Assembly: GCA_934465535.1 (NCBI GenBank)
Contig: CAKSKV010000004.1
Location: forward strand, 41,715-105,714
Reading direction: 5' to 3'
From: an uncultured Clostridia bacterium
GTDB taxonomy: Bacteria; Bacillota; Clostridia; Christensenellales; QALW01
Length of the DNA: 64,000 bases
Part shown: positions 1 through 64,000 of the stretch, piece after piece
Layout: each line of letters opens with the position of its first letter
How positions within the stretch are numbered: the first letter of the stretch is position 1
Translations under genes and position numbers: made by a program
The notes under the pieces: generated by a model
The model's database searches: none
Told to the model about the DNA's origin: nothing
What the model saw: the letters and a program-made list of their open reading frames with translations, nothing else

Positions 1-48
1 ATATCAATCTTTGAAGACAAAAACTTAAGGTTTTCGGATATCAGGTAT

Positions 49-894
49 ATGAACGATCGTTCCGAAATGGCGTTTTTTGTTAAGCGACTAATTGAATTCA
101 TCACCGACAACGGTGAACAGCATCCTTTTTTCCGAGATGCGGTAAATGAACTTCTTGCAGAGAACAAATACAGCCAAATTTTAGATCTGAGTATAAATAA
201 AATTCAATACAAAGATGTCTATGAGCGCAAAATGATGACCCATCGCACTTTTATTTTCTGTACATGCGATAAGCCCGATTTATTAAATATGTGGAACTAT
301 TATGCATCGGGCGGCACATATTCCGGGTATAATATCGGATTTTCCGTTAAAAATTTTCTAAAAACCTTTGATACCGAGCAAGAAAGAAAACTTGACAGCT
401 TCGTAGTATACTACGGGCATGTTCTTTATGATAAAAAGAAGCAATATGAAGCTATTGATGAATTAGCCCGAAAAATTGAAAAACAATTCGGTCGGGATAA
501 AAAAATAAACCATGCAGCCATCACCATCCGGTGGTATATAGAACAGCAGGGAGCATTTTTTAAGGACGACAGTTTCTCTTCCGAAAAAGAGTATAGATTC
601 CTTCTCTCAATAGCTGACAACAGAATTCCGTACAATGAAGAGGATGCGCAAAAGTATTTTGGAAAGTATAATAAGAAATTGTGTGAAAAGTTTTACGACA
701 GAAACGGCGTTATTGTTCCGTATATGCAGGTAGCAATACCGGAAAACTCCGTTAGCCGCATTACCGTATCCCCTATGACGGAATATGAAATCGCGAAGAA
801 CAGTATAAAAGAGTTGTTAAAGGCAAACGGAATTTTCAGCACAACTAATAAAGAGGTTGCAGTCTATAAATCAAACATACCGATAAGATTTTAA
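49..894 (+). CDS. DUF2971-like hypothetical protein
   Basis: 281-aa ORF in visibly AT-rich DNA. The block FIFCTCDKPDLLNMWNYYASGG..GYNIGFS and the later EKEYRFLL match my recollection of the DUF2971 signature. No function can be inferred. Confidence 0.5.
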   Translation: MNDRSEMAFFVKRLIEFITDNGEQHPFFRDAVNELLAENKYSQILDLSINKIQYKDVYERKMMTHRTFIFCTCDKPDLLNMWNYYASGGTYSGYNIGFSVKNFLKTFDTEQERKLDSFVVYYGHVLYDKKKQYEAIDELARKIEKQFGRDKKINHAAITIRWYIEQQGAFFKDDSFSSEKEYRFLLSIADNRIPYNEEDAQKYFGKYNKKLCEKFYDRNGVIVPYMQVAIPENSVSRITVSPMTEYEIAKNSIKELLKANGIFSTTNKEVAVYKSNIPIRF

Positions 895-1179
895 CGCCGA
901 AACAAAAAAGCAGATAATTTTTGCTTATACATAAATCCGTTCCGTTTCGGCCTTTATTGCCCTTTAAGAAGCTGTACCAAAATTCCGCCGCAATGATTAT
1001 TATTAATATCCGACCCCATCGCGCCGTCGCAGCCTGCGCTGCGGCCGGCCCCTCGGCTGCGCCTGCGGGCCCTCCGCCGGCCTTACGGCCGCCCCAAGCC
1101 CCCTTTCGGGCGCTTTGGCCGCAGCTTTCGCCGCCCGCCGCTTTTGTGCGCAAAGCAAACCCATCGCGCCGAGCGCAGC

Positions 1180-1866
1180 TTATTCCCTATCCTGCTTTTC
1201 CTCTGTTTTGTCGTTTGCTTCCGGCTTTTTCTCCTTTGCACGCAGCGCCGTAGCGGTAATGCCGCTTGCAAGCCCTAAAAATACCCCCGCATTCATGCTG
1301 CCCGATATACTGCCGAATACAAAATAGCCTATAAGTCCGCCTATGGCCGCCCCCGCAAGCAGGCATATAACAAACAGCGAGGTTCCCTGCTCCCGCTTGA
1401 GCATAAAGCACCGCTCGTCCTCGTTTTGGCTTTTTTTCTCCGCAAAGCCGCATTCCTTCAAAAAATGCGCCTGCTGCGTGTCCCCGGCAGGGCAAACGGC
1501 AGTCAGCCTGTTCACACCGCTGCTGCGCAGCGCTTCGCCCGTCACCGCTTTGAGGGCTTCAACGGCATACGCCCCGCTTTCCTTAAAGCAGCAGTACACT
1601 TCGGCCTCGCCGCGGCAAAGCTCGCCAAGGCGTATATGCCCCAGCACCTCGCCGTCCTTTGCGGCAGCTATTATCACTCCGGGAAAATGCATTTCCGTGC
1701 TTTCCTCCGGCGCGTACATCTCGGCCAGTATTTTTTTCTCGCTCTCATCAGGGACAGGGCCGTGCAGCCCCTTTGCGGCATAGTAGCCTTGCGTGTTTTC
1801 GGCATATTCCCGCATTTCTTTGCCGCCCGGCTGTATAAGGCGCAGTTCATTTGTATTAAGCTCCAT
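1180..1866 (-). CDS. GNAT-family N-acetyltransferase with C-terminal membrane tail
   Basis: The central region (VLGHIRLGE..AEVYCCF..AVEALKAVTGEAL..FLKECGFAEK) has a GNAT fold pattern. The last ~60 aa are hydrophobic (LFVICLLAGAAIGGLIGYFVFG..) followed by a Lys/Glu-rich tail. Confidence 0.55.
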   Translation of the reverse strand: MELNTNELRLIQPGGKEMREYAENTQGYYAAKGLHGPVPDESEKKILAEMYAPEESTEMHFPGVIIAAAKDGEVLGHIRLGELCRGEAEVYCCFKESGAYAVEALKAVTGEALRSSGVNRLTAVCPAGDTQQAHFLKECGFAEKKSQNEDERCFMLKREQGTSLFVICLLAGAAIGGLIGYFVFGSISGSMNAGVFLGLASGITATALRAKEKKPEANDKTEEKQDRE

Positions 1867-1905
1867 AATTCTTTCGGCTCCTTAAAAAATCCGCATTTTA
1901 ACGCC

Positions 1906-2496
1906 TTATTCTATCATTTGGCGTATTCTCAGCGGTATTCCTATCGATGCGCACAGTCTCTTGCATGCCTCCTGCTCCTCCTCAGGCAGCACATCCACTA
2001 TGCTCATCACCACCTCGGGCACATATTCCTTCACGCTTTTTGCAAACGAAAGCATGGCGTCAAAGCCCGCCTCGCCGTATTTGCAGCGGCAGATGCTCTG
2101 ATACTCCTTTGCATTTGATGCATTCAGGCTTATGCTTACAACATCCACCCCCGCAAACCGCGAAGCCACATCCACCCCCGCAATAAGGGAGGCATGCCCA
2201 TTGGTGTTCACCCGTACTCTGCCGCCCTTGCTTTTTATGTAGGCGACGATTTCCGTCATGGCATCCAGCCTCTCGGTGGGCTCTCCGAAGCCGCAGAACA
2301 CAATCTCGTCATAGGCCTTGGGATCGGGAATAAGGGCTATGACCTCCTTTGGCGACGGCTCGCGCTCCAGCCACAGCTCATAGTCCTCCATTCCGTCGTG
2401 ATTGTTGCGCACACAGAAGGTGCAGCTGTTGCTGCATCTGTTTGTAAGGTTGATATACAGGGATGACCCCAGCTGATAAACAAAGGTATTGCTCAT
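1906..2496 (-). CDS. radical SAM protein, TatD-associated type
   Basis: CxxxCxxC cluster NRCSNSCTFCVR near the N-terminus. It lies directly downstream of tatD, as in the TatD-linked rSAM family (TIGR04038, from memory). Start moved to the internal ATG at 2496 (MSNTFVYQ); the 30 upstream codons are Lys/Arg-rich and unlikely to be coding. Confidence 0.75.
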   Translation of the reverse strand: MSNTFVYQLGSSLYINLTNRCSNSCTFCVRNNHDGMEDYELWLEREPSPKEVIALIPDPKAYDEIVFCGFGEPTERLDAMTEIVAYIKSKGGRVRVNTNGHASLIAGVDVASRFAGVDVVSISLNASNAKEYQSICRCKYGEAGFDAMLSFAKSVKEYVPEVVMSIVDVLPEEEQEACKRLCASIGIPLRIRQMIE

Positions 2497-2671
2497 AAAT
2501 TCTCTCCGTTTTGCCCTAAAAATTTTTCGGCATGTTTTTGATGCGTTTTTTTGATGTTTTTTAATGCTTTTTAACGGTTTTTTCACCGTTTTTCAGCACT
2601 TTTAATTTTTTCAAAACGACACAGACGGCACACTTTTTGCAATTCCGTCAATAAAGCCTTCATTTTCGCCT

Positions 2672-3442
2672 CTATTTTGCGATTCCGAAAAGCCTGCGCG
2701 CGTTTTCGTTTGTAATATCCGCAGCCTCCTGCGGCGATATTCCCCACAGCTCCGCCAGCCTTGCCGCCACCAAAGCCACGCGGGAGGGGTCGTTTCTCTC
2801 CCCGCGGAAGGGCACCGGCGTCATATACGGGCTGTCCGTTTCTATAAGCACGCGGTCCCTGGGCGCGAATTTCGCCGCCTCCGGCGCAAGGCGCGCGCTT
2901 TTGAAGGTAAGCAGCCCCGTAAAGGATATATACAGCCCCATGTCCAGATACTCCCGCGCCGTTTCTTTGCTGCCCGAAAAACAGTGTATAACGCCGTTAT
3001 TTACTCCGCAGCGCCTTAGCAGCGCCAGCATATCGGGCAGCGCGTCCCTTTCATGCAGCACTGCGGGCAGCCCGGTTCGCCGCGCCAGCTCAAGCTGGCT
3101 CTCAAGGGCCGATATCTGCCTTTGCCGCGGCGCTCCCTCATAGTGATAATCCAGCCCTATTTCGCCTATTGCGGCGCATTTCGGCGCTTTTGCAAGCTCC
3201 TCAAGGCGCAACAACGCCTCTGCGCTCATGCTTTCCGTATTGTGCGGAAAAAAGCCGCAGGCAAAGTATATATACCCGAAGCGCCCGGCATAGGAAGCCG
3301 CCTCAAGGCTGCTTTCAAGGTCGGTTCCGCACCAGAGTATTCTGTCCACCCCTTTTTGCGGCAGAGCGGCTATAACCGCTTCTCTGTCGCCGTCAAAGGC
3401 GGCATCGTCCATATGACAGTGTGTATCAAAAAGGTTTATCAT
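2672..3442 (-). CDS. tatD: TatD-family metal-dependent hydrolase (DNase)
   Basis: Canonical TatD blocks: MINLFDTHCHMDD, GEIGLDYHY, VIHCFSGS, LIETDSPYM. Confidence 0.9.
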   Translation of the reverse strand: MINLFDTHCHMDDAAFDGDREAVIAALPQKGVDRILWCGTDLESSLEAASYAGRFGYIYFACGFFPHNTESMSAEALLRLEELAKAPKCAAIGEIGLDYHYEGAPRQRQISALESQLELARRTGLPAVLHERDALPDMLALLRRCGVNNGVIHCFSGSKETAREYLDMGLYISFTGLLTFKSARLAPEAAKFAPRDRVLIETDSPYMTPVPFRGERNDPSRVALVAARLAELWGISPQEAADITNENARRLFGIAK

Positions 3443-4518
3443 TGTCTGATCTTCATATCTCCGTCTTTAATCCAGCCCAGCTTTCTGAAAAGCAGGGTCA
3501 GCGCCCATACCAGCAATCCGGGCAGCAGGAAGTGCAGAATTGCAATTTTTATAAGCACTATCCACCAAATTTCGCCCGCTTCTGTCATAACGGTAAAGGT
3601 TCCGATGCACCCCACCAGCCCGCTCGTTCCCATGCCCGCGCTTATGCCGAAGTTCTTCATTTGGAAAAGCGTGGTGGCAAGCGGCCCCAACACCGCAGAG
3701 ACAATTATGACGGGCAGCCATATTACCGGCTTGCGGCAGATGTTGGGCACCTGAAGCATGCTTGTGCCGATGCCCTGAGAAACAACGCCGCTCCAGCCGT
3801 TATCCTTAAAGGACGCCACGGCAAAGCCCACCATGTTCACACAGCAGCCCACTGTTGCAGCGCCTGCCGCAAGGCCGCTGAGCCCCAGCATTGCGCACAG
3901 CGCGGCGGAAGATATGGGCGCGGTGAGCACCATGCCCACTATAACGGATATTACAACGCCGTAGAATATAGGGTTGCGTTCGCAGGCCATATTTATAAAG
4001 ACGCCAAGCTGTTGGAGCAGCCAGCCGAATACGGGGCTTACAAAGGTTGCAACGGCGCCGCCGGAGAGCAGCACGCCAAGGGGCACAAGTATTATGTCCA
4101 CCTTGGTTTTACCGGCGTACAGGCCGCCGATCTCCGCGCCCACAAGGGCTGCAATAAAGGCTCCGGCAGGGCCTGCCGCCACTGCCGCATCGCCGGCGCC
4201 GTAGGTGGCCACGCAGCCGAGCGCTCCGGTCACGGCGCTTGAAAAAATGACAAGAGGCTTATGCTTCAGACCGTATGCAACCGCAACGCCTATGGCTGCG
4301 CCCACGATCGGGTTGCTCATGGCCATGTTTTTCCCGCCGCTGCTTACGATATCGTTAATAAAGGAGCAATACGGGATCTTGCCCAGCTGCTGAATTATAG
4401 TGCCGATTATCAGGGTGCAGAACAGGCCCAAAGCCATATAGCTCATTCCGTCCAGAAACCATCGGCGCATGAGGCGCACAAACAGGTTTTCTTTTTTTGC
4501 CGTACTGTTTTCCGACAT
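3439..4518 (-). CDS. PTS EIIC-like polytopic membrane protein
   Basis: ~360 aa, Gly-rich, with many hydrophobic helices. By recollection it resembles PTS_EIIC_2-type proteins. Start set at ATG 4518 (MSENSTAKKENLF). Its stop overlaps the tatD start (ATGA). Confidence 0.5.
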   Translation of the reverse strand: MSENSTAKKENLFVRLMRRWFLDGMSYMALGLFCTLIIGTIIQQLGKIPYCSFINDIVSSGGKNMAMSNPIVGAAIGVAVAYGLKHKPLVIFSSAVTGALGCVATYGAGDAAVAAGPAGAFIAALVGAEIGGLYAGKTKVDIILVPLGVLLSGGAVATFVSPVFGWLLQQLGVFINMACERNPIFYGVVISVIVGMVLTAPISSAALCAMLGLSGLAAGAATVGCCVNMVGFAVASFKDNGWSGVVSQGIGTSMLQVPNICRKPVIWLPVIIVSAVLGPLATTLFQMKNFGISAGMGTSGLVGCIGTFTVMTEAGEIWWIVLIKIAILHFLLPGLLVWALTLLFRKLGWIKDGDMKIRQ

Positions 4519-4904
4519 AATACCACCGCCAAATATTTTATTTTTTCGGTCCGCATTCCGGCATTTGTTTTCCGGCTGTCCTCCCGGCGCGGCTGCGCGC
4601 AGGCCTTGCAGACCCCCCATATTATGATATTGCGTTTTTCCGTTTAGTCAAGCGGAATCGCCCCTGTTGCCGGGATATATTTTTTAATGTTTTGCCCTTT
4701 TTGGCATAAGAAGGCGTAATTTCGGGCACTTTGCCGCGGCGGCGCAATTTTTTTGCTTTTTATAACTGCGGCTTCGGGCGGTGAGCGCGGCAGGGGAACG
4801 GTGTTCCCCCGGCACTGCCGTAAGGCAGGAGAAGGGCGCGAGGCTTGCCGAGGGCCCGCCGCGCGCGTAAGCTGCTTTTTGCTGAAAGGTTTGGCACAGC
4901 CCGG

Positions 4905-4933
4905 TTTACAAAGCGTCATAATTATAGTAAAAT
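4905..4933 (+). promoter_or_regulatory. putative sigma-A promoter of the ABC-F gene
   Basis: TTTACA, 17-nt spacer, TAAAAT, about 30 nt upstream of the start codon. Confidence 0.4.
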
Positions 4934-4962
4934 AGGCTTTACTGTTAAGGAGAATGCAAACT

Positions 4963-6843
4963 ATGTTGGAAATTGAGCTTAGGAATCTGTCTTTGGGATT
5001 CGGCGACAGGACGCTGTTTTCCGATGCCCGGTTAAGCATATATACGGGAGATAAGATAGGGCTTATAGGCGCAAACGGCTGCGGCAAGACCACACTGCTT
5101 AGGGCGCTGCTGGAGAAGGAGCCTCAAAACGGGATATACCGTGCGCCCGGTCTGAGCATAGGCTATCTTGAACAGCAGCAGGGGAATTCCTTCACGGGCA
5201 CGGTAAGGCAGGCTGCTTCGGAGGCGTGCAGCGATATTTTTCGCCTTGAAGAGGAGCTTGAGCGTATAAGCGCCGCCATGGCGGAGGCGCAGGGCAGCGA
5301 GCTTGAGCGCATAAGCGAAAAATACAGCCGTATGCACGAGGAATTTGAGCGGCGGGGCGGCTACGGTGTAAACTCCCGTATATTGGGTGTGCTGCGCGGG
5401 ATAGGGCTTACGGATGAGTATTTCGACAGAGATACCTCCGTGCTTTCCGGTGGGGAAAAGGCCCGCCTTGCCATAGCGCGGCTGCTGCTGTCCGGGCATG
5501 ATATTCTTTTGCTGGACGAGCCCACCAACCATTTGGATCTCCGGGCGGCGCAATGGCTTACCGATTTTTTGTGCAGCCTAAAGACCACCGTGCTGGTGGT
5601 ATCCCACGACCGATATCTGCTTGACCGCCTGTGCGGCTCCGTTGCGGAAATATATGCGGGGCGTATGTATTCCTACAAGGGTAATTATACCGCTTTCCGC
5701 GAAAAAACACAGCAGCAGCGCAGACTGCAGGAAAAACAGTATCAGGAGCAGCAGCAGGAGATAAAACGCCAGCAGGAGATAATAAAGCAGTTCCGCTCCT
5801 TTAACCGGGAAAAAAGCATACGCGCCGCGGAAAGCCGGGAAAAGGCCCTTGCACGCATGGAGCTTGTGGAAGCGCCGGAAACCGTAAAGCCCATGACGCT
5901 GCGGTTTACGCCCTTTGTGCACACGGGAAGCGAGGTGCTTGCGCTTAAAGGCATGACGGCGCAGTATCCCGGCAAGCAGCTTATATCCCCCTTCAGCCTT
6001 ACGCTTTTGTCCGCCTCAAGGGTGTGCATAGTGGGGGACAACGGCTGCGGCAAGACCACGCTGCTTGAAAGCCTTTTGGGGCGCAGGGAACATTCGGGCG
6101 AGGTAAAATGGGGCGCAGGGGTAAAAATAGGCTATTATGACCAGCACCATCGCGAGCTGGACCCGGAAAACACGGTGCTGGATGAAATATGGCGCGGCGA
6201 CCGCAGGCTGACGCAGACGCAGGTACGCTCCGCCGCAGCGGCAATGCTGTTTTCGGGGGAGGATGTTTTCAAAAAGGTAAAAACCCTTTCCGGCGGGGAA
6301 AAGGCCCGCACTGCACTTTGCCGGCTGGCACTTTCGGGCTGCAATGTGCTTTTGCTGGACGAGCCCACCAACCATTTGGATATGGACTCCCGCGAGGTGC
6401 TGGAGGAAGCATTGGGCGCATATGAGGGCACCATTATTTGCGTATCGCACGACCGCTATTTTATAAACCGTTTGGCAAGTGAGATATGGCAGATAAAGGA
6501 CGGGGCGCTTACCCGGTATCCGGGCAACTATGACGATTATGTTGCCGCCGTTTCGCCAAAAGCGCAGCAGCAGGAGCAGGCGCCGGTAAACAAAACGGCG
6601 GAAGCAAAAAAGCGGGCCGCCCTTAGGGAAACGCGCCAAGCGCAAAAGCAGCTTAAGCAGCAGAAGGCGGCGCTGGAGGGGGATATTGCCGCCCTCGAGA
6701 AGGAAAAGGGGGAGCTGGAGAATTTGTTTGCCTCCAGTGAAATATATGCCGATACCGACCGTTTAATGAAAAGTCAGGAGCGCTACCGCAGCGTGAATGA
6801 AAGGCTGGAGCAGCTGTACGAAGAATATATGGCACTGGAATAA
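4963..6843 (+). CDS. ABC-F family ATPase (two NBDs, no membrane domain)
   Basis: Two Walker A motifs (GANGCGKTT, GDNGCGKTT), two signatures (LSGGEKAR twice), two Walker B motifs (LLLDEPTNHLD twice), a Gln/Arg/Glu-rich linker and a C-terminal coiled coil. Start set at the second ATG, 9 nt after AAGGAGA. Confidence 0.9.
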   Translation: MLEIELRNLSLGFGDRTLFSDARLSIYTGDKIGLIGANGCGKTTLLRALLEKEPQNGIYRAPGLSIGYLEQQQGNSFTGTVRQAASEACSDIFRLEEELERISAAMAEAQGSELERISEKYSRMHEEFERRGGYGVNSRILGVLRGIGLTDEYFDRDTSVLSGGEKARLAIARLLLSGHDILLLDEPTNHLDLRAAQWLTDFLCSLKTTVLVVSHDRYLLDRLCGSVAEIYAGRMYSYKGNYTAFREKTQQQRRLQEKQYQEQQQEIKRQQEIIKQFRSFNREKSIRAAESREKALARMELVEAPETVKPMTLRFTPFVHTGSEVLALKGMTAQYPGKQLISPFSLTLLSASRVCIVGDNGCGKTTLLESLLGRREHSGEVKWGAGVKIGYYDQHHRELDPENTVLDEIWRGDRRLTQTQVRSAAAAMLFSGEDVFKKVKTLSGGEKARTALCRLALSGCNVLLLDEPTNHLDMDSREVLEEALGAYEGTIICVSHDRYFINRLASEIWQIKDGALTRYPGNYDDYVAAVSPKAQQQEQAPVNKTAEAKKRAALRETRQAQKQLKQQKAALEGDIAALEKEKGELENLFASSEIYADTDRLMKSQERYRSVNERLEQLYEEYMALE

Positions 6844-6897
6844 CGGTTCGTGCCCCGGCTTTGGGGAAGTGCGGCAGAGCCGGACAAAAAGCGCTTT

Positions 6898-6940
6898 AAC
6901 GCCGTCAATGTGCGTCTTTTGCACAGGGACGGCGTTTTTG
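6898..6940 (+). terminator. rho-independent terminator after the ABC-F gene
   Basis: AACGCCGTC..(inner TGTGC/GCACA stem)..GACGGCGTT followed by TTTT. Confidence 0.65.
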
Positions 6941-7184
6941 CGGTTTTATGGGCTGCTTACCGGGAAATATAACAAAAAAATATGCTTTTTTATGCCTTCT
7001 ATATGCGTTTTTTTGTAAAAGTGCGGTGCAAAACGACGGTTTTATAAAGGCGGCCGCAGAGCAGGGCGGGCGCAGCGGGAGAGAAAAAATATATTTTCTT
7101 TTGTCGGGCGGGGGCGCCGCGGACGCCTTTTATATAAAGCTTGCGGTTTTAAGGCTTTTTAACTGTATATACATTAACCATAAA

Positions 7185-8057
7185 TCATACTATGCCCGCT
7201 TTTTTCATAAAGGACTCGGTATTTACAAGGCCGGAGCGGTTATATCTTCCCAGCAGCCACAGCGATTCCGGGTCCCTTGTTACGGTATTGCTTTTTTCGC
7301 TGCAGGAAAGGGATACGGAAAACCCGCATTTTTTTACCGTGTTAAGAGAGCCGCTGCCTATTATGCCGAAGGGGTAGGTGTAGCAGACGGGAACGGTTAT
7401 GCCGTTGTTTTCAAGCTCCTTTTGCAGCTTCATAAGATCGCTGCTTAAGCGTTTATCGTATTGCGCGTCGCTTTCCCCTTTTTTTCTGCCGCTGCCGCGT
7501 ATGGGCTCCAGCTTGTGCATATCGTAGGTATGGTTGCCTATTTCTATACGGCCGCTTGCGTCAAGCAGCCGTATATCGTCATAGGCAAGGTGCGCGTAGT
7601 TGGGGTTTTTATCCCCGCTGTCGGTATAAATGCGCGCAAATTTGCCCACCACCGAAATAAGCGCATTAAAGGAATACTCCTCCAACAGCGGCAGGAGATA
7701 CAGAAGGTTATTGTAGTATCCGTCGTCAAAGGTGAGCATTACGCATTTTTCCGGAAGATCTGCTTCGCCCTTTGCATATTTTACAAGATCCCGCGGCAAT
7801 ACCGAGGTGTAGCCGTGCTTGCGGAGATATTCAAAATCCGCCCTCAGCTGAGCCGGGGTGACTACATATTTACCCGTTCTTGCAGGGTCCTTAAGGATAC
7901 TGTGATACATTATTATGTGCAGCGTTTTCCCGCCGTCCGAGGGCAGATATGCTGCCTGCGTGGTTTCGAAAAGGCTGATGAGCAGCAGCAGTACGGCAAG
8001 CGTCAATACGGCGGCAGGCAGAAACATGCGGCTGAGAATGCAGTGAAATCTTTTCAT
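7185..8057 (-). CDS. polysaccharide deacetylase (NodB-type), membrane anchored
   Basis: N-terminal TM anchor, then NodB motifs MLTFDDGYYN and EIGNHTYDMH. Confidence 0.85.
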   Translation of the reverse strand: MKRFHCILSRMFLPAAVLTLAVLLLLISLFETTQAAYLPSDGGKTLHIIMYHSILKDPARTGKYVVTPAQLRADFEYLRKHGYTSVLPRDLVKYAKGEADLPEKCVMLTFDDGYYNNLLYLLPLLEEYSFNALISVVGKFARIYTDSGDKNPNYAHLAYDDIRLLDASGRIEIGNHTYDMHKLEPIRGSGRKKGESDAQYDKRLSSDLMKLQKELENNGITVPVCYTYPFGIIGSGSLNTVKKCGFSVSLSCSEKSNTVTRDPESLWLLGRYNRSGLVNTESFMKKAGIV

Positions 8058-8359
8058 TTTTCCCTCCGAAGCATAAGGAACAATCCCGGCTGCGCCGCAT
8101 CTGCGGCGCTGTGTGTTTTATTAAAGGCGACTTTATTACGGCAGTTACAGCGGGATTTATAACAGCATTATAACAATATAACAACAAATATATATGCGGA
8201 CGGAAAGACAAATATGCAAGCAAATAATGAATATCCGGCGCGGATAAAACGCATCAAATATAAAAATCAGAAATATAAAAATATAGTGTTGCGCCGCAAT
8301 CATACGATGATTATACAAAAAGCATAAAGCATGCACCGCCGCCCGGCATCCGGCATAAA

Positions 8360-9610
8360 ATGAAAAGCACGCAATACAAAAATATGTATAAGACAGAGCC
8401 TGAATATTTCTTCCGGGAAACGCTGAGAATGCCGGAAGATATCGGGCCCGGAAAGGAGAAGCGCTTGGAGAACATAGGATATTCATACCGTACAACGGGG
8501 CCGGTATGCGCGCTGCTGCAGCTGACGCTTGCGGAGTTGGGCTTTGAACCGGGGCCGCCGGACGGCATATTCGGCCGGCGCACCGAAGCCGCCCTGCGCG
8601 CATATCAGAAAGCCGCCTCCCTGACGGCGGACGGCATTGCGGGCCCTGCCACATGGGAAAGCCTCGAGCCGGTACTGCTGAGCCACGGCGTATATACCTC
8701 TATCCCCTATTCCTCGGCTATATTGCAGTTAAATACAGAGGGCTTGCAGCGGCAGTTTCCGTTTGCGCGCACGGATGCAATAGGCGGCTCGGTGCAGGGC
8801 GTGCCTATTTGGCGCATAAGCCTTGGGGAGGGAGAACGGCGCATAATGATAAACGCCGCGCATCACGCAAACGAATGGATAACCTCCCCTTTGCTTATGC
8901 AGTACATTTTTTCGCTGTGCTCCGGCTTTGAGCAGGACGGCGAAGCGGACGGAGTGCCGGTGCGGGAGCTTTTTGCACGGCTGCGGATGGATTTTGTGCC
9001 CATGGTAAACCCTGACGGGGCGGATCTTGTAACAGGAGAGATACAAAAGGGCAGCCCCGCTTATATGTCGGCACTGGAGATGAACAGGCAGGAGCCGTTT
9101 CCGTCGGGGTGGAAGGCGAACATACGCGGAACGGATCTGAACCTGAATTATCCCGCCATGTGGGAAAGGGCACGCGAGCTTAAGTTTGCAGCCGGCTATA
9201 CCTCGCCCGGCCCCCGCGATTATGTTGGGCCGTTTCCGCTGAGTGAGCCGGAAAGCACGGCCATGGCGGCGCTTACGGTGCAAAGCGGATATTCTCTTTG
9301 CGTAAGCCTGCATACGCAGGGAGAGGTGATATATTGGCAGTTTGAGAATATGGCGCCCCTTCCCCGCAGCCTGGAAATAGGCACCGCCATGGCGGAGGCC
9401 TCCGGATACAGGCTGGATACGCCGGAGGAATTTTCCTCCTATGCCGGCTTTAAGGATTGGTTTATTATGACCTTTGGCCGTCCCGGATACACCCCGGAGT
9501 GCGGGCTTGGAAAAAATCCGCTGCCGATCTCGGATTTTGACGGGATATATGAGCATCTTGCACCGCTGCTTACCGCCGCGCTGCAGGAGGCCGCCTTCGG
9601 AGGAATATAA
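8360..9610 (+). CDS. M14 zinc carboxypeptidase with peptidoglycan-binding domain (gamma-D-Glu-DAP peptidase-like)
   Basis: PG_binding_1-like segment GPPDGIFGRRTEAALRAYQKAASLTADGIAGPATW, then M14 blocks HHANEWIT, MVNPDG, SLHTQGEVIYW. The exact start is uncertain. Confidence 0.8.
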   Translation: MKSTQYKNMYKTEPEYFFRETLRMPEDIGPGKEKRLENIGYSYRTTGPVCALLQLTLAELGFEPGPPDGIFGRRTEAALRAYQKAASLTADGIAGPATWESLEPVLLSHGVYTSIPYSSAILQLNTEGLQRQFPFARTDAIGGSVQGVPIWRISLGEGERRIMINAAHHANEWITSPLLMQYIFSLCSGFEQDGEADGVPVRELFARLRMDFVPMVNPDGADLVTGEIQKGSPAYMSALEMNRQEPFPSGWKANIRGTDLNLNYPAMWERARELKFAAGYTSPGPRDYVGPFPLSEPESTAMAALTVQSGYSLCVSLHTQGEVIYWQFENMAPLPRSLEIGTAMAEASGYRLDTPEEFSSYAGFKDWFIMTFGRPGYTPECGLGKNPLPISDFDGIYEHLAPLLTAALQEAAFGGI

Positions 9611-9654
9611 ATGCTGCTTGCGGGATAATCGGCACGACCGGCAAGGCATAAAGG

Positions 9655-9685
9655 AAAAAGCTCCGAAAAAACTCGGAGCTTTTTT
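9655..9685. terminator. bidirectional terminator between convergent genes
   Basis: AAAAAGCTCCGA / TCGGAGCTTTTT perfect stem flanked by an A-run and a T-run. Confidence 0.7.
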
Positions 9686-9745
9686 GATATATTTGCTTTT
9701 TTGCAGTTTGCATTTTACCTTCTTGCCATCGGGGTTTTGCCCGAC

Positions 9746-10555
9746 TTAATCGGCTATGGCCGGGGGTGTAAAGCCTTTGAAGGTGAAGGAAATGCTGCTT
9801 TGCTGGATTTTTATAAGAGAATTATCCGCCGTGCTGTAATACATATAGGTGGCGGTGCTGGTAAAGGCGGTATTGGGGCGCACTACAACGGCATAGCACT
9901 CCACTTCGTTGTCATTGGCGTCCTTTATGCTGGTTACCTCGGCAACGGTAAGGCACATGCTCTGTACGGAATCGCGATTGGAGGAGGACAGAGTGAAGTT
10001 GAGCTTAAGGTCTTTATAGAGCGACAGGCAGCTGATAACAAAGGGCAGGGTTTCGGAATCGTAATACTGGCTGCTCACATTTACGGTGTAATCGCTGGTG
10101 GTCATTTCGTTGCTGTTATCGGGATACTGCTTTACATGAATCTCGATTTTTCCCTGGTTGAAGAGATGGTCGACATTCACGGAAACATTCTGTTGGGTGT
10201 TATCGTTGTTTTTATAATCCATGCTGACGGACACCGGTGACATTTCGGTGCGCCCGTTTTCCTTCTGACCAAGAAGGATATTGACGGAATCGATGCTTTC
10301 GGCGCCCTTTTCGCCGTGGCTTTCTATGCGTATACGCTCCCTGCCGCTTTCGTCGGTGTATTTTGAAACGGTATAAACGGTGTCGTAATCAGAGGCGACA
10401 TCGCCGTTTACCTGTCTTGTGGCAAAGGTGTATTGACCCTCCTTAAGCTTGGAAACATCCAGCTGAAGCATATCGTTCTCAGGCGCGGCGCAGCCGCAGC
10501 AAAGCACGAGCAGCGCAGAGGTAAGCAGCGCGACAAGGCCGGTTTTCTTTTTCAT
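9746..10555 (-). CDS. hypothetical lipoprotein
   Basis: Signal peptide with a Cys-containing lipobox-like end (LLVLCCGCA). No recognisable catalytic motif. Confidence 0.6.
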   Translation of the reverse strand: MKKKTGLVALLTSALLVLCCGCAAPENDMLQLDVSKLKEGQYTFATRQVNGDVASDYDTVYTVSKYTDESGRERIRIESHGEKGAESIDSVNILLGQKENGRTEMSPVSVSMDYKNNDNTQQNVSVNVDHLFNQGKIEIHVKQYPDNSNEMTTSDYTVNVSSQYYDSETLPFVISCLSLYKDLKLNFTLSSSNRDSVQSMCLTVAEVTSIKDANDNEVECYAVVVRPNTAFTSTATYMYYSTADNSLIKIQQSSISFTFKGFTPPAIAD

Positions 10556-10793
10556 ACGGATCTCCTTTTTGCCGTGCCCGGTAAGGCGCGCCCGAAAGGC
10601 GCTGCACTCGGTAAAACGGCGGGGGAATTATTTATATGGTTTATTATAGCATCAATGCGGCAAAACATAAAGAGAATTTTTTATAAACAGTGCATTTCAG
10701 ATGCCGGAAAACAGAAGCAGAAGCATAAAGCCCGCATTATAAAGCACAGGCCGCGGTTTTTTTCCGCGGCCTGTCGTGAAAAGGGCTTATAAG

Positions 10794-13007
10794 TTATTTT
10801 CTGCGCTTGCGGAAGAACACGGCTATAAGCACGGAGGCGCCGATAACCACCACCGCAATGGGAATAAGCATCCAGTGCAGCCCGAAGGGGACCTGAACCT
10901 GCTCTCCCGGCTCGGCGGTAGGCTGCTGTGTCGGAGGCGGCGTTACGGGATCGGAGGATTTTGCAAGCACGCTTGCCGCATCGGGCTGCCCCACTGCGTC
11001 ATCCACGGTTTTGCGATTGGGCGCGGTGTTGGTGGTTATGAAGGAAACGCCCTTGCGTGCGGTTTCCAGCATGGCCTTGCCGCCGTCCACCGTCCACATA
11101 TTTACAAGGGCGCCCCTGTGGGCAAGCGCGCGTGTTGCAGCGGCGGTCAATGCGCTGCTGGGACTGTATGAGCCGCCTGCGGAGGAGGTTTGGATATAGA
11201 AGGTTTCCAGGGATTTGACGGTGCCGTCGCCCTGAGCGTTTACCAGCAGGGAGGCGCCCACCTCCGGCATTTCCTCGCGGGATTTTTTGATTTGGTTGGG
11301 ATAAAAGCTGATTATTACTATGCGGTCCAGCATGCCCTTCTCGCGGGCAAGCTCGCTTATAAGGCGGGCGCATTTTGCCTTTTTGCTTTTTATTTCTATT
11401 ACCAGCATAAGGTCGTTGTTTTTCATTTCGTCAAAGAACTCGTCAAGGAAGGCGAAGTGCGCGCTGTTGTATTTGCCCACGGTGCGCAGGGTATATTCCT
11501 TGAGCTGCTCCCGCGTAAGGCGCTCCACATTTACATTGTCATTAGAGGTGGTATAGCCGCCCGTGGTGCCGTTATGGTTTATTAACAGATGGCCGTCGGA
11601 GGTTACATATACATCACATTCCACGGCATCGGCGCCTGCGGCTGCCGCTTCGCGCATACCCTCAACGGTGTTTTCCGGAGCAAGGGAGGGAACGCCGCGG
11701 TGCGCCACTATGAAGGGACGGCGCACAAAGGCCTCGCCCTGATCCACGGAGGAGAAAAGCTCATAGGCCTTGGCGTGGTCGGAAACCACAACATGGTTTG
11801 CGCCGCAGTCCAACGCCGCGCGCACTGCGGAATCGTCGGAGGTGTTTTCTTCAGGGCGCAGCATTACGGAGAGGAAGCGCGCCTGAAAATACTCGGCCTG
11901 CTCGCGGGTAACGGAGGACACCACCGCGATGTCGGCGTTTGCGCTGTGCACGGCAAATGCGCCCTCCGCGCCGGTTTTATCGGTTATAAGACCCTTGCGC
12001 ACCCCATTGGCGGATATTTCGCCAAGCACCTCAGCCGATGCGGAAACCACTATGAAATCGGTTTCGCCGCTTTGCTTTATGTATTCCTGAAGCTCCTGAG
12101 CCTGCTGCCGGCTGTCAAGCCGGAGCACGGGTATGATTCTTAAGCGGCAGGCGGCAAATATATCGGAAAGGGAGACGCCCTCAATCTTTGAAAGGTCAAA
12201 CCACGCAGCCTGAGTGGGAGCATCCTTGCTGAGGGAGGCTATGCCCTCCTTTGAGGAGATGTATTCCACAACGCTGGGGGGAGCTATAATGCCGGTTTCC
12301 GGCTCGTACACCATGCGGACGGTATCGCTTGCAGGCTCCTGACGATCCGCTATTTCGGCCGTTTTGGAAATGCGCACGGCATACACGCGCAGAACCGCCG
12401 CATTGGTTTGCAGGGCAAAGCCGCCGGCATCGGTAAGAAGGGCGGAATCGGTATAAAGCAGCTCCTGTCCGTTTATGCTTTGGGTGATCTTGCTGCCATC
12501 GCACACTATTTTGGCCGTATATATCTTATCCGGCGATATGCTTTCCGAAAAAGCGCCCTTGCCGTTATACTGCCAGGAGCCGCCGTTATCCTTGCAGGCG
12601 ATCTCCACGCCGTTTGCGGCCGCAGCGCCCCGCCGTATGCACATTTGCATATAAGGCTTGGGATCGGCGCCGGCGCCCGTCATTCTGTACATAAAGGATA
12701 TCCATCGGGTATCCTCGTTTGCGGAGGCTATGGTGAAATCCACCTCCATGGTGAAATCGGCAAGCTTTTCGCCGTCGGGAAGGTTTATGCTTGCTATACT
12801 GCTCTGTTCAAGCTGTACATAGCCGTTTTGAGCGCTGGCCTTGCCCGTAAGCACCGTAAGGGCCGAGGGCAGTGTATCTCCCGCTTTAAGGGAGGTGAAA
12901 TCGGCGTTAAGACAGTAGTCTTCGTCCTGTGCCGCAGCAGCGAAGCTAAAGCAGCCCAGCAGCATTACCAGTGCCGTCAGTGCACAGAGTAGCTTTGTTT
13001 TTCTCAT
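10794..13007 (-). CDS. glycerophosphodiester phosphodiesterase-family surface protein
   Basis: Signal peptide (start set at ATG 13007, MRKTKLL). GDPD blocks VAHRGVPSLAPENT and VECDVYVTSDGHLLINHN. C-terminal Pro/Thr linker, TM anchor and RKRRK. Confidence 0.8.
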   Translation of the reverse strand: MRKTKLLCALTALVMLLGCFSFAAAAQDEDYCLNADFTSLKAGDTLPSALTVLTGKASAQNGYVQLEQSSIASINLPDGEKLADFTMEVDFTIASANEDTRWISFMYRMTGAGADPKPYMQMCIRRGAAAANGVEIACKDNGGSWQYNGKGAFSESISPDKIYTAKIVCDGSKITQSINGQELLYTDSALLTDAGGFALQTNAAVLRVYAVRISKTAEIADRQEPASDTVRMVYEPETGIIAPPSVVEYISSKEGIASLSKDAPTQAAWFDLSKIEGVSLSDIFAACRLRIIPVLRLDSRQQAQELQEYIKQSGETDFIVVSASAEVLGEISANGVRKGLITDKTGAEGAFAVHSANADIAVVSSVTREQAEYFQARFLSVMLRPEENTSDDSAVRAALDCGANHVVVSDHAKAYELFSSVDQGEAFVRRPFIVAHRGVPSLAPENTVEGMREAAAAGADAVECDVYVTSDGHLLINHNGTTGGYTTSNDNVNVERLTREQLKEYTLRTVGKYNSAHFAFLDEFFDEMKNNDLMLVIEIKSKKAKCARLISELAREKGMLDRIVIISFYPNQIKKSREEMPEVGASLLVNAQGDGTVKSLETFYIQTSSAGGSYSPSSALTAAATRALAHRGALVNMWTVDGGKAMLETARKGVSFITTNTAPNRKTVDDAVGQPDAASVLAKSSDPVTPPPTQQPTAEPGEQVQVPFGLHWMLIPIAVVVIGASVLIAVFFRKRRK

Positions 13008-13300
13008 AATTCCGTTTCCTTTCGTGCCGGCCGTCCAGAAGGAGGCTCGGAAAATACGCGGCAAGCGCGCAAAAAGCGGAACCGCTGTTCCGACAAAATC
13101 GTTAATCCTATTATACTACCCGGCAGGCGCATAGTCAATATTGAAAATTGCGGCGGCGCGGACAAACCTGCAGAAGAGGCGGCTGCTTTCCGCCCGAAAA
13201 CGGCAAAAAATCAAAAGCAAAGCGGGGGCATTATCCCGGGCGCAGCGACATATATTCTAAAAAGCGGCAAGCCGCAAAGGAACGGACGGAGGGCGGAATA

Positions 13301-13969
13301 ATGACACAGCAGGTAAAAACAGAGGAAAAGGACAGAATAACGGAGCCCAGCAGCACAAGCAATTATGTACGCATAACCGGGGTTGTGGACAGCCGGGCGG
13401 AGTACAGCCACGAGGTTTATGCGGAAACCTTTTACTGCTTTAATATAAGAACGCGCAGACTGAGCGGCGCGGAGGATGTGCTGCCGGTGACGGTAAAAGC
13501 GCACATGACGGGGCTTTGCAGGGAGGGGGAAAGGATAACGCTGGAGGGACAGCTGCGCTCCTACAATGTAATGCGCGACGGGCGCAGCCATCTGGTGCTG
13601 AAGATATTTGCGCGGCGTGTTTTTCCCGCAATGCCGGAGGATGCGGATGAAAACCGCGTGCTGCTTCAGGGCTACCTGTGCAAAGCGCCGGTTTACCGCA
13701 CCACTCCGTTTTACCGGGAGATATCGGATATGCTGCTTGCCGTCAACCGCGCCTACGGAAAAAGCGATTATATCCCCTGCATCTGCTGGGGACACAATGC
13801 CAGACTGTGCAGCAGAATGTCGGCGGCGCAGTACCTGATAACGGAGGGCAGGCTGCAAAGCAGGATATATGAAAAACGAACGCCTGACGGAGCGATTGTG
13901 CAGCATGTGGCATACGAAGTGTCGCTCAGCCGTGTTTTGGCAGTGCAGACGGACGGGGACGCCTCATAA
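13301..13969 (+). CDS. SSB-like protein with two tandem OB-fold-like halves
   Basis: Start at ATG 13301 (MTQQVK). Two similar halves (NYVRITGVV..ITLEGQLRSY and VLLQGYLCK..LITEGRLQSRIY) resemble SSB OB folds. There is no acidic C-terminal tail. Confidence 0.45.
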   Translation: MTQQVKTEEKDRITEPSSTSNYVRITGVVDSRAEYSHEVYAETFYCFNIRTRRLSGAEDVLPVTVKAHMTGLCREGERITLEGQLRSYNVMRDGRSHLVLKIFARRVFPAMPEDADENRVLLQGYLCKAPVYRTTPFYREISDMLLAVNRAYGKSDYIPCICWGHNARLCSRMSAAQYLITEGRLQSRIYEKRTPDGAIVQHVAYEVSLSRVLAVQTDGDAS

Positions 13970-14012
13970 AAGAACGCGTAAGACGGGTGCTGACAGCGGC
14001 GTTAAAAAGCGC

Positions 14013-14041
14013 TTGCAATTTGCTGCGGCAGGTGCTATAAT
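14013..14041 (+). promoter_or_regulatory. near-consensus sigma-A promoter
   Basis: TTGCAA, 17-nt spacer ending in TGC, then TATAAT (extended -10, TGnTATAAT). Confidence 0.6.
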
Positions 14042-14077
14042 GAATTTATTGAATAAAAAAGAAAGGAGCCGATAAAA

Positions 14078-14155
14078 ATGACCAAAACCGTATTTGCCAA
14101 AACAGATTTTATTGCAGCAGCGTGCTGTGCGGCTCCTTTTCGCAGCGGGAACTGA
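14078..14155 (+). CDS. 25-aa sORF (candidate leader peptide or small peptide): MTKTVFAKTDFIAAACCAAPFRSGN
   Basis: AAAGGAG lies 9 nt before the ATG. A strong promoter sits upstream and a strong terminator downstream. The RBS segment AAAGGAGCCG (14062-14071) is perfectly complementary to CGGCTCCTTT (14130-14139) inside the ORF. Confidence 0.3.
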   Translation: MTKTVFAKTDFIAAACCAAPFRSGN

Positions 14156-14181
14156 TATTTCCGGTTTTTTACCGGATACGG

Positions 14182-14217
14182 AGGACTCCTGACGCCAAAG
14201 GCGCAGGAGTCTTTTTT
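14182..14217 (+). terminator. strong intrinsic terminator / attenuator upstream of the ABC locus
   Basis: GGACTCCTG..CGCC AAA GGCG..CAGGAGTCT stem followed by TTTTTT, 115 nt before the ABC start codon. Confidence 0.75.
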
Positions 14218-14332
14218 GTTTGCCGCCGTTTTTTGCAAAAAAAGCGGCTTCCGCGCGAAAAGGGCGTAAAAAAGCCGGTATTTAATGCTCGGGCGGAAAA
14301 TAACGGCATATGAAAAGGCAGAAAGGAAGCTT

Positions 14333-16807
14333 ATGACAAAGGAAATGCCGGGGTCGCTTAAGACGGCCCTCAAAAACGACGGCTGTGAGGCCAAGGCGTG
14401 GGCGTGCGCAGACCTCGGGCAGGGAACAGACTGCGGGGAGCACTCCCGTGAAGAAAACATATATACCGTGCTTACGCAGGACAGCCTGCTTATATACAAA
14501 GCGCAAAGACGGGAAAAATGCCGTACATATTCGGGATATTTTGAAAAACGGGCGCATATGAAGGCGGCTATACAGCCGGAAACCCCGGTGCTCAGCGCAC
14601 GGTATATGCTGTCCTCTCTGGGAAACCCCAAAACGGAGAATCTGGTGGCGGGCGGCTGCCTTACGGTGGAAAAGGACGGCGTGCGGCATCTTGTATGCGT
14701 GTTTTCCGGGCAGTATCTGCGCCCGATGACCCGCTTCTGCGCCGCTCTTGAAAAGGTATGCGCGCTTAACAGCGCGGAGGATAAGCCCCAAGACGGGGGT
14801 GCGCCCCGCCCCTCAATGCCCGCAAGACACGGCGGTCCCGGCGGACCAGGTGGTCCGGGTGGTCCGGGAGGACCGGGAGGGCCCGGTGGTCCGGGCGGAC
14901 CCGGGGGGCCGGACGGCGAGGAGGACGATGAGGTGCCCTGCTGCCCCAAATGCGGCATGCCCTACCCCGAACGCGACCGCAGGATATGCCCGCACTGTAT
15001 GGACAGACGCTCGGTATTTATGCGGGTGCTGGGCTATTTTGCCCCGTTTAAGAAGCAGCTGATAATAATGATGATTGCCGTACTGCTGGGCACGGCGATG
15101 TCCCTTGCGCTGCCCTACTTAAGCGGCACGCTGCTGTTTGACCGCGTGCTTTCCAAAAACGAAGCGGCGGCGGCTTTTCTTGAAAGGCTGGGTATTCCCG
15201 GGCAGTACATGACCGCGCTGTGGATAGTGGCGGGGCTGATGCTTGCGGCAAAGCTTATTCAAACGCTGTTTAGCATGGTGCAGGGGCGCATTGTGGCCTC
15301 CATAGTGCCCCGGGTGATGAAAAGCATAAAGACCTCCATATTCGATTCCCTCGGAAGGCTGTCGGTGTCCTTCTTTGCGCGCCGTCAGACGGGCGGACTG
15401 ATGACCCGCATAAACGGGGATGCAAACGAGGTAATGGGCTTCTTTATTGACGGGCTGCCCTTTGTGTTTACTCACGGAGCGTATATTATCTGCTCCATGA
15501 TAATAATGTTCACGCTTTCCTGGAAGCTGGCCCTTGTGTCGGTGGTGCTTGTGCCCGCGCTGTTTTATGTGGGCTTTATGATGATGCCCACGCTTTGGCA
15601 CTACTACGGACGCCGCCACCGCGCCAATCGCTCGCTTAACGCTCAGATAAACGACAATCTTACCGGCGCGAGGGTGGTTAAGGCCTTCGGACGCGAGGAG
15701 GAGGAGGTGCGCCGTTTTCAGAAGGGCAACAGCCGTATGCGCAGGGCGGAGCTGGATCTTGTGGATTTTGACAACCGCTACTATGCCCTGTTTGTAACGG
15801 TGGAGCAGCTGGCGCAGATGGCGGTATGGATAATAGGCTCGATCATGCTGCTGGGCAGCGGCGAGATAACCTACGGCGTATTAGTATCCTTTGTGGGATA
15901 TGTTTCGGCTCTTAGCAATCCGCTTGATTTTATGAGCTTTGCCATGCGCTGGTGGACGGATTCCATGAACAGCGCTCAGCGCATATTTGAGATACTGGAT
16001 GCCGTGCCCGAGGTGACGGAAAAGCCGGATGCAATTGAGCTTAAGGACATAAAGGGACAAGTGGAGATGAGGAATGTCTGCTTTTCCTATGAGCCCAACA
16101 AGCCGGTGCTTAAAAACATTTCCTTTACGGCTCCGGCGGGAAAAATGCTGGGCATAGTGGGACATTCCGGCGCGGGAAAGAGCACGATAGTAAACCTTAT
16201 ATCCCGGCTTTACGATGCCACGGAGGGGCAGGTGCTTATTGACGGCATAAATGTAAAGGATGTGACCATTGCCTCTTTGCGGCGCAGCGTGGCCATGGTA
16301 TCGCAGGAGACATATATATTCATGGGCTCGGTTGCCCAGAACATTGCCTATGCCCGCCCGGACGCTTCCGACGAAGAGATAGTGGCGGCCGCCAAGGCGG
16401 CAAGCGCGCACGAATTCATAATGCGTATGCCGGAGGGCTACAACACCCTTATAGGCGCATCGGGACGCAGCCTTTCCGGCGGCGAGCGCCAGAGGATAAG
16501 CATTGCGCGGGCGATACTTGCAGACCCCAAGATACTTATACTGGACGAAGCCACGGCCAGCGTGGACACGGAAACCGAGCGCAGCATACAGGATGCGATA
16601 GACCGGCTGGTGGTGGGACGCACCACCATAAGCATAGCGCACAGGCTTTCCACGCTGCGTGCGGCGGACAGGCTGATAGTTATTGAAAACGGAGAGGTGG
16701 CGGAAAGCGGCACTCATGCGGAGCTGGCGCGCGCAAAGGGCGTATATTTCCGGCTGCTTCAGCTGCAAAGCAAGGCGCTGTCGGTAAGGGGCCTTGACAA
16801 CAACTGA
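14333..16807 (+). CDS. ABC exporter (TMD-NBD half transporter) with N-terminal soluble module, (GGP)9 linker and zinc ribbon
   Basis: ~165-aa N-terminal module, GGP x9, 4-Cys ribbon CCPKCG..CPHC, six-helix exporter TMD, and an NBD with GHSGAGKST, LSGGERQR, ILILDEATS. Start set at ATG 14333 after GAAAGGAAG. Confidence 0.85.
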   Translation: MTKEMPGSLKTALKNDGCEAKAWACADLGQGTDCGEHSREENIYTVLTQDSLLIYKAQRREKCRTYSGYFEKRAHMKAAIQPETPVLSARYMLSSLGNPKTENLVAGGCLTVEKDGVRHLVCVFSGQYLRPMTRFCAALEKVCALNSAEDKPQDGGAPRPSMPARHGGPGGPGGPGGPGGPGGPGGPGGPGGPDGEEDDEVPCCPKCGMPYPERDRRICPHCMDRRSVFMRVLGYFAPFKKQLIIMMIAVLLGTAMSLALPYLSGTLLFDRVLSKNEAAAAFLERLGIPGQYMTALWIVAGLMLAAKLIQTLFSMVQGRIVASIVPRVMKSIKTSIFDSLGRLSVSFFARRQTGGLMTRINGDANEVMGFFIDGLPFVFTHGAYIICSMIIMFTLSWKLALVSVVLVPALFYVGFMMMPTLWHYYGRRHRANRSLNAQINDNLTGARVVKAFGREEEEVRRFQKGNSRMRRAELDLVDFDNRYYALFVTVEQLAQMAVWIIGSIMLLGSGEITYGVLVSFVGYVSALSNPLDFMSFAMRWWTDSMNSAQRIFEILDAVPEVTEKPDAIELKDIKGQVEMRNVCFSYEPNKPVLKNISFTAPAGKMLGIVGHSGAGKSTIVNLISRLYDATEGQVLIDGINVKDVTIASLRRSVAMVSQETYIFMGSVAQNIAYARPDASDEEIVAAAKAASAHEFIMRMPEGYNTLIGASGRSLSGGERQRISIARAILADPKILILDEATASVDTETERSIQDAIDRLVVGRTTISIAHRLSTLRAADRLIVIENGEVAESGTHAELARAKGVYFRLLQLQSKALSVRGLDNN
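14831..14911 (+). repeat. in-frame 9-nt repeat encoding (Gly-Gly-Pro)x9
   Basis: Read directly: GGC GGT CCC / GGC GGA CCA / GGT GGT CCG and so on, nine units with varied synonymous codons. Confidence 0.95.
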
Positions 16808-16825
16808 AAAGGAAGGACAAATTAT

Positions 16826-17494
16826 ATGGAACAGAATGATATAAGCACGGAAAACACAGGCCTTGAGAATAACGGCGCCGAAAATACCGGCATTGCCTCT
16901 GCGGAGGAGGAAAACACCGCGGCGCAGAAAGGCGCGGGGAAGCAGGAGGACGATTATCAGAGCATAATAGCGGCGCAGAACGCCAAGGTGGAGCAGATGT
17001 TCAGCATATGCTTCCTTACGCCGGAAAACGCCTCCGTGGAGCGCACGGAGGGCGGGCTGCTGCGCGCGAGGATCAACGGCAAGGACTATCCGCGCATACA
17101 CCCGGCGCGCTGCTTCCCCTTTACAAGCCCCGACGAATACATATCCCTGCGCGAGGGCACGGGAAACCAGAGCAAGGAAATAGGAATGCTCAGATATATA
17201 AACTCATTGGGCGAGGAAACGGCAAAAATCATAAAAGAACAGCTGGATATGATATATTTTATGCCGGTAATCGAGCATATAAAGAGCATACGGGAGGAAT
17301 ACGGCTATTCCTACTGGGATACCGTTACCGACAGGGGCGAGATACGCTTTACCGTGACCATGGGAGGCAACAGCATAATAAAGCTGAGCGATGTGCGCCT
17401 GATAATTACCGACCTTGACGGCAACCGCTTTGAAATACCGGATACGGAGCGTCTGAGCGGACGGGAGCTGAAAATGCTGGATCTGTATCTGTAA
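16826..17494 (+). CDS. DUF1854-like protein
   Basis: 222 aa with an acidic, low-complexity N-terminus. The block ARCFPFTSPDEYISLRE and the C-terminal half match my recollection of DUF1854. It sits between two ABC exporter genes, the usual context for that family. Confidence 0.7.
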   Translation: MEQNDISTENTGLENNGAENTGIASAEEENTAAQKGAGKQEDDYQSIIAAQNAKVEQMFSICFLTPENASVERTEGGLLRARINGKDYPRIHPARCFPFTSPDEYISLREGTGNQSKEIGMLRYINSLGEETAKIIKEQLDMIYFMPVIEHIKSIREEYGYSYWDTVTDRGEIRFTVTMGGNSIIKLSDVRLIITDLDGNRFEIPDTERLSGRELKMLDLYL

Positions 17495-17527
17495 TGCTCC
17501 TTATGCCGTCCGTTTCCGTCCGCCGGG

Positions 17528-17566
17528 CTTGCCGTGCGGACTTGCGGTGCGGGCTTGCAGTGCGGA
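17528..17566. repeat. 3 x 13-bp imperfect tandem repeat in the intergenic spacer
   Basis: CTTGCCGTGCGGA / CTTGCGGTGCGGG / CTTGCAGTGCGGA, read directly. Confidence 0.7.
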
Positions 17567-17636
17567 CAAAACAAAGGAATGTACATGAAAAACGCGCAAA
17601 AATATCCGCGTAAAAACAAAAAAATCGGAGAATATT

Positions 17637-19841
17637 ATGAATTTGCTTTATAAGCTGCCCCCGTGCGAGAGCGCGGTGCTGAGCAGCAGCGGGGAGGAGC
17701 CTGTATACTGTATTCCCTGCGATATATCAAACGGCCGCATTGCAAAGGACTGGCTTGCGGTTACAAAAACGCGCGTATTGCTTCTGCGCGGCGGAAAAAT
17801 CGACCGTCAGGTGATGATAAATACGCTTACGGATGCGCGCTGCGAGGCGGGCAATGACTGCGGCATGCTGGTGCTTACCGATAAAAACGGGAAGGAAAGC
17901 CTGTTTTGCTGCATGACCATGCGTCATGTTGCGCGCTGCGCCTATGTGGCGCGGGGCATACGCATGCTTGCTCAGGGAAAGACGGCGCGCATGGAATCCG
18001 CGGAGGCGGAAAAGACCTGCCCCATATGCGGCCGCGCGCTGCCCGGAACAAATGTCTGCCCCCACTGCTCGGGCAAGGGGCGTATGCTGCGCAGGATAGG
18101 CAGCGTGATAAAGCCCTACAAGGGGCAGTTTATCCTGCTTACGCTTTTGATGCTGGCAGTTGCGGGGCTGAACATTTCCCTTGGCTTTATCAACCGATGG
18201 CTGGTGGACGGCGTTCTGCTGGCTCCCGGCGCAGCGGTGGCGGATGCGCTTAAGGTTATAGCCGTTATGGCTGCGGCCACCGCCGCAATGGTGGCGGGCT
18301 ATATTGTGCGGGAAAAGACGGCGGTAAAGCTGGGGTCGGGCATCAGCCTTGATTTAAGAGAGCGGATGTATGTAAAGATCCAGCGCCTGTCCATAAGCTA
18401 TCTTGGGCGCAAGACCCCCGGCGCGCTTATGAACCGTATGATGAACGATACGACGCAGGTGCGCACCTTTATGCAAAACACCTTTGCCTCCATGTTCAAC
18501 CAGCTTATAATAATGCTTTTTTCCGTTATTGCAATGCTGGTAATGGACTGGAAGCTTACCCTTATGTCGGTGGCACTGGTGCCGCTTGTGTTTGTTATAT
18601 CCACGGTAAGCCGTAAGTATTTCGGAAGGATATTCCGCAAGCAATGGATTAAAAGCGACGCGGTGGACGGACGGCTTCAGGATGTGCTTTCGGGCATAAG
18701 AGTGGTTAAAAGCTTCGGCATGGAGCAGCGGGAAAGCGAGGCGTTCCGCCGCGGCAACGAGGAAATCGCCCGCTTGAGCGAAAAGAATGAAAAGGCATGG
18801 AGCACCATTACTCCGCTGTTTTCCTTCTTTTTCTCCATAGGCTCGCTGGTTATAACCGTATACGGCGGCGCGGGGATGTTAAGCGGCACCTTTACGGCGG
18901 GCGAGATATCCATGTTCACCTTCTTTGCCACCTCGCTTTACGGTCAGCTTTTGTGGCTGGGAAACCTGCCCCGCACGCTTGTGCAGATGCTTACAAGCCT
19001 TGAGCGCATATTCGATGTGCTGGAGGAAAATGAAGAGCTGCCCCAAAGCGAAAAGCCGGTAAGCAAAAAAATAGAGGGCGCGGTGGTTTTTGAAAATGTG
19101 GGCTTTGGCTACAAAAGCTATGAGCCGGTGCTGGAGAATTTCTCCCTTGAGGTTAAAAAGGGGGAAATGATAGGCCTTGTCGGGGCATCGGGCGCGGGAA
19201 AGAGCACTCTTATTAACCTTATAATGCGCATGTACGATGTGGACGAGGGGCGTATTCTTATTGACGGCACGGATATACGGGATTTTGATAAGAATTCTCT
19301 GCACCGTCAGATAGGCGTGGTGCTTCAGGAGCCGTTCCTTTTTTCGGGAAGCGTGCTGGACAACATACGCTATTCCAAGCCGGAGGCCTCGCTTGAGGAG
19401 GTCATGCGGGCGGCAAAGCTTGCAAACGCTCACGATTTTATAGTCAGCTTCCCTGACGGCTACAACACCCGCGTGGGAGAAAACGGGCACAATCTTTCCG
19501 GCGGCGAGCGTCAGAGGGTGGCCATAGCCCGCGCGATACTCAACGACCCCAAAATACTTATTTTGGATGAGGCTACAAGCGCGCTGGATACCGAAACGGA
19601 ATATCAGATACAGGAGGCGCTTGCCCGTCTTATAAAGGGCAGAACCACCTTTGCCATAGCGCACAGGCTTTCCACCCTCAGAGGTGCGGACAGGATAGCG
19701 GTGCTTAACGGGCATACCCTTGCGGAGCTGGGCTCCCATGATGAGCTGCTGCGCAAAAAGGGCATATATTACGGCCTTGTTACGGCGCAGCTGAGCATGG
19801 GAAGGGTAAACAGGGACGAAGAACAAAAGACGGCGGTGTAA
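17637..19841 (+). CDS. ABC exporter (TMD-NBD) with N-terminal soluble module and zinc ribbon
   Basis: ~125-aa N-terminal module alignable by eye to that of the first exporter, 4-Cys ribbon CPICG..CPHC, a TMD, and an NBD with GASGAGKST, LSGGERQR, ILILDEATS. Confidence 0.85.
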   Translation: MNLLYKLPPCESAVLSSSGEEPVYCIPCDISNGRIAKDWLAVTKTRVLLLRGGKIDRQVMINTLTDARCEAGNDCGMLVLTDKNGKESLFCCMTMRHVARCAYVARGIRMLAQGKTARMESAEAEKTCPICGRALPGTNVCPHCSGKGRMLRRIGSVIKPYKGQFILLTLLMLAVAGLNISLGFINRWLVDGVLLAPGAAVADALKVIAVMAAATAAMVAGYIVREKTAVKLGSGISLDLRERMYVKIQRLSISYLGRKTPGALMNRMMNDTTQVRTFMQNTFASMFNQLIIMLFSVIAMLVMDWKLTLMSVALVPLVFVISTVSRKYFGRIFRKQWIKSDAVDGRLQDVLSGIRVVKSFGMEQRESEAFRRGNEEIARLSEKNEKAWSTITPLFSFFFSIGSLVITVYGGAGMLSGTFTAGEISMFTFFATSLYGQLLWLGNLPRTLVQMLTSLERIFDVLEENEELPQSEKPVSKKIEGAVVFENVGFGYKSYEPVLENFSLEVKKGEMIGLVGASGAGKSTLINLIMRMYDVDEGRILIDGTDIRDFDKNSLHRQIGVVLQEPFLFSGSVLDNIRYSKPEASLEEVMRAAKLANAHDFIVSFPDGYNTRVGENGHNLSGGERQRVAIARAILNDPKILILDEATSALDTETEYQIQEALARLIKGRTTFAIAHRLSTLRGADRIAVLNGHTLAELGSHDELLRKKGIYYGLVTAQLSMGRVNRDEEQKTAV

Positions 19842-19902
19842 AGAGGCAAGCAGACAGCAAACAGAAAAAAGCATAAAAACATGCATTAAAAGGAGAGGCC
19901 TC

Positions 19903-20457
19903 ATGAACTCACGGTATAACCGGACGGAGCTGGGTGAAATGAAAGCGGCGCAGGGGAAATACCTTTTTTGCCGGGCGGCACATATTCCCCCGACAGAGGC
20001 TGCCCGGAATGGGGCTCCAATCGGGATGCGGATACTTTTTATCCCGGCGATGAGGGCGGAAGCATAGTGCTTTTCTATACCGACGGCACAAGGGCCGAAA
20101 TTTTCCTGATATTCTGCTATACGCTTTGGTACGGCAGCTTTTTTGCGCCCCTTGCCGCACCGTTTTCCGGGCAGGAAAAGCAGGACTGCGCCGCGGAGCT
20201 TTTATCGAGCGCGCTTTACAGCAAATGCGCCGGAAAGCGCGACGGAATTTGAGCTTATTTTCCGTGCAGGCCCCTTTGCAAAGGGAAGCAGCATGGCATG
20301 CAGCATTAACGGCGAAAATGTGCCGTGCGCGGCGGAGGAATACGGAGAGGCGGCATGGGGCAGAATACGCGTTACCGTAAAGCCCGGGGCTGTATATGAA
20401 ATATGCGTTCGCCGCGAAAACGAAAAGGGCAGCGCGGATTTAAGCGCTGCCGTATAG
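19903..20457 (+). pseudogene. possible frameshifted gene (three consecutive protein-like ORF pieces)
   Basis: The ATG 19903 frame (MNSRYNRTELGEMKAAQGKYLF) runs into a T6 run. Protein-like sequence continues in the 19968 frame and then in the 20143 frame (..RIRVTVKPGAVYEICVRRE). Confidence 0.3.
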
Positions 20458-20467
20458 GAAAAACGGC

Positions 20468-21205
20468 ATGGACTATCTTTATCTTGTGAAAAATGAAGAG
20501 GAGCTTGCACGCCTTAAGCGGCAGACGGAGAATATTCCCCCGCTGCTTGAAGAATATCTTATATTTCTTAAGGAGAATTATCAGGTGTACAACCCTCCGC
20601 GCACCGTTGTATGGGCAGATTGCAGCTGCGCAACACATGCAGTAAGCGAGCTTCCGCTGCCCGCATATACAAATGATGTGCGCACGGTGATAACGCCGGA
20701 TGTACAGGTGTGGAAACAGCTTTATCTCCGACAGCCGGAATGCTGCGGGGAAACCTGCGATGCCGTTTGGCTGCGGCAATACTATAACGGCCTTTCGCAG
20801 CGGAATATATTACAGCTGTTAGGGCATGAAATGGCGCACCACAGCGAGCTGTTTATAGAAGAAGCATATGAAACCGCCATGTGGTTTGAAGAAGGCATGG
20901 CGGAATACATAAGCCGTAAATATTTTCTGACTCCGCAGGAATATGCGCTTCAAAAACAGGCAAACGAGCTTATTGTAAAGCTGCATGAGGAAAAACACGG
21001 GCCTTTTTCGCTTAAGGATTTTAATTCTTCGTCATACGGCAGGGATATTGCGTATGTTTTTTACTGCTACTGGAAAAGCTTTTTGGCTGTCGATTCCGCC
21101 GTTCAAAAGCACGGCGGCAATGCAGCCGAGGTGTTTGCCGAATTTAGGCGCTTTTATGAAGGCGGCGCAGAAGAAAGCCCGAAAAGCTGGCTTAACGCAA
21201 ACTGA
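20468..21205 (+). CDS. putative zinc metallopeptidase-like protein (HExxH)
   Basis: LLGHEMAHHSE with a downstream EEGMAEY (HExxH plus a third-ligand Glu pattern). No signal peptide. Confidence 0.5.
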   Translation: MDYLYLVKNEEELARLKRQTENIPPLLEEYLIFLKENYQVYNPPRTVVWADCSCATHAVSELPLPAYTNDVRTVITPDVQVWKQLYLRQPECCGETCDAVWLRQYYNGLSQRNILQLLGHEMAHHSELFIEEAYETAMWFEEGMAEYISRKYFLTPQEYALQKQANELIVKLHEEKHGPFSLKDFNSSSYGRDIAYVFYCYWKSFLAVDSAVQKHGGNAAEVFAEFRRFYEGGAEESPKSWLNAN

Positions 21206-21219
21206 ATACGATATGAAAC

Positions 21220-21247
21220 AAAACCCCGGACAAAAGTCCGGGGTTTT
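21220..21247. terminator. bidirectional terminator
   Basis: AAAACCCCGGAC aaaa GTCCGGGGTTTT, a perfect 12-bp stem between convergent genes. Confidence 0.8.
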
Positions 21248-21269
21248 GCGCTGGGTTATACGCTCATTA

Positions 21270-21662
21270 TCAGTGGCAATGTCCGCAGGAGCACTCCTCA
21301 TGTTCGTGCTCATGCTCATGCTCGCAGCCGCAGTCGTCGTGGTCGTGATCCTCACAGCCGCATCCGCAGCCGCAGGAGGAGCAGGAGCCGCCGCAGGAAT
21401 GACGCTGCTCAAGCCGATTGATAAGGAAGGGGGTAACCGCCTCCATTTCTTCATCGGTAGGCATGGTGAAATCGGCGATCTCGCCGTCCTGAATCACCGG
21501 CTTCATGATATACATTGCCGGCTCTTCGTCCTCGCCCAGATTCTCCTCGGGAGTAACAAAAAGGGCGTAATGATCGTCATTGAAGTCAAAAGCGTCTATC
21601 ATGGCAAGAGGCAGCTCGTTGCCGTTTTCATCCTTGAAGTACATTATCTGATTGTCCTGCAT
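21270..21662 (-). CDS. DUF1292-like protein with Cys/His-rich C-terminal tail
   Basis: Start at ATG 21662 (MQDNQIMYFKDENGNELPLAMIDAFDFNDDHYALFV, DUF1292-like by recollection). The tail is SCGGSCSSCGCGCGCEDHDHDDCGCEHEHEHEHEECSCGHCH. Confidence 0.65.
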   Translation of the reverse strand: MQDNQIMYFKDENGNELPLAMIDAFDFNDDHYALFVTPEENLGEDEEPAMYIMKPVIQDGEIADFTMPTDEEMEAVTPFLINRLEQRHSCGGSCSSCGCGCGCEDHDHDDCGCEHEHEHEHEECSCGHCH

Positions 21663-21826
21663 TGTGGTTATCCTTTCATAACGGCTTTCCGCCGGAATAT
21701 TCATTATTGATTATATTATAACCGCATTTACCGCTTTTGCGCAACTTTTTGGAGCGATTTTATTCTTGTTTTACACACGGTTAACATTTTGCCGCCGTTA
21801 TATGCAGAAAATCGGCGCTGCGGGTG

Positions 21827-23026
21827 TTATTTTTTATCCGCAGTGCTGTCCGCTGCGCCGTCTTTTTCCTCTGCGGCGCATATGCTGCCGTATATGCATG
21901 CCTCCGCGCGTGCATTACTTTCCTCCGCCTGCCCGGTTTGGCCGTTTTGCTCCGGCGTTCGCCGCAGCGCTGCGGGCAGATGCTCCCGTGCCGATCTTGT
22001 AAGCAGAGCAAAGCCCCTCAGTATTAGCCTGCGGGTCTCGGGGTCGGTCTGCTTGAAGGTGCGCAGTATTTTCATAACGCTCTTTCTGCCGGAAAGCTCG
22101 GAAAGCGTAACGGCGTCCGACGAGGACAGCACCATATAGCAGGTGTCAAAAAAGCTTTTTCGCTCCTCAATACCCATGCCGGATATCCAGTCATTAAGCA
22201 TATTCCCCACAAATTCAAGGTTCAGCGATTCCGCCCGCTCCATCTCTCCCGGAGGGACTACGCGCCAGGAATAAAGATCGTGCTGGCGCAGACCGCGCTC
22301 ATCCGACAGCACCGCCACCGACTTCTCTCCCGCAGCAAGCAGCCGCCCTATAACCGAGGACTGCGGCACGAATTTATGTATTCTCGGGGCTATTTCAAGA
22401 TATTGCGCATCGGCGGTTATTTCCTTAATAAAGCCCGGCCCGTCAAAATCGTATACGCCGTCTATACGGTTTTTAAGCCGTTTTCCGCTGAAGGCCGCCG
22501 CATAAACCGCAAGGTTTCCGCCCTTTGAATGCCCTGCGCATATAAGCCTGTGACCGGGCAGCGCCGCCGCCTTCAGGTAGTGCACCGCCTCAAGCTGAGA
22601 GGGCACGCGGCAGAAGCTCATATTGAAATCCTCTTTCCACCCCACAAGGGTGGCATCGGTGCCGCGATAGGCTATAAAAAGCCGCCCGTCCCCAAGAAAT
22701 ATCGTCACAGCGGAAAACTGCTTTTCCGCCGCCGCGTCCGTGCTGCGGCAATAGCCGCACAATTCCAGCTGTGCAAAGCGCTCATGCTCGGACAGCTCTT
22801 CCAGCAGCTGCTTATCGTTTTCCAAAAGGAAGCGCCGCCCCTGCGGGCTTGCAAGAATAGCCTTTGCGGCATCGCGCAGCTTTACGCGGCTGTTAAATTC
22901 CGCAGGCACCGCTCCCTCCATGGGGCAGTATGCAAGGCGGCAAAGTATAAGCGCATCCATCGGGCAAAGCGGCACCGTGCTCATAGGCAGATCGCCGCGC
23001 CATTCTATATAGGAAAAAAGATTCAT
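21827..23026 (-). CDS. DUF2974/Mbeg1-like alpha/beta hydrolase (lipase-like)
   Basis: FIAYRGTD and the nucleophile elbow GHSKGGNLAVYAA (GxSxG). Confidence 0.6.
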   Translation of the reverse strand: MNLFSYIEWRGDLPMSTVPLCPMDALILCRLAYCPMEGAVPAEFNSRVKLRDAAKAILASPQGRRFLLENDKQLLEELSEHERFAQLELCGYCRSTDAAAEKQFSAVTIFLGDGRLFIAYRGTDATLVGWKEDFNMSFCRVPSQLEAVHYLKAAALPGHRLICAGHSKGGNLAVYAAAFSGKRLKNRIDGVYDFDGPGFIKEITADAQYLEIAPRIHKFVPQSSVIGRLLAAGEKSVAVLSDERGLRQHDLYSWRVVPPGEMERAESLNLEFVGNMLNDWISGMGIEERKSFFDTCYMVLSSSDAVTLSELSGRKSVMKILRTFKQTDPETRRLILRGFALLTRSAREHLPAALRRTPEQNGQTGQAEESNARAEACIYGSICAAEEKDGAADSTADKK

Positions 23027-23054
23027 TATATCACCCTTTCTTCAAAAGGCGCGC

Positions 23055-23567
23055 TCAGTAGCCGCGCTGCCCCAAAAGGGATTCGTCCTCGTCTATCCAG
23101 CTCTGAACCTCTATTATGCGGTAATTCTGCACATCGTCCCTTATTATCACCCGCGCAATTCCCGCGTTTATTACCATTCTTTTGCACATGGAGCAGCAGC
23201 AGGCATTGGGCACATAGCTGCCGTCGTTTTCCACCCCTACAAGATACATATCCGCTCCCAGCATCTGATGGCGGGAGGCGCTTATTATTGCGTTTGCCTC
23301 GGCATGCACGCTGCGGCACAGCTCATAGCGCTCCCCCCGCGGTATGGCCAGCTTTTCCCTTATGCAATAGCCTATGTCCGAGCAGTTGCGCCGTCCGCGC
23401 GGCGCTCCGACATAGCCGGTGGATATGACTTCATCGTTTTTTACTATAACGGCGCCGAATTTTCTGCGAAGGCAGGTGCCGCGCTGGCTGACTACCTGCG
23501 CAAGATCCAGATAATAATTTGTTTTGTCTCTGCGTTCCAAAGCCTGGTCCTCCCTTAAACAGGTCAT
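23055..23567 (-). CDS. comEB: dCMP deaminase (ComEB-type)
   Basis: Zinc motifs HAEANAI and [14 protein letters not shown]. Start set at ATG 23567 (MTCLRE..); the longer ORF extends into the divergent promoter region. Confidence 0.85.
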
Positions 23568-23854
23568 GCGGCAAAATGTATGCCGTTTTGCATATATCCC
23601 TTTATTTACAGCCGCTCCTGCGAAGGGCGGCGCTTGCGCGAAAAATATATGCTTTATTGCGGATATTTTATCACATTGCAGGTGCGATTGCAATAAAAAG
23701 CATTGCGCATTCGGCGCAAAATGGGTATAATTACGGTAAATTGATATGCAATCAGCTTGCCCGGCGGCATTGTGAATACCCTGAGTATGCAGGCCTTTCA
23801 CACGGAGCCTTTGTTCGGGCAATTGTACGGCGCTTGCCGGGAGAGGATGAAATT

Positions 23855-25507
23855 ATGTCGGAAATTCAGGAGAGCAAGAATTTTATCGAGGAAAAGGTCG
23901 AGGCCGATATCGCGGCGCACGGCCCCGGCTACACGGTATGCACCCGTTTTCCTCCGGAGCCAAATGGCTATCTTCATATAGGCCATGTGCGTGCGCTCAG
24001 CATTGATTTCGGCATCAAGGAGGAGTACGGCGGACGGTGCAACCTGCGCATGGACGATACAAACCCCGCAAAGGAGGATATGCACTATGTGGAGGCCATA
24101 TGCCGCGATGTGGAATGGCTGGGCTACAAGTGGGATAAGCTTACCTTCGGCTCCGACTATTACGACATCACCTATAAATACGCTGAGGAGCTTATAAACA
24201 AGGGGCTTGCCTATGTGTGCGACCTTTCGCCGGAGGAAATAAAGGAATACCGCGGAACCTTGACCGAGCCGGGAAAGGAAAGCCCCTACCGCAACCGCAC
24301 GCCGCAGGAAAACCTTGACCTTTTCCGCAGGATGAGGGCGGGCGAATTTCCGGACGGCTCCCGCGTGCTGCGGGCAAAGATAGACATGGCTTCCCCCAAC
24401 ATCAACATGCGCGACCCGATAATATACCGTATTCTCCGTGCGGATCACTACCGCACCGGGGATAAATGGTGCATCTATCCCATGTATGATTTTGCGCACC
24501 CCATTCAGGACGCCACCGAGGGGGTTACCCATTCCCTCTGCTCATTGGAATTTGAGGATCACCGTCCCCTTTACAACTGGGTAGTGGAGCATGTTTCGGT
24601 GCCCTGTCACCCCGAGCAGACCGAGTTTGCCCGCCTTAACATCACCCGCACCATAATGAGCAAGCGCTATCTTAAAAAGCTGGTGGAGCAGGGAGCCGTG
24701 AGCGGGTGGGACGATCCCCGTATGCCCACCATTGCCGGGCTGCGGCGCCGCGGCTATACCCCGGAAGCGCTGCGCACCTTCTGCAAGCGCTGCGGCGTAG
24801 CCAAAGCCAACTCCGTAATTGAGGCAAGCTTCCTTGAGCATTGCGTAAGAGAGGATCTTAACGAAAAAACGCTGCGCCGCATGGCGGTTATCGACCCCGT
24901 TTTGGTGGAGATAACCAATTTTGACGGCGAGCAGACGACATATCTTGAAAATCATAACGCCCATGAGGAGATGGGCAAGCGCGCCGTTGCCTTCACGCGC
25001 GAGCTTTATATAGAGCGTGAGGATTTTATGATAGATCCGCCCTCCAAGTTTTTCCGCCTTGCACCGGGACGCGAGGTTCGCCTTAAGGGTGCCTATATTA
25101 TAAAATGCACGGGCTACGATACCGATGAAAACGGACAGGTGAGCAAAATCTACGCCCAGTACGATCCCGAATCCTTCTCCGGCATGGAGGGGGCAAACAG
25201 AAAGGTAAAGGGCACGCTGCACTGGGTAAGCGCAAAATATGCGCTGCCTGCCGAATTCCGTCTGTATGACTATCTTCTGGACGACCGTGACGGCGAAGGA
25301 TTGGATTTTTCCGAAAGGATAAACCCGAATTCCCTTACGGTAAAGCAGGGCTGGTGCGAGCCGGCGCTTGCCGAGGCGGAGGTGGGCGACACCTTCCAGT
25401 TTGTGCGCATGGGCTATTTCCGCAAGGATGAAGACTCCTCGGAGGAAAAGCCGGTGTTCAACCGCGTTGTGGGGCTTAAGGATTCTTGGGCAAAGGCTCA
25501 GAAATAA
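23855..25507 (+). CDS. glnS: glutamine--tRNA ligase
   Basis: [11 protein letters not shown] (HIGH) and IMSKR (KMSKS), ~550 aa. Start at ATG 23855 ([16 protein letters not shown]) after GGAGAGGA. Confidence 0.95.
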
Positions 25508-25530
25508 TAAAAATTCGCTTTCAAAATGCA

Positions 25531-25564
25531 AAACCGGCAGTGAGCACACCGCTCCTGCCGGTTT
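25531..25564. terminator. bidirectional terminator (glnS / GNAT)
   Basis: AAACCGGCAG..CTGCCGGTTT, a 10-bp stem. Confidence 0.6.
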
Positions 25565-25571
25565 CAGATTT

Positions 25572-26168
25572 TCAAAATGATGTTTCCTGATTATTTTTTC
25601 TCGGCGACTGTTTCAATCCGCCCGTATATTCATCATAATCAATATTATAAACGCCTTCAAAAACCGTTTTTACAGCACACAGCGCATCAATTGCAGAGGA
25701 AGACATAAGGGTAAGGGCAACATTTTCATTTTTACACTTCTTATTAAGCTGCGGCTGCATATATGAAATACCGCAGTCGGAAAAGCCGTTTCTTATATAA
25801 AAGGCATGACGGCGCGCAGAAAAATCATCCATATCCTTTTCCGTTTCCAAAATAAGCGGATCAAACATATCCGCTATTTCTTTAAGCATCTCGCTGCCTA
25901 AACCGCTTCCGCGCAAATTCTCCCAAACCGCAAAATGCTCCAAAAATGAAAATCCCGAAAATCTCCATACTGCCGCAGCAGCACACAATTCATCCTCTGC
26001 AAAAGCCCCTAGAAGCTCATATTCCGGCCTTTTAAGCAACTCCCGCTGCCGCAGCCCCTCCCGCATTTCACAGGGGCGAAATGAGGCTGTAAACAGTTTT
26101 TCTGCCTTATTATAATTTTTTGTATCATCAGCGCTGATTTTTTTTATAATATATTTGTTTTCCGACAT
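25572..26168 (-). CDS. GNAT-family N-acetyltransferase
   Basis: FAVWENLRGSGLGSEMLKEI (R/QxxGxG acetyl-CoA motif) and a FYIRNGF C-terminal block. Confidence 0.7.
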   Translation of the reverse strand: MSENKYIIKKISADDTKNYNKAEKLFTASFRPCEMREGLRQRELLKRPEYELLGAFAEDELCAAAAVWRFSGFSFLEHFAVWENLRGSGLGSEMLKEIADMFDPLILETEKDMDDFSARRHAFYIRNGFSDCGISYMQPQLNKKCKNENVALTLMSSSAIDALCAVKTVFEGVYNIDYDEYTGGLKQSPRKNNQETSF

Positions 26169-26193
26169 TTCAGCTTACCGAGCCTATAATTAT

Positions 26194-27276
26194 TTACTCT
26201 TGTGTAACCGTACCGGAGGCCACCCTGAAAACCTCAGAGCCGCTTACCCGCATTTCCGGCAAAAGATGCGTTGTTGTAACAATGGACTGAAGCCCATCAA
26301 GAAAGCTCAAAAGCTGCTTTTGCCGCGCAGGATCCAATTCACTCATAACATCATCCAAAAGCAGCACGGGGCTTTCCCCTATATCCTGCTTCATAAGCTC
26401 AAGCTGTGCCAGCTTAAGCGCAAGAGCCGCCGTCCTCTGCTGCCCCTGAGAACCGTAATACCGCAAATCCGTACCGTTTAGCTTAAGGGCAATATCATCC
26501 TTATGCGGCCCGCATCCGGTAGTTCCCCGTTTTATATCGCTGCTTCTTGAAGCGCGCAGCTGCTCGTATATCTGCTGCTCATCCGGCGCACAGTCCGAAA
26601 TATATACCGCCTCCAGCTTTTCTTTTTCCCCGCTCAGGGAATAATGCACAAAGGAGCATACCGGGCTTAATCTTTTGGCAAAGGCCTGCCTTTCTTTAAT
26701 TACGGGGACAGCACATTGGCTTAACATCCTGTCAAAAACATCAAGGCTGTCCGTATCCCCTTTGCCGAAGGCAAAGGCCTTTATAAGGCCGTTTCTCTGC
26801 TCCAGCACCTTCATATATTTGCTCAGGCTGTAAAAGTACAGCGGCTGCACCTGGGAAAGATCAATATCCATAAACCTGCGCCTTAAAGCCGGGCCGCACT
26901 TTACAAGATCAAGGTCCTCCGGCGAAAAGGTAACGGTTTTTATCTGGCCTATCATCTCTCCCACCCGCCGGCAGGGCAAACCGTTTACGGTTATTCTCTT
27001 TTTTTCATTGCGCGAAATGACGATATCCACAGTATGCACACCGTCTCTTTCCACACAATCCACAGCCGCCTTTGCATACTCGCTTCTAAAGGCTATCATA
27101 TCCTTATCACGGCTTGTTCTGTGACTTCTTGCAGTGGATAAAAGCGAGCAGGCCTCCAGCAAATTCGTCTTCCCTTGGGCGTTTTCGCCCACAAACAGGC
27201 AAATTCCGTCCTGCAATTCTATGCTTAAAGCCTCATAATTACGGAAGTTTTTAAGCTCCAATTTTCTAATATACAT
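26194..27276 (-). CDS. recF: DNA replication/repair protein RecF
   Basis: Walker A GENAQGKTN, signature SQGQQRTAALALKLA, Walker B LLLDDVMSELD. Confidence 0.95.
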   Translation of the reverse strand: MYIRKLELKNFRNYEALSIELQDGICLFVGENAQGKTNLLEACSLLSTARSHRTSRDKDMIAFRSEYAKAAVDCVERDGVHTVDIVISRNEKKRITVNGLPCRRVGEMIGQIKTVTFSPEDLDLVKCGPALRRRFMDIDLSQVQPLYFYSLSKYMKVLEQRNGLIKAFAFGKGDTDSLDVFDRMLSQCAVPVIKERQAFAKRLSPVCSFVHYSLSGEKEKLEAVYISDCAPDEQQIYEQLRASRSSDIKRGTTGCGPHKDDIALKLNGTDLRYYGSQGQQRTAALALKLAQLELMKQDIGESPVLLLDDVMSELDPARQKQLLSFLDGLQSIVTTTHLLPEMRVSGSEVFRVASGTVTQE

Positions 27277-28379
27277 CAGACTTTTACCGGCAGAATCAGA
27301 TAAACCTTTCTGTCGTTATCCACAGGTTTAATAAGACAAGGCGAACGGTTTGTGGTCATGCACAGGCGTATCACCTCATCGTTGATATTTTTAAGGCAAT
27401 CCACAAAATATTTGGCGTTAAAGGCTATCTGCAAATCCTTATTGCAGCCGTTTATATTAACCACCTCATAAACATTTCCGCTTTCGCTGCGGGAGGTTAT
27501 AACCAGCTTTTCTTTATCAATGGAAAAAAGAATATAATTGTTGCGCACATTTTCCCTTGCCATAAGCCATGCTCTGTCTATACTGTCAAGCAGCTCCGCG
27601 CGGCTTACGGTAAATTCAAGATCGTGCACGGTGGGTATAAAGGACTGATATTTAAGATATTCTCCCTCATAAAGCCTTGTAAATACATTTGTGCTGCCCA
27701 CGGAAAAAAGCGCGTTGCTTTTGTTGAAGTAAACCTCAACAGGCGTATCCTCATCGGAAAGTATCTTACTTATTTCATTAAGCGCGCTGCACGGCACCAC
27801 CGCTCTCAAGGGCTCGTTTTCTCCCTCAATTTCGGCACTGCGCATTGCAAGACGCACGGTATCAAGCGCCACTATATTAAAGGTATTGCCGTTTATTTCA
27901 AAAAGACAGCCAGTAAGTATCTGCCGTATAAAGCCCTCCGGAGCCGCGGCAAATATCGTCTGGTTTATCATCTGCTTAAGCAGTCCCTGCGGCAAAGAAT
28001 AGCTTTTCGCCTTTGTAAAATGCGGCAGCTGCGGAAAATCATCCGCCTTCATGCTCATAATGCTTATCTTGCTGCCCTGCCCGGATATCACAACGCCGTC
28101 CTGCTCATTTCCGCTTATGCGTATTTCTCCGTTGGGCATTTTTCTTACTATTTCGCCTATAAGCTTGCCGTTTAATACAATAGGAGTATCATCGGATATT
28201 TCCGCCCCGAAGGAATCCTCTATCGTCATGGAAAGATCGGTACAGCTCAGCTTTACCTTTCCGTCCTGTATCTGAAAAAGTATGCCCTCTATAACGGCCA
28301 CCGCCGTTTTTTGAGGAAGAGCCTTGGTTACGGTGTTTATGCTGTTTAGTATAACAGACTTGTCCGCTGCAAAATTCAT
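27276..28379 (-). CDS. dnaN: DNA polymerase III beta sliding clamp
   Basis: 367 aa with a three-domain clamp pattern. Its stop overlaps the recF start by 1 nt. Confidence 0.95.
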   Translation of the reverse strand: MNFAADKSVILNSINTVTKALPQKTAVAVIEGILFQIQDGKVKLSCTDLSMTIEDSFGAEISDDTPIVLNGKLIGEIVRKMPNGEIRISGNEQDGVVISGQGSKISIMSMKADDFPQLPHFTKAKSYSLPQGLLKQMINQTIFAAAPEGFIRQILTGCLFEINGNTFNIVALDTVRLAMRSAEIEGENEPLRAVVPCSALNEISKILSDEDTPVEVYFNKSNALFSVGSTNVFTRLYEGEYLKYQSFIPTVHDLEFTVSRAELLDSIDRAWLMARENVRNNYILFSIDKEKLVITSRSESGNVYEVVNINGCNKDLQIAFNAKYFVDCLKNINDEVIRLCMTTNRSPCLIKPVDNDRKVYLILPVKV

Positions 28380-28436
28380 AAAAACCCCCGTATATAATAG
28401 TAATAAAAATTATTCTTTAATAATATTCATAATACC

Positions 28437-28541
28437 TGTGGAAAACACGGAAAAAGGCTAAAACCGCCGTTATAAAGGCTTTTTCACGCCTCATATCCTG
28501 TGGAAAACCGTGTGGACAAGCCCTTTATAATATGTGGATTA
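28437..28541. promoter_or_regulatory. cluster of four DnaA-box-like 9-mers upstream of dnaN
   Basis: TGTGGAAAA (28437-28445), TGTGGAAAA (28499-28507), TGTGGACAA (28511-28519), TGTGGATTA (28533-28541). Each is one mismatch from TGTGGATAA. An AT-rich stretch at 28390-28435 lies next to them. Confidence 0.55.
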
Positions 28542-28578
28542 TCTTTTACCGCGCATTTTTCAGGTGTTTTTTGAATAA

Positions 28579-29028
28579 TCAGGCTTCCTTTGCAAGCACC
28601 TTCACCTTAAGAGCGGAGGATACATTCGCATACAGCTTAAGCTCGGCCGTGTATTCTCCCACCGCTTTAATGGAGGGACAGGATATTTTTTTCTTGTCAA
28701 GGCTTATGCCGTGCTGTGCGGCAAGCGCTTCGCTTACTTCCTTTCCCGTTACGGAGCCGAATACGCGGTCATCCTTGCCCGTTTTGATATAACAGGTAAC
28801 GCTCAGCTCCTTAAGCTGCTTTGCAAGGCTTAAAGCCTGCTCCTTTTCCATTTGGGCACGGTGCTCGGCCGCTGCCTGCTGCTGACGGGCAGTGTCTATA
28901 TTGTTTGCGGTAGCCTCGCGCGCGAGCTTTTTAGGAAGAAGAAAATTGCGGGCAAAGCCGTCGCTCACTTCAAGAACCTGACCCTTTTTGCCGGTTCCTT
29001 TAACATCCTGATCCAGAATTACTTTCAT
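28579..29028 (-). CDS. rplI: 50S ribosomal protein L9
   Basis: MKVILDQDVKGTGKKGQVLEVSDGFARNFLLPKKLA, the canonical L9 N-terminus; 149 aa. Confidence 0.95.
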   Translation of the reverse strand: MKVILDQDVKGTGKKGQVLEVSDGFARNFLLPKKLAREATANNIDTARQQQAAAEHRAQMEKEQALSLAKQLKELSVTCYIKTGKDDRVFGSVTGKEVSEALAAQHGISLDKKKISCPSIKAVGEYTAELKLYANVSSALKVKVLAKEA

Positions 29029-29165
29029 ATGTGTTCCTCCTTTAAGCGAAAAAAAGCCTTAATGCCGTTTCGCCGTGTTTATTATACAGTATTTTATACA
29101 ATACAGCGGATTAAAATTGCGTTAAAAGCAAATATTCGGTGTCCGTTTGATTGATTATCTCTTAT

Positions 29166-29867
29166 TTATACAATTCCCGAAAGCACGCCGGATATTATAT
29201 TGTGAGAATAAAACAGGTTTGCAAGCCAGGAATTTTCAATGGAGCTTTGTATAGACGGCAGATCCACCACCGTAAATATAACCGGCACTACGGAAAACAG
29301 AATGGATACTATCATAAACCCGTAGATAAGCCCGAAGGCCGCGCCTATAAGGGAATCCCCTCTTTTAAGCACGGGAAAGGTAAAGGTTTTGTCCAACAGC
29401 TCTATTACAAAGGCGCATATTATCCGCACCGCAAAATAAAGTATCAGGAAGCATATAAGGTTCATGGAAAAATTTATAAGCGTCTGATTGAAATAATCGC
29501 TCATTGTATATATGCCTTGGTCGGCAAAGGTCTGATTAAGTATATTGTATTCCAGCTTTCCCGTTATCTGCGGGGGCAGATTGCTGGAATAAATTATTTC
29601 ATGTATTCTTTCCGCGCTTAAAGATGCGGCATCGACATTTGCAACCGACATATCCGAAAGCTTTTCCGCCCCGGCAGTAAAATAAAGCAGCTTCTGCCCA
29701 AGGTCGGAGGTGGACATTATGGTGCGGGAAAGCGGTACATAAAACATAAGGGCAATAAGCCATGCAAGAAAAAATGAGGCTATGTTGCATATAGTATTCA
29801 GAAAGCCCTTATAATAGCCTATAAGGCAGCCGGTTAATATCAGCAGAATTATAATTAAAACTATCAT
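29166..29867 (-). CDS. cvpA: CvpA-family membrane protein
   Basis: N-terminal MIVLIIILLILTGCLIGYYKGFL.. and a four-to-five TM pattern typical of the CvpA family. Confidence 0.65.
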   Translation of the reverse strand: MIVLIIILLILTGCLIGYYKGFLNTICNIASFFLAWLIALMFYVPLSRTIMSTSDLGQKLLYFTAGAEKLSDMSVANVDAASLSAERIHEIIYSSNLPPQITGKLEYNILNQTFADQGIYTMSDYFNQTLINFSMNLICFLILYFAVRIICAFVIELLDKTFTFPVLKRGDSLIGAAFGLIYGFMIVSILFSVVPVIFTVVDLPSIQSSIENSWLANLFYSHNIISGVLSGIV

Positions 29868-29925
29868 GTATATTTTCCTTTCCGTTTTATGGGGTAAGGC
29901 TTATATCATTTAACAGATATAAAAA

Positions 29926-31035
29926 CTATTTCAGCTCCAGTCTGTATACTTTATCTCCCTTAAGATAGCACAGCCTACCGTTTACATACACCGAGCTTAC
30001 CATTTCCGGCAGCGGATATTCCGTGCGGAAATGCGAGGAGATATCATAGGCGTAAAGCGCGGAAGATGTAAAGGTGTAAAGATATTTATCGGTAACAGCG
30101 GTTGCTATTATTTCGTCCTTTTCCTCAATAAAATACGAAATTCCGCTGTCCGGTATGCAAAGCACGCGCTTTTTTGCCTCAAAAGAGTCGGAAACAGGGC
30201 TTAGCATAAGGGTTTTGGATACATTTCCGTAGTTTATATTTTTGCTTTCATAGCCCACGCAGCGGGTGCGGGAGAGCACCTTGCCGGTGTAATCTATATT
30301 TATTACCTCATGGCTTCCCAAAAGGCTTATGCGGTCCTTAAGAAATACCGGAGCGTAAATTATCTGGTCAAATTCACTGTAAGAAACCGTTATATGCTTT
30401 GTTTCCTCATAGCGGTAGGTAACAAAACGGTAAACCGGGGTTATAGAGGAGGTATCGGCATATATCAGCCATACGGATTTATTATCGGTGGAAAAAATAC
30501 CGTAGGTAAGAAAGGTCTGATTTTCCTGCTGTACTATGGTATCCGTTATATCGCCGTTTTTGTCCGTAATAATAAGGCAGGTCTGTGCGCCTTGGGTCTG
30601 AAGCATTACAACAACATTGTCGCTTACCCTTACATCCCGGATGGGATAATCGTAAACCCGGCTGTACAGCAGCTCTCCCTCGCTTGATATAAGCTGCAGC
30701 TTTGAGGAAACATATACGGCCAATCGGTTATCGCTTGCCTGTGCGCGCATCTGCTGCGTAACTCCGGAAAAGCCCCACAGCTTCTTTGAGCTTTTATCAA
30801 TATAGTAAAGCTCGCCGTTTGTCTTATCTATATATACGCAGCCCTTTGAAAAAGGTATTATCTCGCAGGAGGGGCTTATATCGGTAAGGCTTATGCGGTC
30901 GTCCATTCTTGCCTGAGCCTTGGGACGCAGCAGAAAGTAAAGCCCTATTGATAAGCCGATAACAAGAATAACGGAGAATATTATCCAGTTTCTTATAAGA
31001 CGCCGAGTACGGCGCCGGCTTCTGTACGTCGTCAA
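29926..31035 (-). CDS. hypothetical membrane-anchored protein (repeat/beta-rich ectodomain)
   Basis: Arg-rich N-terminus, a single TM segment (IIFSVILVIGLSIGLYFLL) and a beta-strand-rich remainder. Possibly DUF5711-like (weak recollection). Confidence 0.6.
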   Translation of the reverse strand: MTTYRSRRRTRRLIRNWIIFSVILVIGLSIGLYFLLRPKAQARMDDRISLTDISPSCEIIPFSKGCVYIDKTNGELYYIDKSSKKLWGFSGVTQQMRAQASDNRLAVYVSSKLQLISSEGELLYSRVYDYPIRDVRVSDNVVVMLQTQGAQTCLIITDKNGDITDTIVQQENQTFLTYGIFSTDNKSVWLIYADTSSITPVYRFVTYRYEETKHITVSYSEFDQIIYAPVFLKDRISLLGSHEVINIDYTGKVLSRTRCVGYESKNINYGNVSKTLMLSPVSDSFEAKKRVLCIPDSGISYFIEEKDEIIATAVTDKYLYTFTSSALYAYDISSHFRTEYPLPEMVSSVYVNGRLCYLKGDKVYRLELK

Positions 31036-31069
31036 TTATATTACCCCTTGAATGTATGCAAAATATATG

Positions 31070-31111
31070 TATATATATCGCTTATATATATATCGCTTAT
31101 ATATATCGCTT
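31070..31111. repeat. 3 x ~14-bp AT-rich tandem repeat (ATATATATCGCTT)
   Basis: Read directly in the spacer upstream of the 29926-31035 gene. Confidence 0.6.
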
Positions 31112-31165
31112 TGGCAGCACTTATGCGTGTTTATTCTTGCCGCCTGTTTTCAAAATAAACCGCCT

Positions 31166-32050
31166 TTATTGTTTCTTGGGCATTATGCAGTTAAGGGCGC
31201 CCGGCAGAATGGATATTTCCGCAGGCAGACAGTCAATAAGCTCACCGTCGCAGTTCATGGGTATCTTCGGAGCAACATCAAGGCTCAGCCTTTCGCAGCG
31301 ATAAAAATCCGTGCATTTAAGAGTGAGCAGCTTGCCCTTGAGAAACATTGTAAGCAGATAAGGCAGCTTAAGACGGTTCACCTTTCGTATAACCACAAAA
31401 TCTATCTTGCCGTCGTGCATATCCCCTTCGGGGGCAACCGGCAGCCCGCCGCCGCAGTAACGCCCGTTGGCTATGGAAACCATCATTGCCTGCACGGTTT
31501 TTTTCTCTCCGCCGTCAACGGAAAAGGCACAGGTACGGTTTTTGTAGCACAGTATCGTTACAAACAGCGATATATGATAGGAGGTTTTATCCTTAAAAAA
31601 GCGGCGGTAACGGTTTGCACGGGATAGTATTTCCACATCCAGCCCGGTCCCAAGCACATTAAGGCAGCGGCGTGAGCCGAAAAGTATAATGTCCACGGGC
31701 TTTATTTCGCCGTTTAATACCACCTTTATTGCTTCCACGGGGTCGGCCGGAAGCCCGGAGGCGCGCATAAAATCGTTTCCCGTGCCGCCCGCTATAAAGC
31801 CCACGGGCTTTTTGCTTTCTCCCAGACCGTTTACGGCCTCGTTGAAGGTGCCGTCGCCGCCCAGCACCGCAATACGCGTGCATTCATCATCCTCGGCGCA
31901 TCTTTTACCGTGTTCAATGGATTCCGTGGCATATGTAGATATAAGTAAACGGTAAGGAATGTTTTCTCTCTTAAGATATTCCTCCACGGCAGCCAGATTT
32001 TTTTTGCCTCTTCCTCCGCCGGAGAGCAGATTTGCTATTATGTAAAGCAT
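31166..32050 (-). CDS. diacylglycerol/lipid kinase (YegS/DagK family)
   Basis: GGDGTFNEAVNG and GGTGNDF motifs; ~294 aa. Confidence 0.85.
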   Translation of the reverse strand: MLYIIANLLSGGGRGKKNLAAVEEYLKRENIPYRLLISTYATESIEHGKRCAEDDECTRIAVLGGDGTFNEAVNGLGESKKPVGFIAGGTGNDFMRASGLPADPVEAIKVVLNGEIKPVDIILFGSRRCLNVLGTGLDVEILSRANRYRRFFKDKTSYHISLFVTILCYKNRTCAFSVDGGEKKTVQAMMVSIANGRYCGGGLPVAPEGDMHDGKIDFVVIRKVNRLKLPYLLTMFLKGKLLTLKCTDFYRCERLSLDVAPKIPMNCDGELIDCLPAEISILPGALNCIMPKKQ

Positions 32051-32555
32051 CAGTCACTTACCGTCCGTCTTTTCTTATTTAATACACCCGTAATTAAAAT
32101 ATATCACACTATATTCTAACAGAAAATGCTTCAAAAATAAAGGAAAATTTATATATGTGCAGGTAAAAAATTGTGACAAAATGCCTCCGCACCGCAAAAA
32201 GGCGGTATAATCCCCTAAACTTCGGAATTCATTGCGTTTCCGTGTTTTTTAGCATTTTATTTTGTCCGTTTATATTGAGGGTTATATGCAAAAATTAAAG
32301 AAAAACAGGCCTTTATATTAAACAGTTAACAAAAATTAAATAAGAAAGAAGAGTATTAAGCTAATACAGCACGGCAATGTTATATTCATGTTATAAATAT
32401 GAAAATTTCAAACATAAGCTGTAAAAACACTGTACCGCAAAATAATAATATGCTATAATTTCTTCGTATCGTCTGTAATTCTGTAAGTAAGAAACTAAAG
32501 AAAAACGGGAAAGGATGTTGCGGCGCATAGGGAAAATGAGCCGCACGGGATAAAG

Positions 32556-34448
32556 ATGAAAAAGAAAACAGGCATTGTTACGGTGCTGCTTACGGTGTTT
32601 ATATTGCTGCTTTGCGCCTGCACCCCCGCTCAGACTCCGACGCAGAGCACATCACAGCCATCAGCGCAGCCTGATACGGCGTCCCCGGAGGAAACTGCAA
32701 CAAACGAGCCGGAAAACACGCCCGATACCCGAACGGAGGCGGAAAAGCTGGCGGATTTTTACGGTAACGGCTATAATACCAACACCCTTATAGGCATCGA
32801 TCAGTTCGGCCGCACCTTTGAAGCGGGCGGAGAGGACCGCAAGGGCAAGCAGGTGGGAATATTCTATTGGCCGTGGTTCGGCGAAAAATCCACAACGGGC
32901 GTGTATAACAACACCGAGATTCTCAAAATGAAAAACGGCCTTAAGCTGCTTACAAGCATGGACGATGTGGATCCCGATATCAGCCCTGCTTATCAGGATC
33001 ACTATTGGGGCGAGCCCCTTTTCGGATATTATCACTCTCAGGATAAATGGGTCATCCGCCGGCATCTGCGTATGCTGGGGCTTGCTGGTGTGGATTATAT
33101 CTGCTTTGATGCAACAAACGGCATAGCTTTTTCCTCTGTGGCAAAAACGGTGCTTTCCTGCATTGACGAGCTTCAGAAGGAGGGCTTCAATCCCCCGCGG
33201 CTGACATTTTATACTCACTATAAAAGCATGCAGGTGGTAAAACGCCTCTATAAGGATGTTTACAGCGCAAACTATTGCCCAAATGGCTGGTATACCTATG
33301 AAGGCAAGCCCATGATAATTGCATATACTGACCCCAAGGATGATATAAAGGCCACGGGAGGGCCGTACAAGCCGGCAAAATACAGCGATGAGATTGCAAA
33401 CTTCTTCACCTTTGTAAGACCGGAATGGCCCAATGAATACAGAATGTATGACGACAGCATAGCATGGGTGGAGTGGAAATACCCAATTCCCTATCACAGC
33501 AAGTTCAGCGCCATGACGGTATCTCCCTCTGCACATGTGGGCTGCCCGTATTCCTATTCCCTTACCGGGCGCACCACAAACTGGGGACGGGGATGGGATC
33601 CTCAAAGCGGTAAAAACATAAGCGAAAATGTGGAAAAGGGCACCTTTTTTCAGCTTAATTGGGACAGAGCGCTGGACCGCGACCCGGATATGATATTTGT
33701 GGGCGGCTGGAACGAATGGACAATGACCAAGCAGGAGTGGGGCGGAGAATATGCGTTTGTTGATAATGTAAACATGGAATATTCCCGCGATATAGAGCCT
33801 ATGAAGGGCGGCTACAACGATGCCTTTTATATGCAGATGACGGACAACATCCGCAGGTACAAAAAAACGGAAGTGCCTTCCGGGAAATTCGATTATGTAA
33901 CACCCGGTGCGGATTTTGACTGGAACGGCGTAAAGGCGGTGTTCCGTAAATATGAGGCGGTAAACGAGGCGCGCGACGAGGACGGAAAGCCAAAAACCGT
34001 ACACTATGTTACGGCAGCGGCGCGCAATAACGCAAAGGAAATACGCGTGGTAACCGATAAAGACAATATTTACTTTATGATAAAGTGCGAAAATGCAATT
34101 ACCGCCCGTGAGGAAAAAACCTGGATGAACCTGTTTATCGGCACGGGAGAGCTTTCAGCAAAGGGCTGGGAGGGCTATGAGTATGTAATAAACCGTTCCT
34201 CTCAGGGCAGCGTGGATAAGCTGGATGAAAGCATGAAAATAACCGCCTGCGGGCAGGCCGAGGTTGCGGTAAAGGAGAATGTTATGCTTATAACCGTTGC
34301 CCGCAGCGTGCTGGGGCTTGGGGCAAACGATAACGGCTTCTATTTCAAGCTTGCCGATAATGTGGAAAACAGCGAGGACATAATGGATTATTATGTTACC
34401 GGCTGTTCCCTGCCCATAGGACGCATGAGCTTCCGTTATGTAGGCTGA
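32556..34448 (+). CDS. secreted lipoprotein, possibly glycoside-hydrolase-like
   Basis: Lipobox LLLCAC, a Pro/Thr/Gln linker, then a domain with GIFYWPWFG and VDYICFDATNG that reminds me of TIM-barrel glycosidase-like families. The function is not established. Confidence 0.75.
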   Translation: MKKKTGIVTVLLTVFILLLCACTPAQTPTQSTSQPSAQPDTASPEETATNEPENTPDTRTEAEKLADFYGNGYNTNTLIGIDQFGRTFEAGGEDRKGKQVGIFYWPWFGEKSTTGVYNNTEILKMKNGLKLLTSMDDVDPDISPAYQDHYWGEPLFGYYHSQDKWVIRRHLRMLGLAGVDYICFDATNGIAFSSVAKTVLSCIDELQKEGFNPPRLTFYTHYKSMQVVKRLYKDVYSANYCPNGWYTYEGKPMIIAYTDPKDDIKATGGPYKPAKYSDEIANFFTFVRPEWPNEYRMYDDSIAWVEWKYPIPYHSKFSAMTVSPSAHVGCPYSYSLTGRTTNWGRGWDPQSGKNISENVEKGTFFQLNWDRALDRDPDMIFVGGWNEWTMTKQEWGGEYAFVDNVNMEYSRDIEPMKGGYNDAFYMQMTDNIRRYKKTEVPSGKFDYVTPGADFDWNGVKAVFRKYEAVNEARDEDGKPKTVHYVTAAARNNAKEIRVVTDKDNIYFMIKCENAITAREEKTWMNLFIGTGELSAKGWEGYEYVINRSSQGSVDKLDESMKITACGQAEVAVKENVMLITVARSVLGLGANDNGFYFKLADNVENSEDIMDYYVTGCSLPIGRMSFRYVG

Positions 34449-34921
34449 TAACGGACTTTTTGACGGAGGACGGATCCGTAAAAAAGCATAAAAAAACGGT
34501 AAAAAACAAGTATAAAAAGCGAAAAAAACGGCAAAAAAACGCTGTATTTTTCGCTTTTTTTCGATACCTTTTATGGGGACGCAGAAAAATACGGGTGCAT
34601 AAACAAACAACACTGCGTATGCGCTGCATCCGGCGCGCCGGGGCTGCGCCCCGGCCGTGCGGCCTTCACTTTGTTTCGGCCGTCCGGCTATGCGCTTTTT
34701 CGCCTTCGCAGCCAAGGCTGCTTCGGGCAAAAAAACGCCTGCGGCGCGCCTATGTAAAGCGGCCGTGCTGCCCCTTATGCCGCCCTATCGCTTTTCGCGG
34801 GCAGAGCTAAAAGCGCAGCACACAGCTTATATAAGACACTATGAAAAACAAAAAGCCGTCCGGCGGACGGCGAAAAAGTTAAATATAAAACAGATTCCAA
34901 AAGGCAGCACATATGAAAAAT

Positions 34922-35344
34922 TTACAGCGGACGCATTGCGGGTATAAAATTGCGCAGCACATAGTAAGTCAGCATGGCGCACAGCAGAATATAGCTGAAG
35001 GCGGGCTTTCGCGGATAAAGGCGCAGACGCTTTCCGAAGGCGAAAAATATAAGCTCCATCCAAAATACGCCTGCGATGATTATAAGCACCGCAGGGGTTA
35101 TATTATAGTGAAGCGAGCCGAAAATATCGCCGGCAAGCAGATGCTGCACGGCGCGTGTGTTGCCGCAGGCCGGACACCAGATCCCGAGGCGGGAGTGAAG
35201 AAAGCACTTAGGCAGCAGCGTTCCCAATGCGCTGATATCCCGCGCAAAAATAATGCACAGCAAAGCGGCGGCAATGGGAAAAGCAATAACAAATATCCGC
35301 AGAAAAAGGCTTTTACGGCAGCCGGTATCCGTTGCAACGCGCAT
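34922..35344 (-). CDS. DUF2752-like membrane protein
   Basis: LGIWCPACGNTRAVQHLLAGD motif and 3-4 TM helices. Confidence 0.65.
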   Translation of the reverse strand: MRVATDTGCRKSLFLRIFVIAFPIAAALLCIIFARDISALGTLLPKCFLHSRLGIWCPACGNTRAVQHLLAGDIFGSLHYNITPAVLIIIAGVFWMELIFFAFGKRLRLYPRKPAFSYILLCAMLTYYVLRNFIPAMRPL

Positions 35345-35346
35345 TT

Positions 35347-35946
35347 TTATTCCATGGGCAGCTGGTCGATCCAGGAGTTCCAGAAATCATCCATGCGGTC
35401 AACAAACCCGGTAAGGTACATAATAAGGGTTATAAGCGCGGCCACAACGGAAAGGGAGCCCAGAACAATACCTATTACCGCCATGGTCTTGCTGCCGCCC
35501 TTGGCCTTGAAATGAACGGAAAGTATGCCGAATACGATGGCGGCAGCGCCCGGCAGCAGCGTTACGAAAATGTCCACCCATGTGTTTCCCACATTGAAGC
35601 AGCAGCACAAAAGGAAGGAGAGAATTCCCGTAACAAGGGAAACTATCGATGTCCAGCGCGCCTTGCCTGCCTGCGGATCGGGAGCCTGCGGGGGCGTAAA
35701 GGGCTGAGCCGTGTAATTAGGAATTCCGCCGGTGTACTGCTGTGAATTTCCGCCGGTATAGGCTGCATTGCTGCCGCCTGTATACGGCTGAGAGTTGCCT
35801 CCGGTATAAGAGGCGTTATTGCTTCCGGTATAGGCAGAGCCGGCAGCGGAATCAGGCTGATCCTGAAGCTCCTGTTTGCTTCCGCACTCGGTGCAGAATT
35901 TTGCGTTGTCCTCTACGGGAGCGCCGCAGTGTATGCAATATTTCAT
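35347..35946 (-). CDS. zinc-ribbon protein with YTGG repeats and a DUF4190-like membrane domain
   Basis: MKYCIHCGAPVEDNAKFCTECG ribbon, five or six YTG(G/S)Nxxx repeats, then a TM region (SIVSLVTGILSFLLCCC.., AAIVFGILS..). Confidence 0.65.
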   Translation of the reverse strand: MKYCIHCGAPVEDNAKFCTECGSKQELQDQPDSAAGSAYTGSNNASYTGGNSQPYTGGSNAAYTGGNSQQYTGGIPNYTAQPFTPPQAPDPQAGKARWTSIVSLVTGILSFLLCCCFNVGNTWVDIFVTLLPGAAAIVFGILSVHFKAKGGSKTMAVIGIVLGSLSVVAALITLIMYLTGFVDRMDDFWNSWIDQLPME

Positions 35947-36093
35947 AAGATGCTTCCTTTCTCCGATAAATACGGGGTATGGATATTATGTATGGATATA
36001 ATGACCGCCGGGTATGAAAGCGCGGTATTTTGCGCGCCGTGGGCGGCTGCAGCAATGATTGACGGAATTAAGCGTAAAGGCGCACGGGCAAAT

Positions 36094-36513
36094 TTAAGAT
36101 ATATAAAATATCATGGGCAGCTTATCGGCGGGGGCAATGCCGAAATGGTCAAGAATATCGGCAATAAGCAGCGCTTCTATAACAATGGAAATACATACCG
36201 CCGCAGCGCACAGAATTATTCCGCTTATTGCAAAGCCGCGGCCGGCAGGCTCGTTTGCCTTACCGAAAATGCTGATTATAAGCCCGGTGACAGCAAAAAG
36301 GAAGAATAAAGCGGTAAGCAGCGGTGAGTATGTGCAGCAGGTGGTAAACAGCAGCATATTTGTACATATGCCTATTACCGTGCCGGTTATGCTTAGCCCT
36401 CTTTTCCTCTTTTGGGGAGCGTGTGCGCAAGTCTGCGGCAAAACGGGAGCGCCGCAGCGGGTACAGTACCTTCCGCCGGACAGGGGTGCGCCGCATTTGG
36501 TGCAATAGCTCAT
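36094..36513 (-). CDS. zinc-ribbon membrane protein
   Basis: MSYCTKCGAPLSGGRYCTRCGAP ribbon followed by three hydrophobic helices. Confidence 0.55.
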   Translation of the reverse strand: MSYCTKCGAPLSGGRYCTRCGAPVLPQTCAHAPQKRKRGLSITGTVIGICTNMLLFTTCCTYSPLLTALFFLFAVTGLIISIFGKANEPAGRGFAISGIILCAAAVCISIVIEALLIADILDHFGIAPADKLPMIFYIS

Positions 36514-36762
36514 TAAAAAGCCTCGCTTTCCGTTAAAACAAAAACAAAACCGTATGCTGATTTTAATACACCGCGGTTACTTTGTCAACAGGGAAAACCG
36601 GTGGCGCGGGGTTATGGTTTTTCCTTAGGCGGGGCATAAGCAATGCCGCCGCTTTTCAAATATGCGGTTTTGATATACAATATAACAGCAATATAATGAA
36701 GGAATTTACCGTGCATGGTTTGTCTTGCGGCGCGTATGCGGCAAAAGAAACGGGAGAGATAA

Positions 36763-37701
36763 ATGAAAATAGGCACATTGCAGACAAAAAACAACATATT
36801 TCTTGCGCCGATGGCGGGAGTGACGGATAAACCGTTTCGCGACGAGTGCGTGCGCATGGGAGCCGGGCTTGTTTACAGCGAAATGGTAAGCGCCAAGGGG
36901 CTGGCGTACGGCAATATGCACACAAGGGTGCTGCTGGCATCGGGGGATTATCCCTGCGGAGTGCAGCTTTTCGGAAGCGACCCGGAAACAATAGCGCGTC
37001 AGGCCGCGGCGCCGGAACTTGAAGAATTTGATTTGATAGATATAAATATGGGCTGCCCCGCACGCAAAATAACAGGAAACTGCGAGGGAAGCGCGCTTAT
37101 GCTGCGCCCCGGGCTTGCTTATGCCATCATAAGGGAAACCGTGGCGGCGGTAAAAAAGCCGGTTACGGTGAAGCTGCGTGCGGGCTATGACGAGGCGCAC
37201 AAAAATGTGCTGGAGATAGCCCTGCTTGCACAAAAGGCAGGAGCCGCCGCGGTGACGGTGCACGGCCGCACAAAGGAACAGGGCTATTCCGGAAGCGCGG
37301 ACAGGGAAATTATTGCGCAGGTTGCCCATGCCCTTGATATACCGGTTATAGGCAACGGAGATGTTACGGACGGGCCGTCGGCCGATGATATGCTTTCGCG
37401 CGGCTGCGCCGCCGTTATGGTGGGACGCGCCGCGCAGGGAAACCCGTGGATTTTTGAGGAGATATCGGCCTATCTTGAGGGGCGCAGCTATACTCCGCCG
37501 ACGGCGGAGGAAAAAAAGGAGGTAATACTGCGCCATGCGCAGGCTCTCTGCGAGCTTAAGGGGGAGGCGGCAATGCGGCAGATGCGCCGTCATCTGTGCA
37601 GCTATACGCGGGGAATGAAGGGGGCGGCCGCGCTTCGGGGCGAAATGAATTCCATAGAAACGGTGGAGGATGTGCAGCGCATACTGGAAAAGTTTTTTTA
37701 A
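36763..37701 (+). CDS. dusB: tRNA-dihydrouridine synthase
   Basis: LAPMAGVTDKPFR, IDINMGCP, VTVHGRT blocks. Confidence 0.9.
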   Translation: MKIGTLQTKNNIFLAPMAGVTDKPFRDECVRMGAGLVYSEMVSAKGLAYGNMHTRVLLASGDYPCGVQLFGSDPETIARQAAAPELEEFDLIDINMGCPARKITGNCEGSALMLRPGLAYAIIRETVAAVKKPVTVKLRAGYDEAHKNVLEIALLAQKAGAAAVTVHGRTKEQGYSGSADREIIAQVAHALDIPVIGNGDVTDGPSADDMLSRGCAAVMVGRAAQGNPWIFEEISAYLEGRSYTPPTAEEKKEVILRHAQALCELKGEAAMRQMRRHLCSYTRGMKGAAALRGEMNSIETVEDVQRILEKFF

Positions 37702-37749
37702 CCGCGCCGGATGTTTTTCAGGCGGCTTCCGCCGGGAATATAATACAGC

Positions 37750-37796
37750 AAAGAACGCACCGTATCTGCCGTACAGACACGGTGCGTTCTTTTTAT
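37750..37796 (+). terminator. rho-independent terminator after dusB
   Basis: AAAGAACGCACCGT..ACGGTGCGTTCTTT, a 14-bp stem, followed by TTATT. Confidence 0.75.
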
Positions 37797-37804
37797 TCCG
37801 GGTT

Positions 37805-38135
37805 TCAGGAATCGTAATCGTAGGGGATTTTGTTTTTTCTTTCCCCCTTAAGATTCAGTATATAACCGTCCTCCACCTTGCACCACCAGTTCGGGTCGTG
37901 TCCCGGCAGATCCTCCAGTATATCCTCATCGGTTACATTGGTGGTTCTTACAAATTCGAGATCGCCTACAAAAATCTCAATCTGCGCATAATCCCTGCCG
38001 TCCTTGTCGCTGAAAACCACCTCATAGGTATTAAGCCCTTATTTCGGACAGAATTATAACGCCTATGTCCCCCTTTTTTACACCTTCGTTTTCATATTTG
38101 TCCGTAGTGACCCGGACTTCGTCCAACCACTGCAT
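37805..38135 (-). pseudogene. DUF4926-like small protein, interrupted by a frameshift
   Basis: ATG 38135 (after GGGGAGGAAA) gives MQWLDEVRVTTDKYENEGVKKGDIGVIILSEIRA*. The frame offset by one base, open from 38038, encodes GLNTYEVVFSDKDGRDYAQIEIF... Removing one G from the GGG run at ~38036-38038 fuses them into a ~105-aa protein. Confidence 0.45.
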
Positions 38136-38150
38136 ATGTATTTCCTCCCC

Positions 38151-38729
38151 TTAGTCCTTTATTAACGGTGTGGTGATTTTTATCTTGCCGTACGGCCATG
38201 CCATACAGCCGGTGTGACAGTTAAAGTATTCGCCCGGATGCTCCCGTTTCCCTCTCAGAACTGTTTTTACCGTAAAACGCTGTCCGTGAATGTCCGGTCT
38301 GTTCAGGGTGTAGCCGGAGGATAAATAGCTTTTTTCCGTTTCGCGCTTTATAAGCTCGTATACCTCCTGATAATCATCGGGTATATAGCCCATGGAATGC
38401 ATCATGGCTTTTTTATTTTCATTCTTGAATAAATAATCAGTGATTTTTCTGATCGGAAAATCAAAAACCGCCTTGTTCAGCGTGTACTTCGTGATTTTGC
38501 ACTTGCAATGGGGGTGATAATACTCCGGCTTATTGTCATTGCGAAAAACCGTATTGTTAAGGGCTGCACACAGCGCGCAGGTACGCGTTTTTTCATCTGT
38601 TACGGCAACACCGCTGCTTGTTTCAATATCCTCCGGGCTTTCGTTTTCCCGTATAACGAAATCGTTGTCCGATGCCGCAAAGATATTGGAAACCATCCGA
38701 TTGATATTTTCAAACATATTATACAGCAA
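38151..38729 (-). CDS. toxin-module-like protein (SPP1 gp7/Mu F-type Cys motif plus DUF6883-like C-terminus)
   Basis: TRTCALCAALNNTVFRNDNKPEYYHPHCKCKI resembles the C-terminal motif of phage head-morphogenesis (Mu F) domains often fused to polymorphic toxins. KITDYLFKNENKKAMMHSMGY..GQRFTVKTVL.. resembles DUF6883 (recollection). The DNA is AT-rich. Confidence 0.5.
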   Translation of the reverse strand: MLYNMFENINRMVSNIFAASDNDFVIRENESPEDIETSSGVAVTDEKTRTCALCAALNNTVFRNDNKPEYYHPHCKCKITKYTLNKAVFDFPIRKITDYLFKNENKKAMMHSMGYIPDDYQEVYELIKRETEKSYLSSGYTLNRPDIHGQRFTVKTVLRGKREHPGEYFNCHTGCMAWPYGKIKITTPLIKD

Positions 38730-38896
38730 ATCTCCTTTTATGAAATAATTTAATTAAGGAAAAACTAAGTCACAGAAAAATAATAACGCGTGTTTTGTGC
38801 CGTATAATATATTTGTGCCGTATTTCGGAGTAGGATTTGTTTTTTTGCCGCATTTAAGAACATCGGATTTTTGCCGGGTCATTGTTTACCGCAGAA

Positions 38897-38931
38897 ATTA
38901 AAAAATCCCCCGGCGGGTATGCTCCGGGGGG
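38897..38931 (-). terminator. rho-independent terminator of the MarR-ABC operon
   Basis: On the minus strand, a CCCCCGG..CCGGGGG stem followed by ATTTTTTAATTT. Confidence 0.6.
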
Positions 38932-38982
38932 AAAATACTGCTTTTTCGGCTTTGCCGCAGGGGGTATTTTTGTTTTTACGGC

Positions 38983-40896
38983 TTATTCCAGCTCAAAGGC
39001 GCCGGTGTAAAGCCTGTAATACTGACCCTTCTGGGCTATCAGCTTTTCGTGAGAGCCTTTTTCTATTATATGTCCGTGATCCAGCACCATTATCACATCG
39101 GCGTTCTGCACGGTGGAAAGCCTGTGGGCTATTACAAACACGGTTCTGCCCTTCATAAGGTTATCCATGCCGCGCTGCACAATGGCCTCGGTGCGGGTAT
39201 CAATGGAGCTTGTGGCTTCGTCCAGTATCATAACAGGGGGGTCCGCCACAGCCGCGCGGGCAATGGAGAGCAGCTGGCGCTGACCCTGAGAAAGCCCGGA
39301 GCCGTCGCCGGAGAGCATGGTCTGATAACCGTTTGGCAGCATACGGATAAAGCCGTCCGCGTCCACGAGCTTTGCCGCGGCAATACATTCTTCATCGGTG
39401 GCATCCAGCCGTCCGTAGCGAATGTTTTCCATAACGGTGCCGGTAAAGAGGTTTACATCCTGAAGCACCACGCCCAGCGACCGCCGCAGATCCGGCTTGC
39501 GTATTTTGTTTATGTTTATGCCGTCATAGCGTATCTTGCCGTCCGCAATATCGTAAAAACGGTTTATAAGGTTGGTGATGGTGGTTTTGCCCGCGCCGGT
39601 CGCGCCCACAAAGGCCACCTTCTGTCCGGGCTCTGCATACACGCTTACATCGTGAAGCACGATTTTATCCGGCGTGTAGCCGAAGTCAACATCCACAAGA
39701 CGCACATCGCCCGTAAGGGGGGTGTAGGTAAGAGTGCCGTCCCCGTGGGGATGCTTCCATGCCCACAGACCCGTGCGCTCCGAGGTTTCCGTAAGAGTGC
39801 CGTTTTCGTTTTTGACATTTACAAGGGTAACATAGCCCTCGTCCTTCTCCGACGGCTCATCCATAAGCGCAAATATACGCTCGGCTCCGGCAAGCGCCAT
39901 GATTATGGAGGACATCTGGGAGGACACCTGGCTTATGGGCTGCGTGAAGGAGCGGGACAGCTGCAAAAACGCCGCTACACCGCCCAGAGTCAGCCCGCCG
40001 ACGCCGCCCAGCACCATAGAGCCGCCGATTATGGCAAGCAGCACATACTGCAAATGCCCAAGGTTGCCCATTATGGGCATAAGAATGTTGGCAAACACAT
40101 TCGCCTTTGTGGCGTTGCGGCAAAGCTCGTCGTTCTTTTCGTCAAACTCTTTGCGGCATACATCCTCGTGGCAGAACACCTTTACTACCTTCTGGCCGTT
40201 CATCATCTCTTCGATGTAGCCGTTTACATCGCCCAGGGATTTCTGCTGCTGCACGAAGAATTTGCCGCTCTTGCCGCCGATCACCTTGGCTATCCACATG
40301 GTGCCTGCCGTCATAAGCAGCACGATAAGGGTCATCCATATGTTGGTGATGCACATGGTTATAAACACCGATATTACCGTTACCGCCGAGGAGAACAGCT
40401 GCGGCACGGACTGCGATATAAGCTGGCGCAGCGTATCGGTATCGTTGGTGTAGCAGCTCATGACATCGCCGTGGGCGTGAGTGTCAAAATATTTTATGGG
40501 CAGGGTCTGCATGTGCTCAAACATGCCGTCGCGCACCTTTTTCTGTACGCCCTGAGCCACCGTTACCATCAGCCGGTTGTAGCCGAAGGTGCAAAGCAGA
40601 CCTATCAGGTATATGCACGCCATGCGTATTATGGCAAGCACCATGTTAGTATAGTCCGGCGCAATGCCGTTTTTCACCCCGTCAAGCAGCGGGTCGATAT
40701 AGGTGTCTATCATGGTTTTGATAAAGGTGGAGCCGATAACGCCGGTTACCGCGCTTATGATTATCCCCAGCGCCACCAGTATCAGATGAAGCTTGTATTC
40801 CTTCATATAGGAAAGCAGGCGCACTATTGTTTTTTTGTCGGCCTTTTTGCCTTTCGCGCCCATGCCGGGGCCGGGCCGTCTTCCGCCGTGCATCAT
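38983..40896 (-). CDS. ABC exporter permease/ATPase (heterodimer partner B)
   Basis: Six-helix TMD and an NBD with GATGAGKTT, LSQGQRQL, MILDEATS. 4-nt start/stop overlap with the upstream ABC gene. Confidence 0.9.
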   Translation of the reverse strand: MMHGGRRPGPGMGAKGKKADKKTIVRLLSYMKEYKLHLILVALGIIISAVTGVIGSTFIKTMIDTYIDPLLDGVKNGIAPDYTNMVLAIIRMACIYLIGLLCTFGYNRLMVTVAQGVQKKVRDGMFEHMQTLPIKYFDTHAHGDVMSCYTNDTDTLRQLISQSVPQLFSSAVTVISVFITMCITNIWMTLIVLLMTAGTMWIAKVIGGKSGKFFVQQQKSLGDVNGYIEEMMNGQKVVKVFCHEDVCRKEFDEKNDELCRNATKANVFANILMPIMGNLGHLQYVLLAIIGGSMVLGGVGGLTLGGVAAFLQLSRSFTQPISQVSSQMSSIIMALAGAERIFALMDEPSEKDEGYVTLVNVKNENGTLTETSERTGLWAWKHPHGDGTLTYTPLTGDVRLVDVDFGYTPDKIVLHDVSVYAEPGQKVAFVGATGAGKTTITNLINRFYDIADGKIRYDGININKIRKPDLRRSLGVVLQDVNLFTGTVMENIRYGRLDATDEECIAAAKLVDADGFIRMLPNGYQTMLSGDGSGLSQGQRQLLSIARAAVADPPVMILDEATSSIDTRTEAIVQRGMDNLMKGRTVFVIAHRLSTVQNADVIMVLDHGHIIEKGSHEKLIAQKGQYYRLYTGAFELE

Positions 40897-42632
40897 TTCT
40901 GCTCGCCTCCTCTGTTCTGCGAGGTGTAGACCTCTTTATATATAGCACAGCTCTGCATCAGCTGGTCGTGAGTTCCCACGGCGTCAACCGCGCCCTCGTT
41001 CATAACCACTATCATATCGGCATCCTGCACCGAGGAAAGGCGCTGCGCAATGATTATCTTGGTGGTTTTGGGCAGCTCGTTTACAAAGGCCTGGCGTATC
41101 ATGGCGTCGGTGTGGGTGTCCACCGCCGAGGTGGAATCGTCCATTATAAGCACCTTGGGCTTGGCCAGCAGCGCGCGGGCTATGCACAGACGCTGCTTCT
41201 GCCCGCCGGAGACATTGGTGCCGCCCTGCTCAATGTAGGTGTCGTAGCCGTCGGGGAAGGTTTTTATGAATTCATCCGCGCAGGCCACCTTGCAGGCGTG
41301 CTCTATCTCCTCATCGGTAGCCTCCGCATTGCCCCAGCGCAGGTTTTCCTTTATGGTGCCGCTGAAGAGGACATTTTTCTGAAGCACCATAGCCACGCCG
41401 TGGCGGAGCGCATCAAGGTCGTAAGCCCGTACATCCACATCGCCCACCTTAACGCAGCCCTCTTTGGCATCGTACAGGCGGGGAATAAGCTGCACAAGGC
41501 TGGATTTCGAGCTGCCCGTGCCGCCGATTATGCCTACAGTCTGCCCCTCCTTTATGTGCAGGTTTATATTTTTAAGCACCTGCGTGTCGCGCTCTTTGGA
41601 ATAGGAAAAGCATACATTTTCAAAATCCACATCGCCGTTTGCCACTGTCTTTAACGCGTTTTCGGGGGATACTATATCGGATTGCTCATCCAGCACCTCC
41701 ACTATACGCTCGGCGCTTGCCCGGCTCATGGTTATCATAACAAACACCATGGAAAGCATCATAAGGCTCATAAGTATCTGCATGGTATAGGTCATAAGGC
41801 TCATAAGCTGACCCGTAGTCATAACGGTGGAGCCGCTGCCCACTATAAGCTTTGCGCCGAAGTAGCATATAAGCAGCATGCAGGCGTATACGGCAAGCTG
41901 CATAAGGGGCATGTTGAAGGCCAGAATCTTTTCCGCCTTTACAAAATCGGTGTATATCTCGCCGGATACCTTCTTGAACTTTTTATCCTCAAAATCCTCG
42001 CGGACATAGGATTTTACCACCCTTATGCCGCGCAGATTCTCCTGTACCACGCTGTTTAGCTTATCGTACTTTTTGAAGCCGCGGGTGAAAACCGGGTGCA
42101 CGCGGGTCATTATAAAGTAAAGCCCCACGCCCAGTACGGGCAGCGCCGCCACAAACACGAGGGACAGCTCTACATTTATCCTGAAGGACATCACCATTGC
42201 AAATATCAGCATCATCGGGCAGCGCACCGCGATGCGGGTTATCATCTGAAACGAGTTCTGCACATTGGTAACATCGGTGGTCAGCCTTGTTATAAGGCTG
42301 GAGGTGGAGTATTTATCAATGTTTGAAAAGGAAAAGTCCTGTATTTTATTGAAAATATCGTGCCTGAGGTTGCGCGCAAAGCCCGCCGACGCCTCCGAGG
42401 CAAACTTGCCCGCCAATGCGCCGAAGGTAAGGGACAGCGCGCAGCAGCCCACCAGAATAAGCCCCATTTTAAGTATATAGTTCATGTCCCCGCCCTCGAC
42501 GCCTTTATCAATGAGCGCCGCCATAAGGGTGGGTATGACCACCTCCATTATAACCTCAAAGGTTACGGTTATCGGGGTGGCTATTGCAGCGGCCTTGAAT
42601 TCCCGCACGCTGCGTGCCAGTTTTTTTATCAT
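40893..42632 (-). CDS. ABC exporter permease/ATPase (heterodimer partner A)
   Basis: TMD and an NBD with GGTGSSKSS, VSGGQKQR, LIMDDSTS. 4-nt overlap with marR. Confidence 0.9.
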   Translation of the reverse strand: MIKKLARSVREFKAAAIATPITVTFEVIMEVVIPTLMAALIDKGVEGGDMNYILKMGLILVGCCALSLTFGALAGKFASEASAGFARNLRHDIFNKIQDFSFSNIDKYSTSSLITRLTTDVTNVQNSFQMITRIAVRCPMMLIFAMVMSFRINVELSLVFVAALPVLGVGLYFIMTRVHPVFTRGFKKYDKLNSVVQENLRGIRVVKSYVREDFEDKKFKKVSGEIYTDFVKAEKILAFNMPLMQLAVYACMLLICYFGAKLIVGSGSTVMTTGQLMSLMTYTMQILMSLMMLSMVFVMITMSRASAERIVEVLDEQSDIVSPENALKTVANGDVDFENVCFSYSKERDTQVLKNINLHIKEGQTVGIIGGTGSSKSSLVQLIPRLYDAKEGCVKVGDVDVRAYDLDALRHGVAMVLQKNVLFSGTIKENLRWGNAEATDEEIEHACKVACADEFIKTFPDGYDTYIEQGGTNVSGGQKQRLCIARALLAKPKVLIMDDSTSAVDTHTDAMIRQAFVNELPKTTKIIIAQRLSSVQDADMIVVMNEGAVDAVGTHDQLMQSCAIYKEVYTSQNRGGEQK

Positions 42633-43216
42633 ATTGCCTTCCGATCCGCCTTTTCGGATCTCTCCTTTCCGTTGTCTGCGTCCTTTGCCGAAAGCGTGCT
42701 TTTTGTTTTACCGTTTTTGCATTCGATGCAAGGGCGGGGCGAAGCTTCGTCCTCTGCTGCGCCGAAAGAGCGCAGATTTTCCCGTATTGCCGTTATAACC
42801 GAGAAAAAGGTCTGCATATCCTCGGGCGGAATGTCCCGGCACATGCTGCGCTCCATCTCCTCTATATCGTTTATAACGCACAGATGCAGCTCCCGTCCGC
42901 GCGGAGTAAGCTTAAGCTGCTTAAGGCGCGCATCGTCCTTTACCCCCACGCGCTCTATAAGACCGTTTTTTTCCATAAGCTGCACAAGCTTTGTAACGGT
43001 GGAGCGCCGCACGCCGAAATCCCGCTCCATATCGCGCTGGTATACCGCTTTGTTTTCCTGCTCCCGGCTGTACATATACCCCAGTACCCAGCCGTGCACC
43101 CCCGTAAGCTCATCGGCGTATTTCTTGGAGGAATACTCATCCATGGTGCGCCGTATCATGTTTGCAAGCGTGCGCACCTGAAAGCCTACGGTGTTCTCTC
43201 TTTCCACTAAAGTCAC
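42629..43216 (-). CDS. MarR-family transcriptional regulator
   Basis: Winged-helix pattern (RRSTVTKLVQLMEKNGLIERV..DDARLKQLKLTPRG). First gene of the three-gene operon. Confidence 0.85.
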   Translation of the reverse strand: MTLVERENTVGFQVRTLANMIRRTMDEYSSKKYADELTGVHGWVLGYMYSREQENKAVYQRDMERDFGVRRSTVTKLVQLMEKNGLIERVGVKDDARLKQLKLTPRGRELHLCVINDIEEMERSMCRDIPPEDMQTFFSVITAIRENLRSFGAAEDEASPRPCIECKNGKTKSTLSAKDADNGKERSEKADRKAI

Positions 43217-43272
43217 CTCCCGGAATCACTGCCCGAAACCGTGTGCGGGCGGATTTTGTTTCCGTAAAAACA

Positions 43273-43288
43273 TGTTAGCTTGCTAACA
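43273..43288. promoter_or_regulatory. candidate MarR operator palindrome
   Basis: TGTTAGC-TT-GCTAACA, perfect 7-bp arms, lying between a minus-strand TATAAT (43301-43306) and the marR start. Confidence 0.45.
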
Positions 43289-43579
43289 GATTCATTGCAT
43301 ATTATATTCATTTGAAAATATATGTCAACCGTCTTTTTGCAAGTTTCGGGCTGCGCCGGAACATTTCACATTTTATTAATTTTTGCTGCGTTTTATGTAA
43401 TTCGGGCGTTAAACGGCGCGCTCTCATGCGCGCGGGCTGCGCCGCAGGCGGAAAAAATAAATTGTATAATCCGGCAAAAAGGGAACAATAATCCTTACAG
43501 CAAAAATACACAGCAAAATACTGCCGGGACATATCCGGCAAACGCTTTTTACGGCAAAGCATTTATAACGGAGGCGGCA

Positions 43580-44971
43580 ATGGGCTTTTATAAGGATATA
43601 AACAAAAACCTTGCCTTTTTGCGGGAGTATATGGCGCGCGCGTCGGACTGCAAGCTGCGCCGCATATACAGCGGAAACACGGAATGCGCCGTGGTTTTCA
43701 CGGAAACCACTGTTTCCCAGCAGCTGCTGGAGCAGAATGTGATAGCCCGGCTTATGCATATTGCGGTGCGGGATAAGGATCTTGACCAGGTGCGCCGCAG
43801 CGCTACCTCGGCGGGGCAGATAACCGTGCTGTCCTCTCTTGATCAGGCACCCGCGGAGCTGGCGGGCGGCATGACGCTTTTGTTTGTGGACGGCGTAGCG
43901 GGCTGTCTGTCGGTGGATGTGCGGAAGCTGCCCTCAAGAAGCGTGGAGGAGCCCGCCATAGACAAAACCATACTGGGCGCGAGGGACGGCTTTACCGAAT
44001 CGGTGGGGGAAAACCTGGGGCTTATCCGTAAGCGCATACGCTCCGAGCTGCTGGGAGTGCGCACCGTGTTTGCCGGCAGCGGAAGAACCAAGTGCTATCT
44101 TCTGTGGATGGATGACGATATGCTCCCCCTTGTGGACAAGCTTACAAAAACCATTGAAAAGCTGGACGGCGGACTGTGCCTTACCGTGCGCGACATACTG
44201 CCCGCCGTAAGCCCGCGTTCGGTGTTTCCCACGCAGAAGCTGACCGAGCGCCCCGATACCGTATGCTCCCTTTTGCCCAAAGGACGGGTGGTGCTGCTTA
44301 TGGACGGTCAGCCCGTGGCGGTCTGCTTCCCCACTACGCTGTGGGAGCTGTTTGAATCCCCAAACGACGCCTCCATAGCCTCGGCGCTTGCCCGCGCCAT
44401 GACCCTTCTGCGGTTTATCGGCGCGCTTTTGTGCATAACCCTGCCCGGGCTGTATGTGGCGCTGCTGAATTATAACCGCGCGCTTCTGCCCCCGGAGGTA
44501 ACCTCCCTTGTGATAGAGGCGGAAAGCAAGATTGCCCTTTCCCTGCTGCCGGAGGTGCTTATAACATGGGTGCTGGTGGCGCTTATATTTCAGGTGGGGG
44601 TGGCGCTGCCCTCCACCGTGGGCGGCACCATCGGCATTTTCGGCTCCATAGTGCTGGGGCAGGCGCTGGTAACTGCCGGGGTGGCAAGCGAGCTGACGCT
44701 GCTGGTGGTGATAACCTCATCGGTAAGCGGCTATGCCGTGCCGAATTATCCGCTTAATATCGCGCTTCGCCATGTGAGCCTTATAGTGCTTATGTTTTCT
44801 GCGGCGCTGGGGCTTATAGGCACCGGGCTTGCCCTTGTTGCGCTTTTTGCGCGCCTGCTTGCCCTTACCTCGGCATCGTACCCCTATTTGCCCATACGCG
44901 CAAAGCGGGGCTGCGTAACGGCGGATGAGCTGGCCCTGAAAATGTCAAAAAGAACCGGGTCGCGCCGTTAA
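43580..44971 (+). CDS. spore germination protein, GerA-family A subunit
   Basis: Start at ATG 43580 (MGFYKDINKNLAFLREYM). Typical GerAA soluble N-domain followed by a C-terminal multi-TM region. Confidence 0.85.
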   Translation: MGFYKDINKNLAFLREYMARASDCKLRRIYSGNTECAVVFTETTVSQQLLEQNVIARLMHIAVRDKDLDQVRRSATSAGQITVLSSLDQAPAELAGGMTLLFVDGVAGCLSVDVRKLPSRSVEEPAIDKTILGARDGFTESVGENLGLIRKRIRSELLGVRTVFAGSGRTKCYLLWMDDDMLPLVDKLTKTIEKLDGGLCLTVRDILPAVSPRSVFPTQKLTERPDTVCSLLPKGRVVLLMDGQPVAVCFPTTLWELFESPNDASIASALARAMTLLRFIGALLCITLPGLYVALLNYNRALLPPEVTSLVIEAESKIALSLLPEVLITWVLVALIFQVGVALPSTVGGTIGIFGSIVLGQALVTAGVASELTLLVVITSSVSGYAVPNYPLNIALRHVSLIVLMFSAALGLIGTGLALVALFARLLALTSASYPYLPIRAKRGCVTADELALKMSKRTGSRR

Positions 44972-45081
44972 TGGCGAAAGAGCGTCAGCGCCGGGCCGTG
45001 GGCGGAACGCGTACGGCGGGCAGAAGCCGGCGCCGGCGCACGGGACTTTGCATACATTATATTTATATCCGGAGATGAAAA

Positions 45082-45969
45082 ATGAAAGAACACGGAGCGG
45101 GCTTCTTTTCCCTTTTCGGAACGCTGCTGGGAAGCGGCATATTTTTGGTGCCCTCGTTTGCCGCAAGGGCGGGCAGCGGCGGATGGCTTGTGCCAGTTAT
45201 GGTGCTGCCGCTGCTTGCGGCGGTATTTCTGTTTTTGTACCACGCCGCCCTTATAAGGCTGCCCGGTACCCTTATGCAGTGCCTTCGCGTGGCTTATGCG
45301 GTGCTGTGCGCCTTTCTTGCCGCCTGTGCGCTTTGCCTTGCGTCCGTGCTGTGCCGGGACCTTATGCTTCCCGGGGCGGAGCCTGTGCTGCTTATTGCGG
45401 TGTCGGCGGGGGTGCTGTATTTCTGTATTGCCACCGAGCATACCGTGTGCGGGCTGAATCTGATGTTTTTTGCCTGCCTTGCCGTTATAACCCTTATGCA
45501 GCTGCTAAGCCTTACGCAGGGGCGCACCGAACGGCTGTCGGCAAGCCTGTCGGAGCCGCTTGAGGCGGGGCTTGGCATGCTCCCGTTTTTTTCCGGCATA
45601 ATGACGGTGCCCGCCCTTGTCCGGCGCGGCGTAAAAAAACGCTCCATGCTGCTGGCGCTGGTGCTGTCCTGCGCCGTTTATGCCCTTATAACCGCCGTAT
45701 GCATTGCGGTGCTTGGTGACAAGGCCTGCGCCGGAGAGAGCTATGCGGCCCTTATCGTGCTTAAAAGCGGCACGGTGCTGCTTAACATGCGCCTGTTTTT
45801 TGCAAGCATAAGCTTCAGCTTGGTCATGCTCAAGCCCGCCGTCAATCTCGGCTGGGCGGCGCTTGCCTCGGCGGAGGAGGTAATAAAAAGCAAGTGGCTG
45901 CGCCCCGGAATATGCGCCTTCGTGCTGGCGGCGGCGCTGCTTATGCGCGGCATTATACAAAGCTTCTGA
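45082..45969 (+). CDS. spore germination protein, GerAB-like permease subunit
   Basis: Polytopic membrane protein directly after the A subunit. Shorter (295 aa) than typical B subunits. Confidence 0.55.
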   Translation: MKEHGAGFFSLFGTLLGSGIFLVPSFAARAGSGGWLVPVMVLPLLAAVFLFLYHAALIRLPGTLMQCLRVAYAVLCAFLAACALCLASVLCRDLMLPGAEPVLLIAVSAGVLYFCIATEHTVCGLNLMFFACLAVITLMQLLSLTQGRTERLSASLSEPLEAGLGMLPFFSGIMTVPALVRRGVKKRSMLLALVLSCAVYALITAVCIAVLGDKACAGESYAALIVLKSGTVLLNMRLFFASISFSLVMLKPAVNLGWAALASAEEVIKSKWLRPGICAFVLAAALLMRGIIQSF

Positions 45970-46044
45970 TAAACGGCAAGGCCGCCCGTTCATATGCCCG
46001 ATGCGCTTCGGGGGCATACGCGCGCTTTGCAAAAAGGAGAAAAT

Positions 46045-46965
46045 ATGATGAAAGCATTGCAAAAAGCTGCCTCGGCGGGCCTGTGCGCCCTGCTTTTTCT
46101 GCTGTCGTGCTCGTTTTGCGCCTGCGGCGCTCAGCCCATTGAAAAAAGCGCGCATCCCGTAACGGTGGGAATAGACCTTGACCCGTCAAGCGGGCTGTAC
46201 ACCGAAAGCGGTCTTTATTATATGTATGACGGCGAAAGCATTTCCTTCAAGGAGCTTTCGGCGCAGGGGGTGAATATCGGGGATGCCACCGGCAAAAAGG
46301 CGGGGTACAGCTATGAAACGGTAAATTATTCCCTTCTGGGCGCAGTGGTGCTGGGGAAGGAGGTGCTCTCAAACGGCATAGGCGACCCCATGTTCACCTT
46401 TCTTGAGTGGCCGCTGCCCTCCGGCGATGTGCTGCTGTGCGCTGCCGATAACGCCGCGGTAATGGTAAAGGATCAGACCCTGCCCACGCTGCTTGCCAAT
46501 TCCTCATCCAAGACCTACAACCCGCGCGCTTCCCTTTCCGATTGCCTCACCGCCCTTTATGACGGCACTCCCCTTGTGCTGCCCCATGTTACGGACAATA
46601 ACGGCGCATATCTGGACGGCGCGGTGATCCTGAAGGACGGCGTGCTTGTGCAGCAGCTGGATGCGGCGCAGACGGCGCTGTGGGCAATGCTGTTTTATCC
46701 CTCCGGCTCCGGCTCCGTCACGGCGGGGGGCATAAGCGCGCAGCTTCAGACGGTGCGCCGCTTCAGCCTGGAAAACAGGTGCATAACCGTGGAGGCCGAA
46801 GCGCTTTTCACCTCCCCAGGCAGCCCGGAGGACTATGCGGCCGCCCTTGAGCAGGAGCTTTATAAGCTGCTTTCCGGCTTTGAGTGCGACGCCCTGCTTA
46901 TTGACAGGGTTATCGGCTGCCCCTATTCTCAGCTTACGGTGCAGCTTACGGTGCGCCGCTATTGA
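46045..46965 (+). CDS. spore germination lipoprotein, GerAC-like
   Basis: Start at ATG 46045 after AAGGAGA. Signal peptide with Cys lipobox (LLSCSFCACG). Third gene of the ger operon. Confidence 0.55.
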   Translation: MMKALQKAASAGLCALLFLLSCSFCACGAQPIEKSAHPVTVGIDLDPSSGLYTESGLYYMYDGESISFKELSAQGVNIGDATGKKAGYSYETVNYSLLGAVVLGKEVLSNGIGDPMFTFLEWPLPSGDVLLCAADNAAVMVKDQTLPTLLANSSSKTYNPRASLSDCLTALYDGTPLVLPHVTDNNGAYLDGAVILKDGVLVQQLDAAQTALWAMLFYPSGSGSVTAGGISAQLQTVRRFSLENRCITVEAEALFTSPGSPEDYAAALEQELYKLLSGFECDALLIDRVIGCPYSQLTVQLTVRRY

Positions 46966-47171
46966 GGCACCGCAAGGCACAAGCTTGCTGTCATGCGCTG
47001 TTTTTCGGGCTTTGCGCGCCCGTTTTTCCCTCTTTGCCGCCGGCTCTTTTCTTTTCCGCAGCCGCTTTTTTGCCCGTTTGCTTTTTTTGCCGGCGCCGCG
47101 CCGGTTTATTTTTGTTCACACAAAATACACGCAATATTTACAAAAGTCGTGATTTTAATTATATAAATTGC

Positions 47172-47200
47172 TTGACAAATTATATAAACGGGCGTACAAT
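47172..47200 (+). promoter_or_regulatory. near-consensus sigma-A promoter
   Basis: TTGACA, 17-nt spacer, TACAAT. Flanked by an 11-bp direct repeat TTTGTTCACAC (47111-47121 and 47200-47210). Confidence 0.55.
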
Positions 47201-47227
47201 TTGTTCACACTGAAAGGCGGGAGAAAG

Positions 47228-47860
47228 ATGAAAAAAGAGGTATATTCACTGGTGCTTTCGGAAAATGTCGTGGCGGCGGTGGATAAGATGGCAAAGGAGC
47301 GCGGAGCCAACAGGTCCGCCCTTATAAACCAGATACTTGCCGAATATGTCAGCTATGTCACTCCCGAAATGCGCATGAAGAACACGCTTGCCCTTGTCGG
47401 CGAGCAGCTTCGCGCGCAGGCGGCCTTCCGTGTGGGAGAGCAAGCCTCCCCGGCAATACTGCGCACGGTTTCTTCACTGGATTACAAATATAATCCCGAT
47501 GTTCATTACCGTGTGGAGCTTTACCGCGAGGCAAAGGGATATTTGGGCGAGCTTAAGGTGTGGCTGCGCACGCAGAACTCCGGGCTGCTGCTTTATATTA
47601 ACGGCTTTTACAGGCTGTGGAGCGAAAATGAAGGCGCCAATATGCCGGGCCGGTCATATGCGGTGGACGGAGGAAGATTTGTGCGCAAGCTGGAAAACCC
47701 GCAGGGCGGAGAGGCCGGCAGGCTCATATCGGCCTATGTCACCGGCTTTGATGCCGCCCTTAAGGCTTATTTCGGCGCGATAGGCGCCTCTGCCGATGCA
47801 GCGTCGGCGGTAAAAAACGCATATTGCAAATATATTTTGGGGCGCGGAGTAACGCTGTAA
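47228..47860 (+). CDS. ribbon-helix-helix (CopG-like) domain protein
   Basis: The N-terminus MKKEVYSLVLSENVVAAVDKMAKERGANRSALINQILAEYV fits a beta-strand/helix/helix RHH pattern. The remaining ~160 aa are unknown. Confidence 0.5.
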   Translation: MKKEVYSLVLSENVVAAVDKMAKERGANRSALINQILAEYVSYVTPEMRMKNTLALVGEQLRAQAAFRVGEQASPAILRTVSSLDYKYNPDVHYRVELYREAKGYLGELKVWLRTQNSGLLLYINGFYRLWSENEGANMPGRSYAVDGGRFVRKLENPQGGEAGRLISAYVTGFDAALKAYFGAIGASADAASAVKNAYCKYILGRGVTL

Positions 47861-47956
47861 CATGCAGCCGCTTCCTGCGGGGCGCGGCGCCGGTCCGAGA
47901 AGGATCAAACAACAATATAAACCGCTCTGCTGTTTATAAATTAAGGAGTGATTTTT

Positions 47957-50551
47957 ATGGATGCAAGGAAATTTACGCAAAAAAGCCTTTCCGCAATAGA
48001 GGATGCGAGCAACATAGCAAAGGATAAGGGAAACCAGTACATCGAGCAGGCGCATCTGCTGCTTGCGCTGCTGCGCCAGCAGGACGGCCTTGCCGGCGAG
48101 CTGTGGAAAAGCATGAAGGCGGATGAACGCCTTACGGTGTCCGGTCTTGAAAGAGCCGTGGACGGCTTTCCGCGGGTAAGCGGAGCCGGAAGCGAGGTTT
48201 ATCTTTCCCAGAATGCGGACCGCGCTTTAAGAGAGGCGCAGAATGAGGCCGCGGCCATGCAGGACGACTTCATTTCGGTGGAGCACATACTGCTTGCGCT
48301 TGTAAAGAACCCCGACAGCACGGTAAGAGAGGTGCTTAGGTCCGCCGGAGTAACGCAGGAAAAGCTGCTTAATGCAATAAAGGAGGTACGGGGCACTCAG
48401 CATGTGCGCAGCGACGATCCGGAGGGCACTTATAACGCCCTTAAAAAATACGGTCAGGATCTTACCGCACTTGCACGGGAGCAGAAGCTGGACCCGGTAA
48501 TAGGCCGTGATGAGGAGATACGCAACTGCATAAGGATACTTACCCGTAAATCCAAAAACAACCCCTGTCTTATCGGTGAGCCGGGCGTAGGCAAAACGGC
48601 AATAGCCGAGGGGCTTGCCCAGCGTATCGCCAAGGGCGATGTGCCGGAAAACCTCAAGGACCGCACCCTGTTTTCTTTGGATATGGGCGCGCTGATAGCG
48701 GGCGCAAAGTTCCGCGGCGAGTTTGAGGAGCGTCTTAAGGCGGTGCTTAACGAGGTAAAGGCTTCGCAGGGCAAAATACTGCTGTTTATAGACGAGCTGC
48801 ACACCATTGTGGGCGCGGGGCGCACCGAGGGCTCAATGGACGCGGGCAACCTGCTCAAGCCCATGCTTGCCCGGGGCGAGCTGCACTGCATAGGCGCTAC
48901 CACTCTGGACGAATACAGAAAATATATCGAAAAGGATCCGGCTCTGGAGCGCCGTTTTCAGCCGGTAACAGTGCCGGAGCCCAGCGTGGAGGACACCATT
49001 TCCATACTGCGCGGGCTTAAGGAGCGCTATGAGGTGTTCCACGGCGTAAAAATACACGACCGCGCGCTGATAGCTGCGGCTACCCTTTCCAATAGGTATA
49101 TAAGCGACCGTTTCCTGCCCGATAAGGCCATTGACCTTGTGGACGAGGCCTGCGCCATGATAAAAACCGAAATGAACTCCATGCCTACCGAGATGGACGA
49201 CATACGGCGCAAAATCATGCAGCTGGAGATCGAGGAGGCGGCTCTTAAGAAGGAGACGGATAAAATATCCGCCGAGCATCTCGGCGAGATCACAAAGCAG
49301 CTTTCCGAGCTGCGGGAAACCTTCCGCGGCATGCAGGCAAAGCTTGCAAACGAAAAGCAGGATATAGAAAAGGTGCAGCAGCTGCGCCGGGAGATCGAGC
49401 AGGTAAATGCCGCCATTGAAAAGGCGGAAAACGAGTATGACCTCAACAAGGCGGCGGAGCTTAAATACGGCAGGCTGCCCAAGCTGCAAAAGGAGCTGGC
49501 CGCCTGCGAGGCGGAGCAGCCGCAGAGGAAAAACACGCTTTTGCGCAACACGGTGGACGAGGAGGAGATAGCACGCATAGTGGCGCGGTGGACCGGCATT
49601 CCGGTTTCCCGCCTTATGGAGGGCGAGCGGGATAAGCTGCTGCGCCTTGACGAGATACTGCACAAGCGCGTAGTGGGTCAGGATGAGGCGGTAAGCCGCG
49701 TATGCGATGCCATACTGCGCTCCCGCGCCGGAATTCAGGACCCCCGCCGTCCGATAGGATCGTTTTTGTTCCTCGGACCTACGGGCGTGGGCAAAACCGA
49801 GCTTGCAAAGGCACTGGCAGAGGCGCTCTTTGACGATGAGCACAACATGGTGCGTATCGATATGACGGAATATATGGAAAAATACTCCGTGTCCCGTCTG
49901 ATAGGAGCCCCTCCGGGATATGTGGGCTATGACGAGGGCGGTCAGCTTACCGAGGCGGTGCGCCGCAGACCGTACTCCGTCGTGCTCTTTGACGAGGTGG
50001 AAAAGGCGCATCCCGATGTGTTCAACATCCTGCTTCAGGTGCTGGACGACGGCCGTATAACCGACAGTCAGGGACGCACGGTGGATTTCCGCAACACCAT
50101 AATAATCCTCACCTCCAACCTCGGCTCCGATATAATTCTTGGCGGCATAAAGAACGGCGAAATATCCGAGGCGGCGCGCAGCGAGGTAAGCGATCTGCTC
50201 AAGCGCAGCTTCCGCCCCGAATTCCTTAACCGTCTTGATGAAATAGTGTTCTATAAGCCGCTTACGCAGGATAATATCGGCAGAATCCTTGAGCTTCAGC
50301 TTCAGGATCTCAGAAAACGCCTTGCCGATAAGCAGCTGGATATCACTCTGAGCGATAAGGCCAAGGCCTATATCATAGATAACGGCTATGACCCGGTATA
50401 CGGCGCGCGTCCGCTTAAGCGCTTTCTGCAATCCAAGGTGGAAACGCTGGCTGCACGCATCATAATTGCGCGCGACCCGGCTCCCGGCTCCGTTATAACG
50501 GTGGACTGCGATGAAAACGGCCTTACCGCCGACCTTAAGCAGCCGGAATAA
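47957..50551 (+). CDS. clpB: ATP-dependent chaperone ClpB
   Basis: Two AAA+ modules ([16 protein letters not shown]) and a long coiled-coil middle domain. Start at ATG 47957, 8 nt after AAGGAG. Confidence 0.95.
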
Positions 50552-50595
50552 TATAAAAATGCAATAAAAAGCCGGGATAGCCCGGCATAAACAAA

Positions 50596-50640
50596 AGGAA
50601 GCGTTCTTTGCCGCAAAGCGGCTCGGACGCTTCCTTTTTT
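50596..50640 (+). terminator. terminator after clpB
   Basis: AGGAAGCGT..ACGCTTCCT stem followed by TTTTT. Confidence 0.6.
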
Positions 50641-50677
50641 AATAATTAAGTAATTAAATCGGGCGGAAAACGGGGGT

Positions 50678-51628
50678 TCAGCTTTCTGCGTCTCCGTTTG
50701 AGCCGCCGTTTCCCATAACAAAGGCGAACTGCTTCAGGGAGGCGGCGTTCTTCTGCTCCAGCTGAAGCATGCGCCCCGTGTATATGCACATGCTTATTCC
50801 CGCCAGCATGGTCTGCACAAGCGCGGCGGCGCCCCAGCCTGCAACGGCCCAGGACGAGCCGGAAAGGGAAAGAATGACGGCGCCAGCGGCGGGCAGGGCG
50901 GAAACAACGCTGCATGCGGCGCATATTATCGTGTAATAAACAACGGTTTTAATAAAATTTCCGCGCAGCAGCAGGCGGGAATACAGCAGGGAAAACATAA
51001 AGCGCACCCGCCCCAGCGCGGTGGAGGCTATAAGCGCGGAGGAGTAGCTGTCCACAAGCGCGGTGGAAACGGCAGTGAGCGCAAAGGCCAAAAGCACGGC
51101 GGCGGGCAGCGCGATGTATATAACGGGCAGCAGCAGCGCCATTGCGCAAACAGAAAGGGAAAGCTGCATCAGCAGGCTTTGTATAAAGGAGGAAAGATAA
51201 AGAATAAGAAACACCGCGGGCAGCCGCCGTATTATGGTTTTGGCCATGGCGGAGGCATCGGGCTTTCTTTCGGGATGAGCGGCGGCTTCACCGGTAAAAA
51301 CAGCGGCAAAAATAAACATTGCGCACTGTAAAAAGGCGGTAAGAAGGGATAAAAGATAGTCTGCCGCGCTTTGCTGCGAGGCGTTCGCAAGGGCGGAGAG
51401 CAGCTGCTCTGCCGCATTTGACGAGGCAAGATCAAGCTCCGGCAGCACGCTTACCGCCGCCTGAGCAAGACGGTTGTAGTTTACCGCGTTTACCGCCGCA
51501 GCGGGCAGGGCAAAAAGCAGCAGCAGCCCCAAAAGGCGCAGAAATCGCCCCTTGTAGGCCTCCCGCAGGCCGCGGAACAGCCGCCCGAATTCATAAAAAT
51601 ATCCGTTGCAGTCCTTCTGAGAGTGCAT
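50678..51628 (-). CDS. hypothetical polytopic membrane protein
   Basis: 316 aa with about 6-7 hydrophobic helices and no recognisable motif. Confidence 0.55.
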   Translation of the reverse strand: MHSQKDCNGYFYEFGRLFRGLREAYKGRFLRLLGLLLLFALPAAAVNAVNYNRLAQAAVSVLPELDLASSNAAEQLLSALANASQQSAADYLLSLLTAFLQCAMFIFAAVFTGEAAAHPERKPDASAMAKTIIRRLPAVFLILYLSSFIQSLLMQLSLSVCAMALLLPVIYIALPAAVLLAFALTAVSTALVDSYSSALIASTALGRVRFMFSLLYSRLLLRGNFIKTVVYYTIICAACSVVSALPAAGAVILSLSGSSWAVAGWGAAALVQTMLAGISMCIYTGRMLQLEQKNAASLKQFAFVMGNGGSNGDAES

Positions 51629-52047
51629 AGTTATAACCGCTTTCCCGAAGCATAAGGCTTCGCAGAGTAAGAATAAAACCGTTTCGGGCGCATAAAAAGC
51701 GCTTCGGCGGCATTTTTACGGTATGAATTTTATCATAAATAAGCCGTAAAAGAATGTGCAATCTGTAAACAATGCCGTTTTGCCCGATATTTTGGGCAAA
51801 AGACGAGCAAAAACATGCGCAAAAACGCAAAAAGCAGGGTTTATGTGCAGTTTGCACATTGAATACGCAAAGGAAATGAGTTATTATTATAATTGAATAA
51901 GTATGCCGGAGAACCGATTTACCGGTAGGAGCGCCACCGGGAATGCAGCAGCAAAAATGCGCAAAAACGCAGCGGCCGCCCATGCGCGGTTCCGTTTTGG
52001 GGAGCGGACGGGCACGGCAAAAAGAAAAGAGAAGGAAAGAAAACAAA

Positions 52048-54141
52048 ATGAAGCAAGGAAAAAAACTGCTGAGCATTATGCTGGCGATGCTTATCGCGGC
52101 CTTGGCCTGCGGGCTTACCGGCTGCATTAAGGCGCCGGGAGAGAGCGTAAGCGCAGAGGCAACACAGACTCCCGATACCGCCTTAAGCCCGGAGGCCACA
52201 CTTGACACAACTCCGTATACAACTCCCGGCGATACTCCCGATATAACGCCCGGCCCCACTCCGGCGCAAAGCGAAACCGTGCAGCCGCAGGATACCGAAT
52301 CTCCCGCGCCCACGCCCACGCCCGCTCCGGGAGATACCGGCGCGCCCGCACCGGGACCCACGGTATCCCATGCGCCGGTCAGCAAGTGGGATTATTATGT
52401 AACCTACGGCTCCGCCTCGATACGCACCGTTGCGCTTACCCGCTTTAACGACGGCACGCAGGGCGGCGGCGAAGGCAGCTTTACCTTTACCGGCGACGGG
52501 CTTTTAATAAAGCAGCAAAACGGCGCCTATGCCGATACCTACGGCATATATTCCGGGGCGAATCTGGGGTCGGCTGATTATTCCAAAGTGCGCTATGTGG
52601 GAATAACGGTTAAAAACCTTGAAAGCCACGATGTGCTTTTCGGGCTTCAGGGAACAGACAAAAATAGAAAGAATATATTTCTCTATCCCGAGGGCGATCC
52701 GATAGCTCTTGCTTATGACAACGGCGATATAAAGGCGGCCGGCGGTCAGGGCGGCGTGAACGGGCGCTATTGCATAGTGCTGCCCGCGGGCTTCTCCGGC
52801 AGCGTGTTTATCCCGCTTAACCGCATAGCGGACAGTCACGAAAAGGACAAGGCAAAGCAGTGGGCCAAAACCCCCATAACAAGCCCCGGCTTCCATTTAA
52901 GCGACGGCGGCAGCAAGGGAGTGCTGGTTTCGGCGCTGTTTATCTGCTCCTCTGCCCTGAAGGCTCCCGATGAGGCGGCGGGCGGCATTACAAACAAGGA
53001 CTACACCTATACCGAGGCTCAGCGCATTGCGGCCTTCTGGAAGAATTCCACAATGTACAACGAGTCCATCACCATGATGAAGCGTTCAAACGGCGAAATA
53101 TATGCAAAGACCCTGTTTGTGCCCACCAAGATAAACGCGGTGGTGGATGTGTACCTCCAGAAGGAATACAAGGAGGGCGTGGACTGGGAATGGGTAAAGG
53201 GCACAAACAAAATAAAGTGGCTCTCCGGCTCCTCCATTCCCTATTTTACGGATAACGACCTTTCCGGCAAGGATTCAAAGGGCAATTATATTCCGGAATT
53301 CCCCACATGGTCGGACGGCGGACGCAGCCGCTTCGGAAACGCGCTGTACTGCGTAAGCTCCTTCCTTTATGAAAAGCAGATATGCATAAGCTACACCTAC
53401 GATACGGCGCAGGTGGCAAAGCAGGGCATAAAATACACGCAGTATCAGGGCGATAAGCTGAAAAACACGGTGAACAAGCTTAAAAACGGCGAAAACCTGA
53501 AGGTGCTGTTCTACGGGGATTCCATATTCTCCGGCTGCGACGCCTCCGGCATGTATAACAGGGAGCCGTATATGCCCTATATGCACAAGCTTATACAGCA
53601 GGAGCTTTCCCGCAATACCAAGGGCAAGGTGCAGGTGGACAACTTGGCCGTGGGCGGCTGGACCGTGGAAAACGGACGGGACGCGCTTTCCGGCGAGGTG
53701 GGCGGATATAATTACTCTAATAAATACAAGGGCTACGACCTGCTTATACTCTCCTTCGGCATGAACAACGCGAGCACCCCCAAGGAGGAATATAATCCCG
53801 TAACCAAGGAATATGAAGGATATGTTCCGGCGACCAAGGCCATTGTGGATAAAATAAAGGCGGCAAACCCGAACCTTGAGGTGATACTGGTTTCCTGCAT
53901 GAACCCAAACCCCCGCGTGGGCTGGGATGTAAACCAGAAGAATCAGGGCGGATGGCTTAAGGAAATAGCGGCGCAAAGCCCGTATTCCTCCTATACTGCG
54001 GTGGTGGATTTCTATGCGGTGCACAAGAGCATACTTGCCTATAAGGATTTCAGCGCCACTACGGGCAACAACATAAACCATCCCAATGACTGGCTTATAC
54101 GCGTGTATGCGCAGAATATTCTTGCGGCGATGATAAAATAA
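52048..54141 (+). CDS. SGNH/GDSL hydrolase-family lipoprotein
   Basis: Start at ATG 52048. Lipobox LTGC, long Pro/Thr linker, then SGNH blocks FYGDSIFSG (block I), GMNN (block III), NINHPND (block V). Confidence 0.8.
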   Translation: MKQGKKLLSIMLAMLIAALACGLTGCIKAPGESVSAEATQTPDTALSPEATLDTTPYTTPGDTPDITPGPTPAQSETVQPQDTESPAPTPTPAPGDTGAPAPGPTVSHAPVSKWDYYVTYGSASIRTVALTRFNDGTQGGGEGSFTFTGDGLLIKQQNGAYADTYGIYSGANLGSADYSKVRYVGITVKNLESHDVLFGLQGTDKNRKNIFLYPEGDPIALAYDNGDIKAAGGQGGVNGRYCIVLPAGFSGSVFIPLNRIADSHEKDKAKQWAKTPITSPGFHLSDGGSKGVLVSALFICSSALKAPDEAAGGITNKDYTYTEAQRIAAFWKNSTMYNESITMMKRSNGEIYAKTLFVPTKINAVVDVYLQKEYKEGVDWEWVKGTNKIKWLSGSSIPYFTDNDLSGKDSKGNYIPEFPTWSDGGRSRFGNALYCVSSFLYEKQICISYTYDTAQVAKQGIKYTQYQGDKLKNTVNKLKNGENLKVLFYGDSIFSGCDASGMYNREPYMPYMHKLIQQELSRNTKGKVQVDNLAVGGWTVENGRDALSGEVGGYNYSNKYKGYDLLILSFGMNNASTPKEEYNPVTKEYEGYVPATKAIVDKIKAANPNLEVILVSCMNPNPRVGWDVNQKNQGGWLKEIAAQSPYSSYTAVVDFYAVHKSILAYKDFSATTGNNINHPNDWLIRVYAQNILAAMIK

Positions 54142-54381
54142 AAACGGCGAAGGGTATTGCCCTTTGCGCATTGCGCAAAATACGGCGGGGCGGCTGCACT
54201 GCCTCTCACTTAAGCGGCGCGGTATTTTTGCGATTTTCGCGCAAGACTCCGCGCCGATTTTACGCTTTTTATTGCACCGAAGAATAAAAGTGTGATAAAA
54301 TAAAGAAAACCGGCAGGGAATTTTTACGCCGGCAGGACTTGTTAAACACGGCCCGAGGGCTGTCTGAAAGGAAGATACTGT

Positions 54382-56121
54382 ATGAAAAACATCAGAAGCG
54401 GCGCATTTTTCGCGCCCTGCGGAAAAAAGAGCGGAAAAAGCGGAATAAAGCTGGATTATGTGGAGCCCACCGACCCCAAGGCGGGCAATACCGTGGCGCA
54501 TGCCGCCGTAAGCAAGTGGGATCAGACCTTTTCCTACGGCGATGCCTCGATAAAATGCACCGCACTTACCCGTTTTAACGACGGACAAATCGCTGCGGGC
54601 GAAAAAAGCGAGCAGGGGCTGCGCCTTACGGGCAGCGGCTTAAAGAAGGGCATAATAACCGGCGCAAACCTTGATTATGATTGCAGCGAGGCGGAGTATT
54701 ATGCAATATCGCTGTGCAATAACGGCAAAAAAGCGCTTATAGGCCTTGATGCGGATATTGAGGCGGACAAAGCAGTGCTGGCGCCGGAAAACGGAGAGCC
54801 GGAGGCGGTGCAGGCCGAAAAATGCGAAGGGATAAATGCCGCAGTGCTGCCCGAGGGCTTTAAGGGCTGCGTGCTTTTCCCGGTTAAAAACGCAAGGGAG
54901 AGCTTCGGCAGCGTTGATATAGCCTGGAGCGGCGATGTTACGCTGTGCGCACTGCTTATGTGCGATACGCCCCTTGAAATGCCGGGGCAGGGCAGCAAAA
55001 TAACAAACCCGCTGTACAGCTACACCGACAAACAGCGTATGCAGCCGTTTTGGGAGTGCTCCACCATGTATAATGAATCCATGGGCATGATGAAGCGGGA
55101 GGACGGCAGCATATGGGGCAAGCTGCTGTTTGTACCCACCCGCATAAACGCAGTGGTGGATGTATATCAGAAAAAGGAATATAAAGAGGGCAAGGACTGG
55201 CAGTGGATAGAGGGCACGAACCGAATAGTGCGCCCCGAAGGCTCGGATATTCCGTACTTTACGGAAGAAGGTCTTTCCGGCAAGGAGGAAAACGGCGAGT
55301 TCATTCCGGAATTCCCGACATGGACGGACGGCAGAAGCCGCTTCGGCGCCTGCCTGTACTGCGTGACGGATTTCATATATGAAAAGCAGATATGCGTATC
55401 CTATGAGTATGATTTAAGTCAGGTAAAGAGCGAGGGCATTGCAAGCACGCCGTGCCAGAGCGAGCGCCTTGTGCGCACAAATGCACGCCTTAAAGAGGGC
55501 CGCGACCTGAAGGTGCTGTTCTACGGGGATTCCATATTCTCCGGCTGTGACGCCTCCAGCATGTATAACAGAGAGCCTTTTATGCCCTATATGCATAAGC
55601 TTATAGAAAGCGCACTGGCCTCAAGAAGCACAGGGCGGGTGCGGGTGGACAACTTGGCCGTGGGCGGCTGGACCGTGGAAAACGGACGGGACGCACTTTT
55701 CGGCGATGTGGGCGGACACGATTATTCCAAGAGCTACAAGGGCTACGACCTTATGATACTTTCCTACGGCATGAACAATGCCTATACCCCCGAGGAGGAA
55801 TTCAAGGCGGCCACCCAAAAGATAATGGAAACGGTAAAAGAGGCAAACCCTGATATTGAAATAGTGCTGGTTTCCTGCATGAACCCCAACCCCCGCGTGG
55901 GCTGGGATGTAAACCAGAAATATCAGGGGCAGTGGCTTAAGGACATTGCCCAAATGCCTGCATGGCAGGAGCGCACGGCGCTTGTGGATTTCTATCAGGT
56001 GCATAAGAGCATACTGGTCTATAAGGATTTCAGCTCCACTACGGGCAACAACATAAACCACCCCAACGATTGGCTCATACGCGTGTATGCGCAGAATATA
56101 GTGCGGGCCATAACAGAATAG
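54382..56121 (+). CDS. SGNH/GDSL hydrolase-family protein (paralog lacking a signal peptide)
   Basis: Collinear with the upstream gene from VSKWD..ALTRFNDG to ..NINHPNDWLIRVYAQNI, with the same SGNH blocks. No lipobox or linker. Confidence 0.8.
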   Translation: MKNIRSGAFFAPCGKKSGKSGIKLDYVEPTDPKAGNTVAHAAVSKWDQTFSYGDASIKCTALTRFNDGQIAAGEKSEQGLRLTGSGLKKGIITGANLDYDCSEAEYYAISLCNNGKKALIGLDADIEADKAVLAPENGEPEAVQAEKCEGINAAVLPEGFKGCVLFPVKNARESFGSVDIAWSGDVTLCALLMCDTPLEMPGQGSKITNPLYSYTDKQRMQPFWECSTMYNESMGMMKREDGSIWGKLLFVPTRINAVVDVYQKKEYKEGKDWQWIEGTNRIVRPEGSDIPYFTEEGLSGKEENGEFIPEFPTWTDGRSRFGACLYCVTDFIYEKQICVSYEYDLSQVKSEGIASTPCQSERLVRTNARLKEGRDLKVLFYGDSIFSGCDASSMYNREPFMPYMHKLIESALASRSTGRVRVDNLAVGGWTVENGRDALFGDVGGHDYSKSYKGYDLMILSYGMNNAYTPEEEFKAATQKIMETVKEANPDIEIVLVSCMNPNPRVGWDVNQKYQGQWLKDIAQMPAWQERTALVDFYQVHKSILVYKDFSSTTGNNINHPNDWLIRVYAQNIVRAITE

Positions 56122-56289
56122 GCATTACGGGGCATTGGAGCCAAGCAATTTCAATCGGAAAACATATGACCGGTCATGCTGCAAAAGGCGATCTTTCCGT
56201 ACAAGCGGAAAGGCCGCCTTTTTATTGTAAAGGGGCGGCATAATACCTTTTGTTTTCGGTATAAAAGGGCCGTACTTAAAATAAAATGC

Positions 56290-56317
56290 TTGACAAAGGC
56301 GCAATATCTGATATAAT
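56290..56317 (+). promoter_or_regulatory. consensus sigma-A promoter of the tRNA gene
   Basis: TTGACA, 16-nt spacer, TATAAT, ending 10 nt before the tRNA 5' end. Confidence 0.6.
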
Positions 56318-56327
56318 ACCATCGTTC

Positions 56328-56403
56328 GGGGGTGTAGCTCAACTGGTAGAGCGCTTGAATGGCATTCAAGAGGTAAGGGGTTCGACCCCCCTCATCTCCA
56401 CCA
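56328..56403 (+). tRNA. tRNA-Ala (anticodon GGC)
   Basis: Folded by hand: acceptor GGGGGTG/CATCTCC with the G3:U70 Ala identity pair, D-arm GCTC-AACTGGTA-GAGC, anticodon arm CTTGA-ATGGCAT-TCAAG, variable loop AGGTA, T-arm AGGGG-TTCGACC-CCCCT, discriminator A and an encoded CCA. Confidence 0.9.
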
Positions 56404-56476
56404 AACAGGTATTGGACGAACACCTATTTCTTCAGCGGCGGTTTCGCCGTAAAGGTGATGCTCTAATACGAAACAG

Positions 56477-56514
56477 AAACCGCCATCTTAGATTAGGTTC
56501 TAAGGTGGCGGTTT
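56477..56514 (+). terminator. hairpin terminator after the tRNA
   Basis: AAACCGCCATCTTAG..CTAAGGTGGCGGTTT, a 15-bp stem with one G-U pair. The T residues lie partly within the stem. Confidence 0.5.
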
Positions 56515-56608
56515 TACATATAAGCAAGTCATTTGAAAATCAAGCCAATATCTGTAGTAATAAAATACAGAATAGTATTGAGTGTACACGAAATAAGGAG
56601 AACTATTT

Positions 56609-56869
56609 ATGTGGGAAAATATTGATATTGATAGGCATTACACGGGAGTGTTTCAAATTTTAGATGAACCAATATCGGGAGAATTGATTTATAATAAGCA
56701 AAATGGTACTATACTTTTAAGTCTAATAAAGGAAGTAAACTCGAAATCATTTTTCGGAAAAAGTTATGGCACACAACCGATTATTACCGGCAAGCTGAAC
56801 ACAGGTGCGGTAGTGACTCTTTTTAACAATCGGTGCAGTAACAACCATATTCATTGGTTACAAGACTAG
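56609..56869 (+). CDS. hypothetical 86-aa protein, probably a 5' gene fragment
   Basis: Good RBS (AAGGAGA). The sequence ends abruptly after ..VTLFNNRCSNNHIHWLQD and is followed by non-coding AT-rich DNA. Confidence 0.35.
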   Translation: MWENIDIDRHYTGVFQILDEPISGELIYNKQNGTILLSLIKEVNSKSFFGKSYGTQPIITGKLNTGAVVTLFNNRCSNNHIHWLQD

Positions 56870-56965
56870 TACGTTTTTTCTTTCTCGTTTTTTTTGTACA
56901 GGTCAAGATAAACACAAATATTCCGCTCTGATTTTATACTTATTTAAAGATTAGACAAAAAAGTC

Positions 56966-56994
56966 TTGACAAATACAGATGCGCCCATCATAAT
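56966..56994 (+). promoter_or_regulatory. candidate promoter at the head of the island
   Basis: TTGACA, 17-nt spacer, CATAAT. Confidence 0.4.
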
Positions 56995-57194
56995 ATACTT
57001 AAGAAATAAACTATCAAAAGACTTGGCCTTTTAAAAAAGAAGACAAAATCATATAGTTGCGTGATCGAGTGTCATAAAAAACATATTATTATACTGTAGT
57101 TTATTTTGATATATGAAATAATTCTTTAAAAGAGTTATGTGTAGTATAAAGCAAGAAAACAAAACTAATAAGTTTGGCATTGGAGAAACATATT

Positions 57195-57314
57195 ATGTTA
57201 AAGCAATGGCAAATATCGTTTGATGATGGATTATCGCCCTCATTATGTCTTTACGCAAATTTGAATAATGATAAGTTTAAAGCACACAATTATGTTGATC
57301 CGGTTACGGACTAA
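57195..57314 (+). CDS. 39-aa sORF MLKQWQISFDDGLSPSLCLYANLNNDKFKAHNYVDPVTD
   Basis: GGAGA lies 8 nt before the ATG. The 3' end of the ORF sits inside a long hairpin. Coding status is uncertain. Confidence 0.2.
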   Translation: MLKQWQISFDDGLSPSLCLYANLNNDKFKAHNYVDPVTD

Positions 57315-57338
57315 CATAATGGTGTGCTTTTTGTGTTT
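57279..57338 (+). terminator. terminator/attenuator-like hairpin upstream of the cluster
   Basis: AAAGCACACAATTATG (57279-57294) pairs with CATAATGGTGTGCTTT (57315-57330): 16 bp with one mismatch and a 20-nt loop, followed by TTGTGTTT. Confidence 0.45.
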
Positions 57339-57452
57339 AAAAATTACTTGCTGTTTTAGTTACTCAAGAGTGATGCTTAGGCAGCTTCGCAGCGTGCAGA
57401 GGTAGCGGGAAGCAGGATGGGTTCGCAGTATTATATGTGAGGAGAACGGTAT

Positions 57453-57950
57453 GTGGATGCAATTGAATGTATAAAGACAAGGCGCAGCGTTCGGCGCTAT
57501 ACCGATCAGCCGATTGACAAACAGGCAATACATCAAATTCTTGAAGCCGGCATCAGCGCTCCGTCCGGTAAAAACGGTCAGCCATGGAAATTCAAAGTTG
57601 TAACCGATAAAGAATTGATAAACAACATATCTGATTTATCGATTCATGGTTCATGGATGAAAACGGCACCGCTGATTATTGTGATATTTCTTGATAACGC
57701 CTGTTCATATGACCGACTGAAAGATATTCAATCCTGTGGAGCGGTTATGCAAAATATGATGTTAACCGCACACTCTCTTGATATCGGAAGCTGTTGGATT
57801 GGCGAAATACTGCCTAAGTCAAAAGAAGTAAAGCAAGTTTTGAAACTTAATGATGAAAGCCTTGAACTCATGGGAATTGTACTATTCGGACATAAATCGA
57901 GCCGAATGATTGATCCGGGGCGAAAGAGAATTGAATCGTTTCTGTTGTAA
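57453..57950 (+). CDS. nitroreductase-family flavoprotein
   Basis: RRSVRRYTDQPI and SAPSGKNGQPWKF motifs. GTG start 8 nt after GAGGAG. Confidence 0.85.
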   Translation: MDAIECIKTRRSVRRYTDQPIDKQAIHQILEAGISAPSGKNGQPWKFKVVTDKELINNISDLSIHGSWMKTAPLIIVIFLDNACSYDRLKDIQSCGAVMQNMMLTAHSLDIGSCWIGEILPKSKEVKQVLKLNDESLELMGIVLFGHKSSRMIDPGRKRIESFLL

Positions 57951-57962
57951 CGGCGGTATGGT

Positions 57963-59303
57963 ATGAGCAGAATTGCTTTGATTGGCGAGAACTCTATTGA
58001 ATATGTAAGTACACTGCTTGATATATGGAATTCTGGAGATTGCGCAGTATTGATAGACTGGCGGATACCGATTCAGACTGCAGTAGAAATGATGAATGAA
58101 GCCGAAGTGCATGTCTGTTACATCGAGAAAAAATATTACGGCAAAGTTTCCGGCGCGCGGTCTCAATGCATTACATTTATTCCTTTTGAGAAAAAGGCAA
58201 CTGCCGCAGGGCATCTGCCGGAATCAGTATATGATAGGTTCAAACCAAACTACAGCAAAAACGAAGCGGTTGTTTTATACAGTTCCGGAACAACAGGAAA
58301 ATCCAAAGGAATAATTCTTTCGCACTTTGCAATTAACACAAATGCCGATGCAATCATTGACTATATGAAACCCAATGCGGGAGATTGTATTTATATCGCA
58401 AAAACATTCTCTCATTCATCAACACTTACAGGAGAATTGCTGGTATCGCTTAAAACTCAAACCAAGCTTGTAATCGCGCCAACGATTGTTCCTCCGAGAT
58501 ATATGCTGGGAAAGATAAGAGAATTCAATGTTACAATAATATGTTTGAATCCGACATTACTTTCAATGCTTGCGAATGAAGTGCAACGAGACAAGTATGA
58601 CATTCCTTCGCTCAGAACGATATATGTCAGCGGCTCCATCTTGAACAATACGACCTATGTAAAAGCTCATGACACATTTAGAGATATACCGGTTTACAAT
58701 GTATACGGCTTGTCCGAAGCAGGGCCGAGAGTTGCAGCGCAGCGTGAAGGATGTTGCTCATCAAATTCAGTTGGAAGTCCGATTCTGGGCGTAGAAATAG
58801 TCATTGTCGATGAAAATGGAACACCGGTTACTGATGGGGAGCGCGGAACCGTTCATGTGACTACACCGAGTCAATTCTGCGGCTATATATCCGGACAAGT
58901 AAAGCAGCAGTCCATGTACAGGGATTGGCTGAATACCGGCGACATCGGGTATATCAACGATAACGGTGAATTGCATATTACCGGTCGTGTTGATGATGTA
59001 ATTGTTTTGGATGCACACAAAATTTATCCGTGCAAAATTGAAAATACTATCCTTGAATCGACTAATGTTTCTGAATGCGTCGTCGTAAAGGTTGAGTATA
59101 AGGATAACGAGTTTATTGGTTGCTTATATGTCGGGAATGATATTTCAGAGCAAGAAATAAGGGACAAGCTAAAAAACAAGCTCCCAACCTACGAAATCCC
59201 GAGGCGCTTTATACGATGCAATACAATTCCTCGAACATTAAACGGCAAAATATCCAACGCAGATATAAGAGAGAAAATAGTAAATGCTATAGAAATGGAG
59301 TAA
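57963..59303 (+). CDS. AMP-forming acyl/aminoacyl ligase (ANL superfamily)
   Basis: LYSSGTTGKSKGI (A3), YGLSEAGP (A5), TGDIGY and ITGRVDDVI (A7/A8), LNGK (A10). Confidence 0.85.
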   Translation: MSRIALIGENSIEYVSTLLDIWNSGDCAVLIDWRIPIQTAVEMMNEAEVHVCYIEKKYYGKVSGARSQCITFIPFEKKATAAGHLPESVYDRFKPNYSKNEAVVLYSSGTTGKSKGIILSHFAINTNADAIIDYMKPNAGDCIYIAKTFSHSSTLTGELLVSLKTQTKLVIAPTIVPPRYMLGKIREFNVTIICLNPTLLSMLANEVQRDKYDIPSLRTIYVSGSILNNTTYVKAHDTFRDIPVYNVYGLSEAGPRVAAQREGCCSSNSVGSPILGVEIVIVDENGTPVTDGERGTVHVTTPSQFCGYISGQVKQQSMYRDWLNTGDIGYINDNGELHITGRVDDVIVLDAHKIYPCKIENTILESTNVSECVVVKVEYKDNEFIGCLYVGNDISEQEIRDKLKNKLPTYEIPRRFIRCNTIPRTLNGKISNADIREKIVNAIEME

Positions 59304-59307
59304 AGAA

Positions 59308-59592
59308 ATGACAACAGAAGAGATAAAAACAGAAGTAATTGATTTGATTTCCGAATTGTTCGGGGACAAGGGTTTTGACACCGACATCATTGAATATGCC
59401 GATTTAGTCGATGACATGGGCATGGATTCAATAACCTTCATTTCGATTGTCGTCGAGCTTGAGGTAAAGTTTGATATTACTGTGTCGGATGATATGTTGC
59501 TGATAGATAACTTCAAGAAAGTCGATGATATTGTAGCTGTTGTCGAAAATGAACTGGCGAAAGGAGCTGAAAACGGCGATGGCTGTAAATGA
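59308..59592 (+). CDS. acyl/peptidyl carrier protein
   Basis: 94 aa. DMGMDSITFISIVVELE contains the phosphopantetheine Ser in a D-S-(I/L) context. Confidence 0.8.
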   Translation: MTTEEIKTEVIDLISELFGDKGFDTDIIEYADLVDDMGMDSITFISIVVELEVKFDITVSDDMLLIDNFKKVDDIVAVVENELAKGAENGDGCK

Positions 59593-60820
59593 AGAAAAGC
59601 TTGTTAAGATGCTAAGATATGTATCTGAGTATAACGATTTTTACAAGAACAGAATAAAAGAATACGGAATAACAAATCCGTTGGATATTACGCAATGGCC
59701 TGTTCTGACAAGGAAAGAGTTGCAAGAAAACCGGTATAATATGTTCTCGGATGGGTATAAGTCAAAGTATTTTAATCAGCAGCTCCGCAGACAGTCATCA
59801 TCCGGTTCATCCGGAATGCCGGTTAACGTCTATTGGGATTACAAAGACTGGTATGCATCAAATATGTCATTATGGCGCAAAAGGTGGCAGTGGTATGGTA
59901 TTAAGCCGGGCGACAAATATGTTATGTTTACATTGAATGCATTCAATGTAAAAGTGAACGGCGAGACTGTCTACTATATCAAAAAACCCGAGAATGTTCT
60001 GTCGGTCAATGTTTCTTTGATTCAAAATGAAGAGCAGTACAAAAATCTTGTTGATATCATGAACGATTTTAATCCTGCGTGGCTATATATTCAGCCTTTT
60101 GTACTTAATAAACTGATTCAAATCTACAAGAAATATGATTTGAAAAAGCCGACTGCTCTTAGATATATTGAATCCGTTGGTGAATTGCTATCATCAGATT
60201 TAAGAAGGCGGGCAATTGAATTCTTTGATGTTGCATTTGCCAATATGTATGGCTCAGAAGAAATGAACGGTATTGCGTATGAGTGTCCAGAATACCATAT
60301 GCAGGTGCTTAATGATAACATATATATTGAGGTTCAGAATAATAATGGCATTAGTCTAAGCGGAGACGGTGAGGCGATTATAACTAATTTGAATAATTTT
60401 GCTATGCCACTTATACGGTATAATCAATGCGATTGTATTGTTGTAGATAATTCTCAACCATATTCATGTGTAAATAACAGAAACATTATTTGTCATATCA
60501 ACGGAAGATCTTCTGATTGTATTGCACTGGGTGATAAAGAAATCAACAGCTATTTTTTAGTTGAAATACTATCAGAAACAAATAATCATTATAATGGTAT
60601 AATTGATTTTTATCGTTATGTGTATAAAAAATCTCAAAGAAAAATTGAATGTATGATAAATACAAAGAAAACTGAGTGGTATAGCAATATTAAAAAAACT
60701 TTGGAGGACATCTTTATAAAACAAGTCTTGCCTGATACCGATATTAGTTTTGAGGTCAAATTGGACAAAGAGGCTTTGCTTTATGGAGAGAAACCTCAAA
60801 TACTAACAATAGTTGATTAA
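59579..60820 (+). CDS. PaaK/F390-synthetase-like adenylate-forming enzyme
   Basis: SSGSSGMPV P-loop-like motif and YGSEE.., with the overall length and pattern of the phenylacetate-CoA ligase/CapK family. The start is uncertain (TTG 59540, ATG 59549 or ATG 59579) and overlaps the carrier gene end. Confidence 0.75.
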   Translation: MAVNEEKLVKMLRYVSEYNDFYKNRIKEYGITNPLDITQWPVLTRKELQENRYNMFSDGYKSKYFNQQLRRQSSSGSSGMPVNVYWDYKDWYASNMSLWRKRWQWYGIKPGDKYVMFTLNAFNVKVNGETVYYIKKPENVLSVNVSLIQNEEQYKNLVDIMNDFNPAWLYIQPFVLNKLIQIYKKYDLKKPTALRYIESVGELLSSDLRRRAIEFFDVAFANMYGSEEMNGIAYECPEYHMQVLNDNIYIEVQNNNGISLSGDGEAIITNLNNFAMPLIRYNQCDCIVVDNSQPYSCVNNRNIICHINGRSSDCIALGDKEINSYFLVEILSETNNHYNGIIDFYRYVYKKSQRKIECMINTKKTEWYSNIKKTLEDIFIKQVLPDTDISFEVKLDKEALLYGEKPQILTIVD

Positions 60821-60906
60821 TCAATTGATCAAATCTATTTCAATTACTATTTAACGTACAATAAAATTGTATGTTAAAGATATAACTAAAACACAAGGAG
60901 AGTAGT

Positions 60907-62256
60907 ATGAGTGTCTTTGAAAATGATACCCCTGTTGTTAAGACATTCGTGTACAAGAATAAATGTTATTTATATGATACATATAATAATCAGCTCTTTT
61001 CTGTACACAGTAGACTTTATTACGAAATTTGCAAAATGCAAACAATAGGTATTTGTAAATATATGCATTTAAATTGTAATGATAATTACTATAAAGATGT
61101 GTTAACATTAATGAATAAGGGGTACTTACGCCATGGATTCATTGACAAAGTCCAGCATCAGTCAACACCTTATATAGAGTATCTAACAGAGCGTTGTATG
61201 AGTCATTTAGTTCTTGAGGTAACAAATTCATGCAATTTTAAATGTAGATATTGTCACCAAGCGAGTAATCAAACTATAAATAAAAAAGTAATGAACACAA
61301 ATGTAGCATATCGCAGTATTGACTTGTTTTATGAACATTCAAAGGATGCGAATGATTTAGTATTGACCTTTTATGGCGGTGAGCCACTTATTAATTTCAA
61401 TTTAATAAAAGAAATGGTTATGTATGCGAAAGATAAGTTCAAGACAAAAAGGGTTTCATTTAATATAACAACAAATGCATCCTTAATTGATGAGGAAATA
61501 ATCGATTTTTTATATAGTAATGGCTTTTCAATTTTAATAAGTTTAGACGGAGATGAAGTGATTCAAAACAGTCATCGAAAGTTTCTAATAGATGGTGGAG
61601 ATACTTTTGATATTGTATGGAATAATATTCTTAAAATTCGCGCCAAATATCCCTCGTTTTTCAACTCGAATGTAAGTTTCAATTCTGTAAGATTGCAAGA
61701 CGAATCAAGAAGAAAAGTAGTAGAGTTTTTTAGAAAAAATGGTATATCTGATTCGTCAATTAGTATTCGTGATGCAGATATGGACGGCATTGATTATATA
61801 TATTCGCCGTTGTTTATAGATGCCAATAATAGAGATGATGACAGTATTAACAAAGATGATTTTTCTAACGTATTAAAGTTATATAACAACAAAAGTAAGA
61901 TACCAAAGGTATGGCATCATAATGGACCTTGTATACCAGCAGTAAATCGTCTGTTTGTCAGCACGGAAGGAAAGTTTTATCCATGCGAAAAAGTAGAACA
62001 AGATGATGCGTGTTCCATTGGAGACTTAGCAACAGGTGTTGATATTGACAAAGTGGTGCGAATCTTAAACATTGGCCAGATTACGAGTAATGATTGTCCG
62101 AATTGTTGGGCTTTAAGATTTTGCTCGATATGTGTGCATCGTTGCGTTGATAACGGGAGTTTATCGTACGATAAAAAAGTTAGATCTTGTAAAAAAACAA
62201 AAGAAGATGCAATAAGATTTTTTAAATATCTTATAGATAATAAACAGGTGAAGTAA
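60907..62256 (+). CDS. radical SAM peptide maturase with SPASM-type C-terminal domain
   Basis: SCNFKCRYC (CxxxCxxC), FYGGEPL, and a C-terminal Cys cluster GPCIPAV..GKFYPCEK..CPNCWALRFCSICVHRC. RBS AAGGAGA. Confidence 0.9.
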   Translation: MSVFENDTPVVKTFVYKNKCYLYDTYNNQLFSVHSRLYYEICKMQTIGICKYMHLNCNDNYYKDVLTLMNKGYLRHGFIDKVQHQSTPYIEYLTERCMSHLVLEVTNSCNFKCRYCHQASNQTINKKVMNTNVAYRSIDLFYEHSKDANDLVLTFYGGEPLINFNLIKEMVMYAKDKFKTKRVSFNITTNASLIDEEIIDFLYSNGFSILISLDGDEVIQNSHRKFLIDGGDTFDIVWNNILKIRAKYPSFFNSNVSFNSVRLQDESRRKVVEFFRKNGISDSSISIRDADMDGIDYIYSPLFIDANNRDDDSINKDDFSNVLKLYNNKSKIPKVWHHNGPCIPAVNRLFVSTEGKFYPCEKVEQDDACSIGDLATGVDIDKVVRILNIGQITSNDCPNCWALRFCSICVHRCVDNGSLSYDKKVRSCKKTKEDAIRFFKYLIDNKQVK

Positions 62257-62299
62257 ATAGTAAATATCTGTAATAAAGAAGGAAGGGATAGCTTTGCAA

Positions 62300-63172
62300 A
62301 TGGAAAATATAGGTTTGCTAACTAATTCGATTACGGCTCGTATGTTAATGTATCAAATTGATTATGTGTTAAACATACCTGTGAAAAATATCTATGTTTT
62401 ATCTGAAAACCATAATAAAAGCGAAATATTTCCTACTAGCGGCGCAAAAGTAACTATATGTGACTCATATGATGAGTTCATACAAAAAAGTGAATTGATA
62501 ATTACTTCAAACAAGCAAGAAACGTTAGCGCATATTGACAACAGAAAACTTCTATTTATTGATAGCCCTTGGAATGGTTATGAAAATCATAGCATGAATG
62601 GTTGTTTAACTAAAAAGCTTAATTATTCGAATGCTCCTGTTGTTTTTATATTATCAATTGGCGATTTTACCGATCAATATCACATTGAAATACTTGTCAA
62701 TAAAATCGTAGCCTCGAAAACAAAAAGAATAGCACAAATTTTTACCCCGGAAACAAAAGCATTACTAGATAGTATCGCTAAATCAAAAAACATAAATCCC
62801 AATTTAGTAAATGCATGCAATAATAATGATGGTGATGTAATTATTATTTCTGCAAATAATATATCGAATGATTTAGAATTGATACAAATTATAAAAGAAA
62901 TATCTCCGGATTACTTTATCTTATGTGTTGATTACTCATTTAACGGATTAAATGAGGTTGAGTTATTCTTTTCAAATATTTGTAAAATAAATATTGTTGT
63001 CCAATCTCCCTATATTACAAATAAATTGTTGGAAGGAAAACAATGGTCTGTTTATTGTAATGTAGAAAAATCCAATGTCTTCCATAATACATTGGAAAAA
63101 GATTTCGAAAACTACTTGGAATTACACATTATGCAGAAAATATTCATGCCTAACAGTATTGGCTTTGTATAA
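62300..63172 (+). CDS. hypothetical protein of the peptide-maturation cluster (possibly TIGR04066-like)
   Basis: 290 aa with no motif I recognise. Its position between the rSAM and precursor genes matches my recollection of the clostridial TIGR04066 family. ATG 62300 follows GAAGGAAGGG. Confidence 0.6.
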   Translation: MENIGLLTNSITARMLMYQIDYVLNIPVKNIYVLSENHNKSEIFPTSGAKVTICDSYDEFIQKSELIITSNKQETLAHIDNRKLLFIDSPWNGYENHSMNGCLTKKLNYSNAPVVFILSIGDFTDQYHIEILVNKIVASKTKRIAQIFTPETKALLDSIAKSKNINPNLVNACNNNDGDVIIISANNISNDLELIQIIKEISPDYFILCVDYSFNGLNEVELFFSNICKINIVVQSPYITNKLLEGKQWSVYCNVEKSNVFHNTLEKDFENYLELHIMQKIFMPNSIGFV

Positions 63173-63198
63173 CATTTGAAAATTGAAAAGCGGAATAG
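63170..63198. repeat. left arm of a perfect 29-bp inverted repeat
   Basis: TAACATTTGAAAATTGAAAAGCGGAATAG. It begins with the stop codon of the upstream gene. Confidence 0.9.
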
Positions 63199-63215
63199 TG
63201 GAAGGAGGTGAAAAA

Positions 63216-63386
63216 ATGTTTTTGAAGTCTGATAACAACAATGATTTTATAACAAGATCGTGTTGTTCTCCTACCTGCCAGTGTGGTACTTGTGGTGGTG
63301 TTTCAACTGCAGAATCAAAGGGGCGTAGCGGAGCTACTAGCAGTGGTGGAACCGTTGTTTCTGCCCAAAGCCCAACGTCTGCATAA
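63216..63386 (+). CDS. 56-aa Cys-rich RiPP precursor candidate
   Basis: MFLKSDNNNDFITRSCCSPTCQCGTCGGVSTAESKGRSGATSSGGTVVSAQSPTSA. GGAAGGAGGTG lies 7 nt upstream. It sits beside the rSAM/SPASM enzyme and an exporter. Confidence 0.65.
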   Translation: MFLKSDNNNDFITRSCCSPTCQCGTCGGVSTAESKGRSGATSSGGTVVSAQSPTSA

Positions 63387-63423
63387 GCAGACTAATAGCA
63401 TTATGATAAGTATAGTTTATTAC

Positions 63424-63452
63424 CTATTCCGCTTTTCAATTTTCAAATGTTA
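63424..63452. repeat. right arm of the perfect 29-bp inverted repeat
   Basis: CTATTCCGCTTTTCAATTTTCAAATGTTA, the exact reverse complement of 63170-63198. Confidence 0.9.
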
Positions 63453-63478
63453 ATAATAAGTGAAAGCGTGGCGAAATA

Positions 63479-64000
63479 ATGAAGGATAAAATAAATCATT
63501 TCCTTAAAGCCGAATGGTTTTGCCTAAAACAGATTTTTAAAACAGATTTTTTAAACGGCTTGGTTTTTTTAATTATTACTGGGATAAAATATGCAATTCC
63601 GCTTATCAGCGTGTGGTTATGGAAAATAATACTTGATGAATTGACCTTAATCTACCAAACAAAAGCAGCAAGCAATGATATATGGATATATCTCGGAATA
63701 TATCTTGTGATTCAAATGTTTTCGTCTGTCATTGTTCAAGTGAACTCAGTTATTTACGCAAAAGTAAGGCGAAAAGCATCATATGAGCTTGACATGGCAA
63801 TCATGCGGAAGATGGCGCAAATTGATTCCGCTTTCTTTGACGATCCGGAAAACAAGGATGTAACAGAAGCGGCACGGACAAGCGAAGGATATATCGCACT
63901 TAATATGCCGTGGGCGATTGATACGATTATCCGGATCATTACCTTTATTTCGGGTCTTGTTATGTTTCTTTCCTATGACTGGATTGTCGGGTTGATTTAC
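63479..64000 (+). CDS. ABC exporter permease/ATPase, 5' part (truncated by the window end)
   Basis: Open frame from ATG 63479 to the window edge (MKDKINHFLKAEWF..). It has exporter TMD features (hydrophobic helices, ..MRKMAQIDSAFFDDPE..) and no C39 peptidase-like N-terminus. Confidence 0.75.
   Translation, partial: MKDKINHFLKAEWFCLKQIFKTDFLNGLVFLIITGIKYAIPLISVWLWKIILDELTLIYQTKAASNDIWIYLGIYLVIQMFSSVIVQVNSVIYAKVRRKASYELDMAIMRKMAQIDSAFFDDPENKDVTEAARTSEGYIALNMPWAIDTIIRIITFISGLVMFLSYDWIVGLIY

Follow-up and report, generated by a model that had tools for sequence, protein, structure and literature searches.

The closest described relatives of the locus considered here are the CcpM-type systems, whose computational definition dates back years and which are often found in gut Clostridia and in Paenibacillus. 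We know of no product of such a system with a solved structure, and to our knowledge the chemistry of CcpM has never been shown. In the known thioether RiPPs made by radical SAM (rSAM) enzymes, the acceptors lie C-terminal to the donors.

In SacP23 of Paenibacillus polymyxa #23, MRKLVKRSTNVGDTIEAFGCGCSCYCPCSCYCAGSLTRSSNTSRESDGSYRRDNGTGIGN, a precursor of the CLI_3235 family, the N-terminus is 19 aa long, seven Cys fall within 13 residues, and the polar tail of 28–29 aa contains none (PMC10731318). Its product was reported at m/z 3404 with a blocked N-terminus and without a determined structure (PMC10731318). When this mass was mapped to sub-peptides in the present work, many fragments fitted, and it is not diagnostic of tail retention. 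Paenibacillus loci of this kind encode CcpM (598 bits) along with a TIGR04066 protein, a TIGR04069 ACP-related protein, a subtilase and a TIGR04065 precursor. From another RiPP class, nosiheptide biosynthesis with NosI, NosJ and NosK illustrates how a discrete adenylating enzyme can load a carboxylic acid onto a discrete carrier protein (PMC5585349).

A CcpM-like operon on a mobile island

The window, which is the whole stretch of 64,000 nucleotides of uncultured Clostridia DNA that was analysed, contains the following genes of the cluster and its border:

56328–56403, plus strand: tRNA-Ala, the left edge of a low-GC island
57453–57950, plus strand: nitroreductase-family flavoenzyme, conserved in L011, L015, L016, L174 and L180
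57963–59303, plus strand: AMP-binding ligase whose nearest solved relatives are NRPS A domains (PDB: LgrA A domains)
59308–59592, plus strand: acyl/peptidyl carrier protein with an intact GMDSIT phosphopantetheine site
59579–60820, plus strand: PaaK/F390-synthetase-like adenylate-forming ligase, 413 aa by gene calls (the ORF opens at TTG 59540)
60907–62256, plus strand: rSAM/SPASM maturase, CcpM-like and CteB-like, with an RRE-like N-terminal domain
62294–63172, plus strand: 292-aa protein, a divergent homolog of the TIGR04066 “peptide maturation system protein” by hhalign
63479–64000, plus strand: first of two ABC exporter genes, running off the window

Upstream of the tRNA-Ala gene the GC content is about 0.53, and directly after it the value drops to roughly 0.3–0.4 (about 0.33). 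The rest of the cluster is seen on longer public contigs: two ABC exporters, proteins of 321 and 313 aa, and a truncated tyrosine recombinase, the last of these being a 171-aa N-terminal fragment encoded about 2.4 kb downstream in the element. Mobile genes near the cluster include TnpV, a serine recombinase, and NikA-like and ParM-like genes, and the chromosomal flanks differ from copy to copy (L001–L010). The operon rides a mobile low-GC island that occupies several chromosomal contexts.

Some copies of the element have decayed. In one (L010 2332–4472), the ligase and rSAM genes have been joined by a deletion, and in another (L001 4532–4735), the nitroreductase gene is truncated; the precursor gene and the inverted-repeat arms described below are intact in both. 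Upstream of the tRNA, the window also holds adjacent GDSL-lipase-domain paralogs (51943–54141 and 54382–56121) with near-identical C-terminal halves. A short ORF at 56609–56869, whose sole match is to the N-terminal domain of ApeA (PF18862), is probably a remnant of a gene at the edge of the island.

The precursor peptide and its homologs

Between the gene for the 292-aa protein and that for the first ABC exporter lies a small gene, which can be divided as follows:

63200–63210, plus strand: strong RBS GGAAGGAGGTG, ending 5 nt upstream of the ATG
63216–63386, plus strand: precursor peptide gene, recognized from its translation, RBS, public contigs, alleles and same-slot homologs
63216–63260, plus strand: putative leader, residues 1–15, with the clade-wide M-x-F-x-K found 15–20 aa from the first Cys
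63261–63293, plus strand: Cys block CCSPTCQCGTC, residues 16–26, putative thioether donors, with C17, C21 and C23 invariant in the near clade and five Cys codons kept in divergent alleles
63294–63383, plus strand: Cys-free polar tail, residues 27–56, with Glu33 acidic in 11 of 11 near relatives and a conserved C-terminal S-P-T-S-A

The ORF translates to MFLKSDNNNDFITRSCCSPTCQCGTCGGVSTAESKGRSGATSSGGTVVSAQSPTSA, that is, 56 aa followed by a stop codon, with Cys at residues 16, 17, 21, 23 and 26 (CC-x3-C-x-C-x2-C) and none at all among the 30 residues from 27 to 56; in each of these respects the translation agrees with an earlier note on this DNA. An in-frame TTG at 63183 is an unlikely start codon, because all homologs begin with M-x-F-x-K directly after their own RBS. 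At least 32 public assembly blocks carry the identical peptide, and the surrounding operon is the same every time. A scan for promoters and terminators gave no enrichment and no site adjoining the precursor ORF.

No Pfam or NCBIfam model matched the peptide, and neither did the TIGR04065 profile, even at E ≤ 10; that profile matched six of the 17 scanned precursors, presumably those of the M-K-K-L types. Peptide searches returned near-identical alleles only, amounting to three proteins in a word-indexed search, and a HMMER scan of 1.84 billion representatives recovered the peptide's own cluster plus one spurious Cys-rich match. Since sequence searches reach no further than near-identical alleles, the family could be assembled only by means of gene context.

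Syntenic clusters, defined by the order ligase, ACP, PaaK-like ligase, rSAM, 292-aa homolog, gap and ABC transporter, were gathered through a genome scan, a metagenome scan and exact look-ups. They yielded 24 further precursor cistrons in the same slot (25 including the window), and each of the loci L011–L019, L092–L097, L104, L171–L174 and L178–L181 was found to possess a small, RBS-preceded ORF at this position. The earlier note had proposed that the peptide is the precursor for the adjacent rSAM maturase, and this is borne out by comparable ORFs beside the homologous enzymes: clusters lacking one were not encountered, and a small ORF is present in every syntenic cluster examined.

Across 21 window-clade precursors, the segment ahead of the first Cys begins with M-x-F-x-K and spans 15–20 residues (median 17), the Cys block contains two to six Cys, and the tail runs for 15–38 residues (median 30), 62–97% of which are polar or small. 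The proposed arrangement of a short N-terminus, a Cys block and a long Cys-free polar tail is thus a real design, conserved across homologous clusters. An alignment of small ORFs next to homologous rSAM genes, which the same note had recommended, could be made with the 11 nearest relatives. M1, F2, C17, C21, C23 and S49 are invariant among them, position 33 is Glu in ten and Asp in one, and seven of the 11 end in S-T/P-P/T-S-S/A.

The layout was also described in that note as unusual, and here the claim went too far. Eleven precursors adjoining related maturases, mostly of the M-K-K-L CLI_3235 type, have an N-terminus with a median of 19 residues and a tail with a median of 29, and the same layout is seen in CLI_3235/TIGR04065 precursors such as SacP23 (PMC10731318) and in other Cys-rich precursors. 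Given its recurrence in CLI_3235-type precursors, the layout is the family norm and no oddity. Compared by hhalign, the window-clade and CLI-type precursors align with a probability of 14% and an E value of 0.002 over 18 columns.

Two variations on the design were observed. Locus L171 carries two tandem precursor genes (8353–8529 and 8587–8757) whose cores differ. In the more distant precursors (L012, L013, L015, L104, L014, L092 and L094), the block is limited to two or three Cys, and one additional Cys near the C-terminus of the tail hints at the closure of a large loop.

On these comparative grounds, the small gene is a real precursor of an uncharacterized family of rSAM-modified, Cys-rich products of gut Clostridia, and the window ORF is very probably a genuine precursor of the CcpM type.

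The radical SAM/SPASM maturase

At E ≤ 1e-20, the maturase has upwards of 1,200 relatives. TIGR04068 CcpM is the family that fits it best (E 4e-108), ahead of the lachnocin, PapB, RumMC, QhpD and SCIFF maturases. With 362.3 bits it remains below the TIGR04068 cutoff of 500, as compared with 598 for a Paenibacillus control, and it likewise scores under the cutoffs of PapB (182.5 bits; cutoff 340), SCIFF (124 bits; cutoff 425) and, by a wide distance, RumMC (E 4e-49, 168 bits; cutoff 720). The three Cys of the CxxxCxxC motif (C109, C113 and C116) are invariant, as are eight Cys in the C-terminal part (C342, C360, C397, C400, C406, C409, C413 and C428).

The nearest solved structure is CteB, both by sequence and by fold (Foldseek, whole chain). 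In an AF2 model of the enzyme (pLDDT 86.6), residues 11–70 form a β-β-β-α-α-α domain ahead of the barrel (pLDDT >93) with an RRE-like fold; a search for PqqD/RRE at the sequence level gave no match in this N-terminal domain. Fold matches also include anSME, SuiB and EpeE. The NCBIfam matches cover both ranthipeptide and sactipeptide maturases and CteB is nearest, so that the sequence does not discriminate between a C-alpha and a C-beta/gamma acceptor; the hairpin-sactipeptide arrangement raised in the earlier note is one candidate. Because the modelled enzyme is CteB-like and bears an RRE-like N-terminal domain, thioethers running from the Cys block into the proximal tail would be the best assignment of its chemistry, and the conservation of Glu33 fits this assignment.

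Accessory genes

The A-domain-like ligase has a His in place of the α-amino-binding Asp of A domains. The carrier is a true PP-binding ACP with a DS motif, and its 17.4 bits against TIGR04069 fall short of the cutoff of 70. The 292-aa protein occupies the same position as TIGR04066 and aligns with it by hhalign at a probability of 97.8% (E 1e-12, 289 columns); a direct HMM search with TIGR04066 gave no match, and the protein is a remote homolog, not a member by the curated cutoff. It also displays weak SRP54/DUF1611-like similarity. Single-sequence AF2 modelled it at a pLDDT of 36.5, and a homolog search returned only relatives of at least 83% identity.

The two ABC exporters, seen in full at L001, are 601 and 594 aa long and have no C39 peptidase domain, and no protease genes are encoded in the cluster. 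Past the window end and downstream of the ABC genes, L001 13958–14923 and 14907–15848 encode paralogous soluble proteins of 321 and 313 aa (unk321 and unk313), which are 27% identical and match no Pfam family. These might be immunity, transferase or protease components; the more specific assignments to BtrH-like acyl-ACP transferases or peptidases were dropped for want of any Pfam match. Wherever the precursor occurs in the window clade, the ACP, the A-domain-like ligase and the PaaK-like ligase are conserved beside it, and the nitroreductase usually is as well. No description of the window-clade variant was found in the literature.

A possible route to the product

Maturation would begin with the leader (residues 1–15, M-x-F-x-K), which the modelled RRE-like N-terminal domain of the maturase would bind. 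The thiols of the Cys block would then serve as donors for rSAM-catalysed thioether cross-links, with acceptor carbons supplied by the proximal tail, including the conserved Glu33. The conserved end of the tail may be a handle for accessory enzymes or a follower. Further modification could be carried out by the A-domain-like ligase, the holo-carrier, the PaaK-like ligase, the TIGR04066-like protein and the nitroreductase, probably with an acyl group other than an α-amino acid; the roles given to the four accessory enzymes are guesses. Finally, the product would be exported by the two ABC transporters. We lean, if only slightly, towards this route in its entirety, from RRE-bound leader through thioethers in the proximal tail and further modification to export. 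Several points speak against it. A single acidic residue follows five Cys, and the Cys-Asp/Glu pattern of PapB and QhpD would be insufficient for all of them. The peptide fits no Pfam or NCBIfam model, the maturase scores under the TIGR04068 cutoff and gives no PqqD/RRE match at the sequence level, and the cluster is without a protease gene; nor is any CcpM-type product known to have a solved structure.

Two of the competing readings concern the tail. In the one that survives best, which we nonetheless consider rather unlikely, the tail acts chiefly as a follower or handle. The cross-links would be confined to the Cys block and the few residues after it, up to Glu33, and the distal tail would serve recognition, solubility or export and be trimmed from the mature product. 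Such a role is consistent with a distal tail whose sequence varies across the wider clade while its composition is constant (62–97% polar or small), and with the C-terminal S-T/P-P/T-S-S/A that near relatives keep, as would be expected of a recognized end. The SacP23 mass of 3.4 kDa, about 1 kDa below its predicted 42-aa core, also points to extra trimming (PMC10731318). That mass, however, is compatible with many fragments, and neither a protease nor a C39 domain on the transporters is available in the cluster. Moreover, the placement of acceptors C-terminal to donors in known thioether RiPPs implies that some of the tail must be core. The earlier suggestion of a follower or recognition segment is partly compatible with the comparative data, in that near relatives conserve the extreme C-terminus.

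Less probable again is that the tail is the substrate of the ligase and carrier enzymes, either through O-acylation of Ser/Thr from acyl-S-ACP or through adenylation of the C-terminal carboxylate, where the PaaK-like ligase would activate the conserved C-terminus for ligation or cyclization. A bona fide ACP and both ligases are conserved alongside the precursor in the window clade, the tail is rich in Ser/Thr with a conserved C-terminus, and the PaaK family includes the amide-forming ligases DdaG and BagE/FevW. The blocked N-terminus of SacP23 and the NosI/NosJ/NosK precedent (PMC5585349) are also in keeping with such chemistry. On the other hand, canonical CLI_3235 clusters possess the same tail without the ligases and with an ACP-like protein that has no Ser; the tail would thus predate the ligase/carrier machinery and be independent of it. 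In addition, no acyltransferase could be recognized among the 292-aa protein, unk321 and unk313. The idea put forward in the earlier note that the tail is an acylation site accordingly found no comparative support.

It is improbable that thioethers play no part, with the Cys block instead binding metal or forming disulfides, or with the rSAM enzyme performing epimerization or C–C coupling. The rSAM/SPASM enzymes are chemically diverse, and the fold matches to anSME, SuiB and EpeE would allow for this, but the best matches by both sequence and fold are the thioether synthases CteB, PapB, RumMC, QhpD and SCIFF, and Cys are the sole invariant residues of the core.

An inverted repeat around the precursor cistron

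A perfect 29-bp inverted repeat encloses the RBS and the precursor ORF, with 225 bp between its arms:

63170–63198, plus strand: 5′ arm, 29 nt, which opens on the upstream gene's stop codon and stops 1 nt short of the RBS
63424–63452, plus strand: 3′ arm, 29 nt, beginning 38 nt after the precursor stop codon and ending 27 nt before the ABC start codon

The predicted fold of the sense RNA includes the stem (MFE −107.7 kcal/mol, z −7.6). A dispersed repeat or MITE was considered as the origin of the arms and excluded, there being a single pair within the window, and an Rfam scan of the bracket region returned nothing relevant.

Homologous loci form helices at the equivalent position, where the 5′ arm ends 15–32 nt before the ATG, and the sequences of these helices are unrelated. 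The helix score is at least 29, the 99th percentile of 338 non-cognate pairings, in 15 of the 25 homologous cistrons (the window being one of them). Mismatches in the helices are more often G·U on the sense strand than A·C (26 versus 11; binomial p ~0.01, an approximate value since some loci are related), and compensatory A:U to G:C changes were found between L011 and L174 and between L014 and L092. The second precursor of L171 has its own perfect 16-bp bracket, and the first shows weak pairing at that position, within the null range. Canonical loci, in which the precursor lies upstream of the maturase, are mostly without a helix. All 13 compared copies of the window element share one orientation.

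Further bracket arms were noted at L011 (9206–9238/9477–9509), L013 (9338–9376/9588–9626), L017 (3608–3644/3848–3884) and L104 (3388–3418/3647–3678), among other loci, and the inner helix ends often read AAGYGGAA/TTCCRCTT. In Anaerosporobacter mobilis (L025 9757–9903), a 40-bp bracket helix with a score of 61 occurs at a locus that has a canonical TIGR04066-type neighbor, yet whose precursor is downstream of the maturase.

The segment between the arms is also where alleles of the element diverge. Of two allelic variants of the peptide, one 95% and one 82% identical to it, neither has lost any of the five Cys, and the final 13 residues are unchanged in both; the variant elements (L175 3084–3254, L176 and L177) are ~98.8–99% identical overall to the window type. 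Outside the precursor ORF, they differ from window elements at 0–4 sites per 100 nt; within the 171-nt ORF there are 23 substitutions, affecting eight codons synonymously and ten non-synonymously. Every ORF substitution between alleles falls between the repeat arms, and the arms and flanks are identical. This pattern argues for constraint on the coding sequence at the Cys codons, and it suggests that the precursor cassette may have been swapped between conserved flanks by allele replacement.

RNase III processing stalks bracket the 16S and 23S rRNAs in rRNA operons, and a comparable RNA role is favored for the bracket helix, which may direct RNase III-type processing or stabilize the precursor cistron. 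This is preferred over DNA inversion because of the single orientation and the lack of a conserved invertase. An inverton that switches the precursor gene off by flipping would be in keeping with perfect repeats around a 225-bp segment, with allele substitutions confined between the arms, and with the truncated tyrosine-recombinase gene in the same element. It is nevertheless improbable: that recombinase is only a 171-aa N-terminal fragment, no conserved recombinase accompanies the homologous helices (none is present in L171–L174 or L178–L181), the helices are unrelated in sequence, and both the excess of sense-strand G·U and the compensatory changes between related loci count against it.

Least of all could the precursor ORF be a chance open frame that is never translated, since only its small size and low-complexity tail speak for this, and the strong RBS, the slot and layout conserved in 24 further cistrons, and the Cys conserved despite synonymous changes effectively refute it.

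Joining the RNA role of the helix to the proposed route, it is tempting to suggest a distinct hybrid RiPP class, thioether-stapled and with a conserved tail that a dedicated A-domain-like ligase, holo-carrier protein and PaaK-like ligase acylate or ligate, whose precursor cistron is excised or stabilized by a helix resembling an rRNA stalk; we offer this combination tentatively, as a possibility rather than an expectation.

Significance

The window clade provides at least 25 precursor cistrons with clear boundaries between leader, Cys block and tail. The conserved acidic residue and the C-terminus are ready targets for mutation, and the enzyme set predicts a hybrid acylated product. As the element occurs in many human and animal gut metagenome assemblies, its product may influence how members of the microbiome compete. 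The bracket helix is a separate, previously unreported feature, and it gives rise to the hypothesis that the supply of precursor is controlled post-transcriptionally. If true, a precursor-to-enzyme stoichiometry set by a helix would be previously undescribed in RiPP operons.

Comparison with known systems

The hairpin sactipeptides subtilosin A, thurincin H and ruminococcin C resemble the window system in their rSAM/SPASM maturase (the RumMC model matches the window enzyme) and in having Cys donors N-terminal to a Cys-free segment able to fold back. They differ in spacing, with Cys at every third or fourth residue as opposed to every second in the window peptide, and in the segment itself, which is hydrophobic or helical in the sactipeptides and polar and Gly/Ser-rich in the window tail.

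A short leader ahead of a Cys-rich core is shared with SCIFF/thermocellin-CteB, PapB/freyrasin and QhpD/QhpC, and CteB is the nearest solved structure to the predicted model of the window maturase, its RRE-like N-terminal region included. The conserved acidic Glu33 downstream of the Cys recalls the Cys-Asp/Glu cross-linked peptides. Unlike the ranthipeptide-type systems, the window peptide has no CxxxD repeat and offers a single acidic residue for five Cys, and the 30-aa tail and ligase/ACP set of the window are missing from the CteB, PapB and QhpD systems.

An AMP-ligase and a carrier protein within a RiPP cluster, which in the window are known from their genes, are found in nosiheptide biosynthesis as well. 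That system belongs to the thiopeptide class, and a NosK-like hydrolase or transferase is not recognizable in the window cluster.

The bracket helix is like the rRNA stalks in that a helix of 20–38 bp flanks a functional unit in a longer transcript, with its pairing conserved and its sequence not. It is unlike them in enclosing a small protein-coding RiPP cistron, and any processing there is putative. In contrast to gut-bacterial invertons, no orientation variant was seen among the 13 copies compared, nor any conserved invertase.

The closest comparison is with the CLI_3235/CcpM system (TIGR04065–TIGR04069). The precursors follow one three-part plan, in which a leader of ~19 aa leads into a densely packed Cys block and then into a polar tail of ~29 aa without Cys. 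Both systems encode an rSAM/SPASM maturase followed directly by a TIGR04066 protein or, in the window, by a remote homolog of one, together with an ACP-type protein and an ABC exporter. The leaders differ, being M-x-F-x-K in the window and M-K-K-L-x-K...V-E-A-Y in CLI_3235, and the TIGR04066 relative in the window is detectable only by profile-profile comparison. The window-clade ACP keeps the phosphopantetheine Ser in GMDS(I/V), whereas the TIGR04069 protein (L020 9590–9865) has lost it, and the canonical CcpM system appears from these sequences to carry a degenerate carrier. Relative to that system, two adenylate-forming ligases and a nitroreductase are extra in the window cluster, which has no subtilase. 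Its precursor gene follows the maturase gene in the middle of the operon and lies within the long bracket helix. Because the peptide matches no model, the rSAM enzyme scores below the CcpM cutoff, and a true carrier protein, two adenylate-forming ligases and a nitroreductase are added, the window clade is a variant distinct from the canonical CLI_3235/CcpM system, within a known but chemically unsolved kind of RiPP.
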